Source of the DNA: Candidatus Kapaibacterium sp. | GTDB taxonomy: Bacteria > Bacteroidota > Ignavibacteria > Kapaibacteriales > JAEUSM01 | Length of the DNA stretch: 64,000 nucleotides | Assembly (NCBI GenBank): GCA_016788785.1 | Contig: JAEUSM010000017.1 | Span: 317,670 to 381,669 of the forward strand | Direction: 5' to 3' | Shown: positions 1 through 64,000 of the stretch, one piece after another | Layout of the letters: every line of letters starts with the position of its first letter | How positions within the stretch are numbered: the stretch's first letter is position 1 | Notes under the pieces: model-generated | Seen by the model: the letters and a program-made list of their open reading frames with translations, nothing else | Told to the model about the DNA's origin: nothing | The model's database searches: none | Position numbers and translations under genes: made by a program

Positions 1-68
1 CCTCTTTCATATTGAGAAAATGCTACAAGCGATGAAAGAAAGAAGAAAACAACAAAAACTATAGCCAT
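1..68 (-). CDS. 5' end of an exported protein (signal peptide), truncated by the window edge; probably the next gene of the B12 operon
   Basis: ATG at 68-66 overlaps the receptor's last codons (ACATGGCTATAG) and reads MAIVFVVFFFLSSLVAFSQYER..., a hydrophobic signal-peptide-like stretch that is open to position 1. Confidence 0.5.
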   Translation of the reverse strand, partial: MAIVFVVFFFLSSLVAFSQYER

Positions 69-1993
69 GTAGCACCTACATTGAGACGAAAAGAACGACC
101 TGGAACTGGAAAATTTCGAATAACACTATAGGAATAATCAAAGAAATTATCTACTTGAATTCTACTATGTATAAGTAGGGGAAATAATCTTGCTTTATAT
201 TCTATGAATGTTGAAACTGTTTGAAAGAAAGGAAGAAGAGATTCAATTTGATTTCCAGCCAATGAGAATCTATTTCCGGAATACATATAGGTAAGACCAG
301 CTGAAAAATTATCGAAAGTACTTAACAATTGTGCAGAAGAAAGAATATTGGGCGTATATGGAATACGTAGATTATAGGTAAATGAATTTGGTGATTTGTC
401 AATAACATTCTGTACTGTTAAATTCGTATTCAATGAAATAAGATTATCGAATATTATGATTTTTGAAGATAATTCGATTCCATTATTTACTGCTGTTCCT
501 ATGTTTTGTGCTGACCAAGAAACAGGAGATGTGGGAACGGAAACTATAAGATTCGAGGTATATAAAGAAAAAACATCTAATGAAAAATCACAAAATTGAT
601 TGAGCTTTGCATCAAGTCCTATTGTCGTTGAATGAGAACGTTCTGAAAGTAAGTTTTGGTTACCATAATTCAAATAATACATTTCATTAAATGTAGGTGG
701 ACGGTAATTATAGCTATAAGATGTTCTTACTTTTACATTCTCACTAAAAGGGATATGTAAAGAAATTAACGGAGAAAGTGCATTCTTTTGATCCGAAATG
801 TAATCATATCTCAGTCCAGTGAAAAGTTGTAATGAAACAGAAAATAAATTCAATATTGGCGAAGTATAATTTGATGAAACGCCAATGGTATTACGGTTTG
901 GTTTGATAGTTTCCCCATCCTCTAAGGAAAATCCTTCTAATGTGTTAGAAATTATTTCAATTTGGGATTCTAATGTACTACTACCTAGCGATTGAGTAAA
1001 TGTACTTTGGAAACCAATATCCAAAGATTTATATTTAGCTGTCAATCCATTTGCTCCCAATAACGTTGCATCAGGATCGGTATACAAAAAAGTGTTATTA
1101 CGAAACCAAAGTTTGGATTCGTTTTGTACTGATGGAAATAACAAAGTTTTCCCAATAAGCGTGACGAAATGGTTGTTTTCTTGTAAACGAGCATATTTAA
1201 ACTCTACAGAACCTTGTACCACAGCTCCTGGTACGCCACGTTCAGTAGCAGTAGTGAGATATAAGGCACTTAATGAAGTTGTTAAAGAAGGGGAATATGT
1301 CGAACTTACCATTCCAGAGTATTGTTGGAAGTCACCATTATTGCGTTGTATGGTGGTGGTAGTTCCAAACTCATTATGTTGAAAAGGATAATTTCCCCTG
1401 CTTGACATTGCATTCACTGAAATATTAGTTGTAACTTCTCCGAGCGGAATCCCAAATGAAGAAGTAGCAGAATATGTATCAAAAGAAGAACGATCTAAGA
1501 TAACTGAGGGTTTTTGCACGGTGGAATTTTGTAATCGAAAATTAATCGCTCCACCAATCGCATTTGCACCATAAAGAGCCGATGAACCCGTTCTTGTAAC
1601 TTCTATAGATTCAAGCATAGATGCAGGAATGGTACTTACGTCAAGCATACCATTTTGAGTAGAATTCATTCGAATTCCTTCTATCATTAGTACTGATTGA
1701 GATGAACTTGTTCCACGAATTGAAATACTTTTCATACCGCCGAATCCACCATAGTTTTGAATAAACAAACTTGGTAGCATTGTAAGAATTTCATCCACTT
1801 GTTGTGGACGCATTTGCAGTAATAAAGAATCGCCTATTTCAGAAATAGGTATGAACATTTTTCCTTTGATATTGGTCTTTGATACTTCTTTTACAACTTC
1901 TGGAAATACCTTCCTATTTTGTAGCGAATCATCTGACATTGCCAAACAATCCACTACAAAAAGGAAAATCAATATGTGTAACAATACATTCAC
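59..1993 (-). CDS. btuB: TonB-dependent outer-membrane receptor, BtuB-like (cobalamin)
   Basis: Plug motifs (SISIRG...VLMIEGIRMN; IESIEVTRTGSSALYGANAIGGAINF), beta-barrel C-terminus (NFFDYSYSVIRNFPVPGRSFRLNVGATW); lies downstream of a cobalamin riboswitch. Confidence 0.85.
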   Translation of the reverse strand: MNVLLHILIFLFVVDCLAMSDDSLQNRKVFPEVVKEVSKTNIKGKMFIPISEIGDSLLLQMRPQQVDEILTMLPSLFIQNYGGFGGMKSISIRGTSSSQSVLMIEGIRMNSTQNGMLDVSTIPASMLESIEVTRTGSSALYGANAIGGAINFRLQNSTVQKPSVILDRSSFDTYSATSSFGIPLGEVTTNISVNAMSSRGNYPFQHNEFGTTTTIQRNNGDFQQYSGMVSSTYSPSLTTSLSALYLTTATERGVPGAVVQGSVEFKYARLQENNHFVTLIGKTLLFPSVQNESKLWFRNNTFLYTDPDATLLGANGLTAKYKSLDIGFQSTFTQSLGSSTLESQIEIISNTLEGFSLEDGETIKPNRNTIGVSSNYTSPILNLFSVSLQLFTGLRYDYISDQKNALSPLISLHIPFSENVKVRTSYSYNYRPPTFNEMYYLNYGNQNLLSERSHSTTIGLDAKLNQFCDFSLDVFSLYTSNLIVSVPTSPVSWSAQNIGTAVNNGIELSSKIIIFDNLISLNTNLTVQNVIDKSPNSFTYNLRIPYTPNILSSAQLLSTFDNFSAGLTYMYSGNRFSLAGNQIESLLPFFQTVSTFIEYKARLFPLLIHSRIQVDNFFDYSYSVIRNFPVPGRSFRLNVGATWL

Positions 1994-1995
1994 TA

Positions 1996-4230
1996 TTAGC
2001 GAATGATAGTAAACAACAAAGAAGAGTGATGTTGTCCATGTCGTAAACTTGCAATGTAACTACCTGAAGGTAATGCTGGAATTGCAACTTCGCCAGTAAT
2101 TGGTAACGATGACACAGTAAAGACTTGTTCACCTTGCAATGTGTGAATAGTTACTACAGGAGATGTAGATGTTTTAGTATTATATCGAATTTTATTACCA
2201 ACAATACTTATTTCATTTGAACGGTTTTTTGAACCTTCTACTACAGATGTTCCATCAGAAAGGAAAAAGATTTCAACCCTCTCATCTGACGCATAGGATG
2301 CATCTTTGTACGCCAATGTGGTCCATAATGAAGTATTCGTTCCCGTTGTTACAATTGCCAAACCTTCTGGAATACCACTTGTAGTAAATTCTTTTTTGAC
2401 TTCATCGGTTCCCAAATTGATTGTAAAAATGTCACCAGAATACGCAGAAGTATATAGAGTGTTATCTAATAAAACAGATTCTCTCGGACCTGAAAAACCA
2501 GTGGTTGGAATGGCAAATCGTTTTTCTACTTCTTTTGTTAACAAATTGAATTTAACCACTTCTTGAGAACCATTCATTGTAACAAAGGCAATATCATCTT
2601 TGATAAAAAAGTGATTTGCAGTGTTACCAATATCAATAGTATTTGTTTCACCGTTCTTGTAAACGGTTAATGAACCATTTGTAGCATTTGCTGAAAATTC
2701 ACCTTCATTCATCACTACAAATGCTTCCGACCCATCAGATAATGAAACTGTAGCTGTGCTTTGTGGAAATTTTCCTGTAGCGATTTGGTTGTATTTTACA
2801 CCGTAACTTTCTTTCGAACGAATACTAGCAAAAAACTCATTTTCACCAGTTTGAGTGAAATAGGAAGTTTTAAATGGGGTTACGTAATCATTTACTAACT
2901 CTAATCTTTTGGTTGTGTACGATCGAATAGTATCATTACAAGCAACATAAAGAAATTTTTTGGTTGGGTCAAAGCTGCAACGTGTTGGAAATCCTAATGA
3001 CGACCAACCCAAGTTCACACTATCTATATTTGCAAAAGCAAAAGTAGTATCTGTAAGCGTTCGTATATCGTACTTGTAAATCCATGCTTCTGAATCTTCA
3101 GGGTCTTGTATCGTATTAAAGTTCTTATCAACTCTATTAAACACAATAAAGAGTGTTGAATCAATTGTTAGAAGTTGTGAAGGATTGTAAGGCAAATTAA
3201 AAGAAAAATCCATTATTTGATTGTTGCGAATCACTCCTAATTTTCTTAGATTGATGGGTTTATCGGGATCGTCGAAATCAGTACTCATAGGACTATTAAT
3301 GTAAAAATAATCTTTAACATAAGCAATTGACTCAACTTTTTTCGTTTCTGGAAAAGCAATAGTATGAAGCATCTCACCACTCTCTAAAGAAAAAACTCGG
3401 ACATCACCTGCGTATGTTGTCGTGTATATTAATGTTGAGTCAACAGTTGTAATTATAGATTCTCTTGGTCCATCAAATCCTGTCGTTTGAGTAGAAATCT
3501 TTTTTTCGATTTTCATTTCAGAAAGTGAGAATACTACAATTTCGTGTGAACCATTCATCGTAATATAGAGCTTATTTTCATATTCAAAAATATGATTGGC
3601 ACCCTTTCCTAAAGGATAAACTACTTGCGAATTGTCAGTAAGGATGGTTAAGTAAGAATCGTCGGTCGTTGCACCAAAGGCTCCTTCATTAATAAACGCT
3701 ATGTACTCCTTATTTGGGCCACATCGAAGAGCTTGTTGGATAAATGTACCTGAGGTATATTTTGATATTTTGTACGCAGTTTGAGATGCAGTATTTTTGT
3801 CTACAACACCAATCGTATTTCCATTGGTGCTAATAGAGCGAACAGGTATTTCTAAAAAAAGTGAATCTGAGATTTGCCCTGTGTTCAAATCATATTCAGC
3901 AATTGCATCATTTGTTGGAATGTATAATTTATGACTGATTTTGTCTATTCCAACCCGAATCGGAAATGAGTAGGACCTCCATGCAAATGTTGTTGAATCA
4001 ATCAATTCTTTGGTTTCAGCATTATAACGAAACCATTTTGCAGGTATATCACCTTCATCTTGTAAACCATTGAAATTAAAATCAATGGTATTGGTAAGAA
4101 CGTGTACAACCTTTTCATGTTGAAACACATGTAAAGGTTGTTTGCCAGTTTCAACAAATTGACTGGTTTGAGAAAAAAGATTTGATGTAATTATCAACAT
4201 CAAAGAATACAATAGTACTAAGTACTTCAT
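1996..4230 (-). CDS. Secreted tandem beta-propeller (YncE/BtuG-like) protein with T9SS-type C-terminal sorting domain
   Basis: Signal peptide; internal duplication with 327-aa offset (NEG..ANH..TMNGS.E..GF.GPRES..Y.GD occurs twice); C-terminal ~80 aa resembles a T9SS CTD (VTIHTLQGEQV...LPSGSYIASL). ORF track start is 4239; ATG at 4230 preferred because a GGAG SD lies upstream. Confidence 0.75.
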   Translation of the reverse strand: MKYLVLLYSLMLIITSNLFSQTSQFVETGKQPLHVFQHEKVVHVLTNTIDFNFNGLQDEGDIPAKWFRYNAETKELIDSTTFAWRSYSFPIRVGIDKISHKLYIPTNDAIAEYDLNTGQISDSLFLEIPVRSISTNGNTIGVVDKNTASQTAYKISKYTSGTFIQQALRCGPNKEYIAFINEGAFGATTDDSYLTILTDNSQVVYPLGKGANHIFEYENKLYITMNGSHEIVVFSLSEMKIEKKISTQTTGFDGPRESIITTVDSTLIYTTTYAGDVRVFSLESGEMLHTIAFPETKKVESIAYVKDYFYINSPMSTDFDDPDKPINLRKLGVIRNNQIMDFSFNLPYNPSQLLTIDSTLFIVFNRVDKNFNTIQDPEDSEAWIYKYDIRTLTDTTFAFANIDSVNLGWSSLGFPTRCSFDPTKKFLYVACNDTIRSYTTKRLELVNDYVTPFKTSYFTQTGENEFFASIRSKESYGVKYNQIATGKFPQSTATVSLSDGSEAFVVMNEGEFSANATNGSLTVYKNGETNTIDIGNTANHFFIKDDIAFVTMNGSQEVVKFNLLTKEVEKRFAIPTTGFSGPRESVLLDNTLYTSAYSGDIFTINLGTDEVKKEFTTSGIPEGLAIVTTGTNTSLWTTLAYKDASYASDERVEIFFLSDGTSVVEGSKNRSNEISIVGNKIRYNTKTSTSPVVTIHTLQGEQVFTVSSLPITGEVAIPALPSGSYIASLRHGQHHSSLLFTIIR

Positions 4231-4411
4231 AAGAAACACTCCAAAAAGGATAAAAATATGTGTGAGAGAGTGTTAGGCTTGAGACTGTTAGATACTGGGC
4301 TAACAGTTTTTTGAAGAATTTTTGGAAGGAATTAGTATCTTCAATATAGGCTTGTACATCTCTCATCGCATCTGTTGTCGCAGATGTTGTTAATAAAAAC
4401 AGTATGATGAG

Positions 4412-4592
4412 ATCCAGTAGGCAGGTCTTCCGGCTTAGGCGTCATCTGAATTTTTTCACCTTCCCACAGAAAATGTAGTGGTGTGCTTCCAAAGCAGATA
4501 AAAATTCATCAGCCAATACGGCGGCGCAACCGCGTGGGATTTACACCCAGCTTCCCTATTCTCCAATACTTCTATTGGCACCTAAGGATATT
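4412..4592 (-). ncRNA. Cobalamin (B12) riboswitch
   Basis: Minus strand reads AGGTGC...AATAGGGAAGCTGGGTGTAAATCCCACGCGGTTGCGCCGCCGTA...CCACTAC...GTGGGAAGG...AAGCCGGAAGACCTGCC, containing the conserved GGGAA, GCCACT-like/GGGAAG and B12-box (AGCCGGAAGACCTGCC) elements; located 5' of a BtuB-like operon. Confidence 0.93.
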
Positions 4593-4655
4593 TTCTTTAA
4601 AACGTCTTTTCTTATCTAGTATTGTTAATTCTGTTTTTACAATCAATAATTATAT

Positions 4656-5552
4656 ATGAAACCAAAACTACTTCTGCATGGTGGTGCGGGAAATTTCGAC
4701 AAAAATACAATGTCCTCAGATGAGTATTCCATCCGATTGGAAACTATGAGAGAAGCTCTCAAAATTGGATATGCAATTCTTGAACGTGGTGGTAATTCCC
4801 TTGATGCTACTGTTGAAACGGTAGTTCATTTAGAAAACTCTACCTACTTTAATGCAGGAAAATCAGGAGCTCTGACATGGAATGGAGTTGCAGAATTAGA
4901 CGCATCACTTATGGATGGAGCAACTAAAAATGCTGGATGTGTTTCGAATGTTACTCACATCAAAAATCCCATTCTTCTTGCAAGAGAGATTCTCAATTCA
5001 GAGCATGTTTTTCTCACGGGTTTTGGTGCTGAAGAATTTGCACTTCAACGAGGTGTTGAATTTGTATCGCAAAACTATTTCATCACAGAAGAAAATTTGT
5101 CAGATTTGGAACGCGTGAAAAAAGCGAATAAAGTAATTTTGGGTACAGTTGGTGCAGTCGCCTTAGATATTCACGGTCAATTAGCCTCCTCTACTTCAAC
5201 GGGAGGGATTATGAATAAACGTCCTGGAAGGGTCGGAGATACGCCAATTATTGGTGCTGGTACCTATGCTGATTCGACAATCGGAGCTATATCTGCTACT
5301 GGCCATGGTGAGTATTTCATTCGCTCAGTTGCTGCCTTTTCTATCATTACTCGAATGCAATATTTGCACGAAGATATAAACCTTGCAACGAAGGAAGTAT
5401 TGAATCAAATTCTTTCGATGGGTGGAACAGGTGGTATTATCGGAATTACTCCACTTGGGGATATGACATTAGAATATACTACTCCCGGAATGCAACGTGG
5501 GTTTGTTGATGAAAACGAAATTTTGGTGGGAATTTTTGAGGAAATGGAGTAG
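4656..5552 (+). CDS. iaaA: Isoaspartyl peptidase/L-asparaginase (Ntn hydrolase)
   Basis: LLLHGGAG, FNAGKSG, ELDASLMDG, autocleavage GTVGAVALD, STSTGG, GRVGDTPIIGAGTYAD, TGHGE. Confidence 0.92.
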   Translation: MKPKLLLHGGAGNFDKNTMSSDEYSIRLETMREALKIGYAILERGGNSLDATVETVVHLENSTYFNAGKSGALTWNGVAELDASLMDGATKNAGCVSNVTHIKNPILLAREILNSEHVFLTGFGAEEFALQRGVEFVSQNYFITEENLSDLERVKKANKVILGTVGAVALDIHGQLASSTSTGGIMNKRPGRVGDTPIIGAGTYADSTIGAISATGHGEYFIRSVAAFSIITRMQYLHEDINLATKEVLNQILSMGGTGGIIGITPLGDMTLEYTTPGMQRGFVDENEILVGIFEEME

Positions 5553-5598
5553 ATTTTTGGATTCCCTTCAATAGGGGAACCTAACGTCTAACGCAATC

Positions 5599-5624
5599 GT
5601 AGAGACGCCCTATATGGGCGTCTC
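5599..5624 (+). repeat. REP-like palindrome (GTAG + 9-bp GC-rich stem)
   Basis: GTAGAGACGCCC-TATAT-GGGCGTCTC; perfect stem GAGACGCCC/GGGCGTCTC in an AT-rich intergenic region. Confidence 0.6.
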
Positions 5625-5673
5625 AGATTCGGTACGGTCAAGCCCTATATTGCAAATGACTGGGTAATTACAC

Positions 5674-5704
5674 AAAAAAAGGGCGAAAGATGTTTCGCCC
5701 CTAT
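5674..5704 (-). terminator. Intrinsic terminator of mscS (REP-like hairpin)
   Basis: Minus strand ATAG-GGGCGAAA-CATC-TTTCGCCC-TTTTTTT just downstream of the mscS stop. Confidence 0.7.
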
Positions 5705-5729
5705 GATAAGATCTATATTCAATAATTAA

Positions 5730-6536
5730 TTATTTTTGGTAACTGGTTTGGTGAGAAGTTGGGATTGGGTAACCAGCACTTCCAAATGAATCCGCAATCA
5801 TCATATTTGTGTCGCCGACTACTTGACCGTAATATACTGGATTGGTATATGGACGAACAGCTAACACTGGACCAGATTGATTGAAGGTAACTATAAATAC
5901 TTCTACGGGAGGATCTGCTACTACGTTTGGAACGGATTGAGCATTCTTTTGTAAAAGAGCAATAGCTTCTTTGATGTTGACAGTATGATCTAATTGAGCT
6001 AATAAATCAACACGACGGTAACTGTTAGCAGTAAAGTTTGCAATGGAATCAGAGAAAATTTTGTTGTTTCCTACGTAGGTACGAACATTTTCAGGTGTAT
6101 TGATGACTGTAGAAAATAATCCAATTTCCTCAACTTGCCCTGTTATACCAGCTGCAGAAATAATATCACCAACTTTGAACGGACGTAAAAAAACTAAAAA
6201 TGCTCCAGCCGCAAAATTTGCAAGTAAACCACCCCATGCTGCACCAATAGCAATACCAAAAGCAGCAAGAAGAGCGGCAAAGGAAGTTGTTTCAACTCCA
6301 AAGTAACCAAGTAATGCTACAATAAGAATTACTTTTAATACAACACCAATTCCAGTACCTAAATAGGTAACTAAGGTTTTATCTTGTACAGTTTTTGAAA
6401 AACTTTTTGAAACCAAGGATACTGCTGTTTTAATAAGCCATGTACCGACAATCCAAATAACAATTGCACCAAGAACCTTTAATCCAAATTGCGAAAGCCA
6501 TTCTGTAACTTTCACTAACAGTGCAGAAAAATCCAT
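5730..6536 (-). CDS. mscS: Small-conductance mechanosensitive channel
   Basis: TM helices plus LANFAAGAFLVFLRPFKVGDII, G.VEEIGLFSTVINT..N. Confidence 0.92.
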   Translation of the reverse strand: MDFSALLVKVTEWLSQFGLKVLGAIVIWIVGTWLIKTAVSLVSKSFSKTVQDKTLVTYLGTGIGVVLKVILIVALLGYFGVETTSFAALLAAFGIAIGAAWGGLLANFAAGAFLVFLRPFKVGDIISAAGITGQVEEIGLFSTVINTPENVRTYVGNNKIFSDSIANFTANSYRRVDLLAQLDHTVNIKEAIALLQKNAQSVPNVVADPPVEVFIVTFNQSGPVLAVRPYTNPVYYGQVVGDTNMMIADSFGSAGYPIPTSHQTSYQK

Positions 6537-6597
6537 AACTTACTCCATATAGAAAATTAATATTTGTACCTAAGATACTGAAAAATTTGGTATCAAC

Positions 6598-6628
6598 AAA
6601 AAAAGCCTATCCAAATGGATAGGCTTTT
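6598..6628 (-). terminator. Intrinsic terminator after NlpC/P60 gene (possibly bidirectional)
   Basis: AAAAGCCTATCC-AAAT-GGATAGGCTTTT perfect 12-bp stem with A/T tracts on both sides. Confidence 0.8.
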
Positions 6629-6645
6629 AGAATGGTTAGACCAAA

Positions 6646-7560
6646 TTATTGAATTGCAAGATTTTTTGTTGTATGAGAAGAACGTAAATCAGAAAGATCT
6701 TTTTCTGTTATTCTACGTACCCCAATCAAACGAGAAGAATAGTAATTACTTTTCAATGAAGAAACAGTAACACCATATTTAGAACTTGCATGAGCAAAAA
6801 GATTGTCACCCAAGTAAACTCCAACGTGAGAAACATAGACAGCTGCACGAGTATTAAAAAACACTAAATCCCCAAATTCCATTTCTTCAAAACGAGTAAT
6901 GGGAGTGCCAACTGTATATTGGGTAGCAGCGGTTCTTGGAAGCAAAATTTTTGCTGTTGTATTGAAAATCATTTGCGTAAAAGCAGAACAATCAATACCT
7001 GATCGCGACATACCACCAAAATGATAACGAGTTCCCAACCAATCCATAATTACCGCCATCATATCGCTTTTTTGGATACCAGCGTTTGTGGTGGAATTGT
7101 CATCGGTATCGTCAACATAGGAAAGCCAAAGAGTTTTGAACATTTCCAAGTCAACTTGGACATTGTCTTCTTGTTCTAATTCTTCTAATTCTTCGCCTTC
7201 ATCAGCTAATTCTATTTGTCGATTTTCATTAATCGAACCGGTCATTATAGAACCGGGAGAGCAAGATGAGGAAGGTTTGATACCAGCCAAATAACACAAA
7301 TCGGCAGAACTGCTTTTCATAAGATCGAGTGCCAATTCATACCCAGCTTTTGTGTTGCAATTTGATTTTTTTACAACGTTGCGACTTTGGCGTTTTTTTG
7401 AGTGAGATTTTTTTGATTTTCCGTTCTTTGCTTTTTTAAAGAACATTATTGTTTTTGAAGAAGCTGCTTCAGCTGAGTATTGAGGAATACTAAAACTAAT
7501 AAGTGCAGATACTACGAAAGCAATAACAACAGCAATGGGAAAACGTTGATGTAAAATCAT
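6646..7560 (-). CDS. NlpC/P60 (C40) cell-wall endopeptidase
   Basis: WLGTRYHFGG..GIDCSAF, LPRTAATQY, GDLVFF, SHVGVYLG, FAHASS catalytic Cys/His/His motifs; N-terminal signal/TM. Confidence 0.9.
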   Translation of the reverse strand: MILHQRFPIAVVIAFVVSALISFSIPQYSAEAASSKTIMFFKKAKNGKSKKSHSKKRQSRNVVKKSNCNTKAGYELALDLMKSSSADLCYLAGIKPSSSCSPGSIMTGSINENRQIELADEGEELEELEQEDNVQVDLEMFKTLWLSYVDDTDDNSTTNAGIQKSDMMAVIMDWLGTRYHFGGMSRSGIDCSAFTQMIFNTTAKILLPRTAATQYTVGTPITRFEEMEFGDLVFFNTRAAVYVSHVGVYLGDNLFAHASSKYGVTVSSLKSNYYSSRLIGVRRITEKDLSDLRSSHTTKNLAIQ

Positions 7561-7583
7561 GAGTACTCCTAAAATAATTGTTA

Positions 7584-9275
7584 CTACAAGCTTTTAGAGA
7601 CCTTCTCTAAAAGTAATCTGTTCGAACCATCAAGATACATACCTCGAACATTTGGTTGAACAAGCCATTGAACTTTGTTATAGTACAACAGAATCCATGG
7701 TGCGTTTTTAAGAACGATTTCCTCAATCTGATTGTACAATTTGTATCGCTCAGAAGAGGGAAGTAAGGGCGAATCAGCAATTTCCATCAAAGAATCAACC
7801 ATTTGATGATAGAAATGTGTCGTATTCGGACCTTTAGGCGAAAAATTTTTCGAAGCAAATAATGCTAAAAAATTTTCCGGGTCAGGATAATCACCAATCC
7901 AAGATGTTCTCCACAATGGAAGTTCACCATTACGAATCATAGATAGATGTTTTGGAAACGTTACCTGTACAATAGTAACATTGATACCAAGTTGCTTCCA
8001 GTTTTCCTGAACAACTTCTGCAACAGATGCAGAACGTTCGTTTGCTCCAATTTGTAAGGTAATGGGAGGAAATCCATTTCCTTGAGGAAATCCTGCTAGT
8101 GCTAAAAGCTTTTGAGCAGAATCTAGGTTGTAGGTATATCCCTTGACATCCGAAGAAAATCCGGGCATCGACGGAGGAAGTATACCATTTGTAGCCGGTA
8201 TGGCTGCACCTCGAAGAACAAAACGAACAATTTTTTCACGGTCAATTGCTAAATTTAATGCATGGCGAACTAAGGCTGAAGAAGAGAGTGGAATATTCTT
8301 GACAATTGGATTGGAAGTGTCAAGTAACATACCATAATATTCAACAGAATGAACACCGCATTCAAATAGCGTAAAGTTTTTGTACTTCTCTCGAAGTGAT
8401 TTTCCATCAGTAGTTACTACGGTCGGTGCTATGACTGGATCAAGAGAACCTATAAAGTCATACTCACCACGAGTAAATTGTAAAAACTCTGATTTTGAGT
8501 CTTTTACAAAAGAAATTTGTACTTGGTTTAGGTACGGAAGTTGCTTGTAAGAAGAATCAACCTTGAAATAACGAGTATTTCTATCTAAAACCATATCAAT
8601 TTCAGGCTTCCAAGAAGCAAGAGTAAATGGTCCAGTACCAATTGGTTTCATTCCAAAATTTTGTTGTTCTAATTCGACAACTTCCTTAGGAACCACCCAA
8701 CAATATGGCATTGTTAACATTGCCAAAAACGAAGCAGTTGGTTTTATTAATTCTAACCGCAAGGTAGAGTCGTTTACAACAACAATTCCGCTAATTGAAT
8801 CATAGGTGGAAATTTTTTTTGTACGAAGATGGAACTCTTTTGCATCTTTTATCGTACTACTGTATAACCACAGTCCTGTAGATTTAGTGGAAGCATTACA
8901 TATTCGTTCAAACGAATATTTGAAATCACCTGCAGTGACAATTCGAGATGAATCATGACCAAAAGATGGATGAGAATGGAAGTACACATCTGTCCGAAGA
9001 TGGAATGTCCAAATCTTTCCTGTGGAATCAATATCCCAAGATTTTGCAATACAACCTTTTATCTGTAAAGAAGAATCTAATTCAACTAAACCATTAAAGA
9101 TTTGCGTACCAACCCAAATTGCAGAACGGTACGAAATAAGTGCTGGGTCTAGGTTTGCAATTGCTTCAGTTTCATTGTAGTAAAACGTATCAATTCGTTT
9201 TGATTTCTGTTTAGTACAACTGAAAAAAAAACACAAAAGAATGAAACTACAAGATAAAGCAATTCTAAGGTGCAT
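7584..9275 (-). CDS. ABC transporter substrate-binding lipoprotein, family 5 (OppA/DppA-like)
   Basis: Lipobox FFSC; LDPA, IFNGLV, WTFHLRTDVYFH, PIGTGPF, W..DYPDPENFL. Confidence 0.9.
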   Translation of the reverse strand: MHLRIALSCSFILLCFFFSCTKQKSKRIDTFYYNETEAIANLDPALISYRSAIWVGTQIFNGLVELDSSLQIKGCIAKSWDIDSTGKIWTFHLRTDVYFHSHPSFGHDSSRIVTAGDFKYSFERICNASTKSTGLWLYSSTIKDAKEFHLRTKKISTYDSISGIVVVNDSTLRLELIKPTASFLAMLTMPYCWVVPKEVVELEQQNFGMKPIGTGPFTLASWKPEIDMVLDRNTRYFKVDSSYKQLPYLNQVQISFVKDSKSEFLQFTRGEYDFIGSLDPVIAPTVVTTDGKSLREKYKNFTLFECGVHSVEYYGMLLDTSNPIVKNIPLSSSALVRHALNLAIDREKIVRFVLRGAAIPATNGILPPSMPGFSSDVKGYTYNLDSAQKLLALAGFPQGNGFPPITLQIGANERSASVAEVVQENWKQLGINVTIVQVTFPKHLSMIRNGELPLWRTSWIGDYPDPENFLALFASKNFSPKGPNTTHFYHQMVDSLMEIADSPLLPSSERYKLYNQIEEIVLKNAPWILLYYNKVQWLVQPNVRGMYLDGSNRLLLEKVSKSL

Positions 9276-9367
9276 AGTAAATTGTCAAAGAACAACAATG
9301 TAATAAAAGGGTATAGGCTTTTATCACAACTTACAAATATAGTACTATTATTTTAGAAAAACAAATC

Positions 9368-10441
9368 TTATCGACGTAAAGAAATGGTAAATGTCGTTCC
9401 AATTCCATGAATAGAATTGACTGAAATGGATGCTTTATGGGCTTCTATAATGTGTTTTACAATGGCTAATCCAAGTCCTGAACCTCCCACACTGCGTGAC
9501 CGGTCTTTGTCTACACGGTAGAATCGTTCGAAAATTCTGTCGATGTGTTCTTGAGGGATACCAATGCCAGTATCTTCGATTTTAACATTGATAGTAGTGT
9601 TTTCTACTCGGGTAGTTATAGTTACAGAACCATTAGGTTTGTTATACTTAATGGCGTTTTCTAACAAATTTGTAAGAACCTGTGAAAATCGTTCTTTGTC
9701 AATGAGAGCATCTAAGGGTTCAGAAAACGGAACAACGTGAAGAGTAACATCGTTAGTTTCTGCCATTCCACTCAATGAATTAGTCAGTTCAGATATAACT
9801 TCATTCAAATCATAATACCGTAAACTTAATTTCATTTCCCCAGATTCGATACGAGAAATGTCAATCAAATCAGAAAGTAAGGTGCTGAGACGTTCTGCAT
9901 TGACAAATGCACGTTCCACGAACTGATGACGAACAGTTTCGTCATCCAAAGCACCATCAAGCAATGTTTCCAAATATCCTTGAATAGCAAAAATAGGAGT
10001 TCGTAATTCGTGAGAGACATTACCTAAAAATTCGGAACGAACTCGTTCTAATCGTTTCATATCCAAAATATCACTTGTTACCTTGTCTGCTAAACGATTT
10101 ATGGAATTTGCAACGGAAGAAAGCTCTTCGATGGTTGTCGATTCTTTGGACAAAATGATTCTATTTCGTGAAGCACCACCAGAAATTTCTTCTAATGTCG
10201 TGTGAATTTGATTCAAAGGTTCAGAAACTTTATCTTGGATTATATTGGTGATGTAGTAAACTACCACCCAATACAATATCAATCCTGTTGAAATAAATAT
10301 AAAGGCTGATAGATAGGAAAACCAGTCAAAATATACAAAAACACCACTCCAAATTCCTAAACAAACTACTACAACAAACCCACTAAGGAAAAGTTTTCGT
10401 TTTAAAAAAGTATGGAGTGAAATAGTAGAATGTCGGGACAT
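9368..10441 (-). CDS. Sensor histidine kinase, PhoR-like (2 TM, HAMP, HisKA, HATPase)
   Basis: EFLGNVSHELRTP H-box, NLLENAIKY, DTGIGIP, FERFYRVDK.RSR..GGSGLGLAIVKH. Confidence 0.9.
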   Translation of the reverse strand: MSRHSTISLHTFLKRKLFLSGFVVVVCLGIWSGVFVYFDWFSYLSAFIFISTGLILYWVVVYYITNIIQDKVSEPLNQIHTTLEEISGGASRNRIILSKESTTIEELSSVANSINRLADKVTSDILDMKRLERVRSEFLGNVSHELRTPIFAIQGYLETLLDGALDDETVRHQFVERAFVNAERLSTLLSDLIDISRIESGEMKLSLRYYDLNEVISELTNSLSGMAETNDVTLHVVPFSEPLDALIDKERFSQVLTNLLENAIKYNKPNGSVTITTRVENTTINVKIEDTGIGIPQEHIDRIFERFYRVDKDRSRSVGGSGLGLAIVKHIIEAHKASISVNSIHGIGTTFTISLRR

Positions 10442-10442
10442 C

Positions 10443-11144
10443 TTATTCGTTTTCTTTGTAACGGTATCCTACGCCTTTTACCGTTTCAATAAAATGTGCG
10501 TATTCACCTAATTTTTCACGAATTTTGGAAATATGAACATCAACAGTTCTATCAATTACGTACACACTCTCGCCCCATATTTTTTGAAGCAACAATTCAC
10601 GTGAGAAAATTTTACCCCTGTTAACGGCTAAAAATGCTAATAGTTCAAATTCTTTTTTTGGAAAAAACGATTCAATACCATCCACTTTAATTGTGTAGTT
10701 TAATCTGTTAATTTCCAAATGTCCCAAATTCATGATCTCAGGGACAGCGATTGTTTCGGTTTTGATTTTTTCGGTGTTTCGACGAAGAATATTTTTGATG
10801 CGAGCTATCAAAACACGTGGACTGATTGGTTTTTGAATATAATCATCAGCACCTAATTCTAAACCAACTATTTGATCTATTTCACCAGCTTTGGCTGTAA
10901 GAAAAATAATTGCTGTATTGGAAGTTGTAGGGTTCTTCTTTAAAGATTTACAAACCTCTAATCCGTCCATTTCAGGCATCATGATATCCAAGACAATTAA
11001 GTCTGGATTTGATTCAGAGGCAATATCAACTGCTTGTTGCCCATTCGTAGCCGATAAAACTGCGAACCCTTCTTTGCGAAGATTGTAGGAAAGTAGGTCA
11101 ATAATGTCTTGTTCGTCGTCAACAACGAGTATAGTTTTTTGCAT
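10443..11144 (-). CDS. OmpR-family response regulator, PhoB/PhoP-like
   Basis: ILVVDDE, LDIMMPEMDG, FLTAK, GADDYIQKP, winged helix RTVDVHISKIREKL..IETVKGVGY; ATG at 11144 preferred over ORF-track 11171. Confidence 0.92.
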   Translation of the reverse strand: MQKTILVVDDEQDIIDLLSYNLRKEGFAVLSATNGQQAVDIASESNPDLIVLDIMMPEMDGLEVCKSLKKNPTTSNTAIIFLTAKAGEIDQIVGLELGADDYIQKPISPRVLIARIKNILRRNTEKIKTETIAVPEIMNLGHLEINRLNYTIKVDGIESFFPKKEFELLAFLAVNRGKIFSRELLLQKIWGESVYVIDRTVDVHISKIREKLGEYAHFIETVKGVGYRYKENE

Positions 11145-11227
11145 AAAAAATTGGTAATTTTCAACAATCACCTACAAAAGTACGACGTTTGGAAACGAAA
11201 AACATATAAAATATACGTAACAATGGG

Positions 11228-11809
11228 TTACGAATGTAGCTTAAGAATGATTTCGGCAAGTCGTTTGCCTATCATTTTAGCACGAGTCAACTGTTGTTCA
11301 TTTACTAAAATTCCTTCTTCGTTGAATGCCTTTGAAGAAAAAGGAACGACAAACTGTTCTGGCATGACCATAACTTGAATATTTGCCAAAATTGACCGAA
11401 GATGCTCCAATCCTCGAATGCCACCCATTGAGCCTGGTGAAGTAGAAAGTAACCCTGCAACTTTTCCGCGAAAAACATCATACGGTCGTTCATCACCCTC
11501 AGGTATTGTTGCCCAATCTAAGGCGTTTTTGAGTATTCCTGAAAGAGAGTTGTTAAATTCAGGAGAGGCGATAAGTAAACCTTGATGTTCTTGCAACGCT
11601 GTTTTAAATAGCCGAGCATTTTGATCGAAGTAATGTTGATCGGCAAAATCTCCATCATAAATCGCCATTGGGTGATCTTTAAAATCAAAGAATGAAACCT
11701 CAACGCCTGATTCTTGGGCACCTTGAGCTGCTATTTTTACTAACATTTTGTTGTAAGAATTTGTCCTACCCGATCCCGCAAAAGCGAGAATTTTTGGTGT
11801 AGTTGTCAT
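11228..11809 (-). CDS. NADPH-dependent FMN reductase (flavodoxin-like)
   Basis: AFAGSGRTNSYN, SPEFNNSLSGILKNALDW, STSPGSMGGIRGLEHLR. Confidence 0.88.
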   Translation of the reverse strand: MTTTPKILAFAGSGRTNSYNKMLVKIAAQGAQESGVEVSFFDFKDHPMAIYDGDFADQHYFDQNARLFKTALQEHQGLLIASPEFNNSLSGILKNALDWATIPEGDERPYDVFRGKVAGLLSTSPGSMGGIRGLEHLRSILANIQVMVMPEQFVVPFSSKAFNEEGILVNEQQLTRAKMIGKRLAEIILKLHS

Positions 11810-11820
11810 TAGTTTTAGGT

Positions 11821-13251
11821 TTAAAGAATTGGTTTTCTTCTTGTTTCTAAATTAGAACGAGAAAATGAAGCTACAGCTCCAATAGAATGTTGAATGGAAA
11901 GTGGTACTTCGTTCTTCCAGTTGTTTTGAACATAGTATGTAGTACATAGTCCTTTTTTAAAATCATCAGATTGAAGAATAATCTGACAAAATGGAATAGT
12001 CGTTTTTACACCAACCAAATGATATTGCTGTAAGGCTTTGAGAGCAGTTTCAATAGCTTTTTCACGGTTTTCACCCCAAACTATAAGCTTTCCTACCATT
12101 GGGTCGTAGTGAACGGTAATCTCGTATCCAATATAGACACCAGTATCATTTCTGACAAATTCTCCAGTAGGAAGTTGCAAATCTGTGATAATACCAGTAT
12201 CTGGTAAAAAATTGTTAAAAACATCTTCGGCACAAACCCTACATTCAATAGCATGACCTTTTGGAATAGAGGCTTCTTCAACCGAAAATGGAAGAGCTTC
12301 ACCATTTGCAATTCTGATTTGCCATTCTACCAAGTCTAAGCCTGTGACCATTTCCGTTACCGGATGCTCTACTTGCAAACGAGTATTTACTTCCATAAAG
12401 TAAAACCCTTTGTTGTCAAGTAAAAACTCTAATGTACCGGCATTTGTATAACCAGAATTTTTGATTAATCGACGAACTGCTGCCCCAAGCTCTGCACGAG
12501 TTTCAGGAGAAACAGCCATTGAAGGTGATTCTTCAATTACTTTTTGATTTCGACGTTGAATAGAACACTCTCTTTCTGGGAAAGCAAGAACATTTCCATG
12601 TGAATCAGCTAAAATTTGAAATTCTATATGACGAGGATTAACTATCAGTCGTTCAACAAAAACTCTATCATCATTGAAACTTGTTAAGGCTTCACGTTGA
12701 GCAGAAAAAAACATTGGCTCCAAATCTTCCATTGTATGAACTGCACGCATCCCTTTTCCACCACCACCAGATGCAGCTTTTATCATTATTGGTAAACCAA
12801 TGGAGTCTACTATTAAGTGTAATTCTTCCAACGAAGAAATTGCCCCATCAGAACCAGGAGATACAGGAACACCACATTTTTTAGCCAAATCTTTTGCAGC
12901 GGTTTTATCGCCTAATAGTAATATTGCCTCTGGAGATGGACCAACGAAAATAAGTCCTTCATCTTGAACTCGTCTAGAAAACTCTGCATTTTCCGATAAA
13001 AACCCATATCCTGGATGAATAGCATCTGCATTGCTTTTTTTGGCAGCATCAATAATTTTATCCATGATAAGATAACTTTCCCGAGGAGTGTAACCTCCTA
13101 TGGGAACTGCAAAGGTAGCTTCTTTGGTATGCAAACTTTCTGTATCAGCTTCGGAATAAATGGCAACAGTTTCAATGCCCATTTTTTTGCAAGTTTTGAT
13201 AATTCGAAGTGCTATTTCACCTCTATTAGCAATAAGTAGACGTTGTATCAT
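11821..13251 (-). CDS. accC: Biotin carboxylase subunit of acetyl/propionyl-CoA carboxylase
   Basis: LLIANRGEIALRII, IHPGYGFLSEN, KAASGGGGKGMR, ERECSIQRRNQK, EVNTRLQVEHPVTE; no fused biotin-carrier domain; start 13251 preferred (ORF track 13284). Confidence 0.9.
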   Translation of the reverse strand: MIQRLLIANRGEIALRIIKTCKKMGIETVAIYSEADTESLHTKEATFAVPIGGYTPRESYLIMDKIIDAAKKSNADAIHPGYGFLSENAEFSRRVQDEGLIFVGPSPEAILLLGDKTAAKDLAKKCGVPVSPGSDGAISSLEELHLIVDSIGLPIMIKAASGGGGKGMRAVHTMEDLEPMFFSAQREALTSFNDDRVFVERLIVNPRHIEFQILADSHGNVLAFPERECSIQRRNQKVIEESPSMAVSPETRAELGAAVRRLIKNSGYTNAGTLEFLLDNKGFYFMEVNTRLQVEHPVTEMVTGLDLVEWQIRIANGEALPFSVEEASIPKGHAIECRVCAEDVFNNFLPDTGIITDLQLPTGEFVRNDTGVYIGYEITVHYDPMVGKLIVWGENREKAIETALKALQQYHLVGVKTTIPFCQIILQSDDFKKGLCTTYYVQNNWKNEVPLSIQHSIGAVASFSRSNLETRRKPIL

Positions 13252-13319
13252 AATAGGAGATTTGTTGATGAACATAAATGCCAACGAACGTAAGACGTAT
13301 AATAAACGTTATGTTGTGA

Positions 13320-15314
13320 TTAAGCCATAGGAATTTGAATGATAAAATGAGCACCATCTGTATAGTTATTGTCAAGTTCTATAGTGCCACCCATTTCTTC
13401 AATTAGTCTTTTGGTAATAGACAGACCTAAACCAGTTGAATTTTCTCCTCCAGTAGGTCTTGCTGTAAGACGTGTATATTTTTTGAAAAGATTAGCCTTA
13501 TCATCATTAGTAAATCCGGGTCCTTCATCTTTAACCGAAAAGATAATTATGGTCTCATTTCTATCTAAGGAAATGTAGACTGTTTTTCCAATTGGGGAAT
13601 ATTTAATAGCATTTGAAATTACATTTGAAACGACATCTTTTGTTCTATTTTTGTCAGTGAGAATTTGAGCATGACTTACTAATTTTTCAAAAACTATCGT
13701 AATATTCTTTTTGTTCGCATGTTCTTGAAATAATTGAATCACTTCTTCAATAATCATGACAAAATTGAAAGAGGATTTTACTAACGTCATCTTGCCAGTT
13801 TCCAAGGCATTTTGGTCTAATAAATTGATTATAACTTCTAACATATGGTCAGAGGATTTTTTAATCACTTGAGTCGTTCGCAAAATTTTATCCGATGACA
13901 TTGCTGTAAAATAGTTCAAAATGTTTGAAGAATTTATGGAAATTGACCCAGCAATATTTTTCAAATCATGAGCAACTATTCCTAATAGCTCGTTTTTCTC
14001 TTCGTTGAGATTGAGTAGTTTTTGGTTAGCAGATTCTAATTCAACATTCGTTTTTGAAGCAAGATGTTGTTGAATTTCAATTTCTTCGTATGCTGCTAAA
14101 AGGGATTCATTTTTTTCTTTGACTTCTTCTAAGGCATCAGCAAGTTCTTTGTTTTCTTTTGTTAAAAATTCTTTTTCTTGTTCAAACTTTTCAATTTGTA
14201 GCAATTGCTCCATTACAGAGATAATACGTTCTTTTTCTTGCGAAAGTACAATTTCTTTTACTGCAAATGCACGTTCTAACATTTCTATCGACGCTTGATA
14301 GGATTGGACTTTCTTTAATGATTTAGAACATTCTAAACAAATGGACACTTCATGAGAATTTGAGCCAATTTCTTTTAAGATAGTTAGAGCTTGTGTAAAA
14401 AGCTCGATAGCAATTTCATATTCATTGAGGGCGTTGTGAACTTTTCCTAATTCAAAGAGTGTGGCAACTTCTCGCTCTTTTGAGCCTGACTCTCTGAATA
14501 TTGCTAAGGCAATATTTAGATATGACAAGGCAGTTGTCAAATCACGTAATTCACTATAGACAATCCCAGTTTCAGAAATTAATGATGCAAATAAATGTTT
14601 ATCACCAAATCCTTTGATATTTTCAATTGCTTCTGCAAGTAACTCTAAGGCAAGATGAAATTGTCGTTTTTTTATCTGAATTGCTGCAAAATTTTTAAGT
14701 GTTGTTGCTAACTCATGTTGATTTTGAGCAGATCGGTAAAAATCAATTGAACCAAGTAAATAGTTTGTTGCAATATCAAAATGGCCAAGATTAGTATAAA
14801 GACTTCCTAAAAATCGATTGGTTGTAGCAAGACCGTTTTCATCTTGAAGTTCTTGATAAATTGCTTGGGAACGAAGTAAATACTTTAAAGAGATATCATA
14901 CTGAGATATACCTGAATAGATATTCCCAATAGTTTGAGTAATGACTGCTAATGCGGATTGATTTTTTTGATCTTCTGCTAAAGACAGAGCTTGTAACGAA
15001 TAATCCAATGAAAGCGAAAAATCGCTCATTCTCAAATACAGTTGAGCAATAGAAATAAGTGCTAAAATTTCTTTGTCAACTTTGTTCAGCTCTCGAAACA
15101 ATTGCAGTGAATTTTTTGCATAACCTAACCCTTCCTCATATCGAGATATAGAGAGATTGGCTATGCTCAAGACATAGTAGCTATCTGCTTTGTCAATAGT
15201 AGACCCTTCGATTTCAGCATATTTTCTTGCAGAAAAGGCTAAAGTTATAGCTTCCAAAGGTTTTTGGAGAACTATTGTCCCTGCTTGAGTATTTAATTGA
15301 TTGGCTCGTTCCAA
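13320..15314 (-). CDS. TPR-repeat sensor histidine kinase (cytoplasmic)
   Basis: Multiple N-terminal TPR-like helical repeats, coiled coil, H-box VAHDLKN, NVISNAIKYSP, DEGPGF, STGLGLSI. Confidence 0.85.
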   Translation of the reverse strand: MERANQLNTQAGTIVLQKPLEAITLAFSARKYAEIEGSTIDKADSYYVLSIANLSISRYEEGLGYAKNSLQLFRELNKVDKEILALISIAQLYLRMSDFSLSLDYSLQALSLAEDQKNQSALAVITQTIGNIYSGISQYDISLKYLLRSQAIYQELQDENGLATTNRFLGSLYTNLGHFDIATNYLLGSIDFYRSAQNQHELATTLKNFAAIQIKKRQFHLALELLAEAIENIKGFGDKHLFASLISETGIVYSELRDLTTALSYLNIALAIFRESGSKEREVATLFELGKVHNALNEYEIAIELFTQALTILKEIGSNSHEVSICLECSKSLKKVQSYQASIEMLERAFAVKEIVLSQEKERIISVMEQLLQIEKFEQEKEFLTKENKELADALEEVKEKNESLLAAYEEIEIQQHLASKTNVELESANQKLLNLNEEKNELLGIVAHDLKNIAGSISINSSNILNYFTAMSSDKILRTTQVIKKSSDHMLEVIINLLDQNALETGKMTLVKSSFNFVMIIEEVIQLFQEHANKKNITIVFEKLVSHAQILTDKNRTKDVVSNVISNAIKYSPIGKTVYISLDRNETIIIFSVKDEGPGFTNDDKANLFKKYTRLTARPTGGENSTGLGLSITKRLIEEMGGTIELDNNYTDGAHFIIQIPMA

Positions 15315-15459
15315 AATAGATGTATCGACTTAAACGTACTTATAAATAATGCTTTGAACAATGGTATACGAATGTTTCTTCGGCAACTTGTTTTTTTACA
15401 ATGCAGAGGTATAATAATTGTGCCAATGTCTGCTTTTCGCAACAAAATCAGTATTTATA

Positions 15460-16707
15460 ATGAGATTATTACAGTTTTTGATTGTCATAGTACTGTTACT
15501 GAGTAATAGTTTGTACTCACAACAACGATGTTCAGACGTAGAATTACTTCCTGGTGATGATAATTTACTTGAATATGGATTAGATTCAACATCACATTGG
15601 TGGGCAATCACGAGTCCATTTTCCGATAGATATCGTTTGTATGTTGATGGAAAAAAGCACGGTGACTTTCTCAATGTATCAAAACCAATTTTTTCTCATT
15701 ATGAGGGAAAACAATGGGGAGCATTTGTTCAACAAAATGATGGTTTATGGGACATGATAATAAATGATTCTTTGTATAAATTAGAATCTATGAAACCAAC
15801 GGAAATTGCATTTTCAACAAATAGTACTGCTTTTGCTTTTAGTAGTATGAAATCAAATTTTGAAGAAGTATATTTTGGTAACAAACTTTATGAAGTCATA
15901 AATAGAGTTTCTCGATTAGTTGTTAGCCCTGAAGGAAGAAGATTGGCGTATGTAATGCAACAAGGAAACTTGCAAACGTTGTATGTAAATGGGAATGAAG
16001 TGGAAACATTTCCAGAAATATCTGTCATAGGCTTTTTCTATGATGGTTCCATCATTTATACTGCACGTCAAGGAAACCAATGGAATGTGTACAAAAATGA
16101 TGAACAGATTTCTATCACTTACCAATCGATATCCAACGCAACAATGAACAGATTTGGTACTACTGTTGCTGTTTCAGCGCAACAACTGAATAATCAGGCA
16201 GTAATATGGTTGTTTAGTGAAGAATACAACCAACCAATACTTTCGCAACCATTTGATGGAATTACATCATTGACGCTACACCCTTCAAAAGCTGTTGTGA
16301 TGGCAGAATGTAGACGAAATGACCAAAGAATCGTAACAATACAATTTACAGAAATGGGTGGAGGATTGTCAAATTCAAAACCAACATTTACCGTGGGAGG
16401 AGAACAATATTACTTTCTAACCTGTGAAAATATTTGTTCGATGGTAATAGATGGAGTACGAAGGATATTAAACAATAGAATAGAATTTCATCAAAATTTT
16501 TCAACTGCTGTTAAACCTAATGGAAAGACTTTTTCCATTTCATCATCGAGTTCGTTAGTTGTACGATACATCGAAAAAGATGAACTGTATTCAGGAATGA
16601 TTCTTAATAATATGACGCCACCACGATACAATTGGAGGACAGACAGATATGAAGCACTTGGTTCTATTCAACAACGTTTGTATTTGTTGTCCTGTAAACC
16701 AGAATAG
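15460..16707 (+). CDS. Exported protein with repeated beta-hairpin blades (TolB/WD40-like propeller), function unknown
   Basis: Signal peptide MRLLQFLIVIVLLLSNSLYSQ; repeats such as VSPEGRRLAYV..LYVNG and IIYTARQGNQWNVYKND. Confidence 0.6.
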   Translation: MRLLQFLIVIVLLLSNSLYSQQRCSDVELLPGDDNLLEYGLDSTSHWWAITSPFSDRYRLYVDGKKHGDFLNVSKPIFSHYEGKQWGAFVQQNDGLWDMIINDSLYKLESMKPTEIAFSTNSTAFAFSSMKSNFEEVYFGNKLYEVINRVSRLVVSPEGRRLAYVMQQGNLQTLYVNGNEVETFPEISVIGFFYDGSIIYTARQGNQWNVYKNDEQISITYQSISNATMNRFGTTVAVSAQQLNNQAVIWLFSEEYNQPILSQPFDGITSLTLHPSKAVVMAECRRNDQRIVTIQFTEMGGGLSNSKPTFTVGGEQYYFLTCENICSMVIDGVRRILNNRIEFHQNFSTAVKPNGKTFSISSSSSLVVRYIEKDELYSGMILNNMTPPRYNWRTDRYEALGSIQQRLYLLSCKPE

Positions 16708-16784
16708 CCTCCCATAGAACACATTACTATATAGAAACATACCAAAGAAAAATCCAAAGTAGTATAAAAATCACAAAAATTTCG

Positions 16785-16792
16785 TATTTTTG
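16785..16792 (+). promoter_or_regulatory. Bacteroidetes-type -7 promoter box for sucD-ndk
   Basis: TATTTTTG (TAnnTTTG) ~50 nt upstream of the sucD ATG. Confidence 0.55.
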
Positions 16793-16844
16793 TATTCTAT
16801 GGCTACAAAACTATAGAAATTAATCACTTTGAAGCGTTGAAAAA

Positions 16845-17837
16845 ATGAGTGTACTTGTAAATAAGAATACGAAAGTCCTTGTTCAAGGAATTACTGGTTC
16901 GGAAGGAACATTCCACACATCTCAAATGTTGGAATATGGAACAAATGTAGTAGGTGGAGTTACTCCCGGAAAAGGTGGAACAGAATACTCTGGTAAAAAT
17001 GATGATTTATTCATTCGTCCAGTTCCTGTTTTTAATACAGTTCGTGATGCAGTAACTGCAACAGGTGCTGATGCTACAGTAATTTTTGTTCCTGCGAAAT
17101 TTGCTGCGGATGCTATTTTAGAGGCAATTGATGCGAATATAGGACTGATTGTCTGTATCACAGAAGGAATTCCTGTAAAAGATATGAGTGTCGTTTATGC
17201 TGCACTTTCAAAATCATCTTCAAGATTAGTTGGACCAAACTGTCCAGGTGTTATTACTCCAGGTGAATGTAAAATTGGTATTATGCCTGGATTTATACAT
17301 ACACCGGGAACAATAGGATTGGTTTCTCGTAGTGGAACACTAACCTATGAAGCTGTAAAACAACTTTCAGACGTTGGTTTAGGTCAATCAACATGTATAG
17401 GTATTGGTGGCGATCCAATCATTGGAACAAGATTTATCGATGCAATTAAATTATTCAACGAAGATCCAAAGACTGAAGCAATCATTATGATTGGTGAAAT
17501 TGGTGGAACTGCAGAAGAAGAAGCTGCTGAATATATTGGTAAATATGTAAAAAAACCAGTTGTTGGTTTCATTGCAGGTCGTACTGCACCTCCAGGTAGA
17601 AGAATGGGTCATGCAGGTGCGATTATTTCTGGTGGAAAAGGAACTGCAGAAGATAAAACCAAAGCTATGGAAGCTGCAGGAATTTTAGTTGCTCCATCAC
17701 CAGCAGAACTTGGTTCGACTGTTGTGAAAGCATTGAAAAAAACTACATCTACCACACCAACAACACAACAGACCGCTACAGCAACTGTAACAAAGGCTTT
17801 AGCTGCAAAAACGAAAAAAACGACTTCAAAAAAATAA
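16845..17837 (+). CDS. sucD: Succinyl-CoA synthetase alpha subunit with K/T/A-rich C-terminal tail
   Basis: [38 protein letters not shown], phospho-His motif RMGHAGA. Confidence 0.97.
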
Positions 17838-17862
17838 ATTTTTTCATTAATTCGAAACAATA

Positions 17863-18288
17863 ATGTCAAATCGTACATTCGCAATTATCAAACCTGATGC
17901 AGTGAGAAAAAATGTCATCGGTGAAATCATAGCTACTATCACAAAAGCGGGATTCAAAGTTCTTGCTTTTCAAAAAATGAAATTAACTCCAGAACAAGCT
18001 GGTGCATTTTATGAAGTTCACAAAGAACGCCCTTTTTATGGCGAATTAGTTAATTTTATGTGTAGTGGACCTATTGTTCCTATTGCTTTAGAAAAAGAAA
18101 ATGCTGTTGCTGATTTCCGTGCATTGATTGGTGCTACAGATCCTGCTGAGGCAGCGGAAGGTACTATCAGAAAAATGTTTGCATCTTCAAAAGGTGAAAA
18201 TGCAATTCACGGTTCTGACTCTGATGAGAATGCAAAAAATGAGATTGCTTTTTTCTTTACAGAAAGTTCAATTATTTCATCGAAATAA
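17863..18288 (+). CDS. ndk: Nucleoside diphosphate kinase
   Basis: [35 protein letters not shown]. Confidence 0.97.
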
Positions 18289-18319
18289 ATTGATTCGAAT
18301 TTCTCATTGATGTTTAAAC

Positions 18320-18352
18320 AAAGGCTTTAGTACATTGCTAAAGCCTTTTTTG
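18320..18352 (+). terminator. Intrinsic terminator after ndk
   Basis: AAAGGCTTTAG-TACATTG-CTAAAGCCTTT followed by T tract. Confidence 0.85.
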
Positions 18353-18489
18353 TATTCCAAAAATGAGGTTTACATCGATATCTTCTTAATTTTGAGAAAT
18401 AATGAAATTCAGCATTCCTCTTTTCAATAATATATTGCAAAAACACGTCTTTGTTTTATTGTAACAAAAACAATCAATTTGTATTTCCT

Positions 18490-19524
18490 ATGGTTCAATT
18501 CTTTTTTCATTCAACAATAATTCTTTTCATACTATCGACAACGATTTTTTCCAATTCGTTGCTTTTTGCCGATGAAACTACACCAAAACCAAAAGAAAAG
18601 GTCGAATTGTTAGTAAAATATAAACCAAACTCCATTTCTAACTTTATCTACATAGATTCAACTACAGAAATAAGAACGTTTGAAGATGGTTCGACCAAAA
18701 CGTATGATTACTTCCTAAAATATTGGATAACTGTAAATTTCGCTGGTAAGGTAGAAAAAGGATTTTCTTACGTCAATTGGGTTATTGATTCCTTAGATCT
18801 AACAGTCAATGAAAATAATAAACAAAAAGTTCGATATAATACAATGGATTCCTTTCGAGAATTGATGGCTCAAAAAGATGGAAAAAATATTTCCGGTACA
18901 ACAACTACCATCAAATCTGAAGAATTGAACTATGCTATTAGTTGTACCAATAGAGACTTTCAAGTTCTCGTATCACCGTATGGTGAGGTAGCAAAATTTG
19001 AATCCGAACAATTTGATGAATTGAAGCGATACATTGTTGAAGAAGGAAAGGATTACATGGATCCCATCAGCAAATTCTATTGGCTTGATGGAATTTCAGA
19101 TAATCAACTTCGATATGTTTCTGATATACATAAAGGACTTATTCCTGGGGCGACAATAAATCCAGATTCTATGTGGAGTCGACCATATTTCTCACGAATT
19201 GGAATGATTGATGTTTCATCAGATTCGAGTAAAATAGCACTTTCATTGAATAATAACCCATACTTTGAAATTAAAGCAGAAATTGATACTCTTCGTCCTA
19301 TGTTACCAATTCAAAAACCGTTTTTCGGAATTCCGTATTTTGTAACAGTTGATTCTGGATTAGGTTCTGCACAATATAGTGTCAGTTTCCTATCTTCAGG
19401 TATTATCCGTTCTGCTGAGTGTCTTCAAAAGGCGAAATTTTATAGTACACTTAAAAACGAAAAATTTATACATTCTTTTACATCTAAACAACTATGGTTG
19501 CTTCAAAAACAACGTCAACGCTAA
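18490..19524 (+). CDS. Exported hypothetical protein, DUF6263-like; probable paralogue of the next gene
   Basis: Signal peptide, beta-rich; shares pattern L.KY.P....Y...VIDS with the downstream ORF; ATG at 18490 preferred (ORF track TTG 18451); TAATTTTG box at 18387-18394. Confidence 0.55.
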   Translation: MVQFFFHSTIILFILSTTIFSNSLLFADETTPKPKEKVELLVKYKPNSISNFIYIDSTTEIRTFEDGSTKTYDYFLKYWITVNFAGKVEKGFSYVNWVIDSLDLTVNENNKQKVRYNTMDSFRELMAQKDGKNISGTTTTIKSEELNYAISCTNRDFQVLVSPYGEVAKFESEQFDELKRYIVEEGKDYMDPISKFYWLDGISDNQLRYVSDIHKGLIPGATINPDSMWSRPYFSRIGMIDVSSDSSKIALSLNNNPYFEIKAEIDTLRPMLPIQKPFFGIPYFVTVDSGLGSAQYSVSFLSSGIIRSAECLQKAKFYSTLKNEKFIHSFTSKQLWLLQKQRQR

Positions 19525-20579
19525 CTTCCTTTATTCTATTCACGGTATTTGTCACACTTGTTTTGGTAACAAGTTGTCAAAATCAAAAGGACAAAGAAGG
19601 TCCTGTTGATGACAAAAAGAGTGAACAAACGACACAAAGCACTGTTTTACCTGGCGATACATCTTCAGCAAAAGAACTTGCTGGTGAAGAAAGCAAAGTA
19701 ACTTCTCTCAAATATATTCCTAAAAAAGGTGATGTATTTCGATATAAATTGACACAACTTAGCAAGGTTACACAAGAAGGTGGAGTAACGGCAACAAGTA
19801 ATTCTATCCAATATTTTACGCAAAAAGTAACCGATGTAAAAAAAGATGGTCGAGTCGAATTGTCTATCCGTTATGACTCTATCATTGTAAATAATCTTAC
19901 CGTTTCTCCGAAAATGAGGAATGAATTGACATTTGATTCTCGAAAAAAAGAAGACAAGGCTAATCCTGAGTTTAAACAATATAATGCAATTATAGGTGCA
20001 GAAGTAACTGTTTTAGTAAAACAGAATGGTGAAATAGAAGACATTATAGGTCATAAAGCAGTTTTAGAAAAAGCCTTGGGTAATAGCAAGGATTCTTTGA
20101 CTGCTCAACAGCGTGAAATGTTTGAAAATCAATTGAAAAATGAAATTTATTTAGTACCTTTACAACAAGAATTTCAATTTTATAATGACAATGGGATGAT
20201 AGATTCGTCGCAATCATGGTTCCGTGAGAATATGATTCCTATTGCTGGAATTTTCCCAGCAAAAAGTACTTTAGTGTACAAAATAGAGAATGTACGTGAG
20301 GTAAATGGTAAAAAAATTGCGACAATTTCTTCTAATATCACTACTGATATTACCAAGAAAAAACTATCACAAAATTCTGTTGAATTTGTATTGAAAAACT
20401 CGACAATTTCTGGAGTTGGTAAATCGATGGTTGACGTAGAAAAAGGGACAACTATCTATAAATCCAATACTATTTCTATGGATTTGGATGTTGAAGCTGT
20501 CAACAAAGAAAATAAAGAACAAAAACAACGTATGAAACAAAGCATCAATTCGCAAATAACTATTGAATTGATAAAATAG
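19494..20579 (+). CDS. Lipoprotein, DUF6263-like
   Basis: Lipobox LVTSC; LKYIPKKGDVFRYKL..TQKVTDV..LSIRYDSI..FDS pattern as I recall it for DUF6263 proteins. Confidence 0.6.
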   Translation: MVASKTTSTLTSFILFTVFVTLVLVTSCQNQKDKEGPVDDKKSEQTTQSTVLPGDTSSAKELAGEESKVTSLKYIPKKGDVFRYKLTQLSKVTQEGGVTATSNSIQYFTQKVTDVKKDGRVELSIRYDSIIVNNLTVSPKMRNELTFDSRKKEDKANPEFKQYNAIIGAEVTVLVKQNGEIEDIIGHKAVLEKALGNSKDSLTAQQREMFENQLKNEIYLVPLQQEFQFYNDNGMIDSSQSWFRENMIPIAGIFPAKSTLVYKIENVREVNGKKIATISSNITTDITKKKLSQNSVEFVLKNSTISGVGKSMVDVEKGTTIYKSNTISMDLDVEAVNKENKEQKQRMKQSINSQITIELIK

Positions 20580-20604
20580 TACCAATTTATACTTAAACAG
20601 TAGT

Positions 20605-22848
20605 ATGGAAGACAAAAAAATTGATTATCGCTCGGTAATTGTCGTTACTGATATTGTGATTTTGTCTTCCATTGTACTTGGAGTACTTGGGGTTCTCTAT
20701 GTTTTTGATACAGCACCAATTAAGTTCATTGGAATTGGGGTCGGTGTTATTGGAATAGTAGCACAATTGCTTTCTATTGCAAAAAGAGCAGTATCAAATC
20801 CACCTATTTCAAAAACTACGCCGGGTATTGATAGTTCACTGTATTACGCTAACTTACCGAAATACACAAAAGACCCTGCAACAAATAAGATGACCTTTGA
20901 TGATCTTCCCTCTGTTAAAGAGCAACGATCATTAATGGAAGACCCTCCTACGACAAAATACGTTGCACCATCATCTGCCAACAAAGTGAATATCTTTGAT
21001 GACAAAACAGTGATGCCAACAACAAATACTCCTCAAGAACAACCGCAACAACTGAAAAAATCTACCCTTGTTTTCGATTCATTTGATGAGGATATTCCTG
21101 CGACCGATACTACACCTCTACCAGTTGTTCAACGACCTATACCTAACCAAGTAGCTCCTCAACCACAGCAAATGCATCGTCCTGAGGTACCGTTCTCAAA
21201 ACCTACTGTTGAACGAACAGAACAACCACTATATCAAGCTCCTATAGTTGCACAACAACAACCTTTGAATACAAGCAACTCAAATCCTGATGCCCAACAT
21301 CAACAAAGAAATATTGACTCAAATAAAGAAGTTACCTCAGAATATTCTAAAGAAGAAGTTTCTGTAAAATTAGCACAATTGTTTGAAGAAACACCAAATA
21401 TTTTTTCACGTGAACCAAGAAAAGAATTCAATTATTTGGTATCTAAGGTACTCACAATCATCGCCTCCGTATTTGATACGAGAACAGTAGTGTTCTTTTG
21501 GGTCAACAAAGATAAAGAAACATTTACTTTAGAAACATACCTAACAGACGCACGATTTTTTAGTGAACAGAAAAAGTATTCGTTTGGATTTGATGGAATA
21601 AGCGATGTTGCCTCAAAAGGAAAACCAATAGTCATTACTGATATAAAAACTACGGTTGAACTGAAAATAATTCCGTATTACACCTCCGAAAGTTCCACTG
21701 GTTCTTTTATAGCAGTACCAATTTTTTTTAATAATATCGTTGTCGGAGTGGTTGCGATTGATTCGACAGAAGAAAAGAAATATACTGCCAAAACTATAGA
21801 TGCTTTAGGTAATTATACCAAGTTGATTTCTGGATTGATACAAAGTTATACTTCAAAATATGATTTGATTCAAGAAACAAAGATTTTAGAATCCGTTCAA
21901 TTATTCAAATCAATGTTTGCAAATTCTTCGTCGACAAAGGACGAAGTGATTGATGTACTTCTTGCCTCCATAGAGCAATTAGCTGTAGGTAATCCATTGA
22001 TTGGAATTTGTATGTTTGACGAGTCGATGAATGAATGGGGTATCGTTCGAACTTCGAATGCTATAAATCATCCAGAGTTGCGTTCAGCTGTAGTTGAATT
22101 AAATAATTCTTTGGTTGGACATACAATTCTTTCTGGTGCTACGGTTATTGCTCATCCACTACATCAGGAAAAAATTAGATTCTATAGTGGTGAGCCATCA
22201 ACATACAATACGTACTTCTTTAGTGTTCCTATCAAATCTATTGCAAATTGTTTTGGTGCATTGTTTTTAGAAGGTAATAATTTTGAAAGAATTTTACCAG
22301 AACAACGAAGTTTCGAGTTTTTGGCAGAACAAGTGGGTATTATTCTTGAGCAAATTGCTGTAAATGAAGCTATTCAATCTAATTCAATGGTCAATGATTT
22401 GACAGGAATTATGAATTATTCGCAATTTACAAAACGTTTGCAAGATGAGATTCTTCGAGCAACTGATTTTCGTCAAGATATTTCTATTTGTCTCATTCGA
22501 ATCGACTCAATGCAACAACGGTTAGAATCGAAACCATTGATGACACATTTGACATCATTGGTAACAAAATTTGTTCGACCGTATGATGTAGTCTCACAAA
22601 TTGATGACCAAACTATAGTAGTTTGTTTGATTTCTATGAAAGCCGAAAATGCTCGTATTTGGTCAGAGAAATTCAAAAAATCCGTTTCTATGTCTACCTT
22701 GACACTCATTGAGCGGACAGTTTCTTTGACAGTTAGTATTGGTATTTGTGAGTTTCATCCATCCTATACGGTAGAACGATTTTTATCGAATGCCGATGAG
22801 GCACTGAAAAATTCTCAAAAAAGAGGAAATTCTATAAATATTTACTAA
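20605..22848 (+). CDS. Membrane-anchored GAF-GAF-GGDEF protein with degenerate active site
   Basis: Two N-terminal TM helices, P/Q-rich linker, two GAF-like domains (FIAVPI..VVGVVAID; FFSVPI..GALFL), GGDEF fold (DLTGIMN, LTVSIGI, ADEALK) with IDDQT in place of GGDEF. Confidence 0.8.
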   Translation: MEDKKIDYRSVIVVTDIVILSSIVLGVLGVLYVFDTAPIKFIGIGVGVIGIVAQLLSIAKRAVSNPPISKTTPGIDSSLYYANLPKYTKDPATNKMTFDDLPSVKEQRSLMEDPPTTKYVAPSSANKVNIFDDKTVMPTTNTPQEQPQQLKKSTLVFDSFDEDIPATDTTPLPVVQRPIPNQVAPQPQQMHRPEVPFSKPTVERTEQPLYQAPIVAQQQPLNTSNSNPDAQHQQRNIDSNKEVTSEYSKEEVSVKLAQLFEETPNIFSREPRKEFNYLVSKVLTIIASVFDTRTVVFFWVNKDKETFTLETYLTDARFFSEQKKYSFGFDGISDVASKGKPIVITDIKTTVELKIIPYYTSESSTGSFIAVPIFFNNIVVGVVAIDSTEEKKYTAKTIDALGNYTKLISGLIQSYTSKYDLIQETKILESVQLFKSMFANSSSTKDEVIDVLLASIEQLAVGNPLIGICMFDESMNEWGIVRTSNAINHPELRSAVVELNNSLVGHTILSGATVIAHPLHQEKIRFYSGEPSTYNTYFFSVPIKSIANCFGALFLEGNNFERILPEQRSFEFLAEQVGIILEQIAVNEAIQSNSMVNDLTGIMNYSQFTKRLQDEILRATDFRQDISICLIRIDSMQQRLESKPLMTHLTSLVTKFVRPYDVVSQIDDQTIVVCLISMKAENARIWSEKFKKSVSMSTLTLIERTVSLTVSIGICEFHPSYTVERFLSNADEALKNSQKRGNSINIY

Positions 22849-23854
22849 AATCATTAAGTACTGTAGTAATTTTTTCTGCTGCTTGTGATAAAGTAAATTC
22901 AACTGGCAAGGTTCCCCCAGCAGCATTGAAATGTCCTCCTCCACCAAAAACTTTTGCAACTTGATTCGCTGGAAAATCTCCCTTTGATCGAAATGACAAT
23001 TTGATTCTGTTCACATCTTCTATCATCATTACTGCCAATTTTACTCCTTTGATTTCCAAAAGTGATGCTACTATTCCATCTGCATGCTCTAAGGTCGTAT
23101 TTGTTTCTTTAAAATCTTGTTGTGAAATAGAAACAATACAAACTGATTCATCAAAATATAATCTCATAGATTGAAAAACTTTTCCTACCAATTTGGTTCT
23201 TCCAATTGGTGCAGAATTAATTATTTCATCATAAATGGTTACCGGATCAGCTCCATGTTGAACAAGTTCCGCAGCAATGAGAAATGTTTCTGCATCAGTA
23301 CGGGTAAATCGAAATCCACCAGTGTCTGTGTAGATTCCTGAATAAACAGCGGTAGCAAGTTTTTTAGTTGGAATAAATTGACTATCAGAAGAAAACAACG
23401 AGTATAACAATTCACAAGTAGATGGGCAATCAGTATCTACTATCGATAACTCTGCTTCAATAACAGGATCTTGATGATGATCTATGAGGATTGTTTTTTT
23501 TGATGCTGTTTGGAGTTCCTCACCCACTTTTTTTAATCGAACATAGGTATTAACATCGAGTATGATTACCAAATCTGCTAAGGAAAGTAGATGCTTATCT
23601 GTCTCTGGATTGTAATGAACTATAGCGTTTTCAGAATCTAAAAATGTCAAATTATATGGTGTTTTATCACATAATACTATCGTACTATTTTTTCCTATTG
23701 ACCGTAAATACTCTTGCATTGCAATGGTTGAACCAATAGCATCAGCATCTGGATTTTGATGTGAAGTAATGATAATGGATGAGGCTTCATCGACGAGATT
23801 TCTGAATGCCTTATATTCATTAGCTCGATTTGTACGTAAAATTGTAGAATTCAT
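22832..23854 (-). CDS. nrnA: DHH/DHHA1 phosphoesterase (NrnA-like oligoribonuclease/pAp phosphatase)
   Basis: SHQNPDADAIGS, ILDVN, IDHH, GIYTDTGGF, SFRSK, GGGGHFNAAG. Confidence 0.88.
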   Translation of the reverse strand: MNSTILRTNRANEYKAFRNLVDEASSIIITSHQNPDADAIGSTIAMQEYLRSIGKNSTIVLCDKTPYNLTFLDSENAIVHYNPETDKHLLSLADLVIILDVNTYVRLKKVGEELQTASKKTILIDHHQDPVIEAELSIVDTDCPSTCELLYSLFSSDSQFIPTKKLATAVYSGIYTDTGGFRFTRTDAETFLIAAELVQHGADPVTIYDEIINSAPIGRTKLVGKVFQSMRLYFDESVCIVSISQQDFKETNTTLEHADGIVASLLEIKGVKLAVMMIEDVNRIKLSFRSKGDFPANQVAKVFGGGGHFNAAGGTLPVEFTLSQAAEKITTVLNDFSKYL

Positions 23855-23921
23855 AAAAAACGGAATAATAATTGAGCGTTAGACAAATATATAGTAATTA
23901 GTTGGAAAATAGGTTCTCAAA

Positions 23922-24899
23922 ATGAAAAGCGTCAAGATTGTTAGTACTCCAACCTTGGAACATTCTTTTCCAGAAAAGATTTCCTTTTTATCGAATGATG
24001 TCGGTACAATTGTCATAACGAGTTATGTTCATAGTTTGCAATTGCACCATCAAGAATTCCAGCAGCAAATTCATCAATCGATAGAACAAGAATTTCAAGA
24101 TATTCTTACGGAGACGGAATTATATACCTTTCAATCGAAAATTTTACAGAAAACAGCGTTTGAAATTTGGTCGTATAATGAAAAACATCAATCATACTTT
24201 CGTTTAAGTATATCTGTTTCTATTGTAACTCCAGAGCTACTTTATTTTACATCAGTTGGTACATTGCGTTCATATTTGATACGAATGAATGAAATTCATT
24301 CGTTCTTACATAGTACGAATCTATCGGCCATTCCAATAGGTTCTGAGCCATTTTGTACGCCAACAATACTTATGGTTCCACTATCTTCAAAGGATGTCAT
24401 ATTTGTTCGTTCTACTGTTGTTCAATCACTTCTTTCGGATGAAGATTTGATGCTTCATTATAGTAAAGCAATGAACATTTTGGATAATACTACTAATGCT
24501 CTCGAATCAGTAGAATATTATTTAAAACAAAAGTCATTTGAAGTTACGACAATTGTAGAGGAATATCAACTATTGTTATTGGAAATTGTGGATGAAACTG
24601 TCGTTTTACAAAACACCCAAGAGTTACAGTCAACACTTCCAATCTTCAAACCCTTACTTTCCGGTTTGTTTATGTTGGTGTTATTACTTACAACAACTTG
24701 CTTTTTGCTATACAAAGAAGTAAAGAATCTTCATAGAATTACCGATGTTTTGATTGAAAGAAATGAAGAAATTTTGATGAATACCAGTACGAAATATATG
24801 CCGAAAGTAGAACAACTGCTTCAAAGTACGAACAAGGTAACAGCATTAGATTCTAATAAAGTTGTTACACAACTTCAAGCAAGTGAGAAAGGTAAATAG
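23922..24899 (+). CDS. Degenerate PP2C-fold protein with C-terminal TM helix
   Basis: LYFTSVGTLRSYLIR resembles PP2C LY.AHVGDSRAYL.R; KDVIFVRSTVVQSLLSDEDL resembles GD.LLLCSDGL...LSDEEI; TM LLSGLFMLVLLLTTTCFLLY. Confidence 0.55.
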   Translation: MKSVKIVSTPTLEHSFPEKISFLSNDVGTIVITSYVHSLQLHHQEFQQQIHQSIEQEFQDILTETELYTFQSKILQKTAFEIWSYNEKHQSYFRLSISVSIVTPELLYFTSVGTLRSYLIRMNEIHSFLHSTNLSAIPIGSEPFCTPTILMVPLSSKDVIFVRSTVVQSLLSDEDLMLHYSKAMNILDNTTNALESVEYYLKQKSFEVTTIVEEYQLLLLEIVDETVVLQNTQELQSTLPIFKPLLSGLFMLVLLLTTTCFLLYKEVKNLHRITDVLIERNEEILMNTSTKYMPKVEQLLQSTNKVTALDSNKVVTQLQASEKGK

Positions 24900-24905
24900 T
24901 AATAG

Positions 24906-25892
24906 TTACGTACTTTTTGATGTAAAAAGTTGTTTTGCCAAATACGCTGCTCCTAATACTCCTGAATCATTAGAAAAACTTGCAGGAACTATCTGTACTG
25001 TTGAAGCAATAGAGGGAATACAGCGTTCTTTACAAACTTTTCGAATTGTGAAAAAAAGAACTTCTCCAAATTGTGCTATTCCACCTCCAATAATCACGGT
25101 TGGTATATCTAAAATGTGTAATGCAGATGCTATTGCAATACCTAAAAGTTTTCCTACATAACCAATTATATGTAAACAATGTGGACATTTTACTACATTT
25201 GCACCATAGGAAATATCAGCGACATCAAAGTCATCTTTCTCCAATAAATATGATTTTGGAAATCGAGGAAATGTTGATTTTGCATATTCTTTTATTCCTT
25301 CTCTTCCAACGTATTCTTCTAACACCCCTTTTCTAAAAGAGGGTTTATCTACTTGGACTTCTGCATCAGGATATATAATTATATGACCAATTTCTCCAGC
25401 ACCATTAGCTACACCTCTGTAGACATCTCCATTGTAAATAATACAACCACCAACACCTGTTCCTAAGGTAATGAAAAGAAAAGAATCGATTGTTGCACCA
25501 GCACCAAGAAAAGCTTCCGCCAATCCAGCAACAGTCGCATCATTGTCGATAATGATTGGAAGCGAAAACTTTGACTCACAAAATGATTTTACATCAACAT
25601 TGTGAAAATTATTAAAATTTGGAGCTGTTACCACTACACCATCTTTTGTGACTACACCCGGAATCCCAACACCAATTGACACAATCGAACATTTATTCGC
25701 AGATGCAAATTGCAAACAGGTATTAATAGCAAGTTCTATTCGTTCTAAAACTACATCAACAGATGATTGTGAATATGTTGGAATACTGGAAGAATAAACG
25801 ACAGAACCATCAGTTGTAACTATACCAAATTTGATTGAGGATCCACCAATATCAATTCCTATATAGTGATGTTCTAAATTATTCATTAACAA
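24906..25892 (-). CDS. ROK-family sugar kinase (glucokinase-like)
   Basis: IGIDIGGS, IGVGIPG, IDNDATVAGLAE, ITLGTGVGG, AGEIGH, IIGGGIA. Confidence 0.9.
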   Translation of the reverse strand: MLMNNLEHHYIGIDIGGSSIKFGIVTTDGSVVYSSSIPTYSQSSVDVVLERIELAINTCLQFASANKCSIVSIGVGIPGVVTKDGVVVTAPNFNNFHNVDVKSFCESKFSLPIIIDNDATVAGLAEAFLGAGATIDSFLFITLGTGVGGCIIYNGDVYRGVANGAGEIGHIIIYPDAEVQVDKPSFRKGVLEEYVGREGIKEYAKSTFPRFPKSYLLEKDDFDVADISYGANVVKCPHCLHIIGYVGKLLGIAIASALHILDIPTVIIGGGIAQFGEVLFFTIRKVCKERCIPSIASTVQIVPASFSNDSGVLGAAYLAKQLFTSKST

Positions 25893-27369
25893 TTTCCTTC
25901 GTGGAAATTTGTGAGGACATATTCTTGATAAATCTGTTTTTTAATGGTGTAGCAAATAGAGTAAATGAATAAATTGGGGCGTTATTTTTATTATAAAAAT
26001 AACGAAAAATTGAGATGGAACAACCTGCATAAAGCCAAAATATTCGAGAAATAAGCGAATTTTGTGAAGTGTTCAGCCACAAGAGCATAATACCAAAATA
26101 TGGTAGTAAGTAGAGAAGTATGATATACGGATCTGAACTAAGATCCTTAAAAAAATTTCGTTCTTTGATTGAAGAAACCAACAAAGTAACCACAAAACCT
26201 AAAAAGAAAACAAAACCAAATATTCCCCATTCAGTTAAGGCTTGAATAAATCCAGAATCGGTATAAATAATCTGACCATAATACGAAGGATAATACATAG
26301 GTGCATAGTAATAGAACATTCCAGTTCCAACACCAAAAAATGGTGAATCTTTCCATATTGAAACAGCCAAATTCATAGTTGAAGCTCTATAAAAGAACGA
26401 TTCTCCGGAAATCGATTCACTATGATTCAATGTTGCTACGGAGGAGATTCTTTGTTCAAATAGATTTAATAACGAGATTTTCGAAACATCCTCAATTACG
26501 TAATTGATAGGTATGAGAAGAAAAAACAAAAACAACATACTATATGCAATTTTGAGTTTTTTCTTTCCACCGTGTTCTAAAAAAAACAACATTCCAACAT
26601 AGGAAGCAATGGTCACAACAGCTGTTAATGAGAAGGTTAAAAAGTTGCCAATGATTGCACAAATTACAACAGTCCACATCAACTTTTTATTTTTTATCAA
26701 CAAGGTTGAACCCAAAAATGCACTCACCATACATATCATTAATACAGTGGAATTATACATTGCCAAATATGATGGTTCTGAAAATACGGATGTTGCTCGA
26801 TAAAAATTTTCAAAATTTAACGCTAATTGAGTTGGCAAACCATCAGGGTTTTCTAATTTCGTAATGAAGTTTACAGCGTTATATTCAAGCTGTTTCAAGG
26901 GCAAATCATACACACGAGCAATAAGTTGATATCCACCAAACAAATTGATTGGAATGGCAAAAATGATTAATCCTCGCAATCCATTTATCCAAAGTATGAT
27001 GGGAATATCCAAACCTGAACACATTATTCCAAATGATACACAATAAAGGAAATTCGTTGTTGACTTGACATATTGAAGAACATTGAGATTATCAAAATTC
27101 AAAAACATCGGATTGATAGAGCTCACCATACAGACAACAGGCAAAACAAATAGACAGAGTACAAAATACTTTTTCTCCATTTTAAATTGGTCACCATTCC
27201 AAAAGATTCTTTTCATACACCATAGTACGAAGAATAAAAAGAAAGCGTCAAAATATGTGAATGAGAAAGTAGAAATGTGAAAAATTTCATATCCAATAAA
27301 TAAGTAGGATATGAATAACGGTGGACCTATTAGTGCCGCAAGAAGTTTTGATTGAGGTTTATTGGTCAT
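25879..27369 (-). CDS. O-antigen ligase/polymerase-like (Wzy_C) membrane protein
   Basis: ~12 TM; RATSVFSEPSY, R....LAVSIWKDSPFFGVGTG, TDSGFIQALTEWGIFG. Confidence 0.75.
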   Translation of the reverse strand: MTNKPQSKLLAALIGPPLFISYLFIGYEIFHISTFSFTYFDAFFLFFVLWCMKRIFWNGDQFKMEKKYFVLCLFVLPVVCMVSSINPMFLNFDNLNVLQYVKSTTNFLYCVSFGIMCSGLDIPIILWINGLRGLIIFAIPINLFGGYQLIARVYDLPLKQLEYNAVNFITKLENPDGLPTQLALNFENFYRATSVFSEPSYLAMYNSTVLMICMVSAFLGSTLLIKNKKLMWTVVICAIIGNFLTFSLTAVVTIASYVGMLFFLEHGGKKKLKIAYSMLFLFFLLIPINYVIEDVSKISLLNLFEQRISSVATLNHSESISGESFFYRASTMNLAVSIWKDSPFFGVGTGMFYYYAPMYYPSYYGQIIYTDSGFIQALTEWGIFGFVFFLGFVVTLLVSSIKERNFFKDLSSDPYIILLYLLPYFGIMLLWLNTSQNSLISRIFWLYAGCSISIFRYFYNKNNAPIYSFTLFATPLKNRFIKNMSSQISTKEIVNE

Positions 27370-29425
27370 TTGTTTTTTGCAAAAATGTTACAATCTCATT
27401 TTGACCTACTATTGGCTCTAAACAAGAGAAGTTTGTACAATAATACAGAGAAATCTCTCCATTAACAAGAGGTTTTGTACTTATAGAAGCAGGGGTGACA
27501 GTATAAAAGGAATGAAATGAGTATTGTTTCAAAAGCTCAATAATGTCCGAGTAATTAGCTTCCAAAGAAGGTACAACAAGATGTGCCACATTGGTTGAAC
27601 TTTCTAACAAATCAGCAACAACGACGTACATTGCATAACCAAGAGGATACGATTCTATGGAAGAAACCACTGCAGAAACTATGTTTTGTGCATAGTTGAG
27701 AAACAGATGATTTTCTTTGGTGATTCCAACTTTGGCAAAGACATAAGCAAGTAAAGAGTTATTCGATGGTATTGCACCATCATACGTGCTTTTCATACGT
27801 AAGAATAATTGTTCTTTTGCTTGAGAGGAAGTATCAAAGAATAATTTCGACTCACCATCATAAAATTGCTCAACCGCAATATGTAACATTTTCTCACAGT
27901 TGTCTAAAAACTCATTTTTTCCTGTTGCTTGGTATAGTTCAAAAAGTCCCCAAGTAACACTAGCATAATCACAAAGCATTCCGTCTATGCCAACTTCTGA
28001 ATCTCTATACCGATGATATAGTTTTTTGTTATCATTGAAGAAAGTTTCAATAACAAACTTCTGAGTTTTCATTGCTAAATCAATATATTCTTGATTAGAA
28101 CAAATTCTTCCAGCAATAGAAAGAGCAGCAATGAATAGTCCATTCCAATCTGCAAGAATTTTGTCATCTAAAAATGGTCGGACTCGTTTTGAGCGATGAG
28201 TACACAACTGTTGTTGAATTCTACGGATTTGTTCTTCTAAAAAATCAGGATTTAAATCATTTGCAATAGCATATTCCGACAAAAATCCATTAAGAAAGAG
28301 AATATTACTGCCAGTTTTTTGACCTGTGTGTTCCTCAAAAAAGTTGCCATCATCTTGACAATTGAAGAGTGAAATAACCAATTGAGCATCATCTTCATTT
28401 AATACTTCTCGAAGTTCAGTGGTCGTCCAAATATAGAACAAGCCTTCTTCACCCTCACTATCAGCATCTTCAGCGGAATAAAAACCACCATTTGGAGATT
28501 TCAAAATTGATGTACAATAGTGAATTGTTTCCTCTATAACTTGTTTGTACAGCTCTTCTCCTGTAACCCAATATGCCTCTGCATACGCAACAATGAGCAT
28601 TGCTTGGTCATAAAGCATTTTCTCAAAGTGAGGTAATAACCATTCTCTATCAGTACTATAGCGATGAAACCCACCACCAATTTGATCAAACATCCCACCA
28701 AATCGCATTGATTGTAAAGTCTTTTCGACCATAAATCTAGCTTCTTTTGTTCCATTTCGTTTATGAAAACGAAGTAAAAAAAGATATTTATGGGGAGTGG
28801 GAAACTTTGGCGATTTACCAAATCCGCCAAAATGCGTGTCAAATGATTGCCAAAACGCCTGAAATGTATCAGAAAATAAGGTGCTTTCAATTGCTTTTGG
28901 AGGTTTGGATTCAATACGTTCTTGCATTCTTTCAACAATCTGCTGACTTGTTTCTATGACCCTATCATGTTCATTCTTCCAAATTTCAGCAACTCTTGTC
29001 AAAATATCTTTGAATCCGGGTCTACCTCCTCGAGATTCTTTAGGGTAATATGTTCCGGCAAAAAAGGGTTGTTTGGATGGAGTCATGAATACCGTCAAAG
29101 GCCATCCACCATGTCCATTCATTGCTTGGCAAACTTCCATATATACGGCATCAATGTCTGGTCGTTCTTCTCTATCTACTTTGATGGAAATAAACGAAGT
29201 ATTGAGAATATTTGCAGTTTCTTGGTCAACAAAGGATTCATGTTCCATAACATGACACCAATGACATGTTGCATAGCCAATACTTAAAAATATTGGTTTG
29301 CCTTCTTGTTCTGCTCGTTCAAAAGTAGCATCGTTCCATGCTTGCCAATGAACAGGATTAGATGCATGTTGCAAAAGATATGGACTTTTCTCTAAATGGA
29401 GAAGATTGCCTTGAGAGGTGCTCAA
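27359..29425 (-). CDS. Thioredoxin-domain protein, YyaL/SSP411 family
   Basis: NLLHLEKSPYLLQHASNPVHW, GYATCHWCHVMEHESF, KVDREERPDID, GGWPL, PHFEKMLYDQA. Confidence 0.92.
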   Translation of the reverse strand: MSTSQGNLLHLEKSPYLLQHASNPVHWQAWNDATFERAEQEGKPIFLSIGYATCHWCHVMEHESFVDQETANILNTSFISIKVDREERPDIDAVYMEVCQAMNGHGGWPLTVFMTPSKQPFFAGTYYPKESRGGRPGFKDILTRVAEIWKNEHDRVIETSQQIVERMQERIESKPPKAIESTLFSDTFQAFWQSFDTHFGGFGKSPKFPTPHKYLFLLRFHKRNGTKEARFMVEKTLQSMRFGGMFDQIGGGFHRYSTDREWLLPHFEKMLYDQAMLIVAYAEAYWVTGEELYKQVIEETIHYCTSILKSPNGGFYSAEDADSEGEEGLFYIWTTTELREVLNEDDAQLVISLFNCQDDGNFFEEHTGQKTGSNILFLNGFLSEYAIANDLNPDFLEEQIRRIQQQLCTHRSKRVRPFLDDKILADWNGLFIAALSIAGRICSNQEYIDLAMKTQKFVIETFFNDNKKLYHRYRDSEVGIDGMLCDYASVTWGLFELYQATGKNEFLDNCEKMLHIAVEQFYDGESKLFFDTSSQAKEQLFLRMKSTYDGAIPSNNSLLAYVFAKVGITKENHLFLNYAQNIVSAVVSSIESYPLGYAMYVVVADLLESSTNVAHLVVPSLEANYSDIIELLKQYSFHSFYTVTPASISTKPLVNGEISLYYCTNFSCLEPIVGQNEIVTFLQKTNDQ

Positions 29426-29444
29426 TGAGATTTTTCTTTAAAGT

Positions 29445-30461
29445 TTACTGTAAATAACGACGCAAAATATTTGGTAGCAAATATTCGGCAAATGCCTTTT
29501 CAAATGAATATTTAGGTTTCCAAGCCCAATCTGCTGCAGCCATTGAGTCGTCCAAATCTGCAGGCCATGACTCAACAATGGTTTGGCGTTTTACTTGCGG
29601 TTCAAAAGTGATAACTGCAGATGGATATGCATTTCTAATCATTGTTGCAAAGTCTTGAGCCGTTGGTGCAAAAGATGTAACATTATATGAATGTCGACGC
29701 AAAGAAGATTTCTCAGCAGCAGCCAAATTTAATAAAGCATCTACAGCATCCGGCATAGCCATAAATGGAAGTTGTGCACCAGCATGTACAAAACATGCAT
29801 ACGGTTTATTTTGTGCTGCATAATGAAGCATTTCTGGTCCGTAATCACTGGTTCCACCAGAAGGAACTGTGAAAGCAGAAATTAACCCCGGAAAACGAAC
29901 TGCTCTGAAATCAACATATCCATGTTCTTTTGTCTCAGATAATTGCATATAATATTCTGTAAAATATTTTCCTAGATTTTCACAATAAAGCTTTGAAGCC
30001 CCATAAATAGTTCTTGGAAGCAAAAACTGTTCTTCTGAAACTTTGTTGGCAGCATATTTTTCTTCGGGCGTTGGAATGCCATAAATTGCAATGGTACTTG
30101 GAAAGATAAATTTGACAGGTTGCGAAATTCTTTTTCCTATGCTACGAGCCATTTCCAACAATTGAAATGTACCACCTGCATTGACTTGGTGTGCAAGTTG
30201 AGGCTTTTTTTCTGCTGTCGTTGATAACAATGCAGCTAAATGATAAATTTCGTTTATGTCATACGACGACAACTCTTTAATTATCTCTTCTGAGGTAATA
30301 TCGCCAACAAAGGTAGCTGTGCAATGTTTTTTGATAGACTCTTGAATGGGTTGTAAATCAACTCCAATGATATAGTTTGACGAATTTTTAGAGATTTCCT
30401 CAACGAGAGAATGTCCAATTTCACCGTTGATTCCAGTGATGAGTATTGTTTTTTTTTGCAT
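29445..30461 (-). CDS. NAD-dependent epimerase/SDR, L-threonine 3-dehydrogenase-like
   Basis: ITGINGEIG, IYHLAALLS, PRTIYGASK, DFRAVRFPGLIS..PSGGTSDY, SWPADLDDS. Confidence 0.8.
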   Translation of the reverse strand: MQKKTILITGINGEIGHSLVEEISKNSSNYIIGVDLQPIQESIKKHCTATFVGDITSEEIIKELSSYDINEIYHLAALLSTTAEKKPQLAHQVNAGGTFQLLEMARSIGKRISQPVKFIFPSTIAIYGIPTPEEKYAANKVSEEQFLLPRTIYGASKLYCENLGKYFTEYYMQLSETKEHGYVDFRAVRFPGLISAFTVPSGGTSDYGPEMLHYAAQNKPYACFVHAGAQLPFMAMPDAVDALLNLAAAEKSSLRRHSYNVTSFAPTAQDFATMIRNAYPSAVITFEPQVKRQTIVESWPADLDDSMAAADWAWKPKYSFEKAFAEYLLPNILRRYLQ

Positions 30462-30711
30462 GTGGTTCGTATGAAAAATTTTGGTTCATTTCGTACAAAA
30501 GTACAAAAAAACCAGCACTTTTTTGTTCGAAATATGCTCATTAACCACCTTATACAATGAAAGAATGCAAGAAAAACTATGAAAATCTTTCGTGAATAGA
30601 CAAAAATTCCATACATTGCAACAAATTTTGAAAAATAATTGCAAACGAAATAGGGAAAATTAGTCAAATTCTTTGTTTTGTTTGTTCACTTTTTTTGTAA
30701 AGGATAATCGT

Positions 30712-32298
30712 ATGACAGGTAGTTTTTCACTTGCTCAACATGGAATAAATGTTTCTAATATTATTAGAAATGCATCACCGGCTCAATTATATGAAGATGG
30801 TTTGAAATTTGACCCGGGAACAGCTATTTCTGATGTTGGTGCCTTAATGGTAAAATCAGGGAAAAAAACTGGTCGCAGCCCTAAAGATAAACGTATTGTT
30901 GAACATCCAGATAGTGCGGCTGATGTTTGGTGGGGAAATGTTAACATTAAAATTGACGAAAAAATATTTGAAATTAACAAAGAACGTGCAGTTGATTTTT
31001 TTAACTACCAACAAAAAGTGTATGTTTTTGATGGGTTTGCTGGTTGGGATCCAGAGCATCAAATCAAAGTACGTGTTATTTGTACTCGCCCATACCATGC
31101 TTTATTCATGCACAATATGTTGATTCGCCCAACGGAAGAACAATTAGCTTCTTTTGGTGATCCAGATTATGTTATTTATAATGCTGGATGTTTTCCAGCA
31201 AATTCTCATACAGAAGCAATGACCTCGAAAACAAGTATTGGTCTTAGTTTCGAGAGAAAAGAATTTGTCATTTTGGGTACTGAATATGCTGGTGAGATGA
31301 AAAAAGGTGTATTCACGATCATGAATTACATTATGCCGAAAAAAGGTGTTTTGTCAATGCATTGTTCTGCTAATGAAGGTGCTAATAATGATGTAACATT
31401 GTTTTTTGGACTTTCTGGAACTGGTAAAACTACCCTTTCGGCTGATACAAATAGAAAACTTATTGGTGATGATGAGCATTGTTGGACAGATAAAGGTGTC
31501 TTCAACATTGAAGGTGGATGTTATGCAAAATGTGTTAATTTATCTGCTGAAAAAGAACCAGAAATCTATGGAGCAATCAAATTCGGTTCATTATTAGAGA
31601 ATGTTATATATGACACACATACTCGTAAAGTGGACTACGATAACATCTCTATAACTGAAAACACTCGTGCATCATACCCCATCGAATTCATTCCAAACTC
31701 AAAAATTCCTTGTGTGGGTGGACATCCGCAAAACGTTATTTTCCTAACAGCAGATGCTTTTGGAGTATTACCTCCCGTATCAAAACTCTCTCCAGAACAA
31801 GCAATGTACCATTTCATTTCCGGTTATACTGCGAAGGTCGCAGGAACTGAAGAAGGTGTAACAGAGCCTGAAGCAACGTTCTCTGCAAACTTTGGTGCTG
31901 CTTTTATGGTTTGGCATCCAAGCAAATATGCTGAGTTATTAGCAGAAAAAATGAGAAAGTTTGGTTCAAAAGCGTGGTTAGTGAATACTGGTTGGTCTGG
32001 TGGTTCGTATGGAACTGGCTCAAGAATGAAACTTAGTTATACAAGAGCTATCATCGATGCTATCCATAATGGAACTTTAGATACTGCTCCAACAATTGTT
32101 GACCCTGTATTTGGTTTACATATTCCAACAACATGTGCAAATGTCCCTGATGAAATTTTGATACCAAGAAATACTTGGGCAGATAAAGCTGCATATGATG
32201 CTACCTCTGCTAAGTTAGCGAATTTGTTTATCAATAATTTCAAAAAATATGAAGCTGGTTCCAGCGCTGAAATTATAGCTGCTGGACCAAAAGCATAA
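30712..32298 (+). CDS. pckA: Phosphoenolpyruvate carboxykinase (ATP)
   Basis: [55 protein letters not shown]; ATG 30712 with AGGA SD. Confidence 0.97.
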
Positions 32299-32317
32299 GA
32301 TTGTTTGCGGTTTATAG

Positions 32318-32352
32318 AAGGCAGGGAGTTCATTCGCTCACCTGCCTTTTTT
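32318..32352 (+). terminator. Intrinsic terminator after pckA
   Basis: AAGGCAGG...CCTGCCTT stem followed by T tract. Confidence 0.8.
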
Positions 32353-32412
32353 GTTTATGGCACGAGTTTTTATCGTAAATTAATACATCCTTAGGTTTTA
32401 CGTACAAAGACA

Positions 32413-33348
32413 ATGAAGAAAAAAAGTTTTATTGAATTACAGCAACACAATAGTATCCAATATATACTTTTTGTGCTTTTAACTCTTGGCGTTTCGTTAG
32501 TGAGTATGGTGTTCCTCATTCGATTATCGGATATAGTATTTCAATTTGTTTTTTCAGGAGCAACATTTACTACGAATCCAGGTTCTTCGTTTTTTTACCC
32601 CGAGTGGCAAATTCAACTTCCAATCATTAACCCTGCAGATATTGAAGAACCACCATCATTGAAAGTCTATTTCGTAGAACCTGTTTTGATTTATCTCCCT
32701 TTTGTTTTAGTTGTGGGGTTTATAGGTGCATCATTAATTTCTATGATATTACCAATGAATATTGGTTTACTTCGGCAAAAAATACATCGGGTTATTGTCA
32801 ATACATTAGATACAATTTCTATTGAAAAAATAGGTGTTCATGATGATTCAACAGAAAATGAAATTGCCGAAGAAATAATGGAGTCTGACTATCGTTCGTT
32901 GAATGATTTGGCTCGAAAATACGGCAGAACATTTGATGATATGCTATTGTTACATAATGTATTAATTTGGTATCAAGCATCCTTTTTTTCTAGAATTTTC
33001 CGTAGTTTTCAAGCACTACGTTTTTATTTGAAAGAGCATTTTAGCGTAAAATATTCCTCAACAATGTTGGGATTAATTTACATGGGTGCTGCAATCCTTA
33101 TTATCGTTATTGGTTTGAGAGGTTTGCAATTTATACCTGCTATTCGACCAACACTCATTTTGTCATCATTATTACTAGAATTTGTTTTATTATTTTTCTA
33201 TGCTATATTTTTGATGTTTTCTAAGTCTGAAGAAGATCCAACAAAAAATCCAGAAGAAACTATTGTTGAGTTGGAAACTTCTGAATCATTAAAACGTCAA
33301 AAGGAAATTGAAGTATTATACAAAGCATTTTCTGCAAAAAAGAAGTAA
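32413..33348 (+). CDS. Hypothetical integral membrane protein (about 4 TM) with GldL/PorL-like C-terminal helical hairpin
   Basis: Hydrophobic segments at aa ~17-36, 91-113, 219-237, 247-269; IYMGAAILII...LLLEFVLL resembles the GldL TM1/TM2 from memory. Confidence 0.55.
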   Translation: MKKKSFIELQQHNSIQYILFVLLTLGVSLVSMVFLIRLSDIVFQFVFSGATFTTNPGSSFFYPEWQIQLPIINPADIEEPPSLKVYFVEPVLIYLPFVLVVGFIGASLISMILPMNIGLLRQKIHRVIVNTLDTISIEKIGVHDDSTENEIAEEIMESDYRSLNDLARKYGRTFDDMLLLHNVLIWYQASFFSRIFRSFQALRFYLKEHFSVKYSSTMLGLIYMGAAILIIVIGLRGLQFIPAIRPTLILSSLLLEFVLLFFYAIFLMFSKSEEDPTKNPEETIVELETSESLKRQKEIEVLYKAFSAKKK

Positions 33349-33362
33349 TTTAACCATCACTT

Positions 33363-34262
33363 ATGAACTGTAATCACTGTCATTCTACATCGTTTTCAAT
33401 ATTGCCGTTTTATTACGAATGGAATTCGCATCGTTTTGATGTTGTTCGATGTAAAAGTTGTTCACTTATTACATTGTCAAGACTTCCAAATGATGAGGAA
33501 TTGCAAAAACTTTACTCAGAAGATTTTTTTACCTTCGGTGCCCACACACTCGATAAATTGGGAATTGATTATGAAACAATGGCTGATCAATATGGTTTGG
33601 AAACGCATAAACAATTTATCAAAAATTATATCGAACCTTACGGAACTTCGTTAACTTCTTTTTTTGAAATCGGTGCTGGAATGGCACATTTTCTTCAAGC
33701 TGCAAAAGAATTAGGATATGCTGTGGATGGTTTGGAAATTGGCGATGTGGCAGTCCGTAAAGCAAAAGAAAAATTTGGGATAGAATTACGATTAGGTGAT
33801 TTTGAAAAATTGGATCTTTCTTCGTTATCAAATTCTTTTGATTGTATTTATGCTGGTGATGTTTTTGAACACATGCGTGACCCAGCCTTAGTCGTAGAAA
33901 AAATGTATGAAATGTTACGACCAAATGGGATTGTTGTAATTAAAATACCAGGAACGTTTAATTTGCTTTCGTCTAAAATTGCTTCTATGATTTTTTCGAT
34001 GACAAACAAATCAAAAAAGTTACCTGATAAACCATATCATTTATACGAGTTTACAACAAAGACCATTTCGAATATTTTTCTGAAAAAATTTCAAGAAGTA
34101 ACAGTTGTCAATACCATCAAAAAGCCTTCGGAACTTAATAAAAAAACGGGTGGAATCGATTATGCGATTAAATATTTCCTCCAGTTTATCAATTATCCAT
34201 TAACAAAAATCACCAATAGATTTGGTGATAGAATGACAGTCATTGCAAAAAAAGTATCATAA
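33363..34262 (+). CDS. Class I SAM-dependent methyltransferase with N-terminal Cys-rich ribbon
   Basis: CNHC..RCKSC; FEIGAGMAHF, VDGLEI, FDCIYAGDVFEHMRDP, PYHLYEFT. Confidence 0.85.
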   Translation: MNCNHCHSTSFSILPFYYEWNSHRFDVVRCKSCSLITLSRLPNDEELQKLYSEDFFTFGAHTLDKLGIDYETMADQYGLETHKQFIKNYIEPYGTSLTSFFEIGAGMAHFLQAAKELGYAVDGLEIGDVAVRKAKEKFGIELRLGDFEKLDLSSLSNSFDCIYAGDVFEHMRDPALVVEKMYEMLRPNGIVVIKIPGTFNLLSSKIASMIFSMTNKSKKLPDKPYHLYEFTTKTISNIFLKKFQEVTVVNTIKKPSELNKKTGGIDYAIKYFLQFINYPLTKITNRFGDRMTVIAKKVS

Positions 34263-34323
34263 AAACTATGTATACAATACAATGACGTAATAATTGCTAC
34301 GTTTTTACAGCAAAAGAGGTAAT

Positions 34324-34632
34324 ATGATAGATACATTAACAGGCATATATTCAGTTCAATCGCAAGGTGTGGTTCCACAGAACCGTACAGAGGTTCAGCG
34401 TGAATTAGACCAAATTCGTGAGGCTCGACGTTCTCAACGTGGAACAGATGAAAATGCTCCAAGGCAGATAGTGGAGCAAATTCAACGCCGTGATTTGGTA
34501 ACAACTCCTGCACAAACTCTTTTAGCATCCAATCAACAAACTAATTCTTTTGCAACGTTTCAAAGAAACGCACGTTTACAAAACCCAGATAACTCTCGTT
34601 ATCTAGGAAAATTTGTTGATTTTAGAATATAG
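34324..34632 (+). CDS. Small Q/R-rich hypothetical protein ending LGKFVDFRI
   Basis: 102-aa ORF with AGAGG SD before ATG 34324; low-complexity body and short terminal motif. Confidence 0.6.
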   Translation: MIDTLTGIYSVQSQGVVPQNRTEVQRELDQIREARRSQRGTDENAPRQIVEQIQRRDLVTTPAQTLLASNQQTNSFATFQRNARLQNPDNSRYLGKFVDFRI

Positions 34633-34752
34633 GATTAAAATCAATTACCATTGAAAATTTCCCACTACAATTTGCGCTTTCAAAAGTAAATACTCCTAAT
34701 AACCTTACCTTTTTTAATGCTCAATCAGAAGACTATCAAATAGTTTTATAGT

Positions 34753-35151
34753 ATGAAAACCAAGAACTACTCTCTAAAGTATTCTTCAATGATAACAAAA
34801 CCAGTAGGTTTATTGTTGTTGAAAGTTTTTGCCTTTTTGAGTGTATTTTCTTCTTTTTCTCTTGCAACGTCACTGCAAGCAAAAGAAATAAAATCTGTTA
34901 CAAAGAGCTTTCATAATCAAAATCAAGATTTTAATTGTTCAGCTGGATTTGATAGAATCAAGGACCACACAAAGGTTTTCATTGAAGAAAGTGAAGTATT
35001 AGAAATTGATGAAGTTACTGATACAAACAAAAATCGTAGTATTTATCACCAAAACTCTTACAGCCTTTTATTACAACAACAGCATTCTACAAAGAAACAA
35101 CAACGTAAACTCTACATTACGTTTTGCTGTCTTCGTATTCACCTCGTTTAA
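34753..35151 (+). CDS. Small hypothetical ORF heading the RND operon (candidate leader peptide)
   Basis: 132 aa; signal-like hydrophobic segment, acidic middle, C-terminal LYITFCCLRI; 80 nt upstream of the adaptor gene. Confidence 0.5.
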   Translation: MKTKNYSLKYSSMITKPVGLLLLKVFAFLSVFSSFSLATSLQAKEIKSVTKSFHNQNQDFNCSAGFDRIKDHTKVFIEESEVLEIDEVTDTNKNRSIYHQNSYSLLLQQQHSTKKQQRKLYITFCCLRIHLV

Positions 35152-35231
35152 TTTTCACATTCCCATTTGTTAATTCTTACCAATCACTGTTTAATATTTG
35201 ATTGGCTTTTTCCTTTTAAAACTAATACATT

Positions 35232-36317
35232 ATGAAAAATATAGTAATGTTCAGCTGCATTTGTATGCTGAGTATAGTATCGTGTACTCAAGATCATGAA
35301 CATCTTGAAGAAGTATCAACATTGGAAGTATCACTTCCTGTTAAAAAAGACACCATAATCAATAAAGAGTTTATAGCACAAATACGTGCCTATCAACACG
35401 TAGAACTTCGAGCATTGGACGAAGGGTATCTTCAAAAAATCTATGTTGATGAAGGTCAATTCGTTAAAAAAGGTCAATTGTTATTTCAATTATTGCCAAT
35501 TGTTTACCAATCTGAACAACAAATCGCAAAAGCTGAATTTGATAGAGCCGAAATCGAGTATAAAAACACAAAAATGTTGGCAGATAGTAATATTGTTTCA
35601 AAAAATGAACTATCATTGTCAAAAGCCAATTTGGATAAAGCAAAAGCAGAATTGGCACTAAGAGCAGCAAAACTTCAGTTTACAGAAATCAGAGCACCAT
35701 TTGATGGAATTGTTGGTCGATTTAATCAGGTTCGGCAGGGTAGTTTGCTTGAAGAAGGTGAATTACTTACTACGTTATCTGATAATAGTAAAATGTGGGT
35801 TTACTTCAATGTTCCTGAAGCAGTGTATTTAGATTATATAAGAACATATAAATCAGAGAATCAAAAACAATCAGTTACATTACAATTAGCAGATGGATTA
35901 TTGTTTGATAAACCTGGTATTATAGAAACTATAGAGTCGGATTTCAATAATGAAACAGGAAATATAGCATTTAGGGCTACTTTTGATAATTCAAGTTTTG
36001 TCTTACGTCATGGACAAACTGGAAGAATACTTATGCCTCAAGATTTAAAGGGTGCGCTACTTCTACCTCAAAAAGCTACCTTTGAAGTCTTAGATAAAAA
36101 ATTTGTTTATGTAATCAAAAAAGGAAAAGTTGAAGCTCGAGAAATTTCCGTTAAAAATGAATTGCCCCATTTGTATGAAGTATCTAAAGGTCTGACTGAA
36201 AAAGACACTGTATTAATGGACGGTTTAAGAAAAGTAAAAAAAGGTGATAGAATTCTTTCTAAATATAAACCCTTTGATGAAATTATACAAGAATTGATTC
36301 AGATAAAAGCTGAGTAA
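35232..36317 (+). CDS. RND efflux periplasmic adaptor (MFP) lipoprotein
   Basis: Lipobox IVSC; VDEGQFVKKGQLLF, IRAPFDGIVG, GNIAFRATF, LLLPQKATFE. Confidence 0.92.
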   Translation: MKNIVMFSCICMLSIVSCTQDHEHLEEVSTLEVSLPVKKDTIINKEFIAQIRAYQHVELRALDEGYLQKIYVDEGQFVKKGQLLFQLLPIVYQSEQQIAKAEFDRAEIEYKNTKMLADSNIVSKNELSLSKANLDKAKAELALRAAKLQFTEIRAPFDGIVGRFNQVRQGSLLEEGELLTTLSDNSKMWVYFNVPEAVYLDYIRTYKSENQKQSVTLQLADGLLFDKPGIIETIESDFNNETGNIAFRATFDNSSFVLRHGQTGRILMPQDLKGALLLPQKATFEVLDKKFVYVIKKGKVEAREISVKNELPHLYEVSKGLTEKDTVLMDGLRKVKKGDRILSKYKPFDEIIQELIQIKAE

Positions 36318-36344
36318 CAAGAACCAAAAAAATTAATAAAAATT

Positions 36345-39300
36345 ATGTTTAGTCAATTCATTAAACGACCGGTTCTTGCTATTTCGATCTCATTAGCTAT
36401 TGTGTTTTTAGGCATTTTAGCAATGATGACAAGACCGATTTCTCAATTTCCTAATATTGCACCTCCTCGTGTAAATATATTCATAGCATATCCAGGAGCG
36501 AGTGCTCAAATATTGGTAGAATCTACTCTTATTCCACTTGAGCGTGCCATAAATGGTGTGCAAGGAATGCAATATATGACTTCTGATGCTACAAGTGCAG
36601 GTGAAGCAACTATTCAAATAATTTTTGAACCAGATGTAGACCCTAATGCAGCAGTAGTAAATGTTAAAACACGTGTTGATGCAATTATGAATAATCTTCC
36701 TCCCTTAGTGCAACGGGAAGGGATTATTATTACACCAATTCAGCCGAGTATGTTGATGTATATTAACCTATATAGTACAGACAAAAATGCTGATGAAAAG
36801 TTTCTATATAATTATGCTAGTGTGAATGTAATTCCAGAATTACAGAGAATAAGTGGAATGGGTAGAGCCCAGATTCTTGGAAGTAGAACCTTTGCAATGC
36901 GTATTTGGCTTAAACCAGATCGTATGCAAGCATATAAAATTTCCGCAGATGAAGTTCTCAAAGCTATGCAAAACCAAAGCTTGATTGGTCGACCTGGACG
37001 ATTAGGTCAAGCATCCGGAAAATCTACTCAATCTTTAGAATTTACTCTATCATACAAAGGGAGATTTAACAAGCCAGAGGAATATGAAAATATAATTATA
37101 AAAGCAAATTCCGAAGGTGAACTAATAAAGCTAAAAGACATTGCAGAAGTAGAATTAGGTAGTGAATTTTTTGATATTTATTCGAACAAAGATGGATATC
37201 CGTCAGCTTCTATTGTTTTGAAGCAAAATTTTGGGACTAATGCAAGTATCGTTATTGAAAAAACAAAAGTAAAATTAGATGAATTAAAAAAAGATTTTCC
37301 ACCAGGAATGGAATATGAGATTAATTATGATGTCTCAAAATTTGTAAATGCCTCTATAGATAAAGTACTACATACTTTAGTAGAAGCATTCATTTTGGTT
37401 GCATTGGTAGTATTTATCTTTCTGGGAGATTGGCGTTCAACGCTTATACCAATTATTGCAGTTCCAGTATCGTTGGTCGGTGCTTTTATGTTTATGCAAT
37501 GGTTTGGTATAAGTATCAATTTAATTACTTTGTTTGCATTAGTCTTAGCTATTGGAATTGTTGTTGATGATGCTATTGTCGTTGTGGAAGCAGTCCATGC
37601 TAAAATGGAAGAAAAACATGTTAGCCCATATGTTGCTGTAAAGGAAGTACTGGGCGAAATTAGTGGAGCGGTCATAGCAATCACCCTTGTTATGACTTCC
37701 GTATTTGTTCCAATCGCCTTTATGCCTGGTCCAGTGGGTGTATTTTACCGACAATTTTCCATTACGATGGTAAGTTCTATTATATTATCTGGGATTATTG
37801 CACTTACCTTGACACCGGTTCTTTGTGCAATGTTATTGAAAAACAACCATGCTCTTCCAAAAAGAAGAACACCTGTTAAAATATTTATAGATTGGTTTAA
37901 TAGAAAATTTGAATGGTTGACTGGTAGGTATATCGTTATCCTTGAACGAATTGTTAATAGAAGATTGGTTACTTTTCTTGTATTAGGTGCTTTTGGTTTT
38001 GGTATAGTTGCAATGAATCAAATACTTCCAGGCGGATTTATACCTAACGAAGATCAAGGACAAATTTACGCAATTATACAAGCTCCTCCTGGAAGTACTT
38101 TAGAGCGTACAAAAGAGGTTTCAGAACAATTACAAAAAATAGGAGAAGAAATAGAAGATATTCAATCAATAACATCTTTGGCAGGGTATGAAATTCTAAC
38201 AGAAGGTCGTGGATCGAATGCAGGTACTTGTCTTATCAACTTAAAAGATTGGGAAGAAAGAAAACATACGGTTAAAGAGATAATTGAATTATTAGAGGAA
38301 GAGTCACATAATTTTGGTGCTGTGGTTGAATTTTTTGAACCTCCAGCAGTGCCTGGATATGGGTCATCAGATGGTTTTTCACTTCGACTATTAGATAAGA
38401 ACAATACCGTTGATTACCAAGAATTTGATAGAGTAAATACAGAGTTTATGAATGCTTTGAAAGCAAGAAAAGAACTATCTGGTTTATTTACCTTCTATGC
38501 AGCCAATTATCCACAATATGAAATTATCATCGATAATGAAAAAGCTATGCAAAAGGGTGTTTCCATAGGCGATGCAATGGAAAACTTGAATGTGCTTATA
38601 GGCAGTACATACGAGCAAGGTTTTACTCGTTTTAACGCATTTTTCAAAGTATATACTCAAGCTGGTCCTGAATATAGGAGATTACCAAGTGATATTTTGA
38701 ATCTCTTTGTAAAAAACGAGGCTGGGGAAATGGTTCCGTATTCTTCGTTTGTTACTTTAAGAAAAACACAAGGACCAAATGAGATTACTCGATATAATCT
38801 TTATACTTCCTCTACAATTAGAGGAGTTCCGACTAAAGGTTATACCACAGGAGAGGCAATTGATGTAATTAGAGAAGTTGCAAATCAAACGCTAGGTAAA
38901 GGCTACGACATCGCATGGGAAGGTCTTTCGTATGATGAGGCTGCTCGAGGTAACGAATCAATATATATTTTTCTATTAGTACTACTGTTTGTCTATTTGG
39001 TGTTAGCATCTCAGTATGAAAGTTTCATATTACCTTTGGCAATTTTATTATCTATTCCGATAGGAGTATTTGGCTCTTTTCTCTTGTTAAAAATTATGGG
39101 ACTTTCGAACGACATTTATGCACAAATTGGGTTAATAATGTTAGTTGGTTTGTTAGGAAAAAATGCAGTATTAATTGTTGAGTTTGCTGTTCAAAAACAA
39201 CAGCAAGGTGCGACTGTTTTTCAAGCAGCGATTGAAGGAGCAAAAGCACGATTCAGACCAATTCTGATGACCTCGTTCGCATTTATTGCAGGACTAATTC

Positions 39301-39590
39301 CATTGGTAAGAGCATCAGGTGCAGGAGCTATTGGAAACAAAACTATTGGTTCATCTGCATTGGGTGGAATGCTTCTGGGAACTATATTCGGAATTCTAAT
39401 CGTACCAGGACTTTATTATATTTTTGCAAAAATATCTGAAGGAAAAAAACTGATTCAAGATGAGGATTTCAATCCATTAACTGAAGGTTATACTCATAAA
39501 GTATCGCAAGCAACTTTAATAAAAAAGATTCAAAGATTAAGTACTGTTTTACAATCAATGAAAAGAAAAAGAAGAAACAAGAAATCATGA
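36345..39590 (+). CDS. RND efflux permease, HAE1 (AcrB-like)
   Basis: FIKRPVLA, QFPNIAPP, GIVVDDAIVVVE, GKNAVLIVEF, RFRPILMTS. Confidence 0.96.
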   Translation: MFSQFIKRPVLAISISLAIVFLGILAMMTRPISQFPNIAPPRVNIFIAYPGASAQILVESTLIPLERAINGVQGMQYMTSDATSAGEATIQIIFEPDVDPNAAVVNVKTRVDAIMNNLPPLVQREGIIITPIQPSMLMYINLYSTDKNADEKFLYNYASVNVIPELQRISGMGRAQILGSRTFAMRIWLKPDRMQAYKISADEVLKAMQNQSLIGRPGRLGQASGKSTQSLEFTLSYKGRFNKPEEYENIIIKANSEGELIKLKDIAEVELGSEFFDIYSNKDGYPSASIVLKQNFGTNASIVIEKTKVKLDELKKDFPPGMEYEINYDVSKFVNASIDKVLHTLVEAFILVALVVFIFLGDWRSTLIPIIAVPVSLVGAFMFMQWFGISINLITLFALVLAIGIVVDDAIVVVEAVHAKMEEKHVSPYVAVKEVLGEISGAVIAITLVMTSVFVPIAFMPGPVGVFYRQFSITMVSSIILSGIIALTLTPVLCAMLLKNNHALPKRRTPVKIFIDWFNRKFEWLTGRYIVILERIVNRRLVTFLVLGAFGFGIVAMNQILPGGFIPNEDQGQIYAIIQAPPGSTLERTKEVSEQLQKIGEEIEDIQSITSLAGYEILTEGRGSNAGTCLINLKDWEERKHTVKEIIELLEEESHNFGAVVEFFEPPAVPGYGSSDGFSLRLLDKNNTVDYQEFDRVNTEFMNALKARKELSGLFTFYAANYPQYEIIIDNEKAMQKGVSIGDAMENLNVLIGSTYEQGFTRFNAFFKVYTQAGPEYRRLPSDILNLFVKNEAGEMVPYSSFVTLRKTQGPNEITRYNLYTSSTIRGVPTKGYTTGEAIDVIREVANQTLGKGYDIAWEGLSYDEAARGNESIYIFLLVLLFVYLVLASQYESFILPLAILLSIPIGVFGSFLLLKIMGLSNDIYAQIGLIMLVGLLGKNAVLIVEFAVQKQQQGATVFQAAIEGAKARFRPILMTSFAFIAGLIPLVRASGAGAIGNKTIGSSALGGMLLGTIFGILIVPGLYYIFAKISEGKKLIQDEDFNPLTEGYTHKVSQATLIKKIQRLSTVLQSMKRKRRNKKS

Positions 39591-41008
39591 AAAACTTGAA
39601 AATATATTTTTATTTGATTCCATGTATACTTCTATTGAATAGTTGTATAAATCTGAATCAAACTGTGAGAGAACCAGATTCTAATGCTCCACAGTATTTC
39701 AATCAAGAAGTTGATACTACAAACATTGCTGATATTCAATGGCGAAACTATTTCAAAGACGTGTATTTACAAGCATTGATAGATTCAGCTTTGATAAAAA
39801 ACCAAGAACTCAATATTGTTGCACAAGAAATTGAAATCAGAAAGAATGAAATTCTTTCACGAACAGGTGAGTATCAACCTTCAGTTCGACTGGGAGTCGG
39901 TTCTGGTTTAGAGAAAACAGGAGTATTTACTCGAAATGGAGCAGTTGAAGAGCAACTTACCATAAAAGATGGACAACCATTTCCTTCACTTTTAGGTGAT
40001 TTTGCTCTTGCTGCAAATGCTTCTTGGGAAGTTGATATTTGGCGAAAACTCAGAGATGCTAAAGATGCTTCAATGAAGAATTATTTAGCAAGCATTGAAG
40101 GAAAAAACTTTTTAGTGACACAATTAGTTGCTGAAATTGCAGAAACGTATTATGAGCTATTAGCATTAGACAACTATCTAAAAACTATTAATGAGAACGT
40201 TGAAATTCAAAAGAATGCACTAAAATCTGTAAAACTTCAGAAAGAATCCGCAAAAGCTACTCAATTAGCGGTGAATAGATTTGAAGCTCAACTTCTCAAA
40301 ACAACAAATCGACAATACTCGGTTAAACAACGAATAATTGAAAAAGAAAATCATTTGAACTTTTTAACTGGTCGATTTCCAACGAAAATAGATCGTTCTT
40401 CATTGTTTTTTGAAATCTCAATTGATTCAATAACTGTTGGAATTCCTTCACAATTGTTATCAAATAGACCAGATTTAAAACAAGCAGAATTAGAATTGAT
40501 AGCTTCTAAGTTAGATGTTTCTGTAGCTAAAGCGAATTTTTATCCTTCTCTGAATATTCGAGGTAGTATTGGGTTTAACGCGTTTAATCCAGCTTTTTTG
40601 CTCAATCCAGAGTCATTAATATATAATGCTCTTGGCGATTTAATGGCTCCATTGATTAATAGAAAAGGAATAGAAGCTGCTTACCTCACTGCATCTTCCA
40701 AGCAATTACAAGCTGTTTTTAACTATGAACAAACAATTCTGAAAGCTTTCGTTGATGTACAAAACCAAGTTGCAAAAATTGAAAATTTCTCATCAAGTTA
40801 TGATGTCAAATCAAAAGAAGTTGCTATATTAGAGCAATCTGTAAACATTGCCAATAGTTTGTTTAATTCGGCTCGAGCAGACTATGTGGAGGTGTTACTT
40901 ACACAAGAAGAAGTGTTAGAAGCAAAGTTAGAAAAAATTGAAGCTAAATCGAGCCTTTTGGAAGGAAGAGTACATTTATATAGGTCATTAGGTGGAGGTT
41001 GGAAATAA
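39587..41008 (+). CDS. TolC/NodT-family outer-membrane efflux lipoprotein
   Basis: Lipobox LLNSC; WEVDIWRKLR, LLSNRPDLKQAE, AKANFYPSL, LYRSLGGGW; ATGA overlap with permease. Confidence 0.94.
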   Translation: MKNLKIYFYLIPCILLLNSCINLNQTVREPDSNAPQYFNQEVDTTNIADIQWRNYFKDVYLQALIDSALIKNQELNIVAQEIEIRKNEILSRTGEYQPSVRLGVGSGLEKTGVFTRNGAVEEQLTIKDGQPFPSLLGDFALAANASWEVDIWRKLRDAKDASMKNYLASIEGKNFLVTQLVAEIAETYYELLALDNYLKTINENVEIQKNALKSVKLQKESAKATQLAVNRFEAQLLKTTNRQYSVKQRIIEKENHLNFLTGRFPTKIDRSSLFFEISIDSITVGIPSQLLSNRPDLKQAELELIASKLDVSVAKANFYPSLNIRGSIGFNAFNPAFLLNPESLIYNALGDLMAPLINRKGIEAAYLTASSKQLQAVFNYEQTILKAFVDVQNQVAKIENFSSSYDVKSKEVAILEQSVNIANSLFNSARADYVEVLLTQEEVLEAKLEKIEAKSSLLEGRVHLYRSLGGGWK

Positions 41009-41200
41009 TATGCAGTGAAAATTGCATACGATAAAAAACTATAGGTAAACTACAAGTCAGATAATTGTAAGAATATTCAATACATTCTTGTTTGCCCAAA
41101 TTAAACAATTCTATGTATAAAACGTTTGAATTGAATTATTCTCAAGATAGTTTCTAAAGATTTTCTGATTTTGTAGTTTACTAAAGTTTTAGTTGATATA

Positions 41201-42265
41201 ATGGATACTATACCAAAGCGAATTGAGTTGTTTTTTCGAAGAAAAATTCAGAAGGTTTTTTTAGATGAGAAATCAACAATTGTTCTTCAATCACCGGAAA
41301 AATCAATTGACACTTCTTCACCATTAAAAGTAGTATTTCTACGACAAGATCATCTTGGAGATGTGATAGTTTCCATTCCATTAATTCGTGAACTTCACAA
41401 ACATTTTCCATTGTTTGAATATCAGATTATATTAGGTAAATCGAATTTTTCCTTAGCACCATTTCTACGAAAGTATACAACGAAAGAATGGAAGTATTCG
41501 AAAAAAATCATCGATATAATCCGATTAGTTATGACTTTGAGAAAAGAGCGATTTGATGTTGTTATCGATATACATGACAAAGCATCTTTAACTTCTACAA
41601 TTCTGATTTGGGTGATTAGATCTCGATATTCAATAGGTTTGGCAAAGGGTTCTTCAAAGGTTTTGACGCATCGTGTAGAGCTTCCTGAAGGTCAAATTCC
41701 TCAAGTTGTCGATTTGTATTTGTTGCCATTGTTACCATTTGGAATAAATCCAACTACTGTTGATTATTCATTAGAGTTTCCAAAATCTGAAGTAGTTACA
41801 AAAAATCCTCGTAGAGTTTTCATCAATTTGAATGGATCCCAACGAATCCGTTATTGGGGAACGGAAAATTTTATTCTATGTATTCAAAAGTTACAAACTG
41901 AATTTCCTGATTTTGAGATAGTGGTCTCTTGTACGAAGGATTATGATGAGGAATTACAAGAAATTTTATCAAAAACTACAGCAAATCATACCGGTTATTT
42001 TTCTTCGTTTTTTGAAGTAACTACCGAAATTGACAAAAGTCAATTTGTAATTACCCCAGATACAGTGGTTCCACATATTTGTGAGGCATGGAATATACCG
42101 TGTGTTGTTTTGTATTTACGCTATGATAGCTATACAATGTGGAGACCAAAAACAACTCAGTTTAGACCAGTAATTTCACCAGACGAGATAATGACCTCAA
42201 TTGCACCAGATGATGTCATAGATGCTTTTAAGCAGTTGTATGGGTTAGTGAACCAGTCTCAATAA
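41201..42265 (+). CDS. Glycosyltransferase family 9 (LPS heptosyltransferase-like)
   Basis: FLRQDHLGDVIVSIP, LRKERFDVVID, VITPDTVVPHICEAWNIP. Confidence 0.85.
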   Translation: MDTIPKRIELFFRRKIQKVFLDEKSTIVLQSPEKSIDTSSPLKVVFLRQDHLGDVIVSIPLIRELHKHFPLFEYQIILGKSNFSLAPFLRKYTTKEWKYSKKIIDIIRLVMTLRKERFDVVIDIHDKASLTSTILIWVIRSRYSIGLAKGSSKVLTHRVELPEGQIPQVVDLYLLPLLPFGINPTTVDYSLEFPKSEVVTKNPRRVFINLNGSQRIRYWGTENFILCIQKLQTEFPDFEIVVSCTKDYDEELQEILSKTTANHTGYFSSFFEVTTEIDKSQFVITPDTVVPHICEAWNIPCVVLYLRYDSYTMWRPKTTQFRPVISPDEIMTSIAPDDVIDAFKQLYGLVNQSQ

Positions 42266-43064
42266 ATGATTTATAACCATCAATTGCCTCATTCATTATA
42301 GATTCCCAATCAAAAAATGGAGAAAGCAATCCGTCGTGTAAATGAGCAGAAATACTTGGCATTGGAGCTACCGCCAAAAATGGTCTAAATGTAAACGTCC
42401 ATTTTCCAATGAGAGTATCACTCAAGTGAAAATCAGCAGCTCCATAACTTGTTCTATAAAGTAAATCATAATACTTTTTGACGTTTTTACCTTCAAGAAG
42501 AAACGTAAACGTTACATTAGGAATTTGATTCCAATAACTATTCGAAGTTTCAAAAATAAAGGAAAATGCACGTTGAGATGGAGTATAATAACCTTTTTGA
42601 TTCGTAGGATGTAACATCAAAGGTTTGTTAAACAAATTTCCAATGAAAAAATTCGGAAATTTAAGAAAATATTTTAATTTAAGCACTTCTTTTCGTTCAC
42701 TCAAAAATGCGTCAATAATATTCATTGCGTTTTGAGTAAATAGATAATCATCCTCACAAAAAAACACCCAATCTTCATCGTTGAAAGTTTGAGCTAATCT
42801 GAGTGTTGTTCTGATAGATTCGTGATTACCTAATTCTTCGGTATAGTTATGCAAAGTAACATTAGGGAACAATTTGAAGAACTGTATCATCTCATCGGAG
42901 AGTCTATCACCAACAATATCAATAGTATAATCATAGCCCTGCATTGTTCGATATAAACTAAAAAAACACGCTTTGATAATTGTTTTTTTATCTAAGTTAA
43001 ATACTCTTGGTGCATTATGAACTGAATTGACAATATCGCAACATCGAAATATGATTCTATACAT
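42228..43064 (-). CDS. Putative GT-A fold glycosyltransferase
   Basis: IVGDRLS, WVFFCEDDYL DxD-like motif; located between two GT9 genes. Confidence 0.6.
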   Translation of the reverse strand: MYRIIFRCCDIVNSVHNAPRVFNLDKKTIIKACFFSLYRTMQGYDYTIDIVGDRLSDEMIQFFKLFPNVTLHNYTEELGNHESIRTTLRLAQTFNDEDWVFFCEDDYLFTQNAMNIIDAFLSERKEVLKLKYFLKFPNFFIGNLFNKPLMLHPTNQKGYYTPSQRAFSFIFETSNSYWNQIPNVTFTFLLEGKNVKKYYDLLYRTSYGAADFHLSDTLIGKWTFTFRPFLAVAPMPSISAHLHDGLLSPFFDWESIMNEAIDGYKSFIETGSLTHTTA

Positions 43065-43111
43065 TGATTTTCCTTGAAGAATTCAAACTAAAGTGCAAAT
43101 CGGTGTTTTTT

Positions 43112-44227
43112 TTATGAAGAATGAACAGCATAGTTTCCTTGCATCAACGCTTGAAACTCAACAAAAATTTCATCTGCTTTGAAAGAGGCACTGTATTGAT
43201 CTCCATCCGTTTTAGCAAAACGAAATTTTGAATGTTTGGGCCTCCAATCCGAAGGTGCCAATGTAGAATATATTTCGAGTAACGGTATATCCAAAGAGGC
43301 AGCAACGTGTGTAATAGCAGTATTTGGCGAAATGACAGCCTCTGATCGTTCTATCAATGCAATTGTATCATTAATATTTTTAGTTGCTGGAAAACTGATG
43401 ACATTTGTACCAAAATGTGATAACAACATATCCACAGTTTGTTGATCTTTGGGTATTGACAGTAATACAATACTGAAATGAGGAAATGCTTCTAAAATCA
43501 TTTCAATCAACCCAATGTGTGTTTGATCTGTTAGTTGACGGCGAATATCACTTGCAGAGATATTATAAGCAATAAACTGATTTGGAGTGTTCATTTGTTG
43601 TAAAAAATTTACAACATACTCTTTACTTGTTTGAGGTACGATAAGTGGTGTCAACATGTACGATGGATTATACTCAATTGCAAAAAGTATTGAAAACCAT
43701 CGAAGTAAGACCTCTGTCATGGTATAGTCTTCAAAAGGAATAGAAGACATTATTGAAAAAATTTTGGAATAAACGTCAAATCTATTTTGAACAAATCCAA
43801 CCGTAATGGTGTTTTTCGATTGAATTATTTGGCAAAACGAACCATACCGAGATTTTTTACTCAAAACTAATGATACGATACAATCATAGTTGTTTTTACG
43901 TAATTGTCTAAAGAAAAAGTATCTACGAACAATACTTTTGGGTAGCAAATATTTTTGCGCAACATTAGGATTGTCTTGTAAGACAGAAACGTTATATTGG
44001 GTACATAATACATCAATTTGTAAATGTGGAAATGTATCTTTGAGCATTTGAAATAATGGAAGTGATACTATCATATCACCAATCCTATCATCTCGAATTA
44101 ATAATATTCTTTTCATTGAATGCCCATCCAAAGGAAGAGACGCTTCTTTACTTTTGACAAAAAAAGATGCCAATTTGTACATTGGCAGTCGTAACGATTG
44201 TTCAATACTTTGTAAAAACGTGGTCAT
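43112..44227 (-). CDS. Glycosyltransferase family 9
   Basis: ILLIRDDRIGDMIVSLP, LRKNNYD, VISPNTAITHVAASLDIP; start 44227 preferred (ORF track 44281). Confidence 0.85.
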   Translation of the reverse strand: MTTFLQSIEQSLRLPMYKLASFFVKSKEASLPLDGHSMKRILLIRDDRIGDMIVSLPLFQMLKDTFPHLQIDVLCTQYNVSVLQDNPNVAQKYLLPKSIVRRYFFFRQLRKNNYDCIVSLVLSKKSRYGSFCQIIQSKNTITVGFVQNRFDVYSKIFSIMSSIPFEDYTMTEVLLRWFSILFAIEYNPSYMLTPLIVPQTSKEYVVNFLQQMNTPNQFIAYNISASDIRRQLTDQTHIGLIEMILEAFPHFSIVLLSIPKDQQTVDMLLSHFGTNVISFPATKNINDTIALIERSEAVISPNTAITHVAASLDIPLLEIYSTLAPSDWRPKHSKFRFAKTDGDQYSASFKADEIFVEFQALMQGNYAVHSS

Positions 44228-44231
44228 TAAC

Positions 44232-45119
44232 CTATCGACCTCCGAAATATGTAGACTCAGTAAAGTTCTGATCAAAATCACCTTTTTCTTTTGTCGGTGT
44301 TATGTGAACCCCTTTTGTTATTGTTGCAAATACCTTTGTTGCCTGTTCGATATCTAAGGTAATTCTATTCATAGTTTCTTGCAAAGATTTTGTATGGTTT
44401 GCTATCCATTCACTATTTTCAATACTGTCTTTAAACGTGTATGGTTCTTTGGAATAATATGCAGAGATTCTTTTTTGTTCGTTAGTAATTTTTCTATTAA
44501 GAAAAGAAATTTCTGCTTCTAAACGCTCTTTTTCGGACGTAGGAGATGTAAACATATTTGGAGATAATAATTGTTTGCAAACTATTGAATGATAGGTTCG
44601 CAATCGCTGAATATTTTGCTTTTCATAAGATTCTTGAACATTACTCCAAAACAGTTCAAAAAGTTTTTCATCTTTTTGTGATGAATCAGGATGTAACTTC
44701 TTTACTAATTCTTTGTACAATCTTGACATTTCTTCAGTTAAAGAATTATTTGTAGAAACTACTGTTGATGCTGATTCTTGAAGACCAAAAGTCGATTTTT
44801 TTTCTGTAGTTTTAAACTTTGCATATTCTTTTTGAACAAACATCAACACAAATTCCACTACTTTCTCGGTTATTTCTTCTCCTCGTTGATATTTGAGAAG
44901 TAATAATTCATTCACTCGTTGTTTTTCAGATAATTGCAACGTAAGTTCTTGAATTTTTACTTCAAACTCTCGAAAATGAGCATCATATTTATGTCGTAAT
45001 TCAGGAAGTAGTACATTTTCCAACTGCTCCAAATTGAGTAAAATTTCACGTAAAGTATGTACCTTTTCAGTATAACTTATTCGTAATGTTTCGAGTGATT
45101 GATCAACAATTATTTCCAT
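44232..45119 (-). CDS. Coiled-coil protein with internal J-domain-like segment
   Basis: RLYKELVKKLHPD (HPD motif) followed by helix WSNVQESYE; flanking heptad-rich coils. Confidence 0.65.
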   Translation of the reverse strand: MEIIVDQSLETLRISYTEKVHTLREILLNLEQLENVLLPELRHKYDAHFREFEVKIQELTLQLSEKQRVNELLLLKYQRGEEITEKVVEFVLMFVQKEYAKFKTTEKKSTFGLQESASTVVSTNNSLTEEMSRLYKELVKKLHPDSSQKDEKLFELFWSNVQESYEKQNIQRLRTYHSIVCKQLLSPNMFTSPTSEKERLEAEISFLNRKITNEQKRISAYYSKEPYTFKDSIENSEWIANHTKSLQETMNRITLDIEQATKVFATITKGVHITPTKEKGDFDQNFTESTYFGGR

Positions 45120-45120
45120 A

Positions 45121-45948
45121 TTACTGTAGAACGTTTGTTGAAAAATTTTGAAGTTTACTTTGCAAAACTCTAAATAGTTCTACTGTCTTTTTGTACTGTT
45201 CTTCATTTGGAGTAAATTCTCCATACCAAACATATTCAAATATCAAAACAAGTTCTTCAAATTCACTTCGAATTTCATCATTTTTGAGTTCTTGAACATA
45301 TTCACGATTTGTTTTTTGGGTCTCCCAATGAATAAGGTCAACAGAATCTAATAGTTTCAACAACGATAAAAACTGGAGTCTAATAGCCAAACGATATTTT
45401 TTTTGTTCTTCGGCATTCAATATTTCACTCACAAAGTCTATTTCATGAATATTCTCCTCGATGAAAGTCAGTCCAGACGTCTTTTTGCTTTTTTTGTAAA
45501 ACAAGAAACGTAATTTCGATTTATAAAAAAAGAAAATAATTAACCCCAAAAGAACAAAGGTTATTGTGTATAGTACGATGTCTCTGTTTGGAAGTGCTTC
45601 AAAAACATTTTTTGCAAACAATGGACCAAATAATTTCTCAAGTAACCAAATGAAATATCTTTTTACAGTATCAAAAAACTTATCTAAAGCAGAGGTAAAA
45701 CTATAATCTTCGTTATAAATAAAGTCGTCAGAAGCACGGTAGGTATTCATTGCTTTTTCTGAAAACGTTTTCTTTTCAAGCAAAGAGGTATCTTTTGGAA
45801 TCGTGACAATTCTTTCTTGAGGAGAATAACTTGCTAATGAATCTGTTACTACTTGCGGAGATGCTTTGGTGCTATCCACTTGAACAGTGTCAGCATTCAT
45901 AAATTGCAATGAAACGATAAACCCGAATACGTAAAGAAGTTGTTTCAT
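45121..45948 (-). CDS. DUF4129-like membrane protein
   Basis: Signal peptide, TM, then YRLAIRLQFLSLLKLL..I.W..KTNREY..F..VWYGEF; start 45948 preferred (ORF track 46056). Confidence 0.75.
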   Translation of the reverse strand: MKQLLYVFGFIVSLQFMNADTVQVDSTKASPQVVTDSLASYSPQERIVTIPKDTSLLEKKTFSEKAMNTYRASDDFIYNEDYSFTSALDKFFDTVKRYFIWLLEKLFGPLFAKNVFEALPNRDIVLYTITFVLLGLIIFFFYKSKLRFLFYKKSKKTSGLTFIEENIHEIDFVSEILNAEEQKKYRLAIRLQFLSLLKLLDSVDLIHWETQKTNREYVQELKNDEIRSEFEELVLIFEYVWYGEFTPNEEQYKKTVELFRVLQSKLQNFSTNVLQ

Positions 45949-45958
45949 TAAAGGAGAT

Positions 45959-46606
45959 TTACCTAAAAAAAGATGGTTGTAAAAACGGATTGTACATTTT
46001 TTCTTCACCAATTGTTGTTGCAGGTCCATGCCCAGGTAAAACAACTGTAGACTCATCTACAGGAAAAAGTCGGGATTGAATGGAATGTAAAAGAGTTTCC
46101 ATATCACCACCTGGTAAATCTGTTCTTCCTATACTCCGTTGAAAAAGTGTATCGCCAACGATGGCGAACGATTCACTTTCAGAATAAAAACAAACACTAC
46201 CTTCGGTATGACCAGGAGTATGAATAACTGAAAATGTTAATTCAGGACTAAAGGAGATAGTTGTAGAATCTTGTAAATACACGTCTATGTTCATTGACTC
46301 AATTTCGAATGGCAATTCCCAAAGAGTATGTTCCATCGGATTGGTTAATCTATATTCATCAAAAGCATGACAATAGATAGGAGCTTGTGTCATTTTTTGT
46401 AACGTCGGTGCATCGGCAGTATGATCCCAATGAGAATGTGTAAGAAGAATTGCTGCTAATTGCAGGGATTCTTCACAAAGTAATTGTAAAAATGGCTCTG
46501 CAGAACCATAGGGACAATCGACCACAACAGCAATTTTTGCCTTGTCATCATAGACTAAATAACCATTCGTATCGACAGGACCAGATTCTAAGGTAACAAT
46601 GTTCAT
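45959..46606 (-). CDS. MBL-fold metallo-hydrolase (glyoxalase II/YcbL-like)
   Basis: LLTHSHWDH, HTPGHTEGS, GDTLF..SIGRTDLPGG, LPGHGP.TTIG.E; start 46606 preferred. Confidence 0.9.
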   Translation of the reverse strand: MNIVTLESGPVDTNGYLVYDDKAKIAVVVDCPYGSAEPFLQLLCEESLQLAAILLTHSHWDHTADAPTLQKMTQAPIYCHAFDEYRLTNPMEHTLWELPFEIESMNIDVYLQDSTTISFSPELTFSVIHTPGHTEGSVCFYSESESFAIVGDTLFQRSIGRTDLPGGDMETLLHSIQSRLFPVDESTVVLPGHGPATTIGEEKMYNPFLQPSFFR

Positions 46607-46742
46607 AGACGATAAAAAGTAATAAACGTACACAATCTACAGAAATTTACACAATAATACACAATTTTCATAGTAGTTTCACCGTTGTTGTAGTATTTTA
46701 GAACAATTTTTTATACCACAAATATATACGTAAGGAAGACTT

Positions 46743-47918
46743 ATGGGAACTAATGTTATTTTGTCAGCTGCAAGAACGCCAATTGGAGCATTTTTAGGTT
46801 CTTTGTCAGACCAATCAGCACCGCAATTAGGTGCAGTCGCAATAAAAGAAGCTGTTTGTAGAGCTGGAATAGATGTTGCTTCAGTAAGTGAAGTGATTAT
46901 GGGGAACGTATTAACTGGCGGAGTGGGTCAAGCTCCTGCTCGTCAAGCAACTATATATGCAGGTTTACCAAATTCTGTTCCTGCAATGACTATCAATAAA
47001 GTTTGTGGTAGCGGTTTAAAAGCAGTAATGTTAGCAGATCAAGCTTTAACTTGTGGTGATGCAGAGATTGTTGTTGCTGGTGGACAAGAATCAATGTCAA
47101 ATGCACCATATTTTCTTCCTAATGCACGCAATGGGTTCAAAATGGGCAATTCCAACGTTGTGGATATGATGATTCACGACGGATTATGGGATGTTTATAA
47201 TAATTTTCACATGGGTATCGCAGCAGAAATGTGTGCCGATTCTTGTAAAATTTCTCGGGAAGCACAAGATGAATACACAATCCGCAGTTACGAATTAGCT
47301 TTAGAAGCACAAAAAAATGGATACTTCACCGATGAAATCATACCTGTCACAATCCAATCGAAAAAAGAAACTCGCATAGTTTCCGAAGATGAAGAACCTT
47401 CAAAAGTAAAATTCGATAAAATTCCTTCCTTACGTCCAGTATTCAAATCTGACGGAACAGTTACAGCTGCAAACGCATCGTCAATCGACGATGGAGCTGC
47501 AGCACTTGTTGTTGCAACAGAACAAAAAGCACAACAACTAGGCGTTAAGCCATTGGCAAGAATAATTGCACATGCATCATTTGCTCAAAGTCCAGAACTT
47601 TTTACAACATCTCCGATATTTGGAATCGAAAAAGTTTTAGCAAAAGCAGGAATGACTTTAGATCAAATTGACTTGTTCGAAATCAATGAAGCGTTTGCTG
47701 TAGTATCATTAGCAACAAAAAATCAATTGAATATTCCTTTAGAGAAAATAAACATTCATGGTGGAGCTATCGCATTGGGACATCCAATTGGTGCAAGTGG
47801 TGCCAGAATTCTCACAACACTCATTTACGCACTGAAAAGAGTTGGAAAACGTTATGGATTAGCTACCTTGTGTATCGGTGGTGGTGAAGCAAGTGCTATG
47901 ATAATTGAAGTTTTATAA
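46743..47918 (+). CDS. Acetyl-CoA C-acetyltransferase (thiolase)
   Basis: INKVCGSGLKA, GGQESMS, NASSIDDGAA, EINEAF, HGGAIALGHPIGASG, LCIGGG. Confidence 0.96.
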   Translation: MGTNVILSAARTPIGAFLGSLSDQSAPQLGAVAIKEAVCRAGIDVASVSEVIMGNVLTGGVGQAPARQATIYAGLPNSVPAMTINKVCGSGLKAVMLADQALTCGDAEIVVAGGQESMSNAPYFLPNARNGFKMGNSNVVDMMIHDGLWDVYNNFHMGIAAEMCADSCKISREAQDEYTIRSYELALEAQKNGYFTDEIIPVTIQSKKETRIVSEDEEPSKVKFDKIPSLRPVFKSDGTVTAANASSIDDGAAALVVATEQKAQQLGVKPLARIIAHASFAQSPELFTTSPIFGIEKVLAKAGMTLDQIDLFEINEAFAVVSLATKNQLNIPLEKINIHGGAIALGHPIGASGARILTTLIYALKRVGKRYGLATLCIGGGEASAMIIEVL

Positions 47919-47939
47919 TCCTAATCTACAAATAGAATA

Positions 47940-49322
47940 ATGCCAAATAAAGTTGTAACCCTCATACCGGGCGATGGAATCGGTCCGGAAATCGCAGCCT
48001 CAATTGTAAAAATTTTCGAAGCAGCAGAAGTTCCTATCACATGGGAATATGCAGATGCTGGTTTAGTTGCGAATGAAAAATATGGAACACCACTTCCAGA
48101 CTCCACAATGGAATCTATTCGCAAAAATAGAATTGCACTCAAAGGTCCAACAACAACCCCTGTTGGTGGTGGTCACAAAAGTGTCAATGTTACCATTCGC
48201 AAATCCTTAGATTTATATGCAAATGTTCGTCCAGCACGTACATTGCCAAATGTAAAAACTCCATTTGAAAATATTGATTTACTGTTGGTTCGTGAAAATG
48301 TTGAAGATACGTATGGTGGAATTGAACATTTTCAATCACCTGATTATGCTCAATGTTTAAAAGTAATTACAAGACCAGGCTCAGAAACAGTATTTCGTTA
48401 TGCTTTTGAAGCAGCTGTACAGTTGAACCGTAAAAAAATTACTTGTGTTCACAAAGCTAATATCCATAAAATTACCGATGGTTTATTCTTAGAAGTGTTT
48501 TACGATGTAGCAAAAGAATATCCGCAAATCGAGGCTAATGATATCATTGTAGATAACTGCTGTATGCAATTGGTGACAAAACCAGAAAACTTTGATGTTT
48601 TAGTATTGCCAAATCTATATGGTGATATCGTATCAGATTTGTGTGCTGGGTTAGTTGGTGGATTGGGTGTTGCCCCAGGTGGAAACATCGGTCATCATCA
48701 AGCTGTTTTTGAAGCAGTTCATGGATCTGCTCCAGATATTGCTGGTAAAAATATGGCAAATCCAACAGCATTGTTACTTTCTTCTATCCAAATGCTTCGT
48801 TTTTTAGGTCTTTTCCATGCTGCAGATAGAATTGAAAAGGCATTACGTCTAACATTATCTTCTGGAATTAAAACCCGTGATTTAGGTGGAAATGCAACTA
48901 CTGATGAGTTCACAAGAGCCTTGGTGAGTGAACTTCCTCCAAAAACGAAAGATGAAGAATTTGTCGAACCTCCAGATACAAAATCTAAAATTGCTGTTGC
49001 AACCAAAGGTACTTGGGAATGTGTTGGTGTTGATATGTTTATCCAATCGGAAACGTTACCACCTATGCCACAATCTGTAGGAAATTTAGATTTAACCATG
49101 ATGTCAAACCGTGGTACAAAAGTATATCCAGGACCAATGCCAGATATATTGATTGTAGATGTACACAGATGCCGTTATATTCCGAAAAATGGCATTGTTT
49201 CCAATGATGATATCATGAAACTAATGAAAGCACTTGAAGAAAAGTCTATCAAATGGATGCATGTTGAAAAACTCCATAACTTTAATGGAAAATCGATGTA
49301 TTCTAAAGCTCAAGGCGAATAA
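47940..49322 (+). CDS. icd: Isocitrate dehydrogenase (IDH/IPMDH superfamily) with C-terminal extension
   Basis: GDGIGPEI, ALKGPTTTP, SVNVTIRK, RENVEDTYGGIE, HKANI, PNLYGDIVSD, EAVHGSAPDIAG; C-terminal domain MMSNRGTKVYP...YSKAQGE. Confidence 0.9.
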   Translation: MPNKVVTLIPGDGIGPEIAASIVKIFEAAEVPITWEYADAGLVANEKYGTPLPDSTMESIRKNRIALKGPTTTPVGGGHKSVNVTIRKSLDLYANVRPARTLPNVKTPFENIDLLLVRENVEDTYGGIEHFQSPDYAQCLKVITRPGSETVFRYAFEAAVQLNRKKITCVHKANIHKITDGLFLEVFYDVAKEYPQIEANDIIVDNCCMQLVTKPENFDVLVLPNLYGDIVSDLCAGLVGGLGVAPGGNIGHHQAVFEAVHGSAPDIAGKNMANPTALLLSSIQMLRFLGLFHAADRIEKALRLTLSSGIKTRDLGGNATTDEFTRALVSELPPKTKDEEFVEPPDTKSKIAVATKGTWECVGVDMFIQSETLPPMPQSVGNLDLTMMSNRGTKVYPGPMPDILIVDVHRCRYIPKNGIVSNDDIMKLMKALEEKSIKWMHVEKLHNFNGKSMYSKAQGE

Positions 49323-49347
49323 GAATTTATAGAGATTTTGAAAATAC

Positions 49348-49384
49348 AATGTAGTGAGAGATTATTCTCACTACATTTTTTTTT
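49348..49384 (+). terminator. Intrinsic terminator after thiolase-icd
   Basis: AATGTAGTGAGA-GATTAT-TCTCACTACATT plus T tract. Confidence 0.85.
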
Positions 49385-49418
49385 ATCTTCGTAACCATGA
49401 AAAAAAAATGAGTCAAAA

Positions 49419-50162
49419 ATGAGCATTGAAAAAATCATCGATGAACTTCATACTATCACCTTAGAAAATTACTCAAACTGCAATAGAATGGGGATATTTT
49501 CTGCAGTCTACTGTCGCACAACAAATGCGATTCATCAAGCAATTATAGAAAAAAGATTTGAAGACCCTAAAAGAATGGAAGAATTAGATGTTCATTTTGC
49601 TCTTCGGTACATTGATGCTTACAAAGGATATCTTTGTGGTAAACCAATAACGCAATCTTGGTTTACTGCATTTGAAGCCTCAAAGAAAAATGATTATCTT
49701 TTACTTCAACATTTATTGGTTGGGATGAATACACATATTATGTTAGATTTGGCAGTTTCTTCAGCAAAGATATCTCCCAAAGATGCCATACATTCTCTCA
49801 AAAATGACTTTATGACTGTCAATGATGTACTTTTTGAACTTATCAATGATTTTCAGGAAATAGTAAATATCAATGCTCCGTTGTTAAAAATTTTTGATGT
49901 TGTAGGTCTTAATCTTGACGAATTTCTTATTGCCAAAGGAATAGAGAATGCACGTAGAAAAGCTTGGGAATTCGCTGTACAATTAGCATATTTAGAAGGT
50001 GAAGATTTCGTTGAAACTGTCCATTCAATTGATATTGAAGTTGCAAATAATAGCACAAAAATTCTCAAGACACCAACAGTACTTTCACCATTGTATTGGT
50101 TTATCTCAAAAACCCAAAAAAGCCAAATATTTGCAATTCCGCGATTGTTGCAAGGTCGGTAA
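49419..50162 (+). CDS. DUF5995-like protein
   Basis: FSAVYCRTT, LDVHFALRYIDAY, W..AF, QHLLVGMNTHI..DL. Confidence 0.75.
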   Translation: MSIEKIIDELHTITLENYSNCNRMGIFSAVYCRTTNAIHQAIIEKRFEDPKRMEELDVHFALRYIDAYKGYLCGKPITQSWFTAFEASKKNDYLLLQHLLVGMNTHIMLDLAVSSAKISPKDAIHSLKNDFMTVNDVLFELINDFQEIVNINAPLLKIFDVVGLNLDEFLIAKGIENARRKAWEFAVQLAYLEGEDFVETVHSIDIEVANNSTKILKTPTVLSPLYWFISKTQKSQIFAIPRLLQGR

Positions 50163-50295
50163 CTGACAGAAAATATTTACAAAGTTTCGAAAAAAACAAA
50201 TGTGATGTCGTAATTTTATTGTATTTTTGTAGTAAAATGTAACAAAATCACGAACATAGGTGTTTTTGTTGTTAGAACCATTGACAATTGACTAC

Positions 50296-51945
50296 ATGTC
50301 CAAACGAATCATCACATCACCACGAGGGGCTACTTTGAATTGCAAAAATTGGCAATTAGAAGCACCTTATCGAATGATACATAACAATTTAGACCCAGCA
50401 AATGCTGAAAACCCAGACCAGTTAGTGGTGTATGGAGGAATTGGAAAAGCTGCAAGAAATTGGGAAGCTTTTGATGCAATTACTAGGTCGCTTCGTTCGA
50501 TGGAAGAAGATGAAACATTGTTGGTTCAATCAGGCAAACCAGTTGGGGTTGTCAGAACACATACCGATGCACCAAGAGTTATCATTGCCAATTCTAATTT
50601 GGTGGGAAAATGGGCAAATTGGGATGAGTTCCGACGATTAGAACAAATGGGGCTAATAATGTATGGACAAATGACTGCAGGTTCTTGGATATATATCGGA
50701 ACTCAAGGAATTGTTCAAGGTACATTTGAAACATTTGCTGCATGTGGTAAAAAACATTTTGGTGGTTCTTTGACAGGTCGTTTTGTTCTGACAGCAGGAA
50801 TGGGCGGAATGGGTGGTGCACAACCTCTTGCTGCAACAAGTGCTGGTGCTGTGGTTCTTTGTGTCGAAATCAACGAAGAACGAATTGACAAACGCATAGC
50901 AGATGGCTACTGTATGGTGAAAATGCACTCATTAGATGAGGCACTTCAAACCATTTCAGAAAAAAAACACTCTAAAGAAGCATACTCTATTGGTTTTGTT
51001 GGAAATATCGTTGATATTCTCCCAGAAATTTTGCGACGTGGAATTGTTCCTGATGTCGTAACTGACCAAACTTCTGCTCATGACCCATTGCATGGGTATT
51101 ATCCTGCGGGATACACAATGGCAGAAGCCGACGCACTTCGACTTGAAAATCCTACGAAATATATGCAAGAGGTGTATAAATCTATTGCTATTCATATTAA
51201 TGCAATGTTAGAATGCCAACAACGTGGCTCAATTGCATTTGATTATGGAAATAATCTTCGTGGAATTGCAAAAGAATTTGGGGGCGTTGATAACGCTTTT
51301 GATATACCTGGATTTGTTCCTGAATATATCCGACCAATGTTTTGTGATGGTAACGGACCATTTCGTTGGGTTGCACTCTCTGGAGATCCGAAAGATATAG
51401 ATGTAACAGATGCTGCGATGAAGGAATTGTTCCCACATCATACGCATTTGCATCAATGGATTGATACCGCAAGAACGCATATTAAGTATCAAGGCCTTCC
51501 TGCAAGGATTTGTTGGCTAAATTATGCTGAACGAGCAAAAGCTGGAAAACTTTTCAATGACTTGGTTCGCGATGGTAAGGTTTCTTGTCCAATAGTTATT
51601 GGTCGTGATCATTTAGATTGTGGATCTGTGGCTTCACCATATCGCGAAACTGAGGCTATGGCTGATGGTTCGGATGCAATTGCTGATTGGGTTTATTTGA
51701 ATTTTGCATTAAATGCAATTGGTGGAGCGACGTGGGTCTCTTTGCATCATGGTGGTGGAGTTGGAATGGGTCTTTCTCTTCATGCTGGCATGGTAGTAGT
51801 GGCAGATGGAACTAATGAGGCAGAAAAAAGGTTACAAAGAGTACTAACGTACGATCCTTTGATGGGAATTCTTCGTCATAATGATGCAGGGTACCAACGA
51901 GCCAAAGACCATGTTCAAGAATATGGCATAAAAATTTCTTATTAA
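50296..51945 (+). CDS. hutU: Urocanate hydratase
   Basis: [65 protein letters not shown]; ATG 50296 preferred; TATTTTTG box at 50222-50229. Confidence 0.97.
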
Positions 51946-52034
51946 TTAACTGATTTTAATAATTACAGAACGTACAAGGTAAACTATAGTAGCTATTTTA
52001 CGGTTTTTTGAAGTAAATTATTCTCTTACGAATT

Positions 52035-52682
52035 ATGATGGGGGCTACAATGATCGCTCAAACAATTAGTGATGTTCAAGATACAGATGTTGCTGTATTA
52101 GATGTTGAAACATCTCCTACGAAAAAAGTCGATTTGACGAAACAAATCGAAAGACTATTTCGTACAGACCGTAAAAAGTTCTTAGGTTTCATTCGCCAAC
52201 GTGTTCGTTCTCAAGAAGAAGCTGAAGACATATTACAGGACGTATTTACCAATGTCTTAGCTGCATCTGCGAATGTACAAAAACCTATAGAAAACATCGC
52301 TTCTTGGGTGTTTACCGCTGTAAGAAATCGTATTATTGACTCCTATCGTAAAAAAAGAGCCGAAAACTTTTCTGACATGCAAACTCCCGGTCAGATTGAC
52401 GATGGTTTAGATGGATTTGAAAACTTTCTAGGTGACTCACAAACAAGTCCAGAAACTGATCTTATCCGCAAAACTATTTGGGAATCAGTTCTTGAAGGTT
52501 TAAAAGAATTACCACCAGAGCAAAGCGAAGTTTTCATTCGCAATGAGTTCGAAGGCACATCTTTTAGAGAAATGTCTGCAGAAACTGGTGTAAATATAAA
52601 CACATTGTTAGCGAGAAAACGCTATGCAGTCTTGCATCTTCGCAAACGTCTCAAAGGTCTTTACGACTCTTTAAACGACTAA
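52035..52682 (+). CDS. ECF-type RNA polymerase sigma factor
   Basis: EAEDILQDVF, SWVFTAVRNRIIDSYRKK, LPPEQSEVF..NEFEG.SFREM..TGVNINTLLARKRYA. Confidence 0.9.
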   Translation: MMGATMIAQTISDVQDTDVAVLDVETSPTKKVDLTKQIERLFRTDRKKFLGFIRQRVRSQEEAEDILQDVFTNVLAASANVQKPIENIASWVFTAVRNRIIDSYRKKRAENFSDMQTPGQIDDGLDGFENFLGDSQTSPETDLIRKTIWESVLEGLKELPPEQSEVFIRNEFEGTSFREMSAETGVNINTLLARKRYAVLHLRKRLKGLYDSLND

Positions 52683-52689
52683 CAAAAAC

Positions 52690-52720
52690 AAACCCCATTT
52701 TCAAATGGGGTTTTCTTTTT
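52690..52720 (+). terminator. Intrinsic terminator between convergent sigma and methyltransferase genes
   Basis: AAACCCCATT-TTCA-AATGGGGTTT plus T tract; A-rich on the other side. Confidence 0.8.
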
Positions 52721-52733
52721 CTGCCAAGTTGTC

Positions 52734-53972
52734 TTATTGTGCTGCAACTCTTCTTGCAAAAATGGCAGTAAGTTTGCCATTATGTCGTGTGCATATCAAA
52801 ACTCCATAATCAGTTGAATCTGTACTAAATCGAATGTCTTTTTGTATTTCCTCAGGCAAATACGGGAAGTTTCTTTTTTTCACTTCTGTCCGTTCATTCC
52901 ATTGAAATGTGTCAATTACTTTTTGAATTTCTTTTGTTTTATAAGGAACAATACTCAGAATTCTAAATACTGTTACCATTTCTAATTGGAAATAATTATT
53001 ACTAACACCATAGACACTTTCTTTGTCCAAAGAAGTTATTCCCAATTCAGAATAATATTGTTTCGTTTGTTTTGAGCGAACGAGAATAGAATGTGGTTCA
53101 TAAAGATACATTCCCTCTTGTAATTCAACATGGGTTTGTCTTGAAATTTCAAGTTCTTCGTCAAAAAACCATTGTGTAAATGGCTCAATAAGTGTCAAGC
53201 AGTGGTGTGAACTGTCAGATTTTTTCCACAATATTTCTTCTTTGCATTCTTTTTCAAATCCAACAAAATCTCGTATCCAACCTATTTCTATAGGGTGATG
53301 TATCGATGGTGACACTTTTATACCAGAAATTTCACATTGTTTTGATAAACTAACAAGGAATTCTAAACTGGGAGAGTAACCTGCTACAGTAAATTTTCGT
53401 TGACCAAGAGTGTCTCTCCTAGATGGATCTGCCCAAAGTCCACTAAAAGGGATAGTTGAAATATCAGCATTTTCGATATCTCCAAAATGAAAATGAACGT
53501 TGTTAATCCCAATTTTGTTACTATTCTGTTGAGCAAGTAGATAGTGAAGATAATTGTTTTCAAAAGTATGTACTGTTTTAACATTTTTTGCTAAGGCCAC
53601 TGTATCATTTGCTGAACCAGTACATATCTCAAGAGCAGTTTTTATGCCTTTAAACTTACTACCATGATAGTCTGAAATTACCATATGAGTAGCTTGTTCT
53701 GCTAAAATAGAGGTGACATACCAGCCTTTAGGAAATTTTCCCAACCGCTGACCTCGAAGAGAACCTAGTACTATATCAAGAATAATCTGTTGTTGAGTTA
53801 AGGAAATTCCCGGAAAAGATTTTCTTAAAGAGGTGATAACTGTTGGGGTTACAATTTGATATAAATGAATGAGATTGGTACAAAAGGTAATAATTTCTTC
53901 AAACGGAAGTTCAAAGAATAATGAATCTATTTCTATTTTTTCTTCAATCATACAAAATGAAGCAGTATTCAA
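52734..53972 (-). CDS. Class I SAM methyltransferase with THUMP-like C-terminal domain
   Basis: AEQAT, LEICTGSANDT, WADPSRRD, YSPSL, GIKVSP, YLYEP, EVKKRNFP. Confidence 0.7.
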   Translation of the reverse strand: MNTASFCMIEEKIEIDSLFFELPFEEIITFCTNLIHLYQIVTPTVITSLRKSFPGISLTQQQIILDIVLGSLRGQRLGKFPKGWYVTSILAEQATHMVISDYHGSKFKGIKTALEICTGSANDTVALAKNVKTVHTFENNYLHYLLAQQNSNKIGINNVHFHFGDIENADISTIPFSGLWADPSRRDTLGQRKFTVAGYSPSLEFLVSLSKQCEISGIKVSPSIHHPIEIGWIRDFVGFEKECKEEILWKKSDSSHHCLTLIEPFTQWFFDEELEISRQTHVELQEGMYLYEPHSILVRSKQTKQYYSELGITSLDKESVYGVSNNYFQLEMVTVFRILSIVPYKTKEIQKVIDTFQWNERTEVKKRNFPYLPEEIQKDIRFSTDSTDYGVLICTRHNGKLTAIFARRVAAQ

Positions 53973-54040
53973 AACGTTGATATACTAACTTACTTTGACA
54001 AATTCTATTGTCATATATTCTATAGATACAAAAAATTAAT

Positions 54041-54613
54041 ATGAAAATAACAATTCTTCTCGCTCTCCTCATCTGCACATTGTCATGTACAGAAGCGGTA
54101 CAATCTACAACTAAACCTATGAATAAACCAAATGTTTTTGAGTCCTTAACAGTAAACAATATTGATGGTATTCCAGTTAAGCTATCTGATTATAATGAAT
54201 CTGTTGTACTGGTCGTTAATGTTGCTAGTTTTTGTGGATATACTTCTCAATATGAAGATTTAGAAAAGCTTAATCAACAGTATAAATCAAAAGGTTTTAC
54301 CATTCTTGCTTTTCCTTGTAATGATTTTGGTAATCAAGAACCCGGTAGTTTAGATGAAATTAAAGATTTTTGTACAACTAAATATTCAGTTACATTCCCA
54401 TTATTCGAAAAAATTGTTATCTTAGGTGATCAACAACATCCTTTATATACAAGACTAACCAATAGTGAAAACGTGGAAAAAGGACCAGTAAAATGGAATT
54501 TTGAAAAGTTTATCCTTGGGAAAAATGGTGTTGTGTTAGGTCGTTTTCCTTCAAATGTCAAACCTTTTGACGAGAAAATCACTTCGATAATTGAAAAAGA
54601 ATTAGCGAAATAA
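54041..54613 (+). CDS. Glutathione peroxidase-family protein (Cys type) with lipoprotein signal
   Basis: VNVASFCGYTSQY, AFPCNDFGNQEPG, KWNFEKF; lipobox TLSC. Confidence 0.92.
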   Translation: MKITILLALLICTLSCTEAVQSTTKPMNKPNVFESLTVNNIDGIPVKLSDYNESVVLVVNVASFCGYTSQYEDLEKLNQQYKSKGFTILAFPCNDFGNQEPGSLDEIKDFCTTKYSVTFPLFEKIVILGDQQHPLYTRLTNSENVEKGPVKWNFEKFILGKNGVVLGRFPSNVKPFDEKITSIIEKELAK

Positions 54614-54623
54614 GTACACACGA

Positions 54624-55076
54624 ATGCGAATCGTACTACAACGAGTAAATCAGGCGACTGTTTCTATTGAGGGAGCAGTCGCCGGTTTTATTAAAAAAGG
54701 GTTTGTATTGCTTGTTGGTTTTACTCATTCAGATAATGAGAAATCACTTCAGTGGTGTGTTAATAAGGTTATAAACTTGCGAGTGTTTCCAGATGAAACA
54801 GGGGCAATGAATAATTCACTTCTTACTTTGGAAAACCCCGGTATACTTATCGTTTCCAATTTCACCCTCTATGGTTCGACGGAAAAAGGATTACGTCCAA
54901 ATTTTATGCAATCTGCACCACCTGCAATTGCAGAGCCATTGTATAATCGATTTGTTGAACTGATGAAACAGCATTCTCAAATTACTATCGAAACAGGAAG
55001 ATTTGGTGCGATGATGGATGTATCATTGATCAATGATGGACCCGTTACGTTGGTGATTGATTCACCGTCTGGTTAG
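54624..55076 (+). CDS. dtd: D-aminoacyl-tRNA deacylase
   Basis: MRIVLQRV, LRVF, VSNFTLYG..KG.RPNF, FGAMMDVSLINDGPVT. Confidence 0.95.
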   Translation: MRIVLQRVNQATVSIEGAVAGFIKKGFVLLVGFTHSDNEKSLQWCVNKVINLRVFPDETGAMNNSLLTLENPGILIVSNFTLYGSTEKGLRPNFMQSAPPAIAEPLYNRFVELMKQHSQITIETGRFGAMMDVSLINDGPVTLVIDSPSG

Positions 55077-55629
55077 AATCGAGATTAAATCGTTTGATAG
55101 TCCACTGTGCAAGAAAATAGCAAAAATATGCAATGCAAACCCCCACAATAGCACCACCTAACACATCAAAAAAATAGTGAACTCCGACAAACATTCTTGA
55201 AAGAGCAATAAGTGTTGCACAGGAAAAACTTAGGAGTGCTAACCGTCTATAAAACAACGAAAAGACAGTAGCAATGGCAAAACTATTCGCAGCATGGGTT
55301 GAGGGAAACGATTGACCAACACCACATTCGACTAACAGATGCACTCCTTGTAAAGCTCTGCAAGGTCGAACTCGTTCAAATGCAAACTTCAAATACCTAC
55401 TTGTTAATGGGTCAACAACTACAAAAGCCAAAAGAATTGTTAATAAACACACAATACCAATTTTCTTTTGGCGAATGAGGTAAATGCACAATAAAAGATA
55501 GATAGGAATCCATGTAATGGGTGAAGTGATAAGAGGCATAACCCAATCAAAGACTGGATTAGAAAGTGTTTGATTGAAAAAAAAGAAGATGGACTGATCA
55601 ATGTGTTGTAGTGATTCAAGAAAACTCAT
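55045..55629 (-). CDS. PAP2-family phosphatase
   Basis: K..FERVRPC, SFPSTHAANS, SRMFVGVHYFFDV; ATG 55629 overlaps upstream stop (ATGA). Confidence 0.9.
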   Translation of the reverse strand: MSFLESLQHIDQSIFFFFNQTLSNPVFDWVMPLITSPITWIPIYLLLCIYLIRQKKIGIVCLLTILLAFVVVDPLTSRYLKFAFERVRPCRALQGVHLLVECGVGQSFPSTHAANSFAIATVFSLFYRRLALLSFSCATLIALSRMFVGVHYFFDVLGGAIVGVCIAYFCYFLAQWTIKRFNLDSNQTVNQSPT

Positions 55630-57113
55630 GTAATCATTCCAAGCTCTTTTTGTTCTTCTTTGTAACGTAAATAGGAAATAATGGCAATTCCTATACAAAC
55701 ACCTCCAATGTAATTACCTTCACGCATAGAAATTTGGTTAGCAGTCATTGATATACTTAGCATTGCAAGAAGAGTTCCAGCAGAAACTAAAGCAAAATAC
55801 ATTGTGTAGGTGTTTTTAGTTTTTCTTGCCACATAAAATCCAATGAGTACACTTGAAAAAAACGGAAAATAAATCAGAAGTGCATGTGGAATCCCGAATT
55901 TGAACGCAGCGTATAAATACCCATTATGTGCAAAAGTATAATAAACAGTGTGTTTTTCTATCATATCGTAATAATGATACTTTGCCCCCAAACCATAGCC
56001 TCCCAAAGGAGACTCAGAGATTCTATTTAACAACAACCCTGATTCTTTTACACGAACCAATATAGATAAGTCTTGACTTGCTTTTGAACTCGAGGTAAAT
56101 CTTTTTCCAACCATCGTCAAAGCGGTTAATGCCTTTTCCTGAAAAAATAAGAATATTCCGCTACCCAAAACAATGACAGTACATAAAGAAATCACGGTTA
56201 TAAGGATTTTGTTTTTCTTTGGTAAAAAGAAAAATGTTGCCGTAAAGGCAATGATAAATCCTAACCAATATCCACGTGTGAATGTTGATACTAACGCCGC
56301 AAACACAACGACAAATATACAAAATAAGAACATCTTTACTCTACGGTTTTCGAAAAGTGCAATTCCTAAAATAGATATGATACATCCAAATACGTAGACT
56401 AATTCGTTGAGTGCATTACGTGCAGATACAATTTGCCAAGCATATACTGCCAAACTGGTGGTTTTGGTATATTTATAAATCGAAAATCCTGATATACCTA
56501 ATGATACAGTTAACCAAAAAGCTAAAAGAGTCATTATTTGCTTTTCCGTTTTAAAAAGTTCTTTAATAGGAAATGCATAAAGAAGAAAAAAGAGTACTAA
56601 CCATTCACTGAGTATCTCTTTAAGAGTGGTATCGACATTAAAGAAGAACCCAAGGATAAAAGAAACAAAGGTCAATAGAATAGCGGTTAGGAGGACACCA
56701 TCTATGACCGTAGAGACTATTTTGCGCTTCAAAAAGAAGATTCTGGAAATAAACCAAACTGCCAAAGAACCTACGTAAAAAAGGGCAGTAATTACCTCAA
56801 AAGGTGTTGTTTCCTCCGACAAATCACGAAACCAAGGGATTGCTAGTAACGTCGCAAAATAAATCCAAAATCTTGGATTTATAAAAAAACCATACACCAA
56901 CGGAATTCCCAAAATTGCTGCCAACGCAAAAAGTTCTAACTGCAGGTGAATAGCACCAATAGCAAGGGCTAAAAAAGCAATCACATACAAAGGTATTTCC
57001 CAAATTCGAGGAGTAAGGGTAGAAAATGCCGACAGTGATAGTTGGTTTGGAGATAGGTTCATTTTATTGAAATAGAATGTACTTCCTTTGAACGTAAAGT
57101 ACGGTGTTTTCAT
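55626..57113 (-). CDS. O-antigen ligase (WaaL-like) family membrane protein
   Basis: ~12 TM; STFTRGYWL, SILVR, ESPLGGYGLG, AHNGYLYAAFKFGI; start 57113 or 57062. Confidence 0.8.
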   Translation of the reverse strand: MKTPYFTFKGSTFYFNKMNLSPNQLSLSAFSTLTPRIWEIPLYVIAFLALAIGAIHLQLELFALAAILGIPLVYGFFINPRFWIYFATLLAIPWFRDLSEETTPFEVITALFYVGSLAVWFISRIFFLKRKIVSTVIDGVLLTAILLTFVSFILGFFFNVDTTLKEILSEWLVLFFLLYAFPIKELFKTEKQIMTLLAFWLTVSLGISGFSIYKYTKTTSLAVYAWQIVSARNALNELVYVFGCIISILGIALFENRRVKMFLFCIFVVVFAALVSTFTRGYWLGFIIAFTATFFFLPKKNKILITVISLCTVIVLGSGIFLFFQEKALTALTMVGKRFTSSSKASQDLSILVRVKESGLLLNRISESPLGGYGLGAKYHYYDMIEKHTVYYTFAHNGYLYAAFKFGIPHALLIYFPFFSSVLIGFYVARKTKNTYTMYFALVSAGTLLAMLSISMTANQISMREGNYIGGVCIGIAIISYLRYKEEQKELGMIT

Positions 57114-57116
57114 GTA

Positions 57117-57280
57117 AATTGTCTGAACCGCTGATTACATTGATGAGGATGATGAAGATGATGAGGATTGTCTGAACCGCTGATTACATTGATGAGGATG
57201 ATGAAGATGATGAAGATGATGAGGATCGTCATAACCGCTGATCAAAGTCTGAACCGCTGATTACATTGATGAGGATGATG
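57117..57280 (+). repeat. Left repeat array: three identical 34-nt units plus one partial unit with GAT/GAN tracts
   Basis: GTCTGAACCGCTGATTACATTGATGAGGATGATG at 57121-57154, 57170-57203, 57247-57280; partial GTCATAACCGCTGATC at 57228-57243. Confidence 0.97.
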
Positions 57281-57310
57281 TGAATTTGTTGTTATTTACT
57301 TGAATTTTAG

Positions 57311-57318
57311 TATTTTTG
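57311..57318 (+). promoter_or_regulatory. TAnnTTTG -7 box for the GxxExxY gene
   Basis: TATTTTTG 28 nt before ATG 57347; TTTG at 57285-57288 as a possible -33 element. Confidence 0.5.
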
Positions 57319-57346
57319 ATTTTTTGGAGTTTCTAACGTTGTTAAT

Positions 57347-57748
57347 ATGATAAAAGAAGAATACAAATATTCTGATATAACCTCGAAAATTATAGGTTGT
57401 TCTATGGAGGTTCATAATATATTGGGTACAGGTTTTCAAGAAGTTATCTATCAAAGAGCATTAGCAAATGAACTTTTGTTAAAGGGAGTTTCATTTGTCA
57501 GAGAATATGAAATGCCTATCTTTTATAAAAACGAACATATTGGGACAAGAAGGGTTGACTTTTTAGTAGAGTCTGTTGTGTCTGTAGAATTGAAAGCAAT
57601 TTCACAATTAGAAAATGTTCACTTTGCTCAAGCATTAAATTATTTAGAGGCTTACAATTTGGAAATTGGATTGATAATTAATTTTGGGGCTAAAAAATTA
57701 GAATATAAACGACTTATAAACCCCAGATTTAAACCAACTCACTCTTAA
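57347..57748 (+). CDS. GxxExxY protein (PD-(D/E)XK nuclease-like fold)
   Basis: LGTGFQEVIYQRAL (GxxExxY), RVDFLV..VELKA (D...ExK), AQALNYL, GLIINFG; 133 aa. Confidence 0.93.
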   Translation: MIKEEYKYSDITSKIIGCSMEVHNILGTGFQEVIYQRALANELLLKGVSFVREYEMPIFYKNEHIGTRRVDFLVESVVSVELKAISQLENVHFAQALNYLEAYNLEIGLIINFGAKKLEYKRLINPRFKPTHS

Positions 57749-57846
57749 TCATCTTCATCATCCTAATCTGTGGTTCGGACTTATTTTATCATCCTAATCA
57801 TCTTCATCAAAGGTTCAGACAATCTTCATCAATGGTTCAGACAATT
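57746..57846 (-). repeat. Right repeat array, inverted relative to the left array
   Basis: GGTTC(A/G)GAC at 57772-57780, 57812-57820, 57834-57842, each preceded by ATC/ATN tracts. The reverse complement reads TTGTCTGAACCATTGATGAAGA, TTGTCTGAACCTTTGATGAAGATGATTAGGATGAT, GTCCGAACCACAGATTAGGATGATGAAGATGAT. Confidence 0.93.
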
Positions 57847-59992
57847 AGTAATCTATCGTCGCAATGATTTCTAATTCAGAATCAGACGGTATTTCGGTGA
57901 AACTAATGACATTTATCATAGGGAAAGAGCCATGAAGCATTCGGAAAAGATAAGGACGAATTGTTGCTGGACAAATAATTAATGCAGAATAACCAGAGAG
58001 CGTTAATTCATCTGAGGCATTTGTTACAGAATTGTAGATTGCCTCTAATACTTGTGGTGAGAATCCTAACGACGGCATTGTTGAAGCCTGTGGGTTTTGT
58101 TGGAGCGTTTGAACCATTGCTTGTTCTAATCTTGGTGCAACAGACGCAGCATGAATCACACCGTTGTGATCTTGATACAAGCGTTTGATGGTTTCAGAGA
58201 GATTATGACGAACATATTCGGTCAATACCTCTACATTCTGCGTTACTTTTACATACTCCAATAGAGACTCAAGAATGATAGGCATATCACGTATTGGAAT
58301 TAACTCCCGTAACAAGTTTTGTAAAACTTTCTGTACTATACTAATGGGTAGTTGTTCATTTGTCACTTCATCAATAAGTGCAGCATTGTGTTTTTTCACA
58401 TTATCCAGTAATTGACGAACTTCTTGTCGTGTCAACAGACGCTCTGCATTGCGACGCAGAATTTCTGTCAAATGAGTTGCCAACACTGTAGCTGGTTCTA
58501 CGACTGTGAAACCCATTATCTCTGCATGTTCACGGTCTGATGGCATAATCCATGTTGCAGGAAGAGAAAACACTGGTTCGGTTACTTTCAAACCACGTAA
58601 ATTGCCTTCAGCAGAACCAGGGTTCATTGCAAGAAGTCGTCCTGGATAGAGTTTATTTCGAGCAAATTCGTTACTACGAACCTTTATCACATATTCTTCG
58701 GGGTCTAATTGCAAATTGTCACGAACGCGTACTGGTGGTAAAATGAAACCTAATTCTGTTGCTAATTGTCTTCGAATATTTGTGATTCGTTTGAATACAT
58801 CTCCACCTTGATTTTGGTCAACTAACGGAATAAGTCCATAACCCAGCTCTATTTCAATAGGATCGATAAAGAGCAAGTCTTCAACAGGTTGTTCTTCATT
58901 GGTTAGTTCATTCGAAGGAGGAAGAGCTTGTATTTCCTGAATGATGGCCAAACGTTTTTCTTCATTTATTGCACGATAACGAAAATAAGCAATAGTACCA
59001 GCAATAGAACCGAGTAATACAAAAGGAATGATTGGAAAGCCAGGAATCAATGCAAATAGAAACAAAGCACCAGAAGAAATTGCCAAAGCACGTGGTTCTT
59101 TTCCAAACTGCATTCCCAATTCGGATTCTAATGCTTCTCCAGATGCAGAACGAGTAACGACCAAACCCGCAGCTACTGAAATCAACAACGCAGGAATTTG
59201 CGACACTAACCCATCTCCAATTGTAAGAATCGTATAGGTGCTGAGTGAATTTTGGAAGGTCATCCCTTTTTGAGCAATCCCAATGGTAAATCCACCGATG
59301 ATGTTGATAGCAGTGATGATGAGACCTGCAATAGCATCTCCTTTTACGAATTTGGAAGCACCATCCATTGCACCAAAAAACTCTGCCTCTCTCCCGAGAT
59401 TTTTACGTCTTTTACGAGCTTCTTGTTCGTCGATAAATCCAGAATTCAAATCAGCATCAATACTCATTTGTTTACCAGGTAAGGCATCTAAGGTAAATCT
59501 TGCAGAAACTTCAGCAATTCTTGATGATCCTTTGATGATAACTACAAAGTTTACAATGATTAGCACCAAAAAGATTATCACCCCAACAACATAGTTTCCT
59601 CCCACAACAAAAGTTCCAAATCCTTTGATGATATCTCCAGCTTGACCTTGAGATAGAATAAGTCGGGTCGAGGCAATATTGAGCCCTAATCGTAAAAGAG
59701 TAGTAATAAGAAGAACAGTAGGAAATGAACTAATATCTAATGGAGATTTGATATAAATAGAAACCATTAAAATCAACACCGAAAGTGTTATGTTAACAGC
59801 TAAAATTATATCAAGTAAAAATCCAGGAAGTGGAATAATCAGAAGTGCAAGAATAAACATTACCCCAAATCCTACTAAAAGGTCAGGATTTTTTTGCAAC
59901 AAAGCCCATAACGACGCTGGGTCGTACTGTTGTCTACTTGAACGTTGGTTGCTTTTTTGTGGAGTTGCTACGGTTATATCTTGATTCGCCAT
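57845..59992 (-). CDS. flhA: Flagellar export gate protein FlhA
   Basis: FPTVLLITTLLRLGLNIASTRLIL, RIAEVSARFTLDALPGKQMSIDADL, FFGAMDGASKFVKGDAIAG, GDGLVSQIPALL. Confidence 0.96.
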   Translation of the reverse strand: MANQDITVATPQKSNQRSSRQQYDPASLWALLQKNPDLLVGFGVMFILALLIIPLPGFLLDIILAVNITLSVLILMVSIYIKSPLDISSFPTVLLITTLLRLGLNIASTRLILSQGQAGDIIKGFGTFVVGGNYVVGVIIFLVLIIVNFVVIIKGSSRIAEVSARFTLDALPGKQMSIDADLNSGFIDEQEARKRRKNLGREAEFFGAMDGASKFVKGDAIAGLIITAINIIGGFTIGIAQKGMTFQNSLSTYTILTIGDGLVSQIPALLISVAAGLVVTRSASGEALESELGMQFGKEPRALAISSGALFLFALIPGFPIIPFVLLGSIAGTIAYFRYRAINEEKRLAIIQEIQALPPSNELTNEEQPVEDLLFIDPIEIELGYGLIPLVDQNQGGDVFKRITNIRRQLATELGFILPPVRVRDNLQLDPEEYVIKVRSNEFARNKLYPGRLLAMNPGSAEGNLRGLKVTEPVFSLPATWIMPSDREHAEIMGFTVVEPATVLATHLTEILRRNAERLLTRQEVRQLLDNVKKHNAALIDEVTNEQLPISIVQKVLQNLLRELIPIRDMPIILESLLEYVKVTQNVEVLTEYVRHNLSETIKRLYQDHNGVIHAASVAPRLEQAMVQTLQQNPQASTMPSLGFSPQVLEAIYNSVTNASDELTLSGYSALIICPATIRPYLFRMLHGSFPMINVISFTEIPSDSELEIIATIDY

Positions 59993-60025
59993 AAGCAAAT
60001 ATACGTGTTTTTAGGGGATAATTCT

Positions 60026-61111
60026 CTATGATGATTTGTTATTCATCTTGTAAACATAGGCTAAAATCTGGGCAATTGCCTTGAATAGATTTTCCGGTAT
60101 TTCATCATCTTCTTCGACGGTATCATATAAGGTTCGTGCCAGAGGTGGGTCTTCTACTATCGGAATAGAAAACTCCTCTGCAATTTCACGTATTTTTAAC
60201 GCCATAAAATCAACACCTTTTGCGACAACTTTCGGTGCAGATGAGATACCTTGTTTATAATCTAAAACAATCGCATAGTGAGTAGGGTTGGTAATGACAA
60301 CAGTGGCATTTTTAACTTGTTCACGTAATATTCTCAGTAAACGTTGACGCCCAATTGATTTTTGTCGAGCTTTTGCTTCTAAATCTCCTTCTGATTGTTT
60401 CGTTTCTTCCTTTACTTCTTGTTTGGTCATTTTCATATCTTCATTGAATTTGTAGCGTTGATAACTAAAATCAATGATAGCAATGAGAATATAAGCCAAT
60501 CCTACTTTCCAAAACGTTTCGAAAACAATTGACCCAACAAAATTACCTAATTGATGAAACGGCATACCTACCAATACCACAATATCTTCGAGTTTTGGTA
60601 TAAAAATACTTGCAATGACTCCAGCTAAAACTAAAATTTTGAGAATGTTTTTTCCAACTTCAAACAGTGAGCGTGAGTTAAAAAGGATGTTTTTGATTCC
60701 AGTAAATGGATTAAAAACTCTACGAAAATTTAAACCTTCTGTAAATTTTTTAGACGCAAATTTTACACCGCCTAATTGTAATACTTCTGAAAAAAATGCT
60801 AAAAAGAATATGACAACCAATACTGGTAGAAGTATGATAGAAATTGAATAAATTAACTCTTGATAGTAATATTGGATGGAACTTGGGGCAAGATTGACAT
60901 AGCCAATGTTACGAAAGAGTTGAATCATAAACTCCTGTAATCTTGTCAATAATAAACCACTAAACAAATAAAGTATTATCCCACCAAATAGTAATAAAGC
61001 AGCGGAAGTTACATCGACACTTTTGGCAACTTGTCCTTTTGAAGCTGCATCAGATAGTCGCTTGGGTGTGGCAGCTTCGGTTTTCTCTTGGCCATCTTGA
61101 TTTTCTGCCAT
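60026..61111 (-). CDS. flhB: Flagellar export protein FlhB
   Basis: EKTEAATPKRL, KMTKQEVKEETKQSEGD, autocleavage NPTH, APKVVAKG; ATG 61111 overlaps the fliR stop. Confidence 0.95.
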   Translation of the reverse strand: MAENQDGQEKTEAATPKRLSDAASKGQVAKSVDVTSAALLLFGGIILYLFSGLLLTRLQEFMIQLFRNIGYVNLAPSSIQYYYQELIYSISIILLPVLVVIFFLAFFSEVLQLGGVKFASKKFTEGLNFRRVFNPFTGIKNILFNSRSLFEVGKNILKILVLAGVIASIFIPKLEDIVVLVGMPFHQLGNFVGSIVFETFWKVGLAYILIAIIDFSYQRYKFNEDMKMTKQEVKEETKQSEGDLEAKARQKSIGRQRLLRILREQVKNATVVITNPTHYAIVLDYKQGISSAPKVVAKGVDFMALKIREIAEEFSIPIVEDPPLARTLYDTVEEDDEIPENLFKAIAQILAYVYKMNNKSS

Positions 61112-61911
61112 TACACACTTCCTCCCAATTGGAGCGACATCACAACTTTCCAAATATCATCTTGGAACGACTTTAACATAATTGAAACCATTTGAACAAA
61201 GAGTGCAAATGTCGTCATCAAAACTAACAATCCAACAATGATTTTTAAGGAATAGCTGAGAGCGAATATATTCATTTGCGGTGAAACTCTACCCAATAAT
61301 GCAAGTCCTAAATTTGTTAAAATGAGAGCAACAATAACAGGTGAGGAAAGTTTAAACCCCAATATAAAAACTGTTGTTGATATCCTCGCCATAGTTGTAA
61401 TTGCATTTTCGGTTAAAGCAAAGGAAGTCAGTGGAATAGCTTTCAAACTAACATACATCGTTTCCAAAAGGAAATGATGACCATTGATTCCTAAAAATAC
61501 CATCAGGGTAACTAAAAAATACATCTCTCCCAAGAGGGAAGGAACATCGGCTGATGCGTCAAAAAGTAATGCAGTTTGAAACCCTAAATCTAAATCTAAA
61601 ATCCCACCTGCAACACGAACTGCATAAAAGGGTAAAGATGCTGCAAAACCAAGTAATGCACCAACAAAAAACTCTTTGAATACCAATCCAACTAAGGATA
61701 ATAACTCAAAAGTAACAGTAGGTTGCATTTTCCCAAAGGTCATTGTCATCGCAATAGCAATAACTGCAGAAATGAAGATTTTAGCTTGAGTTGGAATTCC
61801 TGGGTGTGAAAAAAAAGGAGCAGTAGAAAACAAGGTAACCACCCGAATAAAGATAAGTATACCTATTACAAAATACGTTTGAAATGCCGCAATGGTACCT
61901 GAATCAAACAT
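61111..61911 (-). CDS. fliR: Flagellar export protein FliR
   Basis: FIRVVTLFSTAPFF, GGILDLDLG, FLGINGHH, GRVSPQMNIF. Confidence 0.92.
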   Translation of the reverse strand: MFDSGTIAAFQTYFVIGILIFIRVVTLFSTAPFFSHPGIPTQAKIFISAVIAIAMTMTFGKMQPTVTFELLSLVGLVFKEFFVGALLGFAASLPFYAVRVAGGILDLDLGFQTALLFDASADVPSLLGEMYFLVTLMVFLGINGHHFLLETMYVSLKAIPLTSFALTENAITTMARISTTVFILGFKLSSPVIVALILTNLGLALLGRVSPQMNIFALSYSLKIIVGLLVLMTTFALFVQMVSIMLKSFQDDIWKVVMSLQLGGSV

Positions 61912-61921
61912 GGTGATTGCC

Positions 61922-62188
61922 TTACTTCAAATTTTCCATTATTTTGAACAGATTTATGACATACGATTTCATAGAGTTTAACATAAAGGGTAAAAACAAA
62001 ATCGTTACAACAAATACTGCCAATAATTTGGGAACGTATGTTAAGGTTTGTTCAGAAATAGAGGTTGCAGCCTGAAAAATAGAAATCACTAACCCAATTA
62101 CTAACGATAACAACAGTAAGGGTCCAGAAATGAGGAGTACTTGATAAAAAGCATCTCGAACGAGTTGAATTACTAATTCATCAGTCAT
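61922..62188 (-). CDS. fliQ: Flagellar export protein FliQ
   Basis: GLVISIFQAATSISEQTLTYVPK. Confidence 0.95.
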   Translation of the reverse strand: MTDELVIQLVRDAFYQVLLISGPLLLLSLVIGLVISIFQAATSISEQTLTYVPKLLAVFVVTILFLPFMLNSMKSYVINLFKIMENLK

Positions 62189-62204
62189 TGATGTTTCTCT
62201 TTCA

Positions 62205-63140
62205 TTAGGTTGAATTTAAAATTCCGCCAATAAGTGAAGAAATGAGTAAATTCCACCCATCAACAAGGATGAACAGCAGTATTTTTATTGGTAAGGAAAC
62301 AATTTGTGGTGGAAGTAACATCATACCCAACGACATCAAAATGGATGATATAACCATATCTATTACCAGAAATGGGATGAATATGATAAACCCAATTTGA
62401 AATGCTATTCGAAGTTCGCTAATACTAAATGCCGGAATTAAAGCAAATGTCGAAACATCCTGAACTGTTTTCGGTTTTTCACCACCACTCAGCTTGATAA
62501 ATAAATTCAAATCATCTTGACGAGTTCGTTTCAGCATAAAGTTTCTGAACGGTTCAACCATTCGTTTTACAGCAGTATCTTGGGTGATTTCATTTCGTAA
62601 ATATGGTTGTAGACCTTGCGAATTGGCTTGGTCTAAAACAGGTTGCATAACAAAAAATGTTATGAACAATGCCAAACCAGTCAACATCTGAGCAGGAGGT
62701 TGGGTTTGAGTACCCATCGCTTGTTTCAAAAAGTGAAATACGACAATGATTCTTGTAAAACATGTCATCATTATTAAAATTGACGGTGCTAATGTTAGCA
62801 CTGTCAAAACAAGTAAAATCTGGATGTTTGTCGAAAAATCTTGTGGACTATTTCCCTGACTTACTCCAACAGAAAGTGTTGGAAATGGTACTGCGTTATT
62901 TGCAGGAGGAGTTGCTGTTTGTGACCAAAGTTCCATTCCAAGTGCAAAAAACACCACAAACAACACAACAGCTATTATGCTTCCAAAACTTTTAGTAAGG
63001 GAATTTTGTTTTCGTTGCAAACATGGTTTTAAAACGTATTTCACTATGGAATTCAGAATAAATACTTCAATTTCAAAACAAATGTACGGATTCATTCCGT
63101 ATTTACCAACGAATTGTCGTATTTTTGTACAAAACAACAA
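62205..63140 (-). CDS. fliP: Flagellar export protein FliP (true start uncertain, probably downstream of 63140)
   Basis: LTVLTLAPSILIMMTCFTRI, QPP.QMLTGLALF, LIPAFSISELRIAFQIGF, GMMLLPP, LFILVDGW. Confidence 0.93.
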   Translation of the reverse strand: MLFCTKIRQFVGKYGMNPYICFEIEVFILNSIVKYVLKPCLQRKQNSLTKSFGSIIAVVLFVVFFALGMELWSQTATPPANNAVPFPTLSVGVSQGNSPQDFSTNIQILLVLTVLTLAPSILIMMTCFTRIIVVFHFLKQAMGTQTQPPAQMLTGLALFITFFVMQPVLDQANSQGLQPYLRNEITQDTAVKRMVEPFRNFMLKRTRQDDLNLFIKLSGGEKPKTVQDVSTFALIPAFSISELRIAFQIGFIIFIPFLVIDMVISSILMSLGMMLLPPQIVSLPIKILLFILVDGWNLLISSLIGGILNST

Positions 63141-63154
63141 ATATTAGTATCAAT

Positions 63155-64000
63155 ATGAAGACAACAGCATTTCAAAAATCAATCACTGTTACCATAACAC
63201 TTACCATACTGTTGATTGGTGTTGGAGGTTTAGTACGAGCTACTGGTTCTGGGTTGGGATGTCCTGATTGGCCCAAATGTTTTGGATTATGGGTTCCTCC
63301 AACAAGTGTTGATTTGTTGCCACCACAGTATAATCCACAAGATTTTAATGTACTCCGTACATGGACAGAATATCTGAATAGGTTGTTTGGAGTAATCGTT
63401 GGGTTTTCCATTATTGTGATGACTGCTCTTTCGATTCCTCAATGGAAAATTCGAAAAACTCGTACTATTTTTTCTATTCTAACCTTGTTGTTGGTTATGT
63501 TTCAAGGTTGGCTGGGTGCAGTTGTTGTAAAAACAGAATTACTTCATTGGGTGATCACTTTGCATATGATAGTTGCAATGATTTTATTGGGAACTATGTT
63601 GGTGACCAAACATCTATCGTATTCAACACCACTGTATGAAAAAAATGAACTTTCTTCACCATTGAGAAAAGAATTGTTAGTGTTTTTTCTGTGTATTCTA
63701 ACATTGACAATGGCACAAGTTGTCCTAGGTACACAAGTACGAGAAGAAGTCGACATTATAGTCAATTCAACAGAGTGGAAGGATTTGCCTCGTGAATTTT
63801 GGTTGATAAAAGCAGGAACTATCCACGAAATTCATCGTAGCTTTTCTTGGAGTGTGTTTCTTTTGACAGTGTTCCTATTTGTCAGAATGCGAAGAGCAGT
63901 TATTCCACAAACGCTTAAATTCTATAGTGTGGTATTGGGAGCCGTGATAATGGTACAGATGCTGGTCGGTATAGTTTTGTCATATTTTCATTTACCTCCA
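63155..64000 (+). CDS. ctaA: Heme A synthase COX15/CtaA (3'-truncated by window edge; missing from the ORF track)
   Basis: ATG 63155 opens MKTTAF...VRATGSGLGCPDWPKCFG, WTEYLNRLFG, FQGWLGAVVV, ITLHM, IHRSF, in frame to 64000; TATTTTTG box at 63120-63127. Confidence 0.9.
   Translation, partial: MKTTAFQKSITVTITLTILLIGVGGLVRATGSGLGCPDWPKCFGLWVPPTSVDLLPPQYNPQDFNVLRTWTEYLNRLFGVIVGFSIIVMTALSIPQWKIRKTRTIFSILTLLLVMFQGWLGAVVVKTELLHWVITLHMIVAMILLGTMLVTKHLSYSTPLYEKNELSSPLRKELLVFFLCILTLTMAQVVLGTQVREEVDIIVNSTEWKDLPREFWLIKAGTIHEIHRSFSWSVFLLTVFLFVRMRRAVIPQTLKFYSVVLGAVIMVQMLVGIVLSYFHLPP

Follow-up and report, generated by a model that had tools for sequence, protein, structure and literature searches.

A GxxExxY nuclease-like gene enclosed by inverted iteron-bearing arms: a candidate REP/RAYT-like module found across bacterial phyla

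Introduction

Proteins of the GxxExxY family (PF13366/TIGR04256) are catalogued as being of unknown function (PMC3424549) and are seldom mentioned in the searchable literature; the family is large, and 15,500 clusters at 50% identity match it at E ≤ 0.001. In the window (the whole 64,000-nucleotide stretch of DNA analysed here), one such gene lies between two inverted arrays of short repeats at the junction of two host genes. Do the gene and the repeats form a single unit, and, if so, is that unit a mobile element? The original prediction, made from the sequence alone, proposed that the repeats are cis-acting recognition or cleavage sites for the encoded protein and that gene and repeats, lacking a DDE or HUH transposase, together make up a compact and possibly mobile unit, as RAYT does with its REPs. 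We analysed the cassette in the window together with 80 related genome loci from many phyla, of which 74 were testable for arms.

Structure of the cassette

In the window, a 724-bp cassette fills the space from the flhA stop codon to the O-antigen-ligase-like gene (Table 1). The anatomy given in the original prediction held in every part: three identical 34-nt left units and a partial one, three inverted right units of GTCYGAACC + GAT architecture, a perfect 13-bp outer inverted repeat, and a 133-aa ORF with GxxExxY and D...ExK motifs, a TAnnTTTG box and a stop codon within the innermost right repeat. The exact-match count gave three copies of the 34-mer GTCTGAACCGCTGATTACATTGATGAGGATGATG on the plus strand (57121, 57170, and 57247), against 0 expected by chance, and the degenerate left unit was located as GTCATAACCGCTGAT at 57228. 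The tandem period of the left units was 49 nt with 98% matches, and the TGAT iterons of left unit 1 followed a 9-nt period. The right arm consisted of three minus-strand units built in the same way as the left units, with cores at 57772 (GTCCGAACC), 57812, and 57834. The 13-bp repeat AATTGTCTGAACC had two matches in the window (0.01 expected), its right copy being at 57834–57846, and 2 nt of the outer repeat are shared with the flhA stop codon (57845–57847, minus strand). The core 9-mer GTCYGAACC occurred six times in the 64 kb (0.37 expected), always in the cassette, and a looser motif scan of the 64-kb window revealed no further real copy, leaving a single cassette locus.

Table 1. Positions of the cassette, its parts and the adjoining host genes in the window.
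Feature	Position	Strand	Description
Whole cassette	57120..57843	+	724 bp, TGTCTGAACC ... GGTTCAGACA; between flhA stop codon and leader of ligase-like gene
Outer inverted repeat, left copy	57117..57129	+	13 bp, perfect, AATTGTCTGAACC
Left unit 1	57120..57168	+	Core TGTCTGAACC, then GCTGATTAC, then TGAT iterons (GATGAGGAT / GATGAAGAT)
Left unit 2	57169..57226	+	Core of left unit 1; tract with one additional 9-nt iteron
Degenerate partial left unit	57227..57246	+	CGTCATAACCGCTGATCAAA; 83% identity to unit head (repeat family D2)
Left unit 3 (innermost)	57247..57283	+	Core and iterons
Non-repeat leader	57284..57346	+	63 nt; contains putative -7 box TATTTTTG
GxxExxY / PDDEXK_3 gene	57347..57748	+	133 aa
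Right unit 3 (innermost)	57743..57780	-	ATC-type iterons and core GTCCGAACC; includes final codons and stop of the ORF
Right unit 2	57785..57820	-	Iterons and core GTCTGAACC
Right unit 1 (outermost)	57822..57846	-	22-nt unit and right copy of the 13-bp outer repeat
flhA (FHIPEP)	57845..59998	-	Pfam match, E 1.6e-261; upstream host gene of the interrupted operon
Wzy_C / O-antigen-ligase-like gene	55626..57062	-	Pfam match and alignment to empty-site relatives; downstream host gene

The stop codon of the GxxExxY ORF (TAA, 57746–57748) sits within the innermost right unit. The TAnnTTTG box (TATTTTTG, 57311–57318) in the leader of the gene resembles the Bacteroidota-type -7 element, and its promoter function is inferred. 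A scan for sigma-70 promoters and intrinsic terminators gave results at or below the shuffled expectation; Bacteroidota-type promoters are outside the coverage of the tool used. Alignment to empty-site relatives indicates that the ligase-like gene probably starts at its second Met (57062) and not at 57113.

Chance repeats, purely local slippage or an assembly artefact could in principle account for the arrays, since purine-rich 9-nt tracts of microsatellite-like sequence slip easily and the unit numbers vary between relatives. This explanation is all but excluded. The exact matches far exceed the shuffled expectation, and the core and architecture recur in dozens of genomes that are phylogenetically far apart. 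An assembly artefact is ruled out by an independent JGI metagenome contig (L004), in which both arrays are base-for-base identical. Four more assemblies encode the GxxExxY protein of the window.

The arms also affected the handling of sequence data. They break short-read assemblies, the Logan contigs stopping 96 nt upstream of the gene, and they create false N- or C-terminal extensions in neighbouring gene calls.

The GxxExxY protein

The protein encoded in the window matched PF13366 PDDEXK_3 (E 1.6e-37, 128.9 bits against a cut-off of 22) and TIGR04256 GxxExxY (E 4.2e-39, 133.5 bits against a cut-off of 35, model positions 1–116 of 116). The ORF contains the motifs GFQEVIY, RRVDFLV, and VELK. 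The first of these, G29-F-Q-E32-V-I-Y35 in the first long helix, was invariant among 40 aligned homologues, as were E32, D71 (RRVDFLV), and E81-x-K83 (VELK), so that the PD-(D/E)XK catalytic constellation is present. E32, D71, E81, and K83 are the predicted catalytic residues, the enzyme activity being inferred from sequence and fold. An AlphaFold2 model (pLDDT 88.6) predicts a PD-(D/E)XK alpha-beta-beta-beta-alpha-beta core fold, from which metal-dependent phosphodiester hydrolysis is inferred. The top Foldseek matches were Cas4 SSO0001 (E 3.9e-4), MGME1, lambda exonuclease, and Hjc, and RNA-splicing endonucleases were also among the matches with PD-(D/E)XK folds. The TM-scores were only 0.4–0.5, and the similarity is therefore at the level of the fold. 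No solved structure matched the protein when searched by sequence and profile.

The gene is under purifying selection, with dN of 0.056 and saturated dS in comparison with the relative L007 (dN/dS far under 0.1), and the selection on the window copy dates from before the split between the window and L007. Protein identities across phyla were 65–79%, which we interpret as horizontal spread. Carriage by phages was considered and rejected, because relatives numbered 0 in 50,697 phage records and 1 in 2.9 million viral contigs. PHROGs gave one weak match of unknown function.

Association of the arms with the gene across phyla

The homologue loci share an arm layout of the core GTCTGAAC followed by TGAT iterons spaced approximately 9 nt apart. 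The core+GAT motif was present upstream on the plus strand in 63 of the 74 testable loci and downstream on the minus strand in 62; both arms were found in 56/74 loci and at least one arm in 69/74. Within 300 nt of the gene, the motif density was 2.67 per kb, versus 0.177 per kb elsewhere, a difference of approximately 15 times. These results show that gene and repeats are associated across phyla and support the predicted tie in cis between them. The consensus arms take in the ATG and the C-terminal tail codons of the GxxExxY gene, as was seen in several subfamilies, and only GxxExxY ORFs were found tightly enclosed by +/- arm pairs. One-sided arrays and tandem duplications were also present, and in two distant members (Fusobacteria and Prevotella) the flanking repeats were direct and not inverted.

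The cassettes occupy junctions that are unrelated to one another, including flhA/ligase, fabD/fabG, radA, and hsdS. They were co-oriented with both neighbours in 55/80 loci and antisense to both in 1/80; the cassette in the window, antisense to its operon, is an exception. The distance from the right core to the downstream ATG was 2–5 nt in 20 loci, and the upstream ORF terminated in or beside the left core in approximately 26.

The distant subfamilies retain the arm layout with different iterons, which track protein similarity. A GTCTGAA(C/T) core with iterons of the GAT type accompanies proteins 56–68% identical to that of the window. In B. finegoldii and Bernardetia, whose proteins have 55% mutual identity, the shared iteron is CACAGAG. 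The Sphingomonas iteron is CGCGAAG, and the Gemmatirosa paralogues have GCAGAGG or CGCGGAT iterons despite the G+C-rich genome sequence. The iterons are phased, and their type co-varies with protein subfamily in hosts that differ widely in G+C. Neither this co-variation nor the co-orientation with the flanking operon was foreseen by the original prediction.

These observations bear on a second explanation, in which GxxExxY is a passenger or domesticated gene. It would be cargo or a host gene located between two hairpins, possibly a nuclease accessory to restriction-modification or defence loci, and the MITE- or REP-like hairpins would be moved in trans by an unrelated transposase or spread only by homologous recombination and slippage. 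In favour of this explanation, type I restriction-modification genes are enriched among neighbour ORFs (Methylase_S in 23 of 146, plus HSDR_N, N6_Mtase, RhuM, and Fic), the gene has persisted vertically for a long time under purifying selection, and the one-sided arrays and tandem duplications resemble slippage products. Against it, the iteron type follows the protein subfamily irrespective of host G+C, the tight enclosure is found for GxxExxY ORFs only, and in several subfamilies the arms incorporate the start and tail codons. In addition, the protein matched no family in the PADLOC defence-system models, the 25 Pfam families most frequent in the 146 immediate neighbours included no transposase or recombinase family, and no transposase or recombinase was called in the neighbourhood of the window cassette. 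We consider the passenger explanation unlikely.

The flhA/ligase junction in relatives and insertion footprints

An empty flhA-waaL site in relatives, which would be expected of an inserted unit, was found in two (L109 and L110), with a 70-nt intergenic spacer. Their empty site reads flhA-TAG + TGTCTTTCTT + ATTTACAAG, and the window, read from flhA to waaL, is TAA + T + the cassette + ATTTACATG. The empty site has TGTCT(T) in common with the element terminus, which is no more than suggestive of cleavage of the cassette-less allele close to the insertion point, as by a homing endonuclease. Other relatives hold a different insert at the junction, a Fic-like remnant (L089, L107, and their relatives). 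In L006, the cassette is antisense to the operon as in the window and differs in unit numbers. In L007, it is sense-oriented, with one unit per side and a leader of only 27 nt (63 nt in the window), and the outer cores remain with the flanks. The locus is therefore polymorphic for presence, absence and inversion of the cassette.

Inversion in situ is the likelier origin of the L007 orientation than independent insertion, because the flank-proximal parts of the arms match on the same side in the window and L007. Synonymous sites are saturated, and replacement by another copy is therefore not excluded. The inversion raises a third explanation, that the arms flank a phase-variable segment controlling the ligase-like gene and that the orientations in the window and L007 are the two states of a switch. 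The retention of the outer cores with the flanks and the surface-polysaccharide type of the adjoining gene are consistent with a switch. However, no invertase was called within approximately 10 kb, all five assemblies of the window genotype have a single orientation, and the two orientations belong to lineages with only 80–85% nucleotide identity. Moreover, 80 other loci of the same architecture exhibit a 55:1 orientation bias and no mixture. An invertible switch is thus very unlikely.

Host duplications flush with both ends of the element were found in L066 (56 nt), L046 (42 nt), and L067 (22 nt). In L081, a 32-nt duplication lies away from the cores, by 27 and 8 nt. No fixed-length target-site duplication was seen, adjacent 3-nt repeats being present in just 7 of 58 loci.

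Gene-less hairpins

The MITE-like gene-less copies that the original prediction suggested looking for do exist. The fetched loci contained 53 gene-less hairpins of 63–194 nt, some of which keep the first ~25 codons of the gene, and hairpins nested in hairpins were found in two loci (L092 and L113). The DNA folding of four gene-less hairpins was strong in all cases (z -3.8 to -12). In Gemmatirosa, two replicons each carried a hairpin in at least 39 places (at least 78 copies in all), versus three GxxExxY genes found on one of the two. This hairpin did not occur in other plasmid records. A plasmid BLAST search with an AT-rich hairpin of the main subfamily returned nothing useful, for which the short query and the low-complexity filter are possibly to blame.

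The hairpins permit a fourth explanation, an RNA-level module. In this case, the arms would pair in the operon transcript with the small ORF within a long imperfect stem, and the stem would be processed (for example by RNase III, or by GxxExxY as an RNase) or would gate translation of both the ORF and adjoining genes. The gene-less hairpins would act on mRNA stability in a REP-like manner, and DNA mobility would be secondary or otherwise driven. The co-orientation bias, the exact placement relative to the downstream ATG and upstream ORF end, the positions of the start codon in the left arm and the stop codon in the right arm, the stability of the hairpins, and the RNA-splicing endonucleases among the Foldseek matches all favour this explanation. 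On the other hand, the iteron sequence is conserved across phyla beyond the needs of pairing, and the iteron spacers showed no systematic pairing. Mismatches between the paired arms, read on the sense strand, were G:T in 52 and A:C in 112 cases, with no G:T excess; owing to the compositional skew of the arms, this test is uninformative and decides nothing either way. Rfam at the gathering score gave no match over the window cassette or over the 20 related loci scanned. Furthermore, the antisense copy in the window is still under purifying selection, and a process at the DNA level is in any case required to explain presence/absence, nesting, amplification and host duplications. We therefore regard the RNA-level module as unlikely.

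A permissive Rfam scan produced sub-threshold C/D-box and miRNA matches, which were dismissed as noise due to TGATGA and CTGA strings.

Discussion

We favour, as slightly more likely than not, the reading that the cassette in the window is one copy of a family-wide selfish, REP/RAYT-like module built on a PD-(D/E)XK nuclease. A compact unit without a DDE or HUH transposase is supported by most of the computational checks that the original prediction suggested, and active transposition is unproven. That the repeats are recognition or cleavage sites of the encoded protein remains an inference: there are no binding or cleavage data or other biochemical evidence, and binding, cutting and the route of movement by the GxxExxY protein are all inferred.

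The module would comprise a gene for a ~130-aa PD-(D/E)XK nuclease (GxxExxY) between two inverted arms, each with a terminal core (T)GTCYGAAC(C) followed by 3–4 short iterons ~9 nt apart, and with the start codon and C-terminal tail embedded in the arms. In the proposed mechanism, the nuclease, which is probably oligomeric, would recognise both arms by their phased iterons, which are those of its subfamily, the arms would be brought together by duplex synapsis or as a single-stranded-DNA stem-loop, and the nuclease would cut at or beside the conserved core. Host replication and repair would then process the breaks, with four possible outcomes. Copying into new sites at staggered breaks would leave flush host duplications of variable length; internal deletion would yield gene-less hairpins able to amplify; gain or loss of arm units would give the 3+3 arrays of the window; and inversion between the arms would account for the difference between the window and L007. 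PD-(D/E)XK enzymes are not known to carry out strand transfer and instead hydrolyse, and any movement must therefore borrow host repair. Surviving copies would be those placed precisely in the space from one stop codon to the next start codon and read with the operon, and would therefore be nearly cost-free.

Several observations count against the favoured reading. The purifying selection on the lone copy in the window fits a selfish gene no better than one that is domesticated or useful to the host. The co-orientation bias could indicate an RNA-level role, and the enrichment of restriction-modification genes could mean a defence-linked function and not selfishness. The direct-repeat flanks in the Fusobacteria and Prevotella members and the absence of a fixed target-site duplication also weigh against it.

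A bolder reading, to which we give rather less credence and which at present falls short of being probable, is that GxxExxY cassettes constitute a new class of mobile elements in prokaryotes. Each would encode only one protein, a ~130-aa PD-(D/E)XK hydrolase, and this enzyme would recognise phased iterons in the inverted arms around its gene. The autonomous copy would be hidden between operon genes, the hairpin progeny would amplify like REPINs or MITEs, and movement would proceed by nuclease breaks and host repair, not by transposase strand transfer.

Through its link with a defined, subfamily-specific DNA architecture, the GxxExxY family, whose function is unknown, acquires a role that can be tested. 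Should the nuclease drive the element, the cassettes would be a class of mobile element that uses none of the DDE, HUH, serine or tyrosine enzymes, and would account for a common source of intergenic hairpin repeats in Bacteroidota and other phyla. They would also represent a selfish gene that resides inside essential operons (flagellar export, fab, and R-M) at almost no cost, and a set of small, sequence-programmable nuclease/site pairs.

Comparison with known systems

No description of GxxExxY gene-repeat cassettes was found in the open literature, subscription-only papers not being covered. With no paper, Rfam family or solved structure found, the cassette is apparently an undescribed and very widespread kind of DNA element. 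It has partial counterparts in several known systems.

The PD-(D/E)XK "putative transposases" (PDDEXK_2/Rpn-YhgA-like) are tabulated in PMC3424549. Like these proteins, and like TnsA of Tn7, the cassette has a PD-(D/E)XK nuclease; those nucleases promote recombination or cut transposon ends. However, they are larger proteins or work with a DDE partner, their similarity to GxxExxY is restricted to the fold, and to our knowledge they have neither defined cognate iteron-bearing inverted repeats nor defined hairpin progeny.

The intervening sequences of 23S rRNA genes, with an S23p/four-helix-bundle ORF (e.g. in Coxiella, PMC4990558), are, like the cassette in the favoured reading, selfish inserts of ~0.4–0.7 kb bounded by inverted repeats and containing one small ORF, tolerated because the host product is not disrupted. 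They encode another protein family, are located within helices of the rRNA and are excised from the transcript, and iterons and dispersed gene-less copies are not described for them.

Free-standing homing endonuclease genes include PD-(D/E)XK types. As with the cassette, a small nuclease gene is wedged between host genes, depends on host transcription, is present or absent in close relatives, and spreads via breaks repaired by the host, although for the cassette the breaks and the spread through them are inferred. Homing genes, in contrast, have no terminal inverted repeats or gene-less hairpin progeny and return to one homologous site, whereas the cassettes occupy many unrelated junctions.

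IS/MITE pairs (especially those of the minimal IS200/IS605 type) resemble the cassette in that the autonomous unit is very small with structured ends and terminal inverted repeats, internal-deletion derivatives retain only the ends and amplify, and nested insertions and empty sites (here L109 and L110) occur. The cassette differs in having no DDE, HUH, serine or tyrosine enzyme, in lacking a fixed target-site duplication, with flush host duplications of 22–56 nt at a few loci, and in its strong orientation bias with transcription.

In REP/RAYT systems (REPtrons; REPIN-RAYT), a small, usually low-copy nuclease gene is flanked by inverted short repeats, gene-less palindromic doublets are dispersed or amplified intergenically, and the repeat type is matched to the protein lineage (PMC3116915, PMC3337134, PMC3733652). 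The cassette gene is similarly flanked by its own inverted repeats in the window and in the 56 related loci with both arms. Gene-less copies are many in Gemmatirosa and occur in many fetched loci, with the 64 kb of the window holding one locus. In regards to the differences, RAYT is an HUH Y1 (IS200-like) transposase, whereas the cassette protein matched PDDEXK_3/GxxExxY only (Pfam, NCBIfam). REPs are palindromes of 20–40 nt with GTAG/CGTC tags, whereas the cassette arms have a GTCYGAAC core and phased ~9-nt iterons. The start and stop of the cassette gene lie within the arms, the cassettes are flush inside operons and co-oriented, and the spread of GxxExxY is read as horizontal, whereas REPIN-RAYT is described as mostly vertical. 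In the reading that we favour, the functional logic would be that of a REP/RAYT or IS/MITE pair in which a hydrolytic PD-(D/E)XK nuclease replaces the HUH or DDE transposase.

Structure of the cassette and its host junction

The original prediction described two inverted repeat arrays enclosing one gene and took the repeats for cis-acting sites of the encoded GxxExxY protein, in the manner of RAYT and REP. The description held when we re-read positions 56700-58300 and ran repeat searches. The exact 34-mer GTCTGAACCGCTGATTACATTGATGAGGATGATG occurs three times (0 expected), and the 64 kb contain six copies of the core 9-mer GTCYGAACC (0.37 expected), all of them within the cassette. Each unit consists of the core (T)TGTCTGAACC followed by TGAT-bearing iterons with a 9-nt period (TGATGAGGA / TGATGAAGA), and the outer ends of the cassette form a perfect 13-bp inverted repeat. 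The single ORF between the arms encodes a full-length PF13366 (PDDEXK_3) and TIGR04256 (GxxExxY) protein, and its stop codon falls within the innermost right unit. Both flanking genes lie on the minus strand; the cassette therefore separates two co-directional genes and runs antisense to both.

Features of the cassette, its flanks and the window
Feature	Position	Strand	Remark
Cobalamin riboswitch RF00174	4403-4600	-	full-length; 88 bits, E 2e-20
Wzy_C / O-antigen-ligase-like gene	55626-57062	-	flanking gene
Cassette	57120-57843		724 bp
Exact 34-mer units	57121, 57170, 57247	+	left array
Degenerate unit	57228	+	left array
GxxExxY ORF	57347-57748		133 aa
Inverted units (three), same build	cores 57772, 57812, 57834	-	right arm
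flhA	57845-59998	-	flanking gene

The riboswitch was the sole Rfam family found in the window. A permissive Rfam search also returned many sub-threshold matches to archaeal and eukaryotic C/D-box snoRNAs (57136-57262 and 57767-57863), which scored far below the gathering scores and were judged spurious; C-box (TGATGA) and D-box (CTGA) strings are present in the arms. The mechanical start of the ligase-like ORF is 57113. Relatives without the cassette can be aligned only from the second Met at 57062 (MNLSPNQ..., minus strand), so the first 17 codons (57062-57113) are probably non-coding and cassette-adjacent DNA lengthens the ORF call.

An artefactual or chance origin of the arrays can be practically dismissed. 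An independent JGI assembly (L004) is identical to the window throughout the cassette, which rules out an assembly artefact. Logan short-read contigs carrying the window gene (L001-L003 and L005) all stop exactly 96 nt 5' of the ATG, within left unit 3. Exact 34-nt repeats break k-mer assemblies, and such cassettes would therefore often be located at contig ends and under-reported. The source organism is an uncultured Kapabacteria / Ignavibacteria relative; the closest named FlhA homologues are 65-68% identical, and the G+C content of the window is 34.8%.

Arms in the gene family

More than 8000 relatives of the window protein are present in the databases; many are 72-80% identical yet labelled Bacteroidales, Ignavibacteriales, Sphingobacteriales and others. 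An exhaustive search gave 15,500 family clusters at 50% identity. Using contigs that represent one genome per species, we retrieved 80 loci (Bacteroidota, Verrucomicrobia, Cyanobacteria, Dehalococcoidia, Calditrichia, Binatia, Desulfobacterota and one Leptospiraceae MAG) and aligned the 250 nt upstream of each gene with the reverse complement of the 250 nt downstream. Significant inverted repeats were present in most loci, with the constant core (T)TGTCTGAAC(C/T)nTGATT followed by more TGATT blocks at 8-9 nt intervals. Among the 74 sufficiently flanked loci, the motif was found upstream (+) in 63, downstream (-) in 62, on both sides in 56 and on either side in 69. Its density within 300 nt of the gene was 2.67 per kb, versus 0.177 per kb elsewhere. 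The predicted association of the repeats with other GxxExxY genes thus held.

The entire compact element is approximately 465 bp. Its left core lies 35-38 nt 5' of the ATG, and the ATG and first codons (ATGATTAAAGA, encoding MIKE) extend the TGATT tract. The right arm begins within the last codons, which indicates that the variable C-terminal tails (KSPESQKSN, NQRFRQ and others) are translated repeat. In the Leptospiraceae MAG, right-arm units form an array upstream of the gene, part of which is hidden by an N run (L086, 2774-2872).

Iteron type and the encoded protein

Annotated records of plasmids or chromids supplied distant members that share only 30-42% identity with the window protein. 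Their iteron period is also approximately 9 nt.

Flanking repeats of distant subfamilies
Locus	Host	Repeats
L100	Bacteroides finegoldii	TTCACCACAGAGGACGCAGAGGACACGGAG upstream, inverted copy downstream
L102	Bernardetia	iterons CACAGAGA
L105	Sphingomonas, fabD-fabG gap	TTCACGCGAAGGCGCGAGGACGCGAAG-ATG, inverted copy downstream
L112	Gemmatirosa paralogue 1	GCAGAGG iterons beside GGTTCAGAC
L106	Gemmatirosa paralogue 2	CGCGGAT iterons beside GTCCGAAC
L101	Treponema	inverted repeat ACACGGATTCG
L103, L104	Fusobacteria, Prevotella	direct, not inverted

Protein similarity, not host composition, predicts the iteron type. GAT-type iterons are common to the window, Chitinophagaceae and the second Akkermansia copy (proteins 56-68% identical), and CACAGAG iterons to B. 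finegoldii and Bernardetia (55% identical). Our case for a protein that reads the repeats rests chiefly on this co-variation; binding itself is inferred.

E32 (of GxxExxY), D71, E81 and K83 are invariant among the aligned homologues. The AlphaFold2 model (pLDDT 88.6, pTM 0.82) predicts a PD-(D/E)XK core, for which the best structural neighbours were Cas4 SSO0001, MGME1, a Spirosoma restriction-endonuclease-like protein, lambda exonuclease, splicing endonucleases and Hjc. Since TM-scores were only 0.4-0.5, the fold is assigned without a close solved relative, and sequence, profile and structure searches found no close solved structure. The lack of any additional DNA-binding domain in the protein speaks for recognition by an oligomer. 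Some family members of 250-295 aa contain two matched stretches (e.g. P0134, P0141, P0145 and P0179) and represent tandem-fused double GxxExxY domains, an arrangement that might suit dimeric or oligomeric action.

Gene-less and nested elements

Gene-less, MITE-like copies, as the original prediction anticipated, were found: 53 hairpin elements, 63-194 nt in length, are present in the retrieved loci, and in each a short loop joins a left arm to a right arm. Some still carry ~25 codons from the start of the gene (L021, 3470-3630; L072, 2897-3011; L063, 23-135), which indicates that these are internal-deletion derivatives. All four gene-less hairpins tested showed strong DNA hairpin folding (z -3.8 to -12), and the one-sided arrays of the window showed no folding on their own. 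Similar one-sided arrays are common (five units in L049, four each in L020 and L043, seven with a variant core in L070). As a reading of the cassettes as a whole, a module for RNA-level processing or translation is considered unlikely.

Nested hairpin-in-hairpin structures lie downstream of flhA in an unrelated organism (L092). In Gemmatirosa (L113), the outer and inner iteron types of nested hairpins differ, with no GxxExxY gene within 1.5 kb. There, a GCAGAGG-type hairpin sits inside the loop of a CGCGGAG-type hairpin (1440-1660), so several iteron families coexist in one genome. Two ~1.1-Mb replicons each carry the GCAGAGG hairpin in at least 39 separate places (an undercount), and it is absent from all other records among 72,556 plasmid records. 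By tblastn, three GxxExxY matches were found on plasmid 1 and none on plasmid 2; the only one translated (L112, 601-956) contains in-frame stops and is a pseudogene, with abundant cognate hairpins.

The flhA/ligase junction in relatives

FlhA-based and ligase-based searches recovered this junction in five lineages, for which nucleotide identities give the branching ((window, L006), L007), L109/L110, L107. The proposed mobility had called for a comparison with empty sites, and these are present in two independent assemblies, L109 and L110; the latter encodes an FlhA 98% identical to that of the window. The empty site reads flhA-TAG TGTCTTTCTT ATTTACAAG ... (70 nt) ... ATGAACC, and TGTCTTTCTT is replaced in the window by the cassette plus 1 nt. 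TGTCT(T), common to the empty site and the cassette, may be a target feature or a footprint, which cannot be distinguished. In L109, flhA (2783-4930) is split into ORFs of 116 and 540 aa by a frameshift or assembly error; it is intact in L110.

The window and L006 contain an antisense cassette with 3+3 and 3+1 units, respectively, and L007 (= L088) a sense-oriented one with a single unit on each side. The flank-proximal arm parts of L007 and the window are side-matched (TTGTCTGAACCGCTGATTACATTGAT on the ligase side, TGTCT(G/T)AACCATTGATGAAGAT on the flhA side), and an in-situ inversion between the arms is the simplest account. An invertible switch is considered very unlikely. Nucleotide identities between L007 and the window were 80% for the GxxExxY gene, 85% for flhA and 79% for the ligase gene; the divergence of the gene resembles that of its flanks. 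The dN was 0.056 against L007, with saturated dS, and 0 against L006, with dS of 0.125. These values indicate that purifying selection acts on the gene.

A ~760-nt insert occupies the junction in L089, L090, L107 and L108, with a TIR-like ...CATCTTTGTTCAGAT directly 5' of the ligase ATG. In this sister lineage, a frameshifted Fic/DOC-like gene (...HLILEGNGRTMRIW; L107, 4239-5000; L089, 4904-5667) takes the place of the cassette, and a GTTCAGAT remnant adjoins the ligase ATG in L107 and L089. Fic genes are repeated neighbours of GxxExxY cassettes at other loci too. This junction and restriction-modification operons appear to be shared landing sites for small hitch-hiker genes.

Genomic context

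Both neighbours are co-directional with the GxxExxY gene in 55 of 80 loci and both antisense in one, so the window is in the rare orientation state and L007 in the usual one. In the antisense copies of the window and L006, 60-70 nt of non-repeat leader include a Bacteroidota-type TAnnTTTG box; L007 has a 27-nt leader without that stretch. The box is a putative promoter, which fits the antisense placement.

The cassettes fit exactly between host genes: the downstream host ATG follows the right core at 2-5 nt in 20 loci (GTTCAGACAATG...). In ~26 loci the upstream host ORF ends inside the left core or within 12 nt of it, often with a TGA stop supplied by the core or by a TGATT iteron. Host DNA is duplicated flush at both ends in L066 (56 nt, from the ATG of the downstream gene), and flush duplications also occur in L046 (42 nt of the upstream hsdS 3' end) and L067 (22 nt). 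A 32-nt duplication in L081 is offset from the cores, and three more loci have weaker ones. No fixed short duplication was found at the insertion ends checked.

In the window subfamily, restriction-modification genes dominate among the 146 immediate neighbour ORFs (Methylase_S 23, HSDR_N 6, N6_Mtase 6, EcoR124_C 4 and HsdM_N 4), with RhuM and Fic as further recurrent families. It is an unlikely reading that the gene is a passenger, or linked to defence, and merely lies between repeats mobilised by something else; no transposase or recombinase family was among the 25 commonest of the 99 neighbour families. Other host junctions include fabD/fabG, radA and ade. Subfamily members at L008-L087 lie mostly inside type I (some IIG/III) restriction-modification operons, often directly 3' of the conserved ...QKAFSGEL terminus of hsdS. 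HsdS gains a few element-encoded residues where the element replaces the hsdS stop codon, as it sometimes does.

Proposed mode of propagation and comparison with known systems

On balance, we favour, without strong confidence, a selfish module, mobile at least in the past, that consists of a nuclease and its cognate arms. The nuclease would bind its own phased iterons on both arms, pair the arms and then cut within or close to the conserved core. Acting on the breaks, the replication and repair machinery of the host would yield new copies at staggered breaks and leave variable flush duplications. Breaks may also give internal deletions, whose hairpin progeny could be acted on in trans and amplify, and host repair may cause unit gain or loss and inversion. 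Selection would retain only copies flush between a stop and a start codon, reading with the operon. This specific route, cutting at the core followed by host repair, is inferred and remains no more than a possibility.

The system appears to be of a kind not yet described, with the reservation that subscription journals were outside our search; the literature searched contained no description of it. GxxExxY was mentioned there in three papers and PF13366 in two, each time only in passing, TIGR04256 and the longer repeat and iteron strings were absent, the 9-nt core strings occurred only in unrelated papers, and topic-level searches gave known REP/RAYT, MITE and IVS work only. Rfam has no family for the cassette in the window or related loci.

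The likeness to ORF-bearing rRNA intervening sequences is limited to size and tolerance. The cassette works like REP/RAYT and IS/MITE pairs but lacks the enzymes that define them (HUH and DDE) and differs from them in repeat design, intra-operon placement and cross-phylum spread. Free-standing homing endonuclease genes share its presence/absence pattern and reliance on host transcription, whereas only the cassette has arms and progeny.
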